A stretch of DNA of 64,000 nt, from positions 1,178,001 to 1,242,000 of the forward strand of contig NW_020843829.1 in NCBI RefSeq assembly GCF_003704095.1. The letters are read 5' to 3'. Position 1 is the stretch's first letter, and each line of letters starts with the position of its first letter. The notes beneath the pieces were generated by a model. That model worked only from the letters and a program-made list of their open reading frames with translations. It had not been told where the DNA came from and ran no database searches. Shown piece after piece: positions 1 through 64,000 of this stretch. This stretch comes from Pocillopora damicornis. Taxonomy: Eukaryota. The translations under genes were made by a program, and so were the position numbers.

Positions 1-10800: not shown

Positions 10801-13800
10801 AGCAAAGTAGTCACAACGACGGTCCAATCAGAAGAAAGAAAAATACGTGTAAGAGTCATGCAGTAAGTAAAAAAAACCAAACTTCCTGAAGCGCGGGAAA
10901 ACGCGGGCGACCGATTCGTGATTGGTTTTAGTTTTTCATCTGATTGGTTTAGAGAATGGCGCGAGTTTTCTTCACAAATCATAGAGCGAAGTAAAGCAAA
11001 CCAACGTAATATCGGATAATTTTCGAAACTAAAAGGAAAATTGCTCTTACTATCAATTTTCAAAAGTTATCTAAGATGGCATTTGCTTTTCTTTGCTTCG
11101 CTGGTATCGTTTTGGAAAACTCTCTTTTACGTACCTATTAAGAAGGACAAGATAATCTCTGGTTTTAAGTTAATTCTGACTTAATAATCATTTAGTTTCT
11201 AATCTTTCAGTGTTGTTTGTGGAAGAACAGGCTAAAACTATCGCTGCACCCGCTGTCATTGCAAAGGAAACTGTTTTGATGCAGGTAAACGAATGTGCCA
11301 ATGTTATCGTACATCAGTTCTAGGTTCGTCACTTCCAACCCACGCCAATTTTTTTCCATCCTTTGTCAATCTTTCAATCATCCGTGATTCTGTTTAGTTC
11401 ACTCTTTCCACCTAGAAGTTTTCTTCCACTCTTGCTTAATACTATCATTATTATTTTTTTAAGAATTCCTTCTGGTAAAGGAATTTTGTGTAATGTATAG
11501 ACAGCTCACAATGTCCATGGTCCAAAGTAAAGCAAAATAGAAAAAAAAACTCTAAGAAGAAGAAGTCGTAAACCTTAGAGGAACAGGAATGGCTAAAGAT
11601 GGAGACATCTAATACTTCTTGGAAATGAAGACCTTGAAAAATTTGATTTACATGTTTCATAGTACACAAACCATTAGGTAGCTTCTTTAAAGATCACGTT
11701 TTAAATAAGAATTCTACCCTTGATTATCTTAGTACCTTGTTGAATCGAAGCTTGATCAAGTGTTCCACGAGTTTTTAGTTGACCTCGTGACCGACGAGGA
11801 GTTCATCCCTCCAAATCCTTACCCTAGATTGACATCTGAACTCTCCGTGGCTGCCATGAAGTAAGATAACAGATAGCTTTAGCTTTTTAATTCTAGTAGT
11901 GACTAACATCTAATTTCTCCTTACGGTACCAGTCTTGAATCAAACAGTAAGGTCGTTAGAATAGAGCGAGTGACACTGCAATCAGTGATTGGTGATGTTT
12001 TTTGATCTGATCGGTCGAGAAAGAGGCGCGAGTTTTCTGAACCAATCACAGCAAAGCAAAGTAATCACAGTAAAGCAAAATCAAAACAACTTCGGATTTT
12101 AGAATAGAGGAAATGATCAGCATCTCAAAATACTCGATTGTTGAACAAATTCTCCTTGTTATTGTCAACAAATGTTGAGAGAAGAGTACAGAGCATACAA
12201 ATACTAATGTTAGGTTGTAACGTGGTAAAAGCGAGTGTCACTGAAATTAGTGATTGGTGATATTTTTTAATCTGATTGGTCGAGAAAGAGGCGCGAGTTT
12301 TCTGAACCAATCACAGCAAAGCAAAGTAATCACAGTAAAGCAAAATCAAAACAATTTCGGATTACTTAAGAGACTCACTTGAAAATTGTTCTAGTCAGGT
12401 GTATAAATAAGGGAAAGCTCCGTTTGTACCAGCCTGGCTCATTTTGCATCATCCTCTGACAGTCTTTGCTCTGCTGCAGAATGGACCTGTTTGGAGAGAA
12501 ACCTGCAAAGCTGTTGTCCAAACTTGTGACGACTTCTGTTCAACCTATCGATGTAGACAACTTTGTGTATCATATTCCTGGCATTGAAGCATATGGTGAG
12601 TGATTAGTGTTATTTTCATCTTTTCAAAAACTAATTCAGACTCTTCCCCCACCCGCTCCTCTTACTTCTTACATACAGAACTCCTTTACCACTTCGGGTT
12701 TTTTGTTGTGGATGGTACTGTTGTTATTGTCTATATTGTTTTATTTACGTGCCATTATTGGCCAACAGGCTCGGTAAGTGCGATAGCAGCACTGGATGGG
12801 AGACATTATAACACCCTTCGTTCCAGACTGCACAGTGTTGCCAACAAAGTCAGCACAAGAATCACGGTAGCAGGTTTTTCGGTAAGTTTACTTATGCTTC
12901 CGGTCCTGGCCGAGCAGTTGTTTTGGCCTATTTGAGTTATTGAATATTTCTGGTTAACTGAATACCTAGATTAAGAGTAACTTGAATGATGGTGGCATAT
13001 TTTTGTTATTGGACGATTTAGTGCATTTGAAAAGGCATGTGAAGCTTGTGTTCATTAATACCAGCTTACTTGCATTCAATGTAAAAAATTTACATTATAC
13101 TGACACGAGCTGCCGAGTAAGAGGCGTATTGGAAATATAACAGCCTGGTAAACTTAACTGTTTTAATTTTTTCAGACTGTTGTTGATCTGGGTGTGTGTG
13201 GTTTTAGCCCCATCTATGGTCGTATGATGCCATATTTACACGATGTGGACCTTGAGGAGCATTATTTTGTTCAAGGTCCAAGTCACAGGAAGGCAGAAGC
13301 CATACAACACTTCGCTAAACTTGGTGAGACGAAATCCTTACTAACTTCTCTGTAGTTTCATATAAAGTGCATTTCGATTGAGTGTCAGTAATCTAAGATC
13401 AAAGAAATCAACCCAGGTAACCATAGGAAAGGAAAATATAACGAGGAGTCGTTTAGTAAATAGAAGCAAACGGCTTTAAAACGCCAGTGACCCAGTCGCG
13501 ACTAGTGTTCACTTTTAATCTGATTGTTTGAGAAGGTGGCGCGAGTTTTGTAGACCAATCACAGAGCTAAGGAAAGCAAAAGGAGAGGAGTCTGTCGAGT
13601 AATCCTGGGAAATTACTCTTATAAGGGAAAGGCTATGAACTCGATAACCACATTTATACTGGAAAATTTTCAGGTTGAAACTTTTGATAAGATTTTCCTT
13701 GAAAGGTCCCTTTGTCAAAACCTGACGTGCCAATTTTTATTTTTAACACAGCGCATGCGAACGGTTGTGCTGTCATGTGCTCTAAGTGAGACAGGGTGAC

Positions 13801-16800
13801 AGTCAGCAGCAGTGGGATTTTGTGAGAGAAAAAGAAAATGAGTGAAAGGTCATAGTCCAGTTTACTACTCGCTCAACTAAACCTTGCGTCCTTTTTTTAC
13901 TTTTGTAGTATACGAGCATCTTGTGGACTTCAGTGAAAAGGAAGATGTTCTCTTTCTTGGTAAGCAACAGTCTTTTTTTGAAAAATATCATGAGCAGGCT
14001 GTTCGATCAGGGTACTTCGAATCAACGAGATGGTGTGTGTTAAGTATGAAGGGTAGTGCTTCTTGCCTTAGCAATCTAACCCAGTCTTTAAGATCGTGGG
14101 GCTCAAAGATTTTTCTCTCAACAACAGTTTGATTGACTCTTTTGCACGACATGGATGACTGCTTGTAGTTCTGATTTTTGATAATTGATGTTTTTTGAAG
14201 GTTTTTTCCTCGGTGGTGAAACTCTGAGGCGAAGTCTTCACGACATTGTTCCTCCTCAAAGAAAGAAAGCTTTCCTCTTACAGTTGATTTCCACTGTAAA
14301 ATCCAAACAGTCTCTGTATTTGAGAGTATGTATCCAAACTTTATATTCTGTCTTTGTTTTTCTTGTACCTCTGTCATCTTAGCTTGCGCAGCTGGCGGTC
14401 TTGTGTGCGCTTTGACAGGCTAAGCAGCGGAGCCTTGGACGCTTCGCCTTTAGTTTGCACACTTTCGTCGCTCATGGCTATTTTGAGAAGCGCTTACTAA
14501 ACTGTCCGTAGGTTCTTGTCATGTTCTACAGGGATACGCAACATTGAATTCTAACAACTGTGTTTACAGGTGTATGTTGCCTTTGATTGGCGGCTTGTCA
14601 TGGTGAAGAAGTCTTTTTGCCTGCACTTTTTGCAAGGACAAGAACAAGGGTGAGCCAACTAACCTGTCCCGTATGGTGTATGGGTGTATATTGCTAAACT
14701 AGCATCGTGTTACTTAGCAACATCTCGATCTTAAACCGTAAACTCTGTGGGGTTACGTTAGTATTAGTTCTACTTCCTTCACGCTTGGAATTTATTTCGT
14801 CGATGTTAACTGTCCGCTTTGATTTTTCCAATGAAACTGTCTCCCAAGTGACAAAATTGAGCGTAAAGTTGACGCCAAAATCGGGGCTAGCTCTATCGTG
14901 ATTTAAACAACGTGGCCTTTATTTACAGTAGATGACCGGTTGAATTTATTTTGTAATATCCAGGAAATTGAATTCTTTTGTTTCTGTTACTGTATCACTT
15001 GTTATTTCAGTTTATTTTTGACACTATCGTTTCAGTTACGAGCGGTTTTATAACTCAAACAGCAATCCACTGGCGTTTTATCAAATAGTCTTCTCAAAAC
15101 AGGATGCGGTAAGTTACAAACAGTACGAGAAAATACGGCCAGACAGCAAATGATAAATGAAAAAGTGATTAAATAAAATGAAATAAAATTATTAAAATAA
15201 TGCGCGGAACCGAGTTTTCACGAAATTTGAACTGAAATGCGTTATTCATCAGTGGGTGTAGTTTCCCGTATGCAAAAAAAACAATAGGGGGTGCATGTTG
15301 ATGATGCATGGTTAGCATTGATAGAGGTACTCCGCTGAGGTTTGAACTCAACGTCAACCTTGACTGTTATTATAGGCGTCGTTATACACACGATGCTGTG
15401 GACCCAAGGACCGCACGGACCCATGCAAAGGAGAGAATCTGGTACTTAGTTTAGTTCACGTGGATCACTACATAGAGCGAGCTAAGGAAGAAGATGACTT
15501 ATTGGCTGTTTATCGGTGGCTCATGGTGAAGTCGCTTATGAACCAGGTGAATGGAACTTTGGAAAATTTGAAATTTAGTCCAATGTAATCTGGAAAAAAC
15601 GTTGGATGTTCGTTGCTTCGTTCCTTCCTTCCTTCCTTCCTCGTTGATCTCGAAAACTCGCGCCACCCCCGCGACCACTCAAAGGCAAAATGTCACTCTT
15701 TGATTGGTCGAGAAAATTCTCTCTTAAACCTTTCAACCAATCAGAATCACGTGAAACGTAAACCATTCGCGCCTCAGGCTGTTTACCTGTTTTTACTCTG
15801 AGTACTCATTGATTCCCTATAAAAATGTCTTCTCTTCCGAATGTAACTTGTGATAACCTTGGTTTTGGTTTTACATCACTCAGTTGAAAAGCGCTCAGTT
15901 CCCTTAATAGAGGTAATTTTCTCATTAATGGCCAACAAATGAAAACCACGATACTTAGATTTTGATTCCGTCGTTTGGGAAGCCCCCTAGGCCAGTCGGT
16001 ATGATATGGTATAGTGAGTGAGTGTTTTGATGTTTTCACAGCACCAGTCGTATCTTGTAGAAGCATGGCGCATGTTCCATAGTGTGGCCTCCCAACTTGA
16101 GTACTTATGTACTGTCAATAGGACACTACAGAGCCTCGTAAATGAGGAAGTCAGCAGAGCATTCAGACCGGTGTTGGACGACGATGAGAGAACGGTAGGA
16201 GACACTTCATATCTGGCAAATTGCGAGCAGCCGTTTTCTTTTTTTTAAGGAACGCGAGAGTGTTGTTGCGCTGCTACACTCCCACAAAAAGAATGCTGAT
16301 CGCAGGTTATACGATAGAAAGACGATGAAAAAACGGAAGGAGACACGTCATGAAAAACTGCTGATTTTTATAGTAACGAGGAAAATTACTTCTGGAATGT
16401 AACTTTTTTCGTTACAAAGAAGTGATGATAAAAAAATGTTTTTATATTAGGGTGGATGGTAGTCTTCATCCTTATAGGATAGCTACAACAAGAAAAACAA
16501 TAACAAAAGTCTGTAATTGTTCTCTTTCTTGGCCGCCCACACCTAAAAATAAGTTGAACAGGCCAACTCTCATTGATTCTTTTCTTGGTTTTCCTAAAGT
16601 CACTTCTTGATGCCTCAGCTTTAAGTACCATGGTTACCGCGTATGGTGATAAACTGGAGCGGGTGTTATCCCTCGGGATAGCCCTAACGCCGAGTGGATT
16701 TTTGCCGCGCTTACAAGGTATTGAAGCAATCCAACTCGCCTTTATTTTCCGTTGTCAGATTAATAGGGTATTTTTCCGATGGTTCTTGCTTTTAGTTCGT

Positions 16801-17168
16801 TTGGATATTTAAAAAGTGAAATCACCTTCTCGTTTCTTTGCAGACAAAATCCGTCTAATGACTTCAACAGATCCAGTCTCTCGCAGATTAAATTTACTTA
16901 TTTCGACTGAAGTAAGTAATACACCTCACCTGATTATTTAACTGTTCATTTTGCTTCGTTAGGTCATTCGTTCTGTTCGTAACTGACGTGTTCTGTGTGT
17001 CTACAGACGCCGGTTATTCTACAAGAAATCAATGATCTGTTGCAGCCATTGTTGGATGCCGCTGCCCACAGTGTTCACCTAGCCTGTCCCGAGATTCATC
17101 ACGCGTTGAAGTCCGTTGAGGTTGACGTAACGGGCCGAAACTCCCGTATGTTAGCTGAACAAAAGTGA
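1837..17168 (+). CDS. Uncharacterised multi-exon protein (about 1110 aa visible), internally duplicated, with RIIa/Dpy-30-like D/D segment; at least one exon likely hidden in the N-gap
   Basis: Phase-consistent GT-AG exons: 1837-1938, 2079-2182, [gap], 2542-2714, 3230-3349, 3869-3944, 4403-4488, 4601-4660, 4925-5013, 5715-5860, 6983-7166, 8429-8521, 8933-9065, 9561-9637, 10011-10137, 10282-10374, 10640-10739, 11211-11284, 11733-11860, 12480-12595, 12769-12881, 13176-13323, 13909-13959, 14201-14325, 14570-14649, 15036-15108, 15376-15546, 16042-16194, 16600-16717, 16844-16911, 17007-17168 (TGA). All post-gap exons join in one open frame. Start MESGKPSF has a good Kozak context (agtATGg) after an in-frame TGA. 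Confidence 0.85.
2305..2404. other. Assembly gap (100 N)
   Basis: Run of N. Exon phases either side (2 out, 1 in) do not match in the main frame, implying missing exon(s). Confidence 0.95.
6347..6910 (+). mobile_element. Common coral MITE (TTAACCC...CACCCTAACATCAGTATG family), split by a nested element
   Basis: Degenerate match to the intact copy at 41469-41681, interrupted at 6493-6849. Confidence 0.6.
6493..6849. mobile_element. Non-autonomous DNA transposon (hAT-like) nested in a MITE
   Basis: Imperfect TIRs GGTAACCGGTCAAGTCGCCCGA / TCGGGCAACTTGACTGTAAGCC, internal TCGCCCGAA subterminal repeats, degenerate 8-bp TSD cagtggag / tagtgggg. Confidence 0.6.
7260..7685 (+). repeat. 46-bp minisatellite (about 8-9 copies), intronic
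   Basis: Unit GATACTAACGTAACAATCTGATCAACTACAATCTTAAAATGCGCGA with period 46. Degenerate copies resume at about 7853 and 8005-8075. Confidence 0.9.
7696..7855. mobile_element. MITE end fragment inserted in the minisatellite
   Basis: Ends ...TTGTATCTCGTATTTCCCCGCCTTAA with internal TTGTTGCG/CGCAACAA motifs; the satellite unit resumes immediately afterwards. Confidence 0.55.
10766..11048 (+). mobile_element. MITE family with CCAATCA/TGATTGG motifs (TAGAGCG..TTTCGATTGAGTGTC ... TTGAAAATTGCTCT)
   Basis: Related copies at about 11960-12100, 12230-12393, 13365-13620, 15690-15900 (reverse), 36290-36512 and 58240-58520. Confidence 0.7.
11733..11860 (+). CDS. Exon encoding RIIa/Dpy-30-like dimerization/docking motif
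   Basis: (Q)YLVESKLDQVFHEFLVDLVTDEEFIPPNPYPRL fits the YLxxxxLxxLFxxLLxxLxxxxPxNP pattern of D/D domains. Confidence 0.55.
11967..12362 (+). repeat. Near-identical ~130-bp direct duplication of a MITE segment
   Basis: ...GATTGGTGAT...GAGAAAGAGGCGCGAGTTTTCTGAACCAATCACAGCAAAGCAAAGTAATCACAGTAAAGCAAAATCAAAACAA.TTCGGATT occurs at about 11967-12098 and 12231-12363, separated by part of another MITE. Confidence 0.8.
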
Positions 17169-18429
17169 AAAAAACGACTTTCAGTTCTGATGACCTCTTG
17201 GAATCCTTTCATGCCCAAAATGTTACGGAAATAATTTATTTTTGAACACGTTTCTTAACAGAGCGCGACAACTATCACGAAAGTTCGCCGTGGATGGTTT
17301 CAATGCTCAACCCTAGCCCCTCAGTTGATAAACGAAATTCAGGGATGCGTTTGCGAAAGAAAATCTAAATTAACCATCCTAGTGTTAACCCTCTACACCC
17401 TAACATCAGTATGCATATTCTCCATACTCTTCTCTGTAGATTTCCTGAGGTACTGAGAAGGAGAATTTGTTTAACAATCAAGAGCTTCTGTAGTTAGTGA
17501 ATTTTTTTTTTCAGTTTCTTTTAACTCTCTGTCATTAATAGAATTGATCTGAAGCAAAACAATTTTAAAGAAAACAATGAGTACTTTAAATGAAGCTAAA
17601 AGTTACACACAAGTTTTGTTGAGAATAACAAGGAAACAATCTGAGCCCCCCAGGATAGTAGCAGGTCCGGGGGAAGTCCGTGGCCCCCGCCCCCTACAGA
17701 CAACGTGAGTGAGAGCGTTCTCTGATTTCTCGGTCTGATACTCTACCAACTGAATAACACAGAACGCCATATACCAGGTTCAAGTGTGACAAGGTTCCTG
17801 CAAGCTGGTGCGACCAGCCATGCGAGTGATTGGAGCCTTAAACGCCCGGGTTGACACTCGGTTCAAGCCTTTCATACTGCCGTTGTATCATGTTCCTATG
17901 CGTCATCCCTCGGGTAATAATGACTCGTTTTTCAGGATCCAAAAAGTCTCATGATTAACAGGTTATCCACGGTAGGATCAAATTTCGTCATTCTCGCTCC
18001 GATGTAATATCCATCGTCAGGTATCGTGACTCCTCCCAGAACAAGAGATTATAATTTCTAGTCTGAATTATTATCGTCTCTGTCCATCACATCAATCTAA
18101 AATTAAACTGAAAGTAAAATGTAGCTTTGCACATCACAAAATCTTTTTGTAACTTCACCCGTTCAAGCAAGGCTTAAGGTGACGGTGGTGTTTGTAGCGG
18201 TGGAGCCGCCATGGCTGAAGACGTCAAAAAAAAGCCTACGGGTACCACAGAATGAGTGTAATGTCTTACCCAAGAGCATAGCATAATGTTTGAACTTGGA
18301 CCTCCAGACCTCGAAATCAGGCAATTGTGTCCAAACCTTCCAATTGGCCAATTAGCTTGAAAAGAAGACAAGCAACGAGGCGACTAGAAACATCATCGAC
18401 GATCAAGAGTGGTTGGAAATGGAGTAGAT

Positions 18430-18726
18430 TAGTAAACGATTTCAAGTTTTGGACACAAATGACCGATTTCAAATTTTGGACACTAGTGAGCAATTTGAAG
18501 TTATGGCCACAAATGGCTATTTTGGGTTTTGGACACAGTGGCCTATTCTGGATTTGAGACACTTGTGGGTAATTGGAAGTTGGACATAAATAGCCGATTT
18601 TGGATTTTGGATACCAGTGGCCGATTTTGGATATTGGACCCTTTAGTGGCCGATTTTAGATTTTGGACACTAGTGGCCAATTTTGGAATATTGGGCCCTC
18701 GTGGCCGATTTTAGATTTTGGACAAA
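18430..18726 (+). repeat. Degenerate ~27-28-bp tandem repeat
   Basis: Unit TTTTGGACACTAGTGGCCGATTTTAGA, about 10 copies. It explains the overlapping spurious ORFs here. Confidence 0.85.
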
Positions 18727-21700
18727 AATCTTCCAAATGTCATCAAATAAAGACGGTCAAAGCCCGAAGTTTGATTTGCATTGCAAATTTTTTCAACGCC
18801 CTCATTTTGTATTCAACGTTGTCCAACGTTACTACACGAGGAGTCGAAACTTTGGCTTCTCCTGGAAAAAGGTCTCTAAATATCGGCTTATGTCGAAAAA
18901 ATTGTCGCCACAAGAGTATTAGACGTAAAGGACTGTCACTGGAACTTCAGTGTCCTCCTCATCATCAAAAATGTTTGGTCTACGTATGGGTTTGGAGAAA
19001 GCAATGGCGACGTCTTTGAGGCGCACATGGACGACTGCTACGGTATGTATCACGCTATCCGTTTTATTGCGTATTTTGAATATCATTGAGGTAGATATCA
19101 CAGAAAACAGCAAGCAAAGTTGATTTGCACGTAATTGTGTGTTGGGTACATTGACTTTGAGGTCTTACTCATTTGATTGGCATTTTAAGCGTGCGTGATA
19201 ATTGTAACTTTACAGGCGAGTTTTGCCCTTGAACTTGGTTGAGTTGTTATTTGAGTTGTTAGTTTAGAAGTCCAGCTCAGAAGTAAACTAAGAGGCCAAA
19301 CACAAACCCCTCGCACCAAGCCATTGGAAACATAGAATGAATGTTGTCATGCATTGAAATATGAAATATTACAAAAGCTAGGCTAACTTAGATTTTGTGA
19401 AAATCTCAAGTCGTGATGTTCACCGATTGTATTCCTAATTGAGGGAATTTTTTAATAAGTTGTCGAAAGTCATCTGAAATTGCGTTTAATCGGGAACCGA
19501 AGAGGAGAATTTTTAACGGCTTGATTCGATAGTTTCTTTCTCACAACTCCTATTTTCCGTTGTTTCTTTTGTACAAAATAATTTGTGCTAAGCTCAAAAT
19601 ACAATTAAATCGGGAAAATATTGGAAACTTGAAGTAAGCGGTTGATGGAGTGACATAAAAAACTCACATTGGCCAATGCCTGTTATCTTTTACTTAGCAG
19701 ACGACAATGTACAGTATATCCTCTCAAGGCTGTAGCTATCATTATCAATCAGATAATTAAGACAAGTCTTTTTATCTTCTGGGTACCATATCTATGTGTG
19801 ACAAGCCAAAGACTTTATTAAATGTTGTTTTAAAAAGGGAGGTAGTCATTCCACAGTGATGTATGACATTTCACAGGAGCATTTGAGTGAAAAAAAGAAA
19901 AAAAAACCGAGAGAATTTTTGATTATCAGTCTATACAGTAAACATTTTGTCGTAAAAAATGAGAAAAAGTCTGGAAAATTGATACAACTTCCTTTTCTGT
20001 GAACGTTCTGAGCTCTCCTTATGACCATACACTTTGTCCAAACAAATTAGCCTCTAGTTTTAGAGTTATTTTGCCTTCAATAAAATTAATTATAAAAATG
20101 TACTATGCATGACTTGTTCACAATTTTTCTAAAGATTATTGATATTTTAAGGATTCAAAAACCGGCTACAGAATAAATGCTTTGGATTTGTCTGGTTTTT
20201 TTGGGCCAAAACTAATCAGTGACGCCAATAAATGGGAATTTTTCAATCAGTCGTCGAAAGTAATCCGGAAATGAATTTCATCGGAAACTGACGAGGACGA
20301 TTTGAAATGGCTGTGCCGGCTAGTTTTCTTTTTCATGACTCTAATCTTTCGTTGTTTAGCCCGCAGATTCTTCCGTACAAAATAATATGTAGATTACTAG
20401 ATTTAAATAAAAAAATACATAAATTTAATTTGTTTTCTTTTTTTTTGTTTCTTTGATCAAGCTGATTTCTCGTCAGGTTTAGAGGAATATGCACAAGATA
20501 TTGTCTCACTGGCTCAGTGATCTGGATAGTTTTGATAGGGGCTGGTTTGTTCACTATGCAAAAAAAAACCACAACACAACACAACACACAAAACAAAAAA
20601 ACAAAACAAAGAAAAAGAGAAAAAGATCAAATTTTCATTTTAATGAGAAGTTTTCTCTCCAAGAAAGACATTCCTGTTTTCTATGAACTGACGTCAATAC
20701 ATAGAAATGGTTTTGTTTATTTTGAAAAGTGATCAATTTTCAATTTCTCCTCGTAATTTCAAAACAAAGTTAAGTGTACCAGGCAGGAGAATATAGGAAA
20801 CAATCAAGTTGAATTGATCAAGTTAAATAAAATGTTAGGTCATTCACCAGTATGACGGGAACGAACAAATAATATCATATTTAAAGTGAAGTTAACAAAA
20901 AAAAGTTAAGAATTTATCACGAATAAATCGTTTGGCCATCAGCGAGGAGATTCCAGGACGTATTATTAATTACTTCTGGATTTGATGCTATTTATTTCAA
21001 TTTACAAGATAACTTTTGAACATAATGTTCTTTGTTAGTTTCGAGATTGAATGAACTTTAATTTGCTGCGGAATGATGCAAAAAAAATAAATAAATAAAA
21101 AAAAAACCAATTAGCTTTGACGGTTATCCTTTAGGGTTAGAGCTTTGACAGCTTTGCCTTAACTTGACTAACCTGATACATTAAAACTACCTTTAAAAGT
21201 CTTTGAATATAGATCATGTTAATGGCGTGAGTGTGTGTGAATGTGTCGTGTATGTATGCAGATGTCTACATTTTACATGTAACATCACAAGACTAGTATT
21301 TAGCTAGGAAATCAAGCGGTTTACCTAGACTCTGGGCTGTTCCACCTAACACTGTAGATGCATGTCTACATTTAATTTTATTTCCTATATATATATATCT
21401 ATAGGAATTACATTTAGCTAAATATAATTATATATTTAATGTAATAGGTTTAGGAAATGTGTGATTAACTATTGTTGTTATTGTTGGTCGTATGCAACAT
21501 GACGTTACAGTGATCAATAACTATATTTCTTTTTTTAAAAGGTTTTGGACATCACGGAAAAGAAAACGAGAGATAACGAAACATCAAAATCCTATAACGT
21601 GGACAGAAGAAGACGTGGAGATAGACATAGAACTGATACAATTGAATTACAATCACTCGCAAGATCATTTCTGAAAAAAAAAAACAAAAAAAAAAGTAAG

Positions 21701-21997
21701 TTGCCATTTTACGATACCTAAATGAAATAGAAAAATTGATTCCTGATTGTCTTCATATCTAAACGATTCAAGCCGAACATCTTCTGCCCAGACAAGCTTT
21801 CTTCGTTCGTTAATTTTTAATGATCAAAACAACATTGTTTATTGCCGATAGAAGGTCGTTTAGATTACAAATTCCTTTGTAATACCATCGTGCGGGCGTG
21901 AATATGTCACCAACAAATTTGAATCACAAATTTGATAGGGAAAATAATAAGACTCACAGTTGAAGACAGAGACAGAAACTTGAAAGTTAAGCGTACA

Positions 21998-22223
21998 GAA
22001 GCTTCTGTATAAAGAATTGGAGGTTTTGTTGACGATCAAGACTAAATCTTTCAAAATTAAGCTGCATTTAACGGCAAATACATGTAGTTTGTGCGTTCAC
22101 TTAAATAGAAGAAGTTCTGTATAAAGAATTGGAGGTTTTGTTGACGATCAAGACTAAATCTTTCAAAATTAAGCTGCATTTAACGGCAAATACATGTAGT
22201 TTGTGCGTTTACTTAAATAGAAG
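21998..22223 (+). repeat. ~112-bp near-perfect tandem duplication
   Basis: TTCTGTATAAAGAATTGGAGG...TGTGCGTT.ACTTAAATAGAAG occurs twice back-to-back. Confidence 0.9.
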
Positions 22224-23106
22224 TGTGATCTGAATGCAGGTTCGTTTACTAATAAATATTTGAAGACAAGTTCGGGAGTTTTACGTTTGTTTATTCCTTA
22301 ATGAACCCCAAACAACTTTTTTTTTCCCGTCAAGTTCTTTGAAAGAATAGAAAGAAATAACTCTGAAGCAAAATTGTTTGCAATTTCATTTAAGTAATAC
22401 GTCCAGAATTATGTCGTGAAGAATTTCGAAATTGGTTTACAAGCGACCAAATTGAAGTTTCGTGTAATACTAATTCGCAACTTGTTTGGTAAACAAGGAT
22501 GGCGTATAATTTAAACCAAAGGGTTTAATTTTCAGCGTATCTAAAATTGCACGTAACACTATGTTGATTAAGTCTGATGTTCGATCGAAACAGAAGCAGA
22601 ATTTTGTGAATTTATGTACTCAGATATATCATTTAAGTTGCATTCACATGACTGAAGTTTTCATATGTTTGTTCAACTCGCTATGGAAATGCTAAGAGTA
22701 AAAATTAATTTTCTTTCTATCATTTTGTCACAGCTCGTTGGAAGACGAAGATGTTTAATGTCAAGAGTCACAGAATTAAAGACAATAATTCAAGCAAAAG
22801 TCAAGTTAACAGCCAAGGTAGAAACCAAAGTTAACTAATTTCTCCTTCAGGCAAGATAATTCGAAACGAATGGGCAGCAAAGAGATTTTCTAGGTTAATT
22901 TTCCAAGGTACCTGCGAACGGTAACAATCTGGAAGAGAACAGAACAGTACTCGCAGTAAAGAAATTGATAAGATTTCATTTTGATAGTCGACGCTAAAAT
23001 TTCAGATTTTCTTCATTTAGTTAAGTCACTTTGTCAAGTTGAGCTTATTTCAAAACCAAAAACTTCTGCTTACGTTTGTCCTTTGTAGCGCCTAATCAAA
23101 CATTAT

Positions 23107-23529
23107 TTTTCCCGCCAAAAAACTTAGAAAAATACGGGCGCTTTAAATACGCATGCGTCTTTTTTTTCTTTTAAAACCCTGCTGGTATCATCCATTTAAA
23201 TCGTTGCAATTTTCCCGCCAAAAAACTTAGAAAAATACGGGCGCCCAAAATACGCATGCGCCGTTTTTTTTCAAGTCTTTTCCCTTACTATATAATAAAG
23301 TAAAGTTTATCTTCAAGTTGTCTGAAGTCTATTTATTCATCTATATACTGAATAAAAGTCAATAAACACTGCAATGTTGTTCGCTCTATATTGTGATCTT
23401 TATTTTCCTACAAGTCAAACATTCTTTATTCTCTTTATATATTCTATAACTAGTTAAGTGAATTCCCTTTAAATTATCAAAAGGGTCAAGAAGAATTCGT
23501 TAAAGTATATAAGACTTTTGGCGGGAAAA
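23107..23529. repeat. ~51-bp direct repeat with TTTTCCCGCCAAAA (E2F-type) motifs
   Basis: Copies at 23107-23157 and 23210-23260; inverted motif TTTTGGCGGGAAAA at 23516-23529. Confidence 0.8.
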
Positions 23530-24794
23530 TTTGAGAGAATTTGCACAGAGTTTCTCCCTATAACATTTCTCACAAATTATTCCAAATAGCTTCCCTTAAA
23601 ATTTTTCGCCAAATATCTATGAACAGTATCTTGTGCAAAAAGATTTCCAAAACAAATTTTGAACGGCTTTCTGCTCTGATTTAATTGTACAAAATTTGGT
23701 TTACTTCTTGAAATAAAGTTAAATTTTAAACGATTCTCCCAGGGAGGGTTGAAATTGGATCTTTGAAGTTTTTGCACAAGGTACATGTACGCAACTTGAA
23801 CAACTTGGCAAGCTATATTTCTATACTAAAACTAAAGTAAGGTTACGCTAACTTTGCCACGTTGCATTTAACAAGACCTTTTCCAGCTTTCGATTTCTCT
23901 GTTCACAAAATTTTAATGCACAGAAGGAATTTAATGCCAAACTGATAACAATTGTAACGAAACTAAATTTTCCTATCAAAGTCTGACTAAGTTTTTTTTT
24001 CCTTTTTGATACCAAAGGCTAAGATAATTGCTTGACTCAAACTATCTTTGAATCCTTACAAGATTTCATTTGCTTGAAGTTTTATTTTTTCACAGATAAA
24101 ATAAAAAATTAGATGGTCAAACATCAAAATAACTTTGATTTCATTGATGCGGCAATCGAAAGCCGGAAAAGGCCTTTCTATGTAACATATACTGAGCCAT
24201 AAGATAAACAACCGTTTCCAATGCTATCGAGGACAAGTTGCACGCCAAAAAAGGACGCAGAAGTGAACTGAATGGTAACAAGCAATTTACTGAGAAATGT
24301 TCGGCAAAATCATGAAATCATTCATGTTTGACATCTTGATAAAATTCCAATAATCAAAAACAAATTTAATTTCTATTTTTCGTGTTTTCAATTCGTCTCT
24401 TTATCCTATGGAAAATAGGATAAAGGGTTGACTTTTTTATTTGCTGTTCTTCCAAACGATGTCTTTACCCCCTGAGGGTCTTTTTTCGGGCGACATCATA
24501 AAATCTTCAATGTCTCTAGAGTTTCGATGGATTAGCAACAATTCCAGGTTCTTTTGAAGAATTATTATTTTGATATTTGAACTCATTATTTTCCTCTAAA
24601 GACTTTTGATCACCAAATATTATATAATTATTCATTTTCGTTGTTTGAATAAAATTTCAGTACATCTAAAAGACATTTGTTTAGTATTTTTCGTGCCATC
24701 ATTTTTTCCTCATTCTTTGGAAACCACCATCTTTTCATGTTTTTGCGCTTTCTTTTAAATTTCTGCAATTGTCATTTTGTTGGAAACGGTCAGC

Positions 24795-24966
24795 AGCGTT
24801 TTCACGTGACGTCACAGCAGACTGCGTGGTGTTCCGAGACAAAGAAACAATGGCCATGTTGGTTTTCCAAACTAATCCTCTGGGAATTGAACTCTATTTT
24901 TATACAAATATCATCTTTTATTTCAAAAACAGTATGGCTGCATGTCACGTGAGTGAAAACGCTCTA
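24795..24966. mobile_element. MITE with TIR (T)AGAGCGTTTTCAC...GTGAAAACGCTCTA
   Basis: Inverted termini CAGCGTTTTCACGTGAC / GTCACGTGAGTGAAAACGCTCTA. Confidence 0.7.
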
Positions 24967-27900
24967 TATCAAATAAAGTGATATTCTAAAACTCGTGTCT
25001 GGCAAAGTATTTCACGTTTTACAAGGCAAGCTTTAAGGAGTTTATGACGCGAATTAAGTGTAATTTTCGCCAGAGGAAAGCTCTGTTCAAGCACTATGAC
25101 AATCAAATGGTAGTCTATTTAAGGGAAAAGAATTTCAATGTTGTTGACTGGAAACAAATCTCCATAGAATTAATGAAAATTTCACGACTATAATTTTATC
25201 GAAATTTCTGTTGGTGAAAAGCACTGGAAAATGTGATCAGACAATCAAATTAAGATAGACTGGGAAAAGAACAATTTCTGTCACATGCGGCAACATTGTT
25301 AAAGTTCAGTGCCATCTATTTTTTTTCCCGGAGATTGATCTTGAAAATTTCAAGGCCATTTGTATAATAAGCTGCAGTCAAGTTATATCCATATTTAATG
25401 TGCCAGACATGATTGCAAAGAACATCACTCTACATGACAAGACCTGACAAGAGACTGAAGGCTGCTGAGGAAATATTTGAAGTAACGCCATACATACTTT
25501 CGTCGGTTCGAAGTTCTCAGCGTAAGAGACAATTTCAGAAACCCTCAATCTCTTAATATCATCTAGCTTTAAGGTAGCTCTGCATATTGATTGTTCAGCG
25601 TATTCGTTGACACGTTCTAGGCTTTTTTTTTTTTTCCCGAATCAAGGCAGTCTTGTAGTTGCTTGCAATGTGCTGAATTTGGTTGTATCTCGTCATGTTG
25701 ATAATCTTGAAGTAGCTGTTCCTCATCGAAGAGCGTCCCTCTGTCCATGCCTTATCTGAATCGTGCTCAATTACATCTAAACATGCAGTGCCACCTTAAT
25801 TATTTCTAGAAACCTTTCCGACAAAAATATCAATAAAACCTCATTTTTACAACCAAAAATGTTTCTATGATTTGTCATTTTTTTTCTGTTCTAGATGAGT
25901 TTTAAATGAAAGTGGAGTCGTCGATACAAATTATTTTGAATTGTGTTTAATTACAGCTTCTGTGCAGTGCCATATGCAATATTTTGTAGGAATGGTTTCT
26001 TCAAAAATATGTTAACAATTGATTTCCTTATCTTTGAAGCGAGACCAGTGCATGCCCCCACGCATGATCTTCTGAAAAGCTAACTTCACTCTTCATTCCT
26101 GCTCTCGTTCTTCTCTTTACTTCTAGTGTCGTCTTCATCATCCAAGATTTCTCACCCTGAAGTCGATAGAATGAAATGCGTAAGAAAGAAAGCTAACGTA
26201 AACGTAAATGGATAAATTTTTGTAGAGCTGTGTGCTAAGCTTTTAGCTTCGACATTTTGTAATTTATTTTTGAAACAAAATTTATCACACTTTGTCTAGG
26301 CGTGCAATACAGTGACGCTGAGTAACAAATTAGACCTCACATTCAATTTAATAGTACTTCTATTGACTTCACCGGCTGTGTTATGCCTATTTTTTAGCGT
26401 CTGCTACAAACTCCACAAAGAGTCAAACCTTCTCGACGCGACACGTGAACTGATTCAGCAAGTGCACGTGTTAACATCTCAAACAAACTTCTCCCAAGTG
26501 TTTTACGTTTTGACGGTCGTAAAAACATCAAGAATTGGTACTCACCATAATGTAAACTTCACAAAGGCTCTCCACTCCAAAAGCTTTCGAAGTAAGAAAT
26601 TATATCTCGAGCAAAACGGAGAGAAACACTGTTACTGTACACAAGCTCGTTTAACTGACAAATTACGGTAACCACGCTTGTGAATCTTCATGAATATGGA
26701 ATAGAATTTGGGCCAATTGCTTTTCGATACGTCACATATTTCAAACAAGAATGTGTCTCTGCTGTACAATTTTTTTTACCTATTTTAGGAGTGTTTTGTC
26801 ATGTTAACTTACCCCCTAAGATAAAGAATGACTGTCATTACACGGGTTAATGATAGCAGTTGTTATTTAGAAGACAAAATTTAATGAAAAAAGGTTATTT
26901 TTCTTCAATGTTGCTTGAGAAAAAAACTAAACTGTCAGAGCATTGTTGTGATGAAAACCGGCTTTGAAGGAAAAAACCTACGAGCGGAATGAAAAGGTTT
27001 GAACACGTTTTGATAAATGCACATCTACGCGCAAATTTCTAAACGGAAAAGAAAAGAAAAAAGAAATTCGAGATGTGCGTGGATAATTAGAACCGAAACC
27101 GCCACCGGATATGCGATACGTTACTATACCGACTGCATGAGCCACGAAAAATGCGAAGGTAGTTTGAATCAAGTATAAGATATATATTTGACAGGCACCT
27201 CCTGCCTGCGTGCTGCCGCGGTGAGTGACTGATAAGATCAGTTATGCCATAGTGTCCTGTGCGTAACCCCTCTAACTATGGTTTGCGACCTGCTTAAGTT
27301 AGGATCTGAAGAGTTCGATCGGTTCAAAAGAAAATTATGTGTAAGAACAAAAGATGTTATGCATCTGCCTCAGGTGTGGTTTGTGGAAAAAAATCGGCAT
27401 CCAGCCATAAGGAATCAAACCTCTGACTTAGCGATGTGTTGGTCGGATGTAATTGAAATGGGTTCAAGGGTAGTGGCTAAGTGAACTCAGTTCAGAAATA
27501 TGTAAGCTACACATTGATGAGAATGAATTATTTACTTGAGATCGCCTGTCCATTTTCAACTTTGCGCCGTCTCCCTACGACTCCATGACATCCCCATAAA
27601 CTTCAAATTTCGCCAGTATTCCACCGTCTCCAAATTTCAATAATAAGCGTGAGATGAAAAAAACACTACCCGACATGTTGGGGTTTGTCCTAACTGCTGA
27701 GGCCTCGCTTAGGAACAGAAGAGGGACTGGGACTATCGATCAATTTTAAAGTTTTAAAGGAGGAGAAGGTGGAAAAGTAATAGCGTAGGGGTAGGGGGGT
27801 AATTATAAACGGAATAAAGGTAGAGAAGGTTATGAGGGGGGGGGGGGGGAAAGAGTCTTAGCTGTTTGCTCTCCAAACAACTCTGTACATTTCATAATTT

Positions 27901-28887
27901 AATTAACATCCTTGCCATTATTTTATGTAACAATCTCGCTAATCAATAAAACGCATCAACATCAACGTTTATAATCAACAATCAGGAAAGTGAATATATA
28001 TGGACACTGTTTTCGATGTAGCCATAGACTACGATCGATCCAGACTTCTCTCCCTCAGTAATCCTTCGCAAAAACCAAACATTCTGGCATCGTGTGAACT
28101 CGGAGAAGCGAGGCGCGCTCTTTCCTAGGGAATGCCAGCTCGTTATCCGATTGAATCAAAAGTGCAAAGCAGTATTGCATAATATAATTGCACAATACAA
28201 TATACGTATATACATATCGCTCAATTACTATGTCATGTCTGAATCTGTTATAGGATAGAGTTGATTTAAATATTATTGTTCTAGGGCACATTTCAACATT
28301 TTATGTAGGATTGAATGATGCTCTGAAAAAGGATTGCAAGCCTACGAAATGGAGAAAGTAAGACACAATCGAGTTTTTGCAAACCGACAGATGGATTTCG
28401 CTGTCAGTGTTATGACTGATAAGAGGTTGAGCAAAAGCCGGGAGAGTTCTTGTACAAAAGGAATTTCATCTGTCCTGTTTCAGCATCAAAATTACTTAAT
28501 AGCTGTAGTAATTTCTAACCAAGATGCAATAAAGAGAAAAAAATTATTCCTATATTGTTGGAGTATTTTTCTTTCGTTGATAATTGCAAATAAATTCTAT
28601 AATTCTAGCTACTTGAGGTTCCTAATAATAAAGCTCTACCGTTCTCGAAGCCAATTCTACTCATTTCTTTATTTTCCTGGTAATTTTCCTAACAAATATA
28701 ATATCGCTTTACTGGCATAATCTTAATTTTAACTGTCATAACTTAATAAATTTATAACATTGTTGTTGGAAATTATTGGGTTGAGGCATTTCAATATTCT
28801 AGATCATAAATGCATTTTGATTGTTGCGTTTTAAGCACAAGCTGCTTCTATATAGTTGCATGAGTTTTTCTCGTCTTAACTTTCATC

Positions 28888-31800
28888 CTAGTGCACTGGA
28901 TTTGAATAAGTTCTTTCTCTTGTGGAGTCTTGACTGTAAAAAAAAAAAAGAATTGGGACAATGAATTAATGTGTGAAAAATTTATTGAGTAAACCAAATC
29001 AAATCATTAAGATTTAAAAGTAGTATATACAGCAGGGGGCTGACATCAAGCTCACCTGTTATATTAGAGATCTGAAACAGAAGCCTCCTCCGGGCGTTCA
29101 GTTAGTTAGCGATAGTAAACGGCGCAACAGGAGCGGAGGTGGACTTAAAAAGTCGAGGGAGGCCTGGGTTGGGTCACGTTACCAAACCTCCACTGTTTTG
29201 GCTCTGCCGCTACTGTCGCGCCGTTTACTATTTCGCTCCGTTTTATTAATTGAACACTTAAACAGGCTATCAATTTTAAAGAAATGTCAGCTGACCCGAC
29301 GCTATTTAATCACTGATTGGTAAAAAGGAAAATGTTATGTTTACCAAAGAAGTACACAATTCTCTTTTTATAGGAAACAATTCACACAAATACTGGACAA
29401 GGTCTGTTGTAAGGTTATGGGAACGTTTTAACGAGGCCGAGCCACAGCTTGAAATTAGAAAAAAATTTGAAAAACTGGTTTCGACTTTATTACCAGTTTT
29501 GGTTGCGGTTCAGTTTGACAAGGACGATTTTTAATTTTTTCCCTGCTTTTCGTGAGTTTTAGCTAAGATGTGGACCAGTGTTGTATGGTGCATGCACGAA
29601 AGAACATGGAGCAGTGCTTGCAATGGTTACTTCCATTCTGAAGAGAACCTCTTGTTCGTGAGGTAACAACACACAAACAACAAAGTATATAATGTACCAG
29701 GAAGGATGAGTGTACGTACGTGTATGGTCTGCGGTTTTACCGACTGATGTACTCACACTGCAGTGCCTTCTGCTCCATCTCTGTCCATGAGCAAGGTAAT
29801 AGTAGGGGCGCGTGGCTTCAATTTGTGCTCACTTATCTAATGTAAAAGACAGTTCAGAAGTCATACATAATACACTCCTCAAAGCGCTGAAGATCTTCAG
29901 AATTTGTCTGACAATCAAGAGCTTCTTCAGTTGGTGATCATTTAGTTTATTCTCATGACCCTTATGTTTGATTCAGGTGTGATATTGTAAGGAGAAATTA
30001 GATGCAAGTCACTCTGGGGGTCAACGAGTTGAAGTTCTTTGCAATTGATTACTCACCCTCATTTTACTAGAAGTCTTTAGATACATCCACGATCTGTCAA
30101 AAGACGACAAAAGTGCACAAATCTCAAGTTAAAAGGGGCGTTTGTTTGATTATCAAACATTGAGAAAATGTAAGTAGAGGATAGTTCATTCAACGATAGA
30201 AACACCGGCGCTGCAATCAATTGTATTTACGTATTCAAACCATTTACTGTGTTTCCGTTGTTCACTCTGCATAGCGGCCGAATAAGTCAGTAGAAACACT
30301 ATTGTAAATTGTTCTTGGGGAGATCCCAACAACTGGCGAGAACCTATGACAATTTAAATCCTTTGGGTTTCATAACCACCGTACTTGCTTAACTATAATT
30401 TACTAACAAACCTTTTAGCTGCGGTTCGGACGCGGTCGGTCACTTCTCGCGTTTTCAAAGTTACTCCAAAAATATCCTCATGATATCGGCCGGAACTCTG
30501 AAAAAGATTTACAAGAATCTTTTACGTCTGAGTGTTTGAATATAACAAACGGATGTTTAGTGAATAACTTATCTCTTTTGTTGCCGTTGTTTGGTCTTAC
30601 CGCGCAAATCACTCTAGAGGAGCAAACTTTTTCGTGACAAGACCAAACATCTGCTGAAATGTAGACTACTGGTCATACTAAATTATGAAAACGACCGAAT
30701 TCCTTGATGTAATGGTGAAGGCTTTCTTTTTGAAAGGGATGTAAAAGGTAATACCACGTTTTCCTGTTCGAGAAATGTCGTCCACAACAATCTCAAGGCT
30801 GAATCAAATGAGGATGTACGTAACACTCAAAACTGAAAGAAAATCAACACCAAACTCTTGGGGTACGAATCTCAGTCCTGGATTATTTTTCAGGCGTGAA
30901 CTTTCCTAAATTGCAAGTTATCCCTCAGTCATTATGAGCACCCAAATAATATGACACGTCCAAGTTACCTTCATTTTGTTTACTGTGTCCTGAGCCTCTT
31001 GCTGAGACATGGCAGCGTACTCTTGTAGGAGGGTCTGAGGAAGTTTAAACAAAACGCAAAAACAAGTTATCTGATTATCTCACCCATGTCATATATCTAT
31101 TTTTGGAAGCTTAAATCCTCCCTTGATAACTTCGGAGATGTTTTAATTGTGTCCAGAAAACTGTTAAGGTTACTGGGCCTTCCTTCCGCAGACAAAAGTT
31201 AGATTAGCCGCGAATAAGAGCGGGAGAATGGAGTCAAAAGATAGAATTAGCGCGTAAATTTACATTCACCACGTCACAGAATCTAACCGTCGTCATAGTA
31301 CATCGATTTTTTTGTTACAATAATGGAATGTAAAATAAGCAAACCAACTGCTTCATTGGTAAACCACGCTTTTGCTGGGTCCTGAAATTTTCATCAAGAA
31401 AAATCTGCCTTCAGTACTGGTGGGGACGGTCATATTTGCTGGCGCTTCGACTACGCGCGCAGTGTAAGAAAATTTCACTATACTTAAACAAAGAGGTATC
31501 ACCTGCAATGTTCTGCAAACATCCTCTGCCATTGACACATCGCCGCACACGTAGAAGTGTCCCCTCTGACTCAGCAGCTTGTCACAAATGTCAAACGCCT
31601 CCATTTTCAACATATCCTGAACATATTTCTGAAATATATACGAGATGAGATTCGCTATCTAAGATAAAATAGTTCATATTCAGTTACGTTGGGAATACGA
31701 AAAGCGTTCACTGGGTGCACGTGTGGATATAAAAGTACTTAAGCTCGCGAACTTTACGTTTTTTATCAACAGTAAAGTGGCAAGTGTATGTACCACTGAG

Positions 31801-34800
31801 TGGAAAGAAACAGTAGCTGTTCTATCATTTTCTCCTCTGGTAAAATTGGAAAGACAGCAAGGCTAACATGAAGGTACTTTGTTATGTTCGCATTTATTGA
31901 GGAGTTAAAGGATAAGTTACGTTAATAAAAATTTTCCTTACTTTTGGCTGTCCTGGTTCACGTGAGAGAGCTGTCCATATTTCAGTCAAGGCGCCATCGC
32001 TTTTCGCTTTCGCCATTTCATCCTTGTATATATAATCTTGAGTAGAGTTTCTACATCCGAAAAACAACAACATTTCGCCCCACTTTCCCGACGAAGGTTG
32101 TGAAGCATTCTCGTCCTGTTCTTTTTCTGAGAAGAGTTGACGCTGCAAAGAAGAGCTACCCCCGAAGGAACGATGTGGCGTAGGAGGAGTTGTTTCAGGA
32201 GAGTCCCCACGGGTGAAAGCAAAGTTTCGACGCTGTATTAAAGGGCTTGAGTCTGGTGTAAGGTCCAACGTCCTTGGCTTAGGAGCACTTGTGTTCACAA
32301 TGTCAAATTGGCGCTGTTGCCAAAAGCTTCTGAAAGGAGCTATACCAGTCCCAGGCCCCACCATTATCACTGGGACCGTGCCATCTTCGGGCAAATGAAA
32401 GGTCTGGGCTCTATAAAAAAGGAAATAGGTAGCCTGGTCAAAGGTGATCTTGCCTCTCATATGTTTGCTAATCTAAGATAAACAGAGAGTTTCCTTTTTT
32501 TTCGGAATTTAAGAGGAAAAAAAGGCGGAGAAATGGTGAACATATAAACACTTAAATGATGCACATTGGACATGGTATCTTGTGACTTTAAAGGTGTGTA
32601 CTGCCCTGAGGTGAATTTCTGAGTTTTAAAATCATTCATCTCCACTCATACTCAGTACATACCAACGTTTTTATACTAACTGAGTTTCAAAACGCAAAAG
32701 AAGTTGAGACATGGACTTACTGCCGCACGTAACAGGCCACTTTGTCTCCAGGTTGCAAACTATTTAACCACGTGGAGCAAACGCCATGATGTACGGGACC
32801 TTTTCCACCTGAGACGTAACGCAGCAGAGTACATAGAGTTACCAAGACAATCCATGAAAAAAAACTCGTTAAATATATCAGGTTGTACACAGCTCCGAAG
32901 AATACCACAATTAATCCGTAACTTCATAAGATATAAATCATATTAAATTTCTCCATTTTACCTGCTATACATTTTATTGTCAAATAGTTGGTGTCATATC
33001 GAGAGAACACCATCTCGCTGATAACTTTCAGTCTACTTTCATCACCATATTGTTCTATGATTGCTGATCACTTCTGAAGCGCACACAAAAAGCACTATTC
33101 TAATTTGTTGCCCTCTATTGTCAAGGGAGAATTTTCAATTAAACACAGTTCCTCATATTTCTTACTCACTTATATTTCTTCTTACTGCAGAATCAACTAC
33201 CTCACCTCTCTTGTTATATTGTACCACTGCCACTGTGAGGTGAACTTCACCTGGGAAAAAGTCTGGCGATGATGAGATGGAGTAGAAACGCTGTTGATAA
33301 CAAAGAAATAATTTTAACAAAGATCGTAGTAATTTATGAAAGGAGATTCAGAAAGTCTCTAATCAGCTTTGTCATAAATTTGAGTGAGGTACACACGCGG
33401 GACTTTCAAAAATTCTTTTTGAGATCTTTGCTCTTAGAGTGGGCTGGTAACGCGTTAAGGAGTTTCACGTGTAGCAAAAACAAACTTTACATTCTATCTC
33501 AGTCCCATAAATTTGAGACGGGTTTTAAAACTCTAACATAACACTTCACTCCTTAACATCAGGATGAATTTTCTCCAAACCGTTCTCGTCACAATTTCTA
33601 TGGTCCCCAACAATGAGAACTTGCGTAACAATTAAAAGCGCCTTCAGTTGGTGATCATTTCCTATACTCTCATGACCTTAATGTTTGATTCAGCCGTGAT
33701 ACTGTGAGGATAGATTAGACGCTAGTCGCCCTTTTGGATTAAGGGCTTAAACAGTGACCATGACTTATGGCTGATAACGAAGAAGGCTCGTTTGACTCTC
33801 ACAAAGACAGCTTCAGCTCCTGTCGATCTACCAAGGCGGAGCTAAAGGAAGGGGTGGGAGTCCAAAGGAGCATGTGACCCCCTCCCACCGTTCGCCCCTC
33901 TCTTCGTCAAGAAAAAGTGTTAATTTATGCAGGCCTCTCAATGCCATTAGGATGCCGCCCTTTTTTTCTTTTTCGGAAGTACTGCCCACACCCAGTTTAT
34001 ATGATGCGCATGTTTACTTCCTTCAATAAATTCTCCTACCCTAGGGGGACCTTTACTTATTAACGTCATCAAACGGGATTGTTTTAGCGGGTTTCACCGT
34101 AAACAATTAGGTGATTGTAACTTCTTTCAGGTCTATCAAGCAGTGCGACTTACCGGCTGCAACAAAGGCAGCTGGGTGAGTAATAAGTCAGCTGGAACTT
34201 GTAAGGAAGGATGCTCTTGTAGCACATCAAGAATGTTACATTCACTTCCAAACTTCCAGTCCTCGTATCGGTTATTACCCTGAGAGAAAAAGAAATAGAC
34301 AAAAGAAAACGAAAGAGTTAAATTAAAAGCATTTATGAAGGAAGACTCAAGTTCAGAACTTAGAAGGGCTTTTACATATATAACGAGGAACAGACGGAAG
34401 ACCTCACCTGGCTAAGAATCTCAAGTTTTTCCTTTTCTGCCGGGTCAGTAGCCTAAAAAGAAGTGTGGAAATTTTTAAATGGATATTAAAATGGTAATGT
34501 CTTAGTTCAGTAGGTCGAAAATATAGACAAACAAATAAGTGGAAATGAGATGTTGCCGATAAACGAAAACTACGAAAGTAGGCTTTCGTTATCGCATCCT
34601 GGGGTACGGGATCTTACAGATAACCAAACGAAATTGACAGTGATACACTGTTACTCGTCCCAACCTGGGTACGCCGCCGAGGTACAGGAAAGTTCGTGAT
34701 ATTCAGGGCTCGAAATAAAATAAACTGGAACTACAGTAAAAAGCACTGGTACTAGCATTAGAGAGAGGAATCTGTTAGACTTAAAATGAACTGTAGCGGA

Positions 34801-37800
34801 ATTGTAAATCACAATAATTGGTTCAACCGTTGAGACTTTACCGTAGCAGACAAAGCTTTCAGGATCTGCGGTGAAGGAACACTTGTGACGTCCAGGTAAC
34901 GTGAGAGAGCTTGACGCAGCGTGGTTTGTGACGGAAGACGGTTGTAAGTTTCCCATTTCTTGGCTGTTTTTAGAATACCTAAGTAAAGAATAGCAGTAAA
35001 ATTATTACCTTCTCTCACCTGACGTTTGACCCCACCCCTCTTTGGTAATTGGTGGTGTGTTCTAAGCAGGATACTAAATTCCTTCAGAGCCTTTTCCACC
35101 CCGGAGCATGAATGGGGGCCGGCATGCTGTCAAGGAAACTGGACGAAATGCTGTTGGAAGGTTTTCGGTTAAGTATAGACGACGTGCTGACTGGTCACTG
35201 AAAATATCTCACAATTTTTTTTTTTTTTAACTGAACTAAAGTTCACCTTTGACTTCTCGTGAGGCCTCGACAACGATTGGTTTATCGGGATCGACGTCAT
35301 CTGATAGCCTGTCAATCAAAGCTTGCACCAGCTCTGGGCGATTCGCGGGAAAGATGGCCACATGATCACCTGGTTTGTACTGCAGTTCTGTGCTGTTCTC
35401 TGTTTTGAGCCGGACTGAGATGGTCGAGCGACTAAAAGAAAAAAATAGCGTTTAAGTTATAATTTGTCTGATTTTCAGCCTTTATTCAAGAAATGCCTTC
35501 TTCCTGTGTTTGTCGCTCTCAAAGAAAACTGACAACGGCAATCTTTAGGCACCTTTATAATATTTTAACCCTTTAACTCCCGTGACTGACAAAGACATAA
35601 TTTCTCCCGACTATATTTATACGATATCATGCAGACAAGTGATGAGAATAAAGAAAAATATCAATTATGATATTACTAATTGATCCGATACCAATTTCTC
35701 CAGACTAACATAATAAGAATCGTTTGGCAATCAGTAAGAAGAACTACTAATGAGAACGTGGGAGTTAACTTTAAAAGGAACAACACTGAAATCCTTTCAG
35801 TAGGTTTCAAGGAATTCTATGATATTGCACTTTTAAGCATTTTTTCAAATGTCATGACTGTCCATGTCCTTTTCCAAGAGATTAGCTAGTTGCTTTCAGA
35901 TAGTCATGCTTACGAGGGAGATCATGATTCGCAAGCTTCTTTTTTCTTTTTTTTTCTTTGTTGTTGTTGATGTTGTCAGCCCACCCTTACTCATTGGCAG
36001 CCACTTATCGAGAGCTTCGAACTCTGGTAGAATCAACTTTATTCTTGTGCAAATACTATTTACAGAGCTTATCGTTTATACACCCCTCACATCTTATGAT
36101 ACATCATCGAGGAGCACTCGCACTAGATAATTAAACTAAAGAAATCGAGCAACATGCACTTATTATGAAGATATTCGACGTGAAATTCTTCATCAGACTG
36201 TAACTGAACAAAGCATAGATCCCAATGACACCCTCTATTACAAGCCTGTTCACGACCATTTTGGGCCGAAAACTACCTCTTTAAAGTGCATATAGATCGA
36301 ATGTCGTAAATAAAAAACCTAATAACCACAACAGCCAATCAGAACGACGGCAAACACCAGTTTTAACCAATCAAAAGTCTGACGGGCGGGAAAATGATCG
36401 AAAGTTTGAATTCATGAGGGTATGGCATGAGTTTTCGGAAAAATCATAGAGCTTAGCTAAGTAATATCAAACTTGTTCCAGAGTACGATGGACCGTCGAT
36501 TGAAATTGCTCTGATACAATATAAACATTATTGCAAACTACTTATGCAGGCCTTGTTTGATAACGCAAACATTTTCGTTGGCAGTGTTGTTGTTGTTGCT
36601 TTTTTTTTCCTTTGTTTGTTTGTTTTTTTTAATCCCTTATGACATTTTAGAATCGTTTCCGCAGAACACGCATAAACATCAGCTGTTGTTGATCAGGGCT
36701 TGTTTGGGCGCAGAGTCCATCCCTTCTATCGGTGACCTGCACATCACCAGTCACATTCTGACGCGCAACTCTGCGCAGATGCACCACTTGAACCACAGGC
36801 GCAACTCTTCTATCTATGGGTTGCATTTGGTCACCAGTCACCTTCTGCTGACGTTTGGTGATCTGATTTCGCTTAACGCTCTGCTTGTTCTTTATTTTTC
36901 CAGGTTTTTCAGAAACTGACCGAGGTTCATGGCATCCACCAATCGTGTTCTTCCTGTGTGAAATTTTTGTGGATCGTTCCATGGCCGGCTCGTCCCCTTG
37001 ACGCTTGGACACCATAACTGTCACTCGCGTTCGACGAACTAAGCTCGGCCTGAGGATCTCTCCTTCAGTTTGGACTGCTGGTGATCTTTTTCTTGAACTT
37101 TGGACAATATCATTCTTACGTGACGTTAACACCGGTTTGGCTACCGCTACTCCTCTCCGCCTCTCTTTTTGTTGACCTTCAGGATGTTTGACTAAACTCT
37201 GTGTTATTTTGCAGCAATGGACCTCAACCTGTTTCTCTCTGAAAGGAAACTGATCTTGAACCAAACTACAACTAAGCTCTCTTATTCGCCGTTCATTGAT
37301 TGCAGGCAAACAAAGTGTATTCTTCTTGGGAGCTTTGGATGCACAACAATAGGCCTCCTTCTGCTCCCCCGTTACACTCTGAGACGAGGAATTCGCTGTT
37401 ACTGGCGCTTCTTCGCACTTCGTCGACAGCGCAGTACAAGAAATCGTTGGTGTCTCTTCATTCGTGAGGAGCGAAGTGTCACGGTAACAGAAAATGTCCG
37501 ATGTTTCTTGAATTTTGCTGAACGAAGTCTGTGTTGTAACCCCTTCGGGCTGCTTCAGACCGGTATCTCCTGGAGAACAGCAATGATTCCTATTTCGGAA
37601 AGCCTCACATAACTCCATCATCGTTTGAGTTTGGGTTTTTCGGCTCATGTTCTTTGAATTTTTAGGAGGCAACTAGACAATTGGTACGAGTTGGAAAGGT
37701 TGAGTGTTTTAAGTTAAATGCATTCAATTTATATTTAATTGAATGAGGTCATAAGTGGTTGGTATACGTGGAGTCAACAGAAACGACGTAAATGTGAAGC

Positions 37801-40800
37801 CCTGGGTGATCAAATTGAAATCACGGAATCGTTACCTGTTGCTTATTTTAAAAAGTTTGACACAGAAACGACGTAAATGTAAAGTGCAAATGTGAAACGT
37901 AAATGTGAAGCGCTACGTGGTCAAATTGAAGTCACGGAATCGTTACCTGTTGCTAAGTTTTGACAAATTTGACCCATTAAAACATTTTCTAAGAGCAAAT
38001 GTCGTAAATACTTAGCTTATCATATGTAAAAACCGATTACGATAGAAGATATATTTAAAAAAACTTAAAAGTCGTTTTTTTCGGGTCATAAAGTGCTCTT
38101 ATTTTATTTTAAAAGTGTCCCGTGGACTGGTAACGAATTAGCGGGTGATGACGTAGGGAAACTGAGAAACCTCTCAATCGCTCTGACGAAGGGTTACCGC
38201 CCGAAACGTCAGCCTTTAAACTCTTTACGGTGGCCAATTTGTTTTCCATGACGAAATCTATGTCAAGAATGGGTAGCTGTGATTGTTTCTGTTGCCATAA
38301 CATTTTATTCCCTCGCACTGACGAAGGTTCCCCTTGCTTAGTGCTCTCGAGTTTCGTTGCTGTGCAGTAATTCCCTTAGCAAACCAAAAGCTGACTTTTG
38401 ACGAAAGAGTCAGCTGTAACACGAGGCACGATTATTTTTCGCCGAGAATTCATCGGGCAGTTTCACTGCAAGTTGCTCCTTTCCTTAGAGATTGCAAAGG
38501 CAGAGGCTATCGTCGTCGAGCCGGTCAAACGGAAAACGAGTAAGTATATAATTATCTGATTCAAGTTAATCTCAAATAGGGGGTTAATAGAGAAAAACTT
38601 TTTTTCGTTTAAGGGCAGCATTACCATATGACCCATTTCGCTCAATGGCAAATAATTGAAATCAGTATGTAAATGAATATTTCGTATGCATCGACTTTCA
38701 CACAACCTGTGGATTCGCTATCATCTAATTCAATAAAATTTATGTTACTCTATTTATCTACCTAATTTGGAAGGCCTTACAGCTCCATCATTGTAAGGTT
38801 CAGGTTTTATTACTCATATTGTTTGACTTTTCACGACGCAAAAAGGCGGTTCTTGCAAGTCAAAAAGGTAGAGCGTCAATAAAGAAAAGACATCTTTACT
38901 CATTCACTGACCTGGATTCAGGAGACTGCAAGTTCTTCACTGATAACAACGTCGCAGATCGCACTGTCTTACCGCAAATATGAGTCAAACCTATACAGAC
39001 AAGAAGGAATCAAATAAATAATTGGATGGCAAGAAAGATGACAGAATATTCAAATATGAAATATAATAGACTTGTAATTTGATCTACTCTGTACGCAATT
39101 GCAGTCTCGTGTCCCTAGCAAGTATTTGTGCCATTTTGGTTATATAGCTAAATAAGAATCCGCGCCATTTCAAATACCTGTTAATTAAGGGAGAAGTGTC
39201 ACTTTCAAGAACCTCGTAATTTTCATTTATTTTTTAAAACGAGTTCAGTGTCACAATTGTCTAATGGTGGTGACAAATTACATTGTTTCTGAAGTTTACT
39301 TCGCCCGGCTTAACGGTGAGAGGTTAAACTAGCTAATTAATAAATTCAAAATGTCTCTGAACACATTTCTAACCTCGGACAATTTCACTGTGTCCGTCCG
39401 GTCCATCAGTTGCTTCAGTAAAAGCATGCACGGCGGTGATCATAATTGTAGCAAGCCGAAAGCGGCCTGGTACCCAGCCGCTCGGTACTGTATCTAGAGA
39501 CTGACTGGCCTCATTTGTTATTTCGTCACTGATACAGAATGAGTCACAGGCGGCCTGAGGATTCAAAGACAAATAAATTCAATAGGTCTTGGGATTTGAC
39601 ATAGGGGAAGATAAATTGATTGGGAAATGATTGCAACTGCTTTTGGTTCGTTTTGACTATCGGCATTCAATTGGAAAGCCTCAGACAGCTGTAAGGGGAA
39701 CAACACTCAACTTCCAGCTACCGTTCATATCTCAAAAATGTCCGTATTTCAGTCCTCTAGTATTTATTACTTCGATCAGTTCCAATATATTTTCACTCGT
39801 TCTGAAGAGAATAAGGCAGCTTTCAGGGTGAGTCTAACAGTTAACGGTTAAACGAGCTTGCAAACCTATAATGTTAGTAAGCTTCTCCGAACATGTTGTT
39901 CTTTACCTTAAATACGTCTTTGGCCCACATTTTGAAAGACTCCTCTTGACCACATAACTCATCCCCTTCTCCCATCTTCAACACGGGCTCTCCTCCAAGT
40001 TCCCGAATGATCTTGTCAAGCGAGCGAGCAAATGCACAGAAGTTTGGGTAGGCCCTGGAGCCCAGGCCAAACACAGAGTATCTTTAAAGTTTAAAACATA
40101 TGTATTAACCCTTGCAAGCGACACATCGTAAATAAGCGACTCCGTTCTACTGTCACATAGTATATTAAACAAACAGACGCGTCGTCAGTTATAATTTCAA
40201 TTTTTAATTAAACATGTAGGGTCTAAGTTTATGTGGAATAAAAACTCGAATTTTGGAGTTCCTTTTATACAAGTTCATTTGTACCCTCGTCACTAAATGT
40301 TTTCCGTATCTTAACTTGGTTATAGCTGTTCGAACTCTACACATTTCGTTTAGACTGGTGTCTTTAATCAGGAACTGTATCCTCCAAACGCGATGTGTCT
40401 AATATGCGATTTTAGAACAACCACTTACGTAGGAATTTCTCGTTGTGTCTCATTTTTTGGGATATTTTTTTGTTTGCTTACCTGAGGTTAGCAAGTGGTT
40501 GACTGTTGTTCATTACATCGATACGTTTTTCCTTCTCTTTTTGAACCAACAGGCTGCCGAGTTGTTTCATCATGTTGCGCGACGATCGACTTCTAAAACA
40601 CAAGAAATAGCGAGGATATAAAATCTGCATCCCCTATTTAACGATCAGATTATAAGCGAAATAACAGCAATAATAATGTTTATGATGATATTATAAAGGA
40701 TTGAAAAGAGAAGCTCGGTGTGAAAGTTTTCTAGGGACGAAATACAATTGTTGAGTAGGGATTAAACAAATGAACAAATTGAATGGGCTTCCAACCTAAT

Positions 40801-43800
40801 AAGATTTGACTTACCCATCTGGTGGGTGGCGGAGTTCGTACAAGTAACGAGCGAATTCCTGAGGAGAAAATCATGGATGCAAATTACAGCAAAAATCCGT
40901 TTCATTTGGCAATGGCTAATGGTTGATACAGTGGTCTAAAGGTTTGTATGCCGCCTAAATATAGACCGAAATTTTAAGAGTCGGTTGAGAGGGTCATGGT
41001 GTCCCTGTAAGTGGTAAAATAGGATGAATAGGCCTCACTTAGATCTCAACTCGTTAAAGATGGCAATGGGGGAGGGAATACTAATGGACACTATTCTATT
41101 CGTCACTGCTTATAGGACTGGGATTCATCAGCACCCCTATGTCTATAATGTTTGCAAAGTGTTAAAGAGTAGCACATAAATTTCGGCTCACCTCTCCGTT
41201 CTCAGGAGGGTCTCCGTTTCCAAACGTGCTAGTTACAATAAGGACAAGCTGTTCGTTTTCCATCTCAGGATTTGCATAGTCCTGCATACAAACAACCTGT
41301 AAAATACATACAGTAAAACGGTAATAAGAACTATTTCTCAAAAAGCGCTCCTTCGTCACGACAATTCAAATTCAATTCACAAATACGATTAAACCTCTAC
41401 CTCGTCAAGCAAAACAACATGAAGGCCTTGAAAGAGACTCAAGTCTCAAATTCTTCGTCGGTTTCCCTTAACCTTTATTCCCTAACATCAGTATGAATAT
41501 TCTCAACACTTTTCCGTGTACATTTCTTGAGGAGCTGACAGGGAGAATTTGATCAACAATCAAGATCTTATTTAGTCGGTGATAATTTCCTATATTCTCG
41601 TGACCTTCATGATTGATTCAAGGGGTGATAATGTAAGGAGAAATAATACGCTGGTCACTGATCTGAAGAGTCAAGGGGTTAATACATGGACCACTGTAAC
41701 ATAATTTCATAATCAAACATTCCTAACCTTCGGATCAAACGCATGAGAAAAGAGTTCTCCAAGCATCTTGGCATAACGCTCTGATTTTCCTGTTTCTGTG
41801 GCATAGAGGATAACAGCCTTCTGTCTTTTAGCCAAAGCTTTGCTAAATAATTTAGCGGAAAATTTAACAGCCCTACAAAGGAAATAAGCATAGATTTGAT
41901 TGCTAAAAACATAACTGTCTGGGCAATTTCAAGCTTTTCAACCTTCCTTTCCACCGAAGGATGACACTGAAATGCATAAATTATCTGGAATAGATCTTGA
42001 CCAGCCCATGTCAAAATAGAATGCTGATTAATTGTTCCGGAACAACACCAACGGTTCTCGAAGTTGAAAGATGAAGAGGCATAATAATAGATCTCTTGCG
42101 AAAATGCAATTACAGCGATGAGTACTCTTACCGCCATGTAATTAGTCTGAGTCTGACAAAAGAAATCACCTTTTTCTAGAGAATCAGTGCTCTTCGCTTA
42201 GATTGTTCTCAGTGGAACAGAGGCTCAAGTAACAGCTTTACCTACTTCCTCTTCCTCCTTCTCTCCTTTTTTTAGCAAAGGACTCTCTTTATTGTGCCCT
42301 TTGTGACATGAAGTACGACTTCAACATCACACGCTGTTTCACAGTACATGTTCATTAACCACACAAAAGAAGCTTCATAAGGACTTTTTCACAGACATTA
42401 ACTGAGAGCAGCAATGACCTTCCGCAAGAAAGGACCCTTAAACATTTCTTTAGCTCTTATTTCAAGAAAAGAACAGTGTACGTTTTACTCGCCTTCGCCG
42501 ACGAATACGTTTAACTTACTTCGCTACTTCTTTAAAGGAAGCTTTCTTCCGTGGAGAATCGCTAGACGTGTCTTTCTTTATCGAATAATGTTTCCAAGGA
42601 TCGTCCTAGAATTATACAACAATAATTATGATCAATGTTGAGACGCTTCTTTATCTATCTCATGAGAGTTTCTTTGAAATCATCATGGGACGGGGAAACA
42701 TTTAAAAATTAAGAAAAGTTAGAGAAAATACACTCAAACTTTTAAAACTTCTGACTGTGCGGACGCCAGACTGATCAACCTGTTTCAATCCAAACTGTAC
42801 ACTTTACATCGATAGTATCGAAGTGCGCAAAAGGAATTTCGTAATGAGATTTACCTGGTATTCGTAGCTTGGTTTTAAAGTGTAGTTTAACATTTCCTGT
42901 GGACGAAGAGAACGTCAATTAACGTCAATATTACTTATGGGATACCGTGGAATGAAATTCGGGATGCAAATCTTCAAAGCCTATGAAGGCATTGCGTACA
43001 AGAAAACTGTACTAAATTCTTATCAAGGTTGCAGTTTTTTGGGAAGGGGGGGAGAGGGGTTCAATTTCAGGTTATAAGACCCAACTCATGTTTTGGCCAA
43101 CAGTCTGGATCACTTTGCATCCTAAAGTAAAGATATCACTTCTAAGCTCTCCTGACGGGCCAAACAGTTACTCTCGAATGAACAAACCTGATGAAACACT
43201 TGCGTAGCACTGCCTGACATGGGAGGTACAATCCACACCCAGTCTCCTGGGCAGCCTCCGCGGAGTTTAACCTGTGTCAGTTTAAGTAAAATGTTATGTT
43301 ATCTACGAATTCAAGATGCTATTTTGGTCCGATAGAAGGGACCTTTAGCAGTTAGGACGGCAACGCAAAGGAAGACGTCGATTTGAAAATGAATATACAT
43401 GTTCAGTTGTAATTTTGCGAATGACTGGATGTGTTTACCATCTCTTATGACGCCGCAAGTTAACCTCAGCATCACGTATGAGAGCGGCGTTGAGTTCCAA
43501 ATGGAAACAAATAATTTACTGTCCGGGCTCTTCTCGGACCACGCAAATTTTGAAGGTTTGACGTTGCTATTTTGCAGAGGATGGCTAAGAAATGTACACA
43601 GTTTTAAAAGACACGTACTGAGCTATTGTTCTGCTCATTAGATCTTTTGTTTTGCCACGTCCTCGTTTCCGTCGCCGTCGTGGTTTGCTAAAGGTCCCTA
43701 GTATTATCTTAAAGTCAAGTCAAAGACATCTACATTATTTTGTTACAATTGACTCTCAAACTTTAACTTGTGACAGAGCCCTAAAGCTAACGGGGGGTGG

Positions 43801-46800
43801 GATGATCCTGTGATAAATGTTACCCCCTCTCTGTCTGGGAGAATTTGTAATTTATAGTAATGAATAAAGACTAGGAATTCTTTCAACTAGTATGAGGCCA
43901 GTGCCCCCCTCCCCCAGTTTGAAATCGTTAAAGTATAAATTTACCCAGGGTAACTCTGGCCCTCGATATCTTGAGTCGTTTTCTTAGCCCCCAAGTGTTC
44001 CTAACTATGGGGAACCTAGGTGTAATAAATATTTATTAACCTTTAAGTTTACAAATAAACTGACCACGAACCTCATTCTCAAGGTGCTTTAGGAAAGATT
44101 CGGAAGCGCTGTGGTGATCAGTCATTGTAACTCCTGCTTCCTAGAAAAGAAATGACGAAATTATGGTAAAAAAACTCTCGTTTAACTTCATCTGACGAGA
44201 ACATTTATACTACGAACAGCTCACGCATCTGTTACGCTGTGTAATTTTAGATCCTCTGAAATACTGCAGACATGGACATTCCTCAAATCAAAATGTATTC
44301 AAATTCGTATGATTTTCTAATGGTAACACTTATCGCTACTTGAGTGGTAACCGGCTAAAGTGGAAAGAGCTATCGTCCAGACAAACCTGAAAGCTGTGCA
44401 TTACTGCCACATTGATTTCCACCATTGCGAGATCCTTCCAGAGAGAAGCATTACTCTTGGTGTCCAGACCCATACGCTGCGCTACGGGCTTTGGAAGAGA
44501 GCAAGAAAAGACAAAATCACGATTGGAAAAACTCTTTGATGTGTGTTAAGAACAGAATAGAAATACAACTTTTGGTAGGAAAATTCAATTTGTATCACAG
44601 GTGCTATATGTACGAAATCTTTGGTGTGTCCTTATAATTATGAATAATTATAAAAAATCGTTGGTAACCTACCTCAAGCATATTGTATCGGTTTGTATCA
44701 CCGAAATCCCTCGCTCCAATCTCTGTAACCATATACCTACGAATAGATACAGACAGCGATCAGACAAAAAAAACTGTACAGCAATATTTACATTCCGGTC
44801 AACGTAAAACCGTTTCTTTTTTTTCATTACAAATTTAAGCCCCAGTTTCTTTTTCGTTCCTTTTTTTGTGTTTGCTTTAGAATTACCGTTCTAGTATTTT
44901 GCGATGCTTACCAGCCATTAAAGGGACATGCAGGTATTTCTACTCCTCCGACATCAAGGCAAAGACAAGAGACTGCGGGCAATGCATACCATTTCAATCC
45001 CAGCTCTTCAAACCACGGATACCTAAACACAGACAATGATATTGTTGGGAGAAGTTTCAAATTGATCACGTCTGGGTCAGACAGAAAACAAAATTTATTT
45101 TAAGTTTTTGGACCACTGAGGATGACAGCGAATGAAGACACTAAAAAATCAAGACAGAACTGTAGTTTGCTTCGGAACGCCGTTTCTATTTTGGCAAGTT
45201 TCCTTAGGCGAGTATTCTTAACCAGAAAAAAAAATGGCTCGCCAAATAACTTTGAAGAAAAATATACGTCGAGTAAATCATGTAGGAAAAGAATTTCCCT
45301 CAACCCCTTCAGAGTTTTCCGCTGCAAGTGTCTTGTCGTGTATACTGACAAATTTTGTCTAATATTCCTTAACAAGTCTCCTCGATTGTTAAAAAAATGT
45401 CGTGTCGTTTACCAGTATCAAGAAAAATACATCGTTTATTACCTAAGTAGTAAGAAATGTAAGATTCCTTGGCAATTTATCGTGACATTGGAAGTTTATT
45501 CCTTAGAGATAGAAAATCTTCCTGCCTCCCTTGTAATATAGAGAAATAGCATTTATGAGAAATATCTGCCATTATACTCGATCATGTCTCAAGACTTACT
45601 TTGGGTGCTTTATTTCTACTTCAAGTACGATTTCAGGCGGAATCTCGAACATTTCGGGTTCTCCACCGTTGGCTTGAAGAATCAAAGGCAAAACATCAAA
45701 AGGACCTCCCTTTCCTTCCCAACCAAGAGACTGACAAATCTATTAAAAAAATATATTATCTTAAAAACAAAACACAAGTAGCTATAACCGCCAACGTAAA
45801 CCGACAAGCACAGAAAACGCAAGACTCAACTTTGCTCGAAAGAGCAAAACCCAAACTAGTTCTGCATTTCCTGGAACTGACTCAAGTTTTCGGAGCCAGA
45901 CGCATTCGAAGGCGGGCAATAAATGCAAGGCTGATTCAAATCCTTTTTTACCTCAGTGAACTCAATGTTTGAAGGATCTCCGATGCACGAACCGTCCGGT
46001 TTTTTATATCCAGCATAACGAATCAGCTGTGTATTCCACACGCGGAAGTCTTTAAAAGCAGTCTTCCTTTGAGGAAATACAGTTATCGTGGACCTTAGAT
46101 CAAGAGATACAAGGGGAAAAAAAAGAAAATTTAAAATTATTTGTTAATGTTACCGATTGGTCTTCCAAAATAAATATTTCAAATTTCCTTATCAGTTTTA
46201 CAGGTACCCATCTATATTCCCGGGTGGAGAGAAGCACAACCAAAAGAAGGACAATACAATGACTCCGCAAGGACTCGAAACTGGCCTAGGTTTCTCGATC
46301 CAGGCCTGCTGTTCAAAGGGGGAATGGCGCTATCCAGTGGATAAATCGCTATCAAACGGATAAGTGTCGACAAAACGTGCTGCGCTATCTAACGGATAGA
46401 GATTTATCCAGTGGCGTTATCCAACCTTCGAACAACCGGGCCCTGGATTCCAGCGCGCTTACTGCCACGCTTTTCGTTGCAGGAACGAGCTGCGGTAAAA
46501 TTAGAAATAGTTCATGATAATGGAGGCTGGATAAAGATCAACATCTATAGATTTATTAATTTCTGTCTAAGAGAAAGGAGAAACCACAGATCACCGCTTG
46601 TTGACTCGAACTGGCAAGCAAGTCAGTTCCCCTGCTCTGCAGGTAGGGCGCAAAATAACTCGCTCTCTTTAATTAATAATAATATGACGGTCTGGTGGCA
46701 AGCTTATGCGTGCGGTTGTGTACGCTCTGGATATAGGTGAATAGGCGAAAGACAGGTTATGTACCTATATATTCCTCAATATTTTTACCGAAAATTATAA

Positions 46801-49773
46801 TATTGACAACGCTTGCAGAACTAAAAATAGTACATAATCACAACGTAAATATTTCATAATCACCTGATATTTCCCTTGTTCGTTCCGTACTTTATGTGCT
46901 TACAAATCGCCTCGAACATTTCGGAGGGTGTGTTCACATGTCGAGCGTCGAATACCTAAAACAAATGAAATGACATAAGTACGAATCAATGGCCTCAGTA
47001 GCTCAGTGATGCAAAAGCTTGAAATGGGACAGAAATTTACGTTAGAGGTATGGGGGAATGCATTGTTCCCATAATAAGCAAGAAAGACGGGATGTCTGAA
47101 TTTTCGCAAGAATCAATTCAAATTTTCCAGCACTTAAACACTGATAGTTTCAAAGTAAAATTGGAACTGGATAATGCATGGATATTACAGGGAGAAGTTA
47201 CACGTTAATCACTTCTGGAAGTTAAAGGATTAAAGGAGCAAGGTGACGCTGTAGAATTTCTTAACGATTTAGCCTTGATTTTCAAGCTCGTCATTAATTT
47301 GCTTTCCTCCTAACACTGCTTGTAGAGACAGAGTGACTCACTTGAAGTTTGTTCCACTGAATTCGTCCTATACATCGAGGGGCATTTCTCCAAGCCATTC
47401 TACATCCAAAGATGAGCTCCTTTTCTGTGAGTTCATAGGTCCCAGTCTTTTCAATCTCCTTCATTACTTCCCCTAAACGCAGCTTGTGGGCCGAACTATT
47501 CTCACTGAAGAAAAGGAACGACAAATCAGCCAGTGGAACTTATCTCGATTAAGGAATCGGGTACTCATTTACAATATTTGAAATTTTGCTAAGACTGATG
47601 GACAATTTCCTGATAGCTTGTTTTATCAGAAACCTTCCAAGGAAGGGCTGTTCAAACCATGATCAAGTTAAAACAAAGTTAGCGCATTTTCTTTACTAAC
47701 CCTAGCTTGTAGCTCTGCAGACAATTTTACTGTTAATAATTCTATATCCTTCACCACTACTTTACAGTCAGATTCAACCCAACGAAACTTTAGTTCTCAT
47801 AACGCTTTTCCATACCAGAAGAGTCAGTACCAAGTCTTCAAATGCCAATACTGCACTAGTAAAGACGTCTGTCACTATTTGAGTACTTCATATGAGTTCT
47901 GATTTACACTTGCGACACAACGACACAAAGAAAAGATATTTTTTCCACCTAATATCATTTCCTTAATATTGTATCGTGTTATTTTCATCTTATTTCTCTT
48001 TCAACAATGCTCATTAAAACTGAGGCTTAGGTATTGATATTTCATTTTAGAAGAGTGATTTAAATCTCAATTTTTTTCCGTTTCCGCCAATGTACCATTG
48101 TATACTCGAGCTTTTTTCTAAAACTCACAGTTTCATGGCTCCGTAATACTGCTGGAGGAAATCCTTAGCCTGAACTATCACCTCCTCTGGTTGCCGCGGT
48201 ACACCATAAAGCCTCTTAGGAGCAGCTTCTCCCCCGTATGGCTGCATCAAAGACCCCAAGCAACGACCTGCAGTGCAGTTTATAGGCTGGAAAAACAAAG
48301 ATGCTGTTGTTTATAACGGTCGGTCCACAAACAGTTTTTACAAATTTCAGGCTCTATTCATTTACGACCTCATACACAGTAACTTTAAAGTATCAAAGCC
48401 CTCGTACTTCTAACGAAAGGGTTAAATAAATGGAAGAAGAAAAAGCAAAATAGCTGAATGAATCATTTTTAGAGCGCGACGGATCATCCACGTAACTTGA
48501 AAATAATAATTTTTGATGAAATAAATTTCATTCGACCTGCGGATGAAAATCAAGTGAAGCAATCCACCTCACAGGTGGATTACAATTTAAAGAATTGCAA
48601 ATAAGAAGCCTGGAACAATTCAGGCTTCGACGGGATTCGAACCCGTGCCTTGAGAATTCTGTTGAAAATATTTATTGACGATAGTGTTCACTCAACACTA
48701 CTGACTACGTTATTTTTGCTATTGATTTGGAAAAGCCGGAAAAATATTTGCTAGCAATATTGATCATTAAATGATGTTTTTCGGGTGGAAGGGGAAGAGA
48801 ATTTCTCGGAATTCACGAAGATATATTTTCTGATAGGAGCTCCTGTTTGCTAATTTTACTGTCCACCACTTTTTTTATCAAAAATTTTTATCAAAACAGC
48901 GTACTGAAAATGTTTACAACAATTCAAGGACAGGTCATAATTTTTGAGTTAGAAGTGGGTGGCGATGGCTAAGTGGATAATCATTAAGCTCTTTTGAAAC
49001 TGTTTGCTTACCAATACGCAATCAGGACAACTACCATTAGACACGTTTAAGGGACAAAAGTGGCAACTTACAATCATGGCCTTTTGATGTAGAGTGTCCG
49101 TCGTGTACTTGCCATCGAGGAGATTCTGTAACCTGACATATTTCGGATTTTGTGGTTTTGACAAAAAGTTGGTGACCGGGCAACCTTTGGATTGGAGTGA
49201 CTCGCTGAGTATTTCACTTTCGTTTTCTGGATGTCCGTTGGCCATAGTTTGAGACGGTGGCGCTTCAGGATCTTCGTTCTCAACATGATGCTTTTTTCCT
49301 GCGTCTTCACTTGTAGAAACTGGCCCTACTTGGGTGGTTTGTGCTTGATCCATATGTGATTCACCATTTACCTCTCCGTTCAAGTCCTTGTTAGCTTTTG
49401 GAGTACTTGGCGTTCGTGGCCTGTTTTTTCGCACCGTCTTTACAGAACCTTTGTCGTCGAAGGCCGTTTCTAGGTACGCTTGAAACCCGTCCTTGGCACG
49501 TAGTTTCATCGCAATCACCTCGCCGGTGGGAACTTTGTCGATAATCTCTAACGCCTTATGGTATGGCATGCTCTCCACAGACTTCCCATCCACTTCAAGA
49601 ATTACGTCCCCAGTTTGTATCAAACCCGTCTCGTGAGCTACTCCTCCCTTAACGACGTGCGACACAACGAGGTAAGGACTTTCGCTTCGCTTACTCGTCA
49701 CAAAACCCACTCCGCCAAGTTTCCGCTTTGCGATGTTAACAATAATACTGCCGTCGCTGGAATTGGCATCCAT
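28888..49773 (-). CDS. NOS: Nitric oxide synthase, PDZ-containing nNOS (NOS1)-like, 33 coding exons, 1456 aa
   Basis: Exons: 49773-49072, 48286-48129, 47504-47342, 46955-46864, 46093-45952, 45739-45600, 45022-44912, 44736-44673, 44488-44387, 44140-44072, 43271-43188, 42896-42855, 42605-42520, 41872-41728, 41296-41192, 40858-40815, 40592-40482, 40081-39907, 39554-39374, 38990-38912, 35431-35247, 34978-34842, 34452-34408, 34279-34154, 33290-33206, 32808-32721, 32410-31942, 31628-31503, 31034-30969, 30497-30412, 30093-30057, 29836-29757, 28933-28888. They sum to 4371 nt in one open frame. Motifs: Zn CTAGRC, heme [34 protein letters not shown], Ca[72 protein letters not shown]. The last three exons are less certain. 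Confidence 0.96.
29081..29269. mobile_element. Hairpin MITE in the last NOS intron
   Basis: Internal inverted repeat ATAGTAAACGGCGC / GCGCCGTTTACTAT with AGCCT/AGGCT ends. Confidence 0.55.
31942..32410 (-). CDS. NOS: NOS reductase (NADPH-binding) exon with long S/T/P-rich insert
   Basis: [30 protein letters not shown]...[10 protein letters not shown]...[10 protein letters not shown]|GT. Confidence 0.93.
36647..37648 (-). CDS. Orphan intronless ORF (333 aa from ATG 37648; 341 codons stop-to-stop) nested in NOS intron 20, same strand
   Basis: 1026-nt open frame in a more GC-rich island within an AT-rich intron. It is preceded by a possible acceptor (tgtctag|37672), has aacATG, and a downstream AATAAA near 36038-36043. 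Basic, low-complexity, no recognisable domain. Confidence 0.6.
   Translation of the reverse strand: MSRKTQTQTMMELCEAFRNRNHCCSPGDTGLKQPEGVTTQTSFSKIQETSDIFCYRDTSLLTNEETPTISCTALSTKCEEAPVTANSSSQSVTGEQKEAYCCASKAPKKNTLCLPAINERRIRELSCSLVQDQFPFREKQVEVHCCKITQSLVKHPEGQQKERRRGVAVAKPVLTSRKNDIVQSSRKRSPAVQTEGEILRPSLVRRTRVTVMVSKRQGDEPAMERSTKISHRKNTIGGCHEPRSVSEKPGKIKNKQSVKRNQITKRQQKVTGDQMQPIDRRVAPVVQVVHLRRVARQNVTGDVQVTDRRDGLCAQTSPDQQQLMFMRVLRKRF
37778..37960 (+). repeat. Short imperfect direct duplication
   Basis: CAGAAACGACGTAAATGT...TCAAATTGAA.TCACGGAATCGTTACCTGTTGCT appears twice. Confidence 0.75.
38180..38213 (+). ncRNA. Minimal type-I hammerhead ribozyme motif (Penelope-like element terminus)
   Basis: GCT-CTGACGA-A-GGG TTACCG CCC-GAAA-CGTC-AGC: CUGANGA and GAAA core, 3-bp stem II, ACGT palindromic stem III, GUC cleavage triplet, GCT/AGC stem I. 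Confidence 0.7.
41469..41681 (+). mobile_element. Full-length ~210-bp coral MITE
   Basis: TTAACCTTT...CCTAACATCAGTATG...GGAGAATTTG..AACAATCAAG...GTAAGGAGAAAT...GGTCAC...GGGGTTAA. Other copies at about 17385-17510, 29870-30031, 33551-33751, 8731-8830 (reverse) and 11880-12220 (reverse, interrupted). Confidence 0.8.
43337..43699. mobile_element. MITE with 14-bp TIRs
   Basis: AGGGACCTTTAGCA ... TGCTAAAGGTCCCT, with subterminal ACGGCAACG/CGTCGCCGTCG motifs. Confidence 0.85.
46310..46446. mobile_element. MITE (CCAGGCC..TGTTCAAA / TTCGAACAACCGGGGCCCTGG) with internal TATCCAGTGGATA repeats, inside a SINE-like relic
   Basis: Imperfect TIRs and internal palindromic repeats. Flanks (46203-46300, 46447-46470) resemble a tRNA-derived SINE. 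Confidence 0.65.
48535..48650 (-). mobile_element. tRNA-derived SINE fragment
   Basis: B-box GGTTCGAATCC on the minus strand followed by GAAGCCTGAA; a related fragment lies at about 10455-10515. No cloverleaf. Confidence 0.6.
49072..49773 (-). CDS. NOS: NOS first coding exon: PDZ domain, beta-finger and linker
   Basis: KRKLGGVGF carboxylate loop, [34 protein letters not shown] beta-finger. The exon's acceptor (exon starts 49818) implies an upstream 5'UTR exon. Confidence 0.93.
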
Positions 49774-52700
49774 GTTGTCTCTTTTTACAAGTATCGTCCA
49801 CAACAAAACGACACAAACCTGGAAAATATACAGCAGTTATTGTGTAGTGTTATTAAAGCCACTTCAGATAAAAGTGTGAATGATATGCTTTTCAGGGATA
49901 CTCAGAGAGTTTATAACTGGAAAAGCCTCTCGTGATTCCGTGGTTCTTTTTGCAAACAGAAAACAGATAAAATCTGAAGGGATTTCTTCCTACGCGTGTT
50001 TAATTATTAATGGCCTTTCTCGTAAACATGCCATTACTTTACGATGTTTTCGTGAACAAAAATGACCAAAGAATGTGACTCTCACGTTATTTGGTTTTCA
50101 TTTGTATCTAACGCGATCAGCTCAGTGACTTTTCAACTGATTTTAAGAGGCTTAAAGAAGAGATTGTCCTCGTCAGGTCAGTTCACAGTTCACATGCGAT
50201 TTTAAACCTATCGCACCACCCCCAATAAAATATTCAGTAAACTGATGGGTAAAGTCATGAACATAATTTGGCATTCCCGGACCTTAAAACACTGTGAAAG
50301 GGGTGAGAGCGGCGATAATAGCTACTCTCGAACAAATCAAGGTGTTTGTTTAATACTCCTCCGAACTGACTGTGGAAACCGTAACTTCTCGACCATTTTT
50401 ACGGAACATCGACCTGCTATTTTCCCTGTTTATCGACATTCAAGGACAAACTACTAATTCAAAGTCACGTTACATATGTATCTACTAACTAATCGAGTTT
50501 CAAAAAACTGCTGTCCTCTTTGAGAAGATTGTTTTAAAAGCAATTTCTTCTTAAATCATCTCTCATGCCACCACAAACTTTTTTAGTCCCACACGTTAAG
50601 ACAAATTTTGCGGTTTAATGTTGGCGAGATTTTAAACAGCCGATTCCCATTGTTATCTCAGCCTCAATATGTACTTATTGAATGAGTAGAAGGGCCATAC
50701 GGTTGAATATTTTGTTCAGGGTCATGACGCACATACCTTTCCTCATTCGGTCCATATTTTCCTGTGTGGTCCAATCAAACTCTGTCAATAAGTATTTTAT
50801 CGTGTGACCACTAAGTCTTTAAACTGTATGATATTATGTTTGAAACCAAATAGACCGCGACTGCCCACTTAAAAAAAACGGAGCGCATTGGAGATTCTAC
50901 AATAAAAACTTTTTCCTTTATTTTTTTCGAGTCAGAACAAGAAAATCACAATTTACTGAAAAACGCGCCTTATCTTCTCATTTCCGTTACATTGCAGGTT
51001 TAAGTCCACAATTCAAATTCACGTTCTAGGAGATCACAACCAACAGAGATCCGTGTGTGTGAGTTTTCGGACGGCTTTTCCCGGATCGGCTCACGTCAAC
51101 TTGTTCGGCCCTGCGTGCGTCAGCTTTCAGTATTTTATAGGATTGCGTGACCCAGGCGGTGTGGATCATATGATAAAACACAATATTAAATACTAGTTTT
51201 AAGCGTTGGTTAAAAAGTCTAAAAAGGTACCTATTTGCAATACCACGGCTCAGGAATTTGTGCTCGATTCCCTCAAAAAACTTTAAGTGCCAAACATAAA
51301 TGTTGATAGTATTTATAGTCGACAGGGGCGGTCGGCACCATACTCTATATCTAGATATTTAATTTTTCGTGGCTAAATAATATATTTGTACGGGTACGTG
51401 TGACAACTTTTAAACCGCCCACCTAAATGTAAAATAAGGTCACCAAAACAATGTTTCTATGTTTCGCCTGAGAAAGAAACACCAAAACAAGCAAAACTAA
51501 CTAAGCCATGCATTGAGCAGGCATTTCAGTTAAGTCCTGAGGTATTTTCTTTTCATGAAAATTAAGCTTACACGTGCAAAGCAAGCCTGAGCTGAGGGAC
51601 AAACATAAGCTCGGTGATATTTACAAGTGAATCAGCATCGGACCTATAGTGACATTTGCTGCTGCGGGAACACAAATTTTTGTCGGGACCGGCTCACGAC
51701 AACCGATCAGTTCAATGGTGACATTCAACACTAATTCCCAAACAAAATAGGACCGCTCTATTCTTTCCCGCCTAAAATAAGTTCTGCCTTCAGTGATTGT
51801 CTTCTTCTTTCTTTTTTCTTTTTTGTTTCAAATTCTTCTTCGCTGTAGTCTTATTTTTGTCCAAAGTTATTTTAAGAAGCTACGAAGCAAGTGCACTCGC
51901 TGCGTGGCTAAATATTTGCTAAATTGGGTCTTAGTCTCTAACAATCCTAATGTTAAGCAATAAACAGAGAAGCAATGGAGCAGATAATGACACTCATCAT
52001 TTAGTTTCACAAAGTGCCGTTCTGAGTGCATGAATTTACACTCACTACTTTGCTATATGTCTACTGTGGCGCTCTAAAGTATACTCGATTATAAACGAGC
52101 GTTCATTAAAATTTGATATTTTTGGTTTACATACAACAACTCCTTTCCTTTCACCAAACTTCAGTCAGTGGACCATTGAAATAGGGAGGCGATCTTTGTT
52201 AGTAGTGAGACTTCATTCGAACAAATTACAAATTTTCTTAAGGTAAAAGCCAACTGAACACCACAGAAACTTGAAATGAAAACGAATAAAAAAATCATCC
52301 TTTCACAGTCAGAGTTACAGTCATTTCATGGTGAGCGGTAAAACCTAATAATCGGCGTGTCATACCCTGGAACATACAAACCACACTAAATGATTGGGAG
52401 CATTAATTTGTCTTCCCAAGAGTAGACATCTCAATAGTTTTCTTCAACATAAGTATAATTGGGATACCTTGGAGCCTAATTAAGGGTCATGTGATGTGGA
52501 CCAACGAGCAAGGTTGGTTCCTCGCCTTATCTTAAAAAAACCTAAAAACAAGATCTCAAATATTCTAGAGGTTTAAAAAACGCAGATTTAAAAAAGGGAG
52601 AAAGAAGAATTGCTCCACACGGAGGTTTTTATTTTCACATGCCATCCGTCCCACCAAGTCATGGTCCTTTTTTTTCGTGAGTCGAATCGTCGTATCAAAT

Positions 52701-54999
52701 TATCACACCAAATTAGCTAATAATACGGACTGCGAGGAAACGTCAAACCTGGTCTGTGATAAATGTCCTGACTGTTACGTTAATCAGTCCAAAGAATATT
52801 TTTACACAAATCAGTAAAGATTTCAGGCTCTTACTTCTCTTCAAGTCAAAACTGGCTTTTAGTGGAGTCAGCAAAACAGGTTCATGCAGCATTATAAATT
52901 TACCCTTCCATGCAACAATGTCAATATCAAAGCGCGTTCACAAGGAAACAAAGAATTGTGTAGATACATATGAATCTGAAGACTATCATAAGTGCGCTTC
53001 AGTCATTTTTAGGATTATAGTAATAGGTTCTTCCTTCGTAAAAGACTAAAATTGTTAAAAACCAGGATATTGAATTTACGTCTAAAGATGGCTCACTTTA
53101 AGGTTCCTGTCATCAAACTTACGCCGAAAGTAAAAAATATGTCTTCACATCGTGGTTTTTTTGATGTGGTTAGACTGATAAACGAAAAGCATTAAGTATT
53201 TTTTTCTTAATCTGGTTGCCACAGAAAAATGCACGAACTTTTAAGTGAAATACGACATCAGCAAGACCATGCAGATGAACTTTGGATTAACAGTTTTCGT
53301 GGTAATAACATTTCCAATCATTATATGATTCATTTGCAAAGTCATCTTAAAAGAAACGCTTGATAATAATTCCGTTTCCTCCTAAATGATAAGTCGTAAT
53401 TTGTCATGCTAACAGTATTATGAGGCCGCCCGACAGCAGCCACTATATAGCGAGGCATATTTGTCAATATTTGCTCGTCAGACAACAGGATATCTCACAA
53501 GAAATGTGTTTAAAATTCATAGGCCAATAGAATAACCAAAATAATCACGAATGCGTAAAACAGTGATTTACTTAGGGCTATTAAGACAAAACAAAATTTT
53601 CAAAAGGATGCAAGAAAAGTATAGGTTAAAGCGCATTTTAACTTGGTAAAATTACCGCGAAACATATACGCCACAAAGAACATATTTTCGACATCAGAAT
53701 AGCTTATCACGTTACTATTTCTTAAACATACATATTCGGAAAAAAACTAGAAAGCGATATTCTTGGAGAAAAAGTATAACTGGAAGGTCTACTCACTGCT
53801 TTTACCCGAGCGGTTTGTTAGAAATATGGCAAAACCTGGCAGACACCTTCACCCACAAGAATAAAGCAAAATAAACTCAGCTTATGGATGCAATATGTAC
53901 TGTCACAAGCTGGTGATTTGTCATTTACACAAGGCTAATTAAAATTTAACACTTGTACAAGAGGGCATAGGAAAGCAAATTGTGGTTTTCCCGATCTCAT
54001 GTCAGATAAATAAAATATCACTTGGCAAGCCAAATATGTCATTACGATGATTGTATATTCTTCGTTGATTCCGCTAATGTACGTGCTTGATCAAAGTCAT
54101 CATTTAGGAGGAAACAATGATTGAAAACCTTCAGCTTTCTAACTATTATTATACTTTTCCGAATACAAAATAAGATGTTGAAATCTGATAATATCTGACA
54201 GGTATATACATTTAAAAAAAATTCGGGCTTTTTTTTTTCAATTTATTTTTATCAGGCGTTATATCGTTTTCTTTCTGTCGGCTTTCGGAGTCGTACCTCT
54301 AATTCTTGCTCCGTTTGCCAAAGGCGTCCTATTATTTCAATTTGAAGGTGTTAAAGCACAGTTAAAATTCATACGAAATATGACGTTGCTATGATTTTTC
54401 TACTCCACTAGGCTGAATAAATACACAAACGTGCTTATAAAAAAAAGGAACCAAAATTTTCAAATTTAACTCACAAAAATGCTCCGGTTGAATCGCACGT
54501 CTATACATTCACAATAAATTTATCTTAATTTGGTCCAAAGACTGAATAGGAAAGCTATATGAATCGGAAAGGATTTTTTGCGCTCTTATCATAGTTGCGG
54601 CAGCAAAACCACCAGAAAAAGAAGCTGATTGACGAGTTCAATGTCCGATGTTGCCTGTTTCTGTTATGCAATATGATTAAAACATTATTGGATACAGGAA
54701 GGAGATAAGATCAACACGTATTAAGTTCGCGGTTTGAATCTCGAGCTGAAAGACTTTTGCCAAAGTAAATATAATACAATAAATCTATTGTAATATCTTT
54801 AACAAAGGGATTACAACATCTTTGAGCTAATTAACTGACACAGTTACCATAAATATGTCCATCGACGCTGTAGCTAACAGCTTAGGTGTCAGACTCAAGT
54901 TCTAGTTTCTACTGTAGTTCAGTTGTCTCAAGCAGAAATTCATATTAAACAGCAAATTTTTTATCAACACATCTTCAAAACAATTTTGAAACCACTCCA

Positions 55000-55450
55000 T
55001 TAACATATGCGATAACCAAGCCTTGACATTATTTTACAACCAACCAATCCTTGACGCTTTGTTAAAATCCACCCTTGACACAATGTTACCACGGTACAAT
55101 CAAGCCTTGGAACCATGTTCTTACCCATCCTTAGGACAATGGTAAAATCTACCCTTGGCACCATCTCACCATGTTAAAATCCATCCTCTGCACTATGTTA
55201 CAATGGTGCAGCCTACCCTTGGTACCATGTTATACCCATCCTTGATACCACGTCATAATTTCACCTTGAGACCATGTCACCACACATCCTCGATATCATG
55301 GTAGAATCCTCCCTTGGCACACATACTTGATACCATGTTACAATCCCATCCCTGACCGCATCAGTTAGAATTCATACTTGACGGCAAGTTACAAGCAAGC
55401 TTGCTTACCATGTAACACCGCAGCCTTGGAATCATTTTAGAAGCCATCCT
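55000..55450 (+). repeat. Degenerate ~20-23-bp tandem array
   Basis: Recurring ACCATGTTA(C/A)AATCCACCCTTG(G/A) units. Confidence 0.75.
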
Positions 55451-56880
55451 AAAAAACCATATTGCTTACCGTCCTAAAGACTGTTGTAACTCATTTGGTA
55501 CTTCACGCTATTTTTGGTTTCGTCACGTGTCCTTTAATTAGTTGCCAAACATTTATTTATTTATTTATTTATTTTCGTTCTGCGCGGTTGACTTGTTTGA
55601 GTCACGCTCGGGTTGAATAAACAAAGAAATTCTATGAAAATTATTAAAAATTATGCCAAAAAGTGCGTAATCCACTTTCAAGCCCTCGCGTTTTAAAACT
55701 TATCACAAGAAATGTTATCGTCTTGAAATTGTTTTATCACTACATTTGAATAAGTCCTTTCGAAGTAGCTCTTTGAGATAGAAGCAATAATTGTGCCATT
55801 AGTTTTGACTTTTGACGTTCTCGACTTTGATGCTTTTTGACTTGTTTTATTGCTTTCTTTACACAGGCACAACAGGTGCTTTCATTCGTTTCTTAACAAC
55901 TATTTCATGAGCACATTATGGGTATGGGATGGCAGACAGCTTAAGAGACACTGCTCAGCCAATTGGCCGTAAACATAACCTAAAAACCCGTGTGAAACAA
56001 TTACGACCATGAGACCTCCTTCGGCCAGGATACAATGGATCAGACAGCATTATGACTCAGACAGTTAAAACTCTCGGATCCCACCATCCAGCATAGCGTA
56101 GCCAACACATCTTAAAATTCTGTTATTAAGCGCTAAGCTGTTGGTTGTTAGAATTCAATCTTAAAAGTTGGAATAGAGGCTTTAAAACCAGAAAAAGGGG
56201 CAGGACTTTCAACAGTTAATCTCAAAGAGGAAGGTAGACAATATTAAAAAAATCAACCAGTTTACAGTCTGAACAGATTATCTTAATTTGGAAGTCCAGA
56301 AAGGATCATATAGTCACGAACGATCTTTGCGTGGTTCTCCGATATTCTCCGTTCTTTGAAGTAGTCATGAATTTTCAGCAGCGAGGAGGCACATATTTGA
56401 AAAAATTTCCATTTCTATTTTACAGTATTTTTCCGAAAAAGAGGTTGTATACAGTTTTCAAAACAATTAACTTGAACGATAAGGCAACGGCGCGCCTAGA
56501 GTCTCGAGGTATCTATTTGAAATGTAATTTCGTATAAGTCGCCACAAAAATGAATAATAATGTGCAGCATTGGACGATATCCGTTTAATCAGTATACCTT
56601 AAATGAATCGATAACATCCTCTCACAATTCATAGCTATTTCCATATCCATCCGGCCAGCATCACGCCGTCACTATTATAATTTGATTTAAATCTTTTCTA
56701 CTGGATGTCTTAGTGAATTGAAATGTTTTATGAATGTGCAAACAGCACAACAGAAACGAATCCTTTTCGACAGAATTTTCGTTTCTTGAATAAAAAAACA
56801 TATAGAAAGTAAAAGTAAGTAACTTGAAAACGACGTTCTGGCACACCAAGCACAATTGGTCTGAGGTTAAGTTGTCTTAC

Positions 56881-57210
56881 CTGTTTATCAGCCTATTGGT
56901 AAAAGGTTGACAGGAATGTTGTTGGGATATGTTGAAGCTCGACCTAGGACTTTTCCTTTTAAAGTGTAAGCAGACAGCGATGTGGACCAATTTGCAAACT
57001 GGTCGTGAACGGCTGTGTTGACAGAATCAAGGCGTGTTTGCATTTGCTACTGAAGCAGTTTGATCATTTTATATAGTGCAGTTTAATTGAACTCAATACG
57101 TCACTGTCACTTTTAAGACGGACTAAGTAACAAGATATATTTTTATAGATTATCGACGCATGTACCAGATAACAACCTCAACCAATACTGAGTCAGTTAA
57201 AAATTTCCAT
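56881..57210 (-). promoter_or_regulatory. Candidate NOS promoter and non-coding first exon
   Basis: Minus-strand TATATAAAA (57075-57067), Inr-like TCAGT at about 57051, perfect donor CAG|GTAAGA at 56881/56880. Upstream CRE half-site TGACGT (57098-57103) and AP-1 TGAGTCA (57189-57195). Confidence 0.45.
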
Positions 57211-60200
57211 GGATATTAATTCTGCCGCCCGTTTAATAGACTCTCTTCCGGTTTGGGATAAGCTCAATATTCGAATATTGACAGCAAACGCAAATTTTGT
57301 TTTCTATTTTTTAACATTTTTTCGATCAGCGCTCAAGAAAAATAGATCGAACAAAAACCTTTCTTCATTGAACAAGCCGGCAATAAAATCTGACGTATTT
57401 CTCTTTCACCTTAGCTAAAGAACAATCGATGATGCTGACCATAATTGCGCAAGACTAGAGTAATATCGAAGCTTAATTCAGTGATCTAGAGCGTCACCTT
57501 TGGCACACTTTACTGGTCAATTACATTGAATGGGAATTAACTTCCCCTTTTCTTTCTAAGGACTCGAATTTGTTTGTTCAACACTCGTAAGAATTAGAAT
57601 CTAACAGCTTTCCGCCCCGTCTTTTCATTTGTCAGCAGTAACAACTGATTATAGACACAGGAAGTCAACTCGACAGTGTATACTTAGTAATCAACTGTAG
57701 CTATTATGCCAACGAAAAGAAGATATATTTTATCCAGTCGATAATTAGGTCTTCAGAAAAATCTTTGGTCATCAATTCCATGCAAACAAGTTCTTTCATT
57801 TTTTTCTAATTGATCAACGAAGATAAAATATATTATTATGAACTTCAATTGTAAAACTAGACTGTTCTCTGGTATGTGATGCAAGTTAAAATTTTCGCAT
57901 GAAGCTAACCCTAAACGAATATTATTCCAAAACCGATAGCTGAAAGCCACATCTTGACTAGTGTGTCGATTAACTTTTAACATAATGAAGGAAAGAATAT
58001 TTTAATAAGTTCACGTCGTGAACCTTCTATTAGAATTCAGAGACGTGGTCTAGATATTAAAAAACAACGTATGATTATGCAATTTGTTCATATCATAGAA
58101 CAGTTTTGAGCGGAAGCTTTCAATGGCAGGAAGCGTTACTAGCAAAACAGGATGAGTCATAACGACATAATTTAAATGCAGACATGACATGGGTATGAAC
58201 AAAACAAACGAATAGCTTACCTTAATCTGCTTGGTAATCTGTGGAGCAATTTTCAACCGAGTGACCAAAGTGATCGGGGGCGTAAATGATGTTTGCTTCT
58301 CTAGCTCTGTGATTGGTTGGAAACAACTCGCACTGGATAAATCAGATCCAAAGTATAAAGTAGTCGGGACTTGATTGCTTACTGATGTTTTTCTCTTTTG
58401 AAGCCAAATGGATGTCCATTCCTAAAGTTCTTCTTGTCACGGCTCTTTATAATAATCATCTTAATTGTGTTTGGTTATTTTGATTACATGTTGGGTTTTG
58501 AGTGGTTGTGCTCTGAAAATTACTATAAGTTTAAAGAAATTGAGAACTACAATGAAACTGCTCACTGAGACCTCTATTTAGGGGAAAGAAAATTTTTTCC
58601 TATAATCTACGGTGTTGCACAAAGATTTTTAGCCCTAAGAAAAGCCGTAACAATACACGTGAAAAAATACGATATTTTTTCCCGTGTGTTTGATATCGCC
58701 AATCAGCTGCAGACACGTCACTCGCCTTTCGCACCACTTGGTCAGGTTGATGAATAAACGGCAAAGCCTTCTCCTTCTCACTGCAAGGTCGTTTGTCAGA
58801 ATTTTTTCGGACTATGGCTGTTAAAACACTAAAAAATCTGTATCACTTACAGACAGACGCTAAAACTTTCCTAGAAAGAGGAAGAAAACTAATATACGAA
58901 AAGAAAAACCGAAAGTTACGTATTTAGTGGCTTTGGTAATGGCATTTCTCGCGGCTGAGATCGAAAATCGACAACCGGAAGATTTGCCACAGGCCTATTT
59001 TGGCCGTGTACCTGAAAGATTTCTTCTATCGGTAAGGACAAAGTCCATAAACGAGAATTTTGTAAATTGAAAGTTACGCCCATTGTTGTTTTTGTAATCA
59101 TGATGCAGCGCATTTTTATTCGAGGATTATCGATTCTTTTATTTTCATTTCATTGGGCTTTTCTTGTCAGCAAAGGGCTATTGTGTTTATATGAGAAACA
59201 CAACATTATTTATCATATAAAGTGCGCTCACTCGTGAGCTGTGTTTACTCGTGAGCGAGCGAGTTGAACGCTCGAAGAGAAATTCCATATCTGGGTGCGT
59301 TCGTGTATTATTCTTTTTATAATTCAATCTTAGCGTCCATTACCTATTTAAACGAGATATCAAACTTCGAAGGGTTTATCCAAAATGTAGGTTCCGTTGA
59401 AACTTTACAGAAACCGGAACTGTTGTTAATTGATTTAAGTTATTTATACTCCCAATATTCCGCTCTGAAAAGATATCAATTTACTGTAGCGTTTACAGCA
59501 AAAGGTAAAATTGAACTCTGATTTTACTCATGCACCTTTACTTTAATCCTTAATTAATCCTAAAATAACCATCATAGCTTGCGCATCTATTTTCGTCCCA
59601 GCGCAAAAACGGTTTTAAATGAAAATAGGAAGACGATCAATTTTTTGCCCTTGGCCGTTAATGTCATGCTTAACCACTCTGTTCCTCCGCAGTTTTAGCC
59701 TTAGGGCGTGAGACTCATAAGCTCTCACACAGACTTCCCCAAATATTAAACCAATGAGGTGGGTGTCCACCTACCCCAGGAATAACTTGCATCTCATATC
59801 AAACACGAAAATGTTCAATCTGAACAATGAAATAAAGTTCAATTCTAAGGCTTTGTCTATGGTCGCTTCAGGCGCAAATTAAAAAAAAGTATCCATTTGT
59901 TTTTGAACTTGTAGAGAACGTTGACCCACGTACATATCATCTGAAGCCCCCTTAAAAACCGCCATCTTCTTAGTCTAACCACAAATACATTCATTATTTT
60001 CAAATCACTGACGAATGTTCGTTGCATCACTTCGGGTTTCTTTTTTCGCTTACTTAATCAGAGAGATAATTTAAGGGTTTTAAATGGAATTTCAGGCTGA
60101 GAATGAAGTGGGAGGGAAATACACCAAGATAACAACTGTACTTCTTCGGAGGCGCTAACCAGCTATCATAATCAATAAGTAAAGTCAAGGTGAATCGCCC

Positions 60201-63200
60201 TTTCCTTGCTTAGTTATCGGAAGTCAAATTTATCAGATCCAATGAGAGAAACAGATTTTTATAAATGCCAATTGATAAAACAAAACTTCGTTTAAGTAGC
60301 TACTCTGAAGATTCTTTACTCTTTACATCATAAGAAAATAGATCTTTCACCTGGCTGGGTTCGATATGTTGAGCAAAATCAAGTTTTATTTCTCAAAAAC
60401 AAGTTTGAGAGTTGTCTTTCTCTCCCATGCAAACTTGTGGTATTTTGCCATATAATTAAACAAAGCAATGAAACCAGTTTTTTACTTTAAGTTTTATGAA
60501 TGAAAATATGACCAGAAAGAAAAAATTAAAAAAAAGAATTTGTTAGAATTTTAAATTGATTAAAGTTTGAGAATTTCCAAGCTCAGTTTTACCGATAGCT
60601 ATATGCTTCGTTGTTAAAAAACAATAGAAGCTTTGTCACACAAAAAAGGACCTTCCATCTGATTTGAACCATCATGTTTTGTTTCTTTTTGTAAAAAAAA
60701 TCCCCAATATGAAGTAAATTATGATTAAAATCATCATTATCCTTTTTATAATTATTATTCGGATACTATTTGGATGATGCAGGTTGTTTACAATGATGTT
60801 TTATTTTCCATGATAAAACTGAGGCATCACGGTCCCACTCTCCCAACTCATCCCTTCAAAATACTACTTTTTGGGCTATTGAAAGCTCATTTTGAAAATT
60901 TGGGAAATGAAATGTAGAAATCAAGATCTTAGAAAAACTACTGCTAATTTTCGGTAGCTATGATCTTTTTCAAGTTAATTAAACCATAACAAGAAGGGCC
61001 ATAAGCTATCAGGGTCAGATTCGTTGAGGTAATTTGGATCCAATTCTTGCACGGTTTTTCGCGCTTTCCTGATTAATGCTGGTTAAGATATAAATTAATA
61101 AGAATATTGGAAAGATTGGTAGCAAAGTCGGATATCCGTTTAAATGGGACTATTTATCAGGCGGTTAAATACATCTTTGACTATGGTATTCTCGGGCTCA
61201 AGCCTAAAAGGCTTGTCACCTTTGCTCCTAATACAGCGATATTTATGAGGACACTAGTTTTTGCATTTTAGATTCCAGAATAGCAGAGCACCAAGTGACA
61301 CAAGATGAAAATGGGTTTCTAGATACCTGATAATGTTTCTGCATAACTTTTCTTAGAAGAGCGGAATGTTTTGCGCAATCGTCTTCAAAAAACAAACACC
61401 TGCTTTCAATCTCTTACGCTTTTCTTTTGAATTAATTGACATAATCCGTCGATCGTTTTCATCCTTGTTTTCTTTTTATTTTCCACTCAACAACACTCAA
61501 CCTCTTGAACCATGAACTACTCTTCCATCGACCTTTTCTGAACTACAATTTTGGACTTTCCGCTTTTTAAAGCAGGAAATTCCATCGAGTTGAGCTAAAC
61601 TGATTTTCTCCGCCTGTACTAATGTAAAGCAAAGCAAACGCTGTCTTGTTATGACTATGTAGAAGTACTTTTTAAAAATTGTCTCATAATTTTTTGCCTA
61701 TTAGTTCGCGTCTGAAGCCTTACTCATTGAAATGTCTTCACAATATCATACTCTAGAGTGGGTTGTTTGTAATCTTACCCTACTTGAAAAACTGGAAACT
61801 GGCTATGGGCAATAAATATTAATTAAAATTTTAGTATCTAGTTTGAAAAGGTTTACGTTACCTTTTTTCCAAATAAGAGGAAAAAACCAGAATTATTTGC
61901 GACCGGCTACTCCCAAAACATCATAATCTCCATTCTCAGTTTGTACCTCCGGCGATTCGCGTCGCATCTTATATGTGTTTCAAAATCAACCACCCTCACC
62001 TAAAAAAATATTTCAAACCAAGATTTCGCCTCATCCTATCAGAAAAGGTCAATTTTAATCAAATTTAAGCCTTATGACCAAGAAAATGAAATATTGTAAC
62101 CACTGTGTTTACCATCCCTTTAACATCGATTCGATCTAAACAAGACAACTGAAATATTGAGACGAATATCCAACAATCTGACTACAAAGTAATTTTGTTT
62201 TTCTGTTCCATATCAACAAAAAATGTAGTCTTTCTAGGAATAGCTTTCCAATTTTTCCTCACAATAGAGCGTATTACTTAGTTAACTCAGCATTTTTGTG
62301 TCGTAGTAACTCTCATTACGTTCGTTTCATTTTCAAATCTAATGTAAGCCACATAACAATGTGCAGAAGATGTGTTCAAAATGGTTATTTTTCTGACGAA
62401 TCAGAGTAATAATTCATGTAATATTGACTCAAGGCACTGAAAATTGAGGATAACTGAGCGAGGAGTGTTGCGAGATATGTTGTGGACCGGAGGCGTATAT
62501 TTTAAAATTGTAAAAAGATGAAAAAGATAGCCAAAATGGTATCAGATTATTATATTGGGAGAGTATTACGACGCGACACTAGTTAGTGGAAATACAAACA
62601 AACAGAACACCGCGTCAAACGATAACTTCTTCGTATTGCTGCGTTAATCGGAGACACTAAAGAAAACAATAACCTCGAAGGTCTCTTATTCGATTTTCTG
62701 TGAGTCGGAGATTCTTTATGATTCCACCGCATTTTATTGCGGTTTTATTAACTCGGGAACATTTTCAGCAGGTTTGGCCAGCTTTCTATTTAGATTAACA
62801 CGATAAAGGAGCACTGATCCATACCTTGATGTCATGGTTGACTCGTAATGGCGTACGACGGAATCAAACTGACGGGTATGATCACAGACGGCCAAGATTA
62901 AAAGGGAAGACCCTTTTTTCAAATGTACCCCCGAAGCTAGAGGTGAAACCAACAAAATTCCCCTGCATGGATCAAAATTAACCCCCTCCCTCGCCAGATG
63001 TTTGCGCATTGCTTTAATTACTCAATCAGAGAACGCATTCAAAAGTGAATTTTAAATCACACCAAAACTCCATTTTCCGGCTGAATAATTCAACCGAAAC
63101 AGATATTTAGCCATTTCAAGGCCTGCCAAAATTGTTCCACGCGAGAGGGGTTCTTGCAATATCCAAAACATTCAAGGATATCAGGGGTCAAAAGATAATG

Positions 63201-64000
63201 CAGAAAACGATTTTGATCTACAATGAAACATTGTATTCATATTACATGTTCTCAGAGCTAACATACAACAAATAGTACCAAAAAGAGCCTTTACTGCACA
63301 ACACTGCATATTGAGTACCAGATCTTGAATTATCTATCTTCAACAGAGGACAACGAAAAAATGCAGAAAAAACCGAACTAAAAGGCAAGATTTCTAAACA
63401 CTCTCTGAGAGTGATGGGTCATAGACATTACAATAGCAAGAAACTCACAAAATCATTGAGTGCAGTTGCTGATTTCCGTGAGATATCAACATAATTAATT
63501 CTTTTTCTAGATTCCGAGTGTGCTAAATACATTCAGTCACGCGAATTTAGTAAAACTCTATAACTTAATGTTTCCTCCAGGTTTTCATAGGTAAATATTG
63601 CTTTTGTCATCTTAACTTTATTGAGACAGGAATCACGAAAAAGGAAAGGAAAAATGAAACGCTAATGTCAAGTCAATCAACCACTGTTTACTCTCTAGAG
63701 TTTCATTGAAATATCAAGTTCTAATAGTAGTGAATGTCCTAAATTTGATACACACTCTCGCAGTGTAAGTAAATACCGAGAACGGCGGTCCCTCGAAAGA
63801 AAGTTAATTTGATACAGAATGAGTCGCTTGGACCCTAAGTACAGATTAGTCATACCTCGAGGTACAAACTGACACAGGTAACAGTTATCGTGCAAGATTT
63901 ATCGCAACACACTTATTTCAAGTATTATTATCTCTTGATCGATAGTTATTGTGGTCTGAATAAGGTTGTCTTGTTAAAAAAAAGAACAGATTATGCAGAT

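What the first reader, a model, noticed from the sequence alone, without database searches (positions are those of the whole stretch)
36647..37672. Orphan 333-aa ORF nested in a NOS intron carries multiple LC8/PIN-type motifs: possible intragenic NOS regulator
Seen: a 1026-nt stop-free frame on the NOS sense strand inside the 3.5-kb intron between exons 20 and 21. It begins right after a TAG that doubles as a splice acceptor. It is out of frame with the phase-2 NOS donor (splicing there gives S-C-L-L-K-I-Q-R-T-stop), so it is not a simple cassette exon. The product is basic and looks disordered, with [28 protein letters not shown] and CAQTS, plus an internal repeat [12 protein letters not shown] / [11 protein letters not shown]. 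Known: (K/R)xTQT and related Q-anchored motifs in disordered regions bind dynein light chain LC8/DYNLL, which is the 'protein inhibitor of nNOS' (PIN). Inference: a nested gene encoding a multivalent LC8 scaffold or sponge coupled to its host NOS. Alternatively the acceptor yields an intronically polyadenylated NOS lacking FAD/NADPH domains, which could act as a dominant negative.
Basis: partly seen in the sequence, partly recalled or inferred. Interest (0 to 1): 0.8.

Follow-up and report, generated by a model that had tools for sequence, protein, structure and literature searches.

The report
Fast-evolving orphan gene inside NOS intron
The open frame inside the coral NOS intron is a real, separately transcribed single-exon copy of an unannotated, fast-evolving coral family of basic disordered proteins, and nothing beyond its position ties it to NOS or to LC8.

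Summary
A 1026-nt open frame (333 aa from the ATG at 37648) lies on the minus strand. It is in the sense orientation inside a 3480-nt NOS intron (35432-38911), which I mapped from spliced poly(A) RNA contigs. It is the longest open frame in the window, well beyond chance.

It is not a true orphan. The same genome has an intact paralogue with 29% identity. A full HMM search found 28 relatives that share an N-terminal helix motif and a near-invariant C-terminal motif ending ...RVLRKRF-stop. No Pfam, PDB, NCBIfam, Atlas or literature match exists, and no NCBI or UniRef record holds a member.

Unspliced RNA contigs cover the ORF in four poly(A) libraries, while neighbouring introns are silent. No junction joins it to NOS exons.

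The ORF is intact and indel-free in six congeneric haplotypes. However, its amino-acid changes look neutral within the genus (39 nonsynonymous, 12 synonymous). dN/dS against another genus is 0.8, and that orthologue carries two frameshifts and a stop.

Other family members sit at unrelated loci, so the NOS position is lineage-specific.

The TQT motifs are statistically unusual and specific to this copy, but LC8 binding is untested: the complex prediction gave no verdict. The nested gene is supported. The LC8/NOS regulator reading is not.

The parts
36647..37648 (-). Single-exon coding sequence, 333 aa plus a TAA stop. The open frame extends upstream to 37672.
   Evidence: Intact at 1002 nt in six congeneric haplotypes. 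Paralogue and family.
37583..37621 (-). N-terminal family motif ([13 protein letters not shown]), a predicted helix at aa 10-22.
   Evidence: Alignment A2. AF2 helix 10-22, pLDDT about 78.
36650..36775 (-). C-terminal family domain, aa 292-333. It holds all invariant residues (RR...RR.GLC...L.F.RVLRKRF) and a predicted helix at 318-332.
   Evidence: pLDDT about 90.
37622..37642 (-). RKTQTQT, two overlapping TQT anchors at aa 5-9.
   Evidence: Kept in the congeners and as RKTRTQT in L011. Absent from the other family members.
37523..37543 (-). GVTTQTS, the third TQT anchor. It lies inside a 29-aa insertion that is specific to this copy.
   Evidence: L011 has GVVTQTS.
36114..37688 (.). Unspliced poly(A)-library RNA contig covering the ORF (run X1, depth 15.8). 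Fragments are present in three further runs. The strand is not determinable from contigs.
   Evidence: tables 2 and 8.
37727..37734 (-). TATA-like ATATAAAT, 39-46 nt upstream of the 5' end of the X1 contig. A candidate core promoter (inference).
   Evidence: Kept in 5 of 6 congeneric haplotypes.
36585..36646 (-). ATTAAA followed by a degenerate A-rich tract directly after the stop codon. It could be a poly(A) signal or the remnant of a retrocopy tail (inference).
   Evidence: Homology to the paralogues ends at the stop codon.
35432..38911 (-). Host NOS intron (3480 nt, GT..AG), between a flavodoxin-side exon and an FAD-binding-side exon.
   Evidence: table 5. Pfam tags on the flanking exons of the congener scaffolds.
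35245..35431 (-). NOS exon downstream of the intron.
38912..38987 (-). NOS exon upstream of the intron.

Best explanation
This is a nested, intronless protein-coding gene. It is a lineage-specific copy of an unannotated coral gene family that lodged, in the sense orientation, in one NOS intron in the pocilloporid lineage. Shown: it is covered by its own unspliced poly(A)-library RNA at roughly a tenth to a third of the NOS contig depth. Its 333-aa product is basic (pI 9.9) and almost wholly disordered. It has two short conserved helices, N-terminal (aa 10-22) and C-terminal (aa 318-332, ...RVLRKRF-COOH), which are the only parts conserved across the family. Inferred: the two terminal helices are docking modules, and the basic, Q/T/K/R-rich linker tethers them, most likely in the nucleus or on nucleic acid. 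Transcription probably starts near a TATA-like element about 80 nt upstream of the ATG. The family evolves by tandem duplication, truncation and loss. This copy is under weak constraint: the reading frame and the termini are kept, while the rest drifts. Its relation to NOS is positional, with no evidence of a functional link.
For: The open frame is far beyond chance. An intact, colinear paralogue with conserved ends exists in the same genome. A full HMM search found 28 relatives, 13 of them at E<1e-10, most ending exactly at ...RVLRKRF-stop. AF2 predicts disorder plus two terminal helices. RNA contigs cover the ORF in 4 of 4 poly(A) runs from 2 studies. In the same runs, neighbouring introns and the rest of this intron read 0 to about 5, and the NOS mRNA contigs skip the ORF cleanly. 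The ORF is 1002 nt, intact and in the same NOS intron on Tara metagenome scaffolds of congeners. There are 0 indels in the ORF against 3-7 per comparison in about 1.2 kb of flanks. It has diverged to 29-44% identity from its nearest relatives while keeping every family-invariant residue, which pure neutral decay would not allow. The family-wide dN/dS is also high, 0.60 for the other locus.
Against: Within the genus, 39 of 51 variable sites are nonsynonymous against a neutral expectation of 37, and third codon positions vary least. The probability of no stop under neutrality is 0.11, so it is not significant. dN/dS against the other-genus orthologue L011 is 0.80, and that copy has two frameshifts and one stop. 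The flank indels are partly in low-complexity tracts, so the indel contrast is weaker than the raw counts suggest. Contigs give no strand, no transcript ends and no proof of translation, and one contig (L005) runs 488 nt upstream into a repeat. The function of the family is unknown, and the docking and nuclear reading is inference from composition and the predicted helices only.
Confidence: 0.6

Rival explanations
1. The ORF is a decaying duplicate or retrocopy: an unconstrained relic of a family gene that has not yet acquired a stop in this genus. Its RNA signal would then be intron-derived or spurious.
For: The nonsynonymous-to-synonymous pattern within the genus is neutral. Omega against L011 is 0.8, and L011 is broken. 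The branch in the family tree is long. An A-rich tract follows the stop and homology ends there. The family shows frequent pseudogenes and truncated copies elsewhere.
Against: There are no indels or stops in any of six haplotypes, nor in a 268-member 90% cluster of 324/333-aa calls. All family-invariant residues are retained. About 0.15 substitutions per site since the split from L011 would be expected to create several stops (my extrapolation). RNA depth is well above the neighbouring introns in four runs.
Confidence: 0.25
2. One reading: the product is a multivalent LC8/DYNLL-binding scaffold or sponge that modulates its host NOS.
For: There are three TQT anchors where 0.21 are expected from composition (P about 0.001), and six [TVI]Q[TV] sites, all in predicted disorder. 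The anchors are kept in the congeners and in L011. The genome encodes canonical LC8.
Against: The anchors are absent from 18 relatives, so they are not a family function. Two of the three overlap in a TQTQT run at residues 5-9, with only 4-6 residues N-terminal to them. PMC6607443 reports that partners need residues N-terminal to the anchor, for which its peptides allowed at least 5, and that many TQT peptides do not bind. The N-terminal region evolves at omega 0.81. The significance is post hoc. The LC8-nNOS ('PIN') link is known for mammalian nNOS (my own knowledge), and a motif scan of open minus-strand frames of the window, made without an exon map, showed no GIQVD-like site at a mapped NOS exon (not a thorough test). 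Other family members sit at non-NOS loci.
Confidence: 0.06
3. The ORF is an alternative terminal exon: splicing from the 38912 donor into the AG at 37673 gives an intronically polyadenylated NOS lacking the FAD and NADPH domains.
For: The orientation is sense, and an AG preceded by a moderately pyrimidine-rich stretch lies there. ATTAAA follows downstream.
Against: No such junction appears in four poly(A) runs, where every canonical NOS junction is seen. The frame stops after 9 codons. The AG is AT in haplotype L015. The conserved ATG-to-stop unit matches a free-standing family gene. Contigs can miss rare isoforms.
Confidence: 0.04
4. The ORF belongs to a transposon or an endogenous virus.
For: The intron contains two high-copy interspersed repeats, and the family duplicates locally.
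Against: The genome holds only two significant copies of the ORF. There are no inverted or long terminal repeats around it. There are no Pfam transposase, RT or integrase hits. There is no viral-contig relative. The repeats flanking it belong to different families and do not include it.
Confidence: 0.02

Closest known systems
Nested (intronic, same-strand) protein-coding genes of animals
   Same: A complete intronless gene with its own start and stop inside a host intron. It has separate RNA contigs, and the host mRNA splices over it.
   Different: No evidence of its own mapped TSS or poly(A) site. Constraint is weak and the orthologue is broken in another genus. The nesting is lineage-specific rather than conserved across the family.
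LC8/DYNLL multivalent partners with TQT anchors (ASCIZ-type, LC8Hub; PMC6607443, PMC5963919)
   Same: A disordered chain with several TQT or Q-anchored motifs.
   Different: There are only three strict anchors, two overlapping at the extreme N-terminus. They are not conserved in relatives. No binding evidence exists: the predicted complex gave no verdict.
Taxonomically restricted, rapidly evolving disordered-protein gene families (birth-and-death evolution)
   Same: No homologue outside coral-derived assemblies and no domain match. Omega is 0.6-0.8. Tandem copies, truncations and pseudogenes occur.
   Different: It has two sharply conserved terminal helices, including a near-invariant C-terminal nonapeptide. 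This argues for specific partners rather than a purely compositional function.
Processed retrocopy or pseudogene
   Same: Intronless, homology limited to the CDS, and an A-rich tract just after the stop.
   Different: The parental genes are themselves intronless, so intron loss is uninformative. There is no disabling mutation in this genus. I did not look for target-site duplications.

Membership tests
LC8 (DYNLL) binding partner | TQT (or close) anchor inside an intrinsically disordered region | tested here: met
   TQT at aa 5, 7 and 39. The expectation from composition is 0.21. In the AF2 model, blocks 31-60 have mean pLDDT 40-50, and the TQTQT run at residues 5-9 lies just ahead of the predicted helix at 10-22.
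LC8 (DYNLL) binding partner | Enough residues N-terminal to the anchor to form the beta-strand (the peptides of PMC6607443 allowed at least 5) | tested here: inconclusive
   The first anchor has 4 residues before it and the second has 6. The third (aa 39-41) is unrestricted.
LC8 (DYNLL) binding partner | Direct binding to the LC8 dimer | not testable with these tools
   Complex prediction with two copies of the genome's own LC8 and residues 1-60 gave no verdict (score 0.01). This is no evidence either way.
LC8 (DYNLL) binding partner | Motifs conserved among relatives | tested here: not met
   The motifs are kept in the congeners and in L011, but absent from 18 other family members. One relative has a different TQT in the C-terminal motif.
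Nested intronic gene | Lies wholly within an intron of a host gene | tested here: met
   The spliced NOS contigs skip 35432-38911. The arrangement is the same on congener scaffolds.
Nested intronic gene | Own transcript, not joined to host exons | tested here: inconclusive
   Unspliced contigs cover the ORF in 4 runs, the neighbouring introns are silent, and no junction joins it to NOS exons. The strand and the transcript ends are unknown.
Nested intronic gene | Coding sequence maintained by selection | tested here: inconclusive
   It is intact with no indels in the genus, and the family invariants are kept. But omega is about 1 within the genus and 0.8 between genera, and the other-genus copy is broken.
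The unannotated coral family (N-terminal ...MELCE.F..RN helix; C-terminal RR.GLC...L.F.RVLRKRF-stop) | Colinear match with both terminal motifs and the stop directly after KRF | tested here: met
   The tree places it with P0006, L002 and P0003 at 100/100 support.
Transposon or viral ORF | Multicopy, with terminal repeats and mobile-element domains | tested here: not met
Alternative 3' terminal exon of NOS | Splice junction from the upstream NOS exon into the ORF, with reading-frame continuity | tested here: not met
   There is no such joint. The frame stops after 9 codons. The acceptor AG is not conserved.

The most novel reading that the evidence does not exclude
After landing in the NOS intron, this copy gained a cluster of LC8-type TQT anchors that its relatives lack. 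It now titrates LC8 or bridges LC8 dimers in cells where NOS is transcribed, which would link a nested gene to its host's regulation.
Probability: 0.05. Interest if true: 0.75.

Novelty: new member of a known kind. Interest (0 to 1): 0.3.

Why it matters
The finding adds an unannotated, apparently coral-restricted gene family to the record. No member has an NCBI or UniRef record, so standard coral annotations seem to have missed it. That is easy to do for single-exon genes hidden in introns.

The two sharply conserved terminal helices on an otherwise free-drifting basic chain give a concrete handle for partner hunting. For NOS biology the result is mostly negative: the nesting is a lineage-specific accident of a mobile, duplicating family, not a conserved regulatory coupling.

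Tried and rejected
- Pfam, NCBIfam (79), a PDB profile search (78), the ESM Atlas (32), Rfam over the intron (66), viral contigs (77) and a full-text search for the C-terminal heptapeptide (33) gave no match.
- Complex prediction with the LC8 dimer and residues 1-60 gave no verdict. It counts neither for nor against binding.
- The idea that the paralogue sits in a second NOS gene is rejected. The genome has a single NOS locus, and the paralogue lies among ankyrin-repeat exons of another gene.
- The idea that the sister copy in another coral is also in a NOS intron is rejected. P0006 lies in a tandem array beside a tectonic gene.
- The idea that the two highly expressed stretches in the intron are ends of one element carrying the ORF is rejected. 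They are unrelated high-copy repeats.
- The scan's earlier findings had nothing on this family.
- Two scripts hit the time limit and were rerun in faster form.

Full report
**Observation**

The frame is real, and it lies on the minus strand.
- It spans 36647..37672. That is 341 codons from a TTG, or 333 aa from the ATG at 37648, with a TAA stop at 36647-36649. An in-frame TAG lies directly upstream.
- It is the longest open frame in the window. In 100 first-order Markov copies of the window, the longest frame averaged 151 codons and never exceeded 221.

**Host gene**

- I laid the contigs of four poly(A) RNA libraries on 34700-40200. They gave long (4-5.5 kb) spliced contigs with exons 34841-34976, 35245-35431, 38912-38987, 39371-39553 and 39906-40083.
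- A 3480-nt GT..AG intron on the minus strand (35432-38911) contains the ORF.
- On congener scaffolds, the flanking exons carry Flavodoxin_1 and FAD_binding_1 hits.
- The genome has a single NO_synthase locus, which is this one.

**Expression**

- In the same four libraries, separate unspliced contigs cover the ORF.
  - Run X1 has one 1575-nt contig, 36114-37688, at depth 15.8. The NOS contig in that run has depth 50.6.
  - Runs X2, X13 and X15 have fragments at depth 4-7, against 42-69 for NOS.
- Control stretches in the same runs are nearly silent (tables 2 and 8).
  - Neighbouring intron bins read 0 (39668-39851) and 0-1.2 (39116-39299).
  - The parts of this intron just outside the island (35988-36171 and 37828-38011) read 0-5.
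- Table 5 lists every canonical NOS junction and no junction into the ORF.
- This supports a separate transcript, with limits. Contigs give no strand, no true ends and no proof of translation.
- One Logan contig of unknown library type (L005) runs colinearly from 36508 to 38136, ending in a repeat.
- A TATA-like ATATAAAT lies 39-46 nt upstream of the X1 contig end. It is kept in five of six congeneric haplotypes. This is suggestive only.

**A family, not an orphan**

- A six-frame search of the same genome found an intact 315-aa paralogue on another contig, C2498 (locus L002). It has 29% identity (E 3e-19) and is colinear from start to stop.
- A full HMM search with the pair found 28 proteins, 13 of them at E<1e-10. 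They are 208-470 aa long, and most end exactly at the same C-terminus.
- The alignment shows three parts:
  - an N-terminal motif, roughly S-M-M-E-L-C-E-V-F-Q-x-R-N-x-R-I-F-G-E-R-T;
  - a variable, basic, Q/T/K/R-rich middle, with pI 9.8-11.5;
  - a C-terminal block, RRVA.Q...ND...RR.GLC.QTDP.QQELTFIRVLRKRF-stop, with ten invariant columns.
- The window protein keeps all the invariant residues.
- AlphaFold2 with this alignment predicts disorder throughout, except helices at 10-22 (pLDDT about 78) and 318-332 (about 90).
- Nothing known matches: Pfam, NCBIfam, PDB, ESM Atlas (32), viral contigs (77) and the literature (33).
- In the word-index search, all 42 relatives come from ENA metagenome assemblies or Logan. 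None comes from NCBI or UniRef, and none has a name. The family therefore appears to be unannotated.

**Where the relatives sit**

- The paralogue locus is syntenic with a contig of another coral (L008). There it lies between conserved same-strand blocks that include ankyrin-repeat exons.
  - One L008 copy is intact (P0003, 405 aa).
  - A tandem copy upstream of it is shattered.
- The nearest relative of the window protein (P0006; tree clade support 100/100) lies in a tandem array of three partial copies beside a tectonic gene. There are no NOS exons within 10 kb.
- More distant members form two intact tandem copies beside a Ras-family gene.
- The family therefore evolves by local duplication, truncation and loss. 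The NOS-intron position is specific to the lineage of this genome.
- Homology to the paralogues stops at the stop codon, which is followed by ATTAAA and a degenerate A-rich tract. This is compatible with a retrocopy origin, but it does not prove one.

**Selection**

- Six distinct congeneric haplotypes all carry a 1002-nt intact ORF in the same NOS intron. They are the window, one Logan contig and four Tara metagenome scaffolds.
- A 268-member 90% cluster contains only 324-aa and 333-aa calls. The 324-aa ones are gene-caller start choices, because the ATG is present in the DNA.
- Within the genus the amino-acid pattern is indistinguishable from neutrality.
  - There are 51 variable sites, 39 nonsynonymous and 12 synonymous. 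The neutral expectation is 37 nonsynonymous.
  - Third codon positions vary least.
  - The probability of no stop under neutrality is 0.11.
- The one within-genus signal of constraint is the lack of indels. The ORF has 0, against 3-7 per comparison in about 1.2 kb of flank. Part of that contrast reflects low-complexity tracts in the flanks.
- A 1111-bp scaffold from another genus (L011, 77% nucleotide identity, alignable into the 5' flank) is the orthologue.
  - It has a +4 and a +1 frameshift and a TGA at codon 244.
  - dN/dS against it is 0.80 (dS 0.29), with no region clearly lower.
- The other family locus gives 0.60 overall and 0.43 in the C-terminal block, so high omega is a family trait.
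- Both copies from this genome sit on long branches of the tree, about 1.1.
- My reading is that the frame and the termini are maintained while the rest drifts. That is typical of a disordered, lineage-restricted protein, but a copy sliding toward loss cannot be excluded.

**The LC8 idea**

- The protein has three strict TQT anchors (aa 5, 7 and 39) where composition predicts 0.21 (P about 0.001). It also has six looser [TVI]Q[TV] sites. The 18 relatives have essentially none.
- The anchors are kept in the congeners and in the broken L011 copy.
- The enrichment is therefore real, and it is a derived feature of this copy.
- Several points count against reading much into it.
  - The test is post hoc.
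  - Two of the anchors overlap in a TQTQT run at the very N-terminus.
  - PMC6607443 reports that many TQT peptides do not bind LC8, and that partners need residues N-terminal to the anchor to form the strand, for which its peptides allowed at least five.
  - The N-terminal 45 codons evolve at omega 0.81.
- The genome has two tandem intronless LC8 genes.
- A complex prediction with two LC8 chains and residues 1-60 gave no verdict, which is evidence neither way.
- The NOS-LC8 ('PIN') link rests on a mammalian nNOS segment (my own knowledge). I saw no comparable site in a quick motif scan of open minus-strand frames of the window, made without an exon map, so this was not a thorough test.

**The truncated-NOS alternative**

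There is no junction into the ORF. The frame stops after nine codons. The acceptor AG is AT in haplotype L015.

**Transposon alternative**

Two different high-copy interspersed repeats lie in the intron, at 35436-35803 and 38012-38563. Each has more than 1600 candidate copies in the genome and very high RNA depth. They do not include the ORF, which has only two significant copies in the genome. No terminal repeats bracket it.

**Identity of the genome (inference from my own knowledge)**

The assembly size and contig count (234.35 Mb, 4393 contigs) and the Tara scaffolds suggest a Pocillopora genome. The tools code organism names, so I did not verify this.

**Verdict**

- A nested gene of a new, unannotated coral family is the best reading, with confidence about 0.6.
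- The main rival is a decaying copy, at about 0.25.
- The LC8/NOS regulator model is an untested minority reading, at about 0.05.

Noticed in passing
window 35436-35803 (core about 35565-35768): A roughly 205-bp interspersed repeat with more than 1600 candidate copies in the genome, 85-88% alike. Its summed depth in poly(A) RNA contigs reaches tens of thousands, so it is SINE- or MITE-like. It has no Rfam match.
   Followed up: partly
window 38012-38176 and 38238-38563: Two parts (about 165 and 325 bp) of another high-copy interspersed repeat, usually found 300-500 bp apart elsewhere in the genome. RNA depth is in the thousands. The Logan contig L005 that covers the ORF ends inside it.
   Followed up: partly
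window 37786-37849 and 37897-37960: A 64-nt direct repeat (89% identity), plus a third partial copy of its ACGTAAATGTGAAG core, lies 140-310 nt upstream of the ORF's ATG. It could be a promoter-proximal element or a small tandem duplication.
   Followed up: no
G000:C2498:498390-499340 (+) = L002 1507-2454: An intact 315-aa paralogue of the ORF lies between conserved same-strand blocks of a gene with ankyrin-repeat exons. It is apparently also nested in, or adjoining, a host gene in the sense orientation. I did not check its expression.
   Followed up: partly
L008 6564-7589; L023 5163-5816, 7551-7991 and 9786-10412: In another coral (ENA ERZ25067556) the family shows a shattered tandem copy at one locus. 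At a second locus it shows an array of two N-terminal-half copies plus one internally deleted copy. This is birth-and-death dynamics.
   Followed up: partly
G000:C787:73554-73805 (-) and 76134-76385 (-) (L012, L013): Two tandem, intronless, full-length LC8/DYNLL genes lie about 2.6 kb apart. A third, partial Dynein_light match is on C1208.
   Followed up: no
window 37217-37612 (+): A 131-aa ATG-initiated frame lies on the strand opposite the ORF. It is probably a by-product of the stop-poor composition of the coding strand.
   Followed up: no
window 48952-49836 (-) and 951-1652 (-): These are the next-longest open frames of the window, at 295 and 234 codons. Both exceed the largest value in the Markov null (221). 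I did not examine them.
   Followed up: no
L022 1-1664 (-): A 573-aa ORF with YqaJ / viral alkaline exonuclease hits lies about 8 kb from a family member in a distant coral contig. It is possibly part of a mobile element.
   Followed up: no
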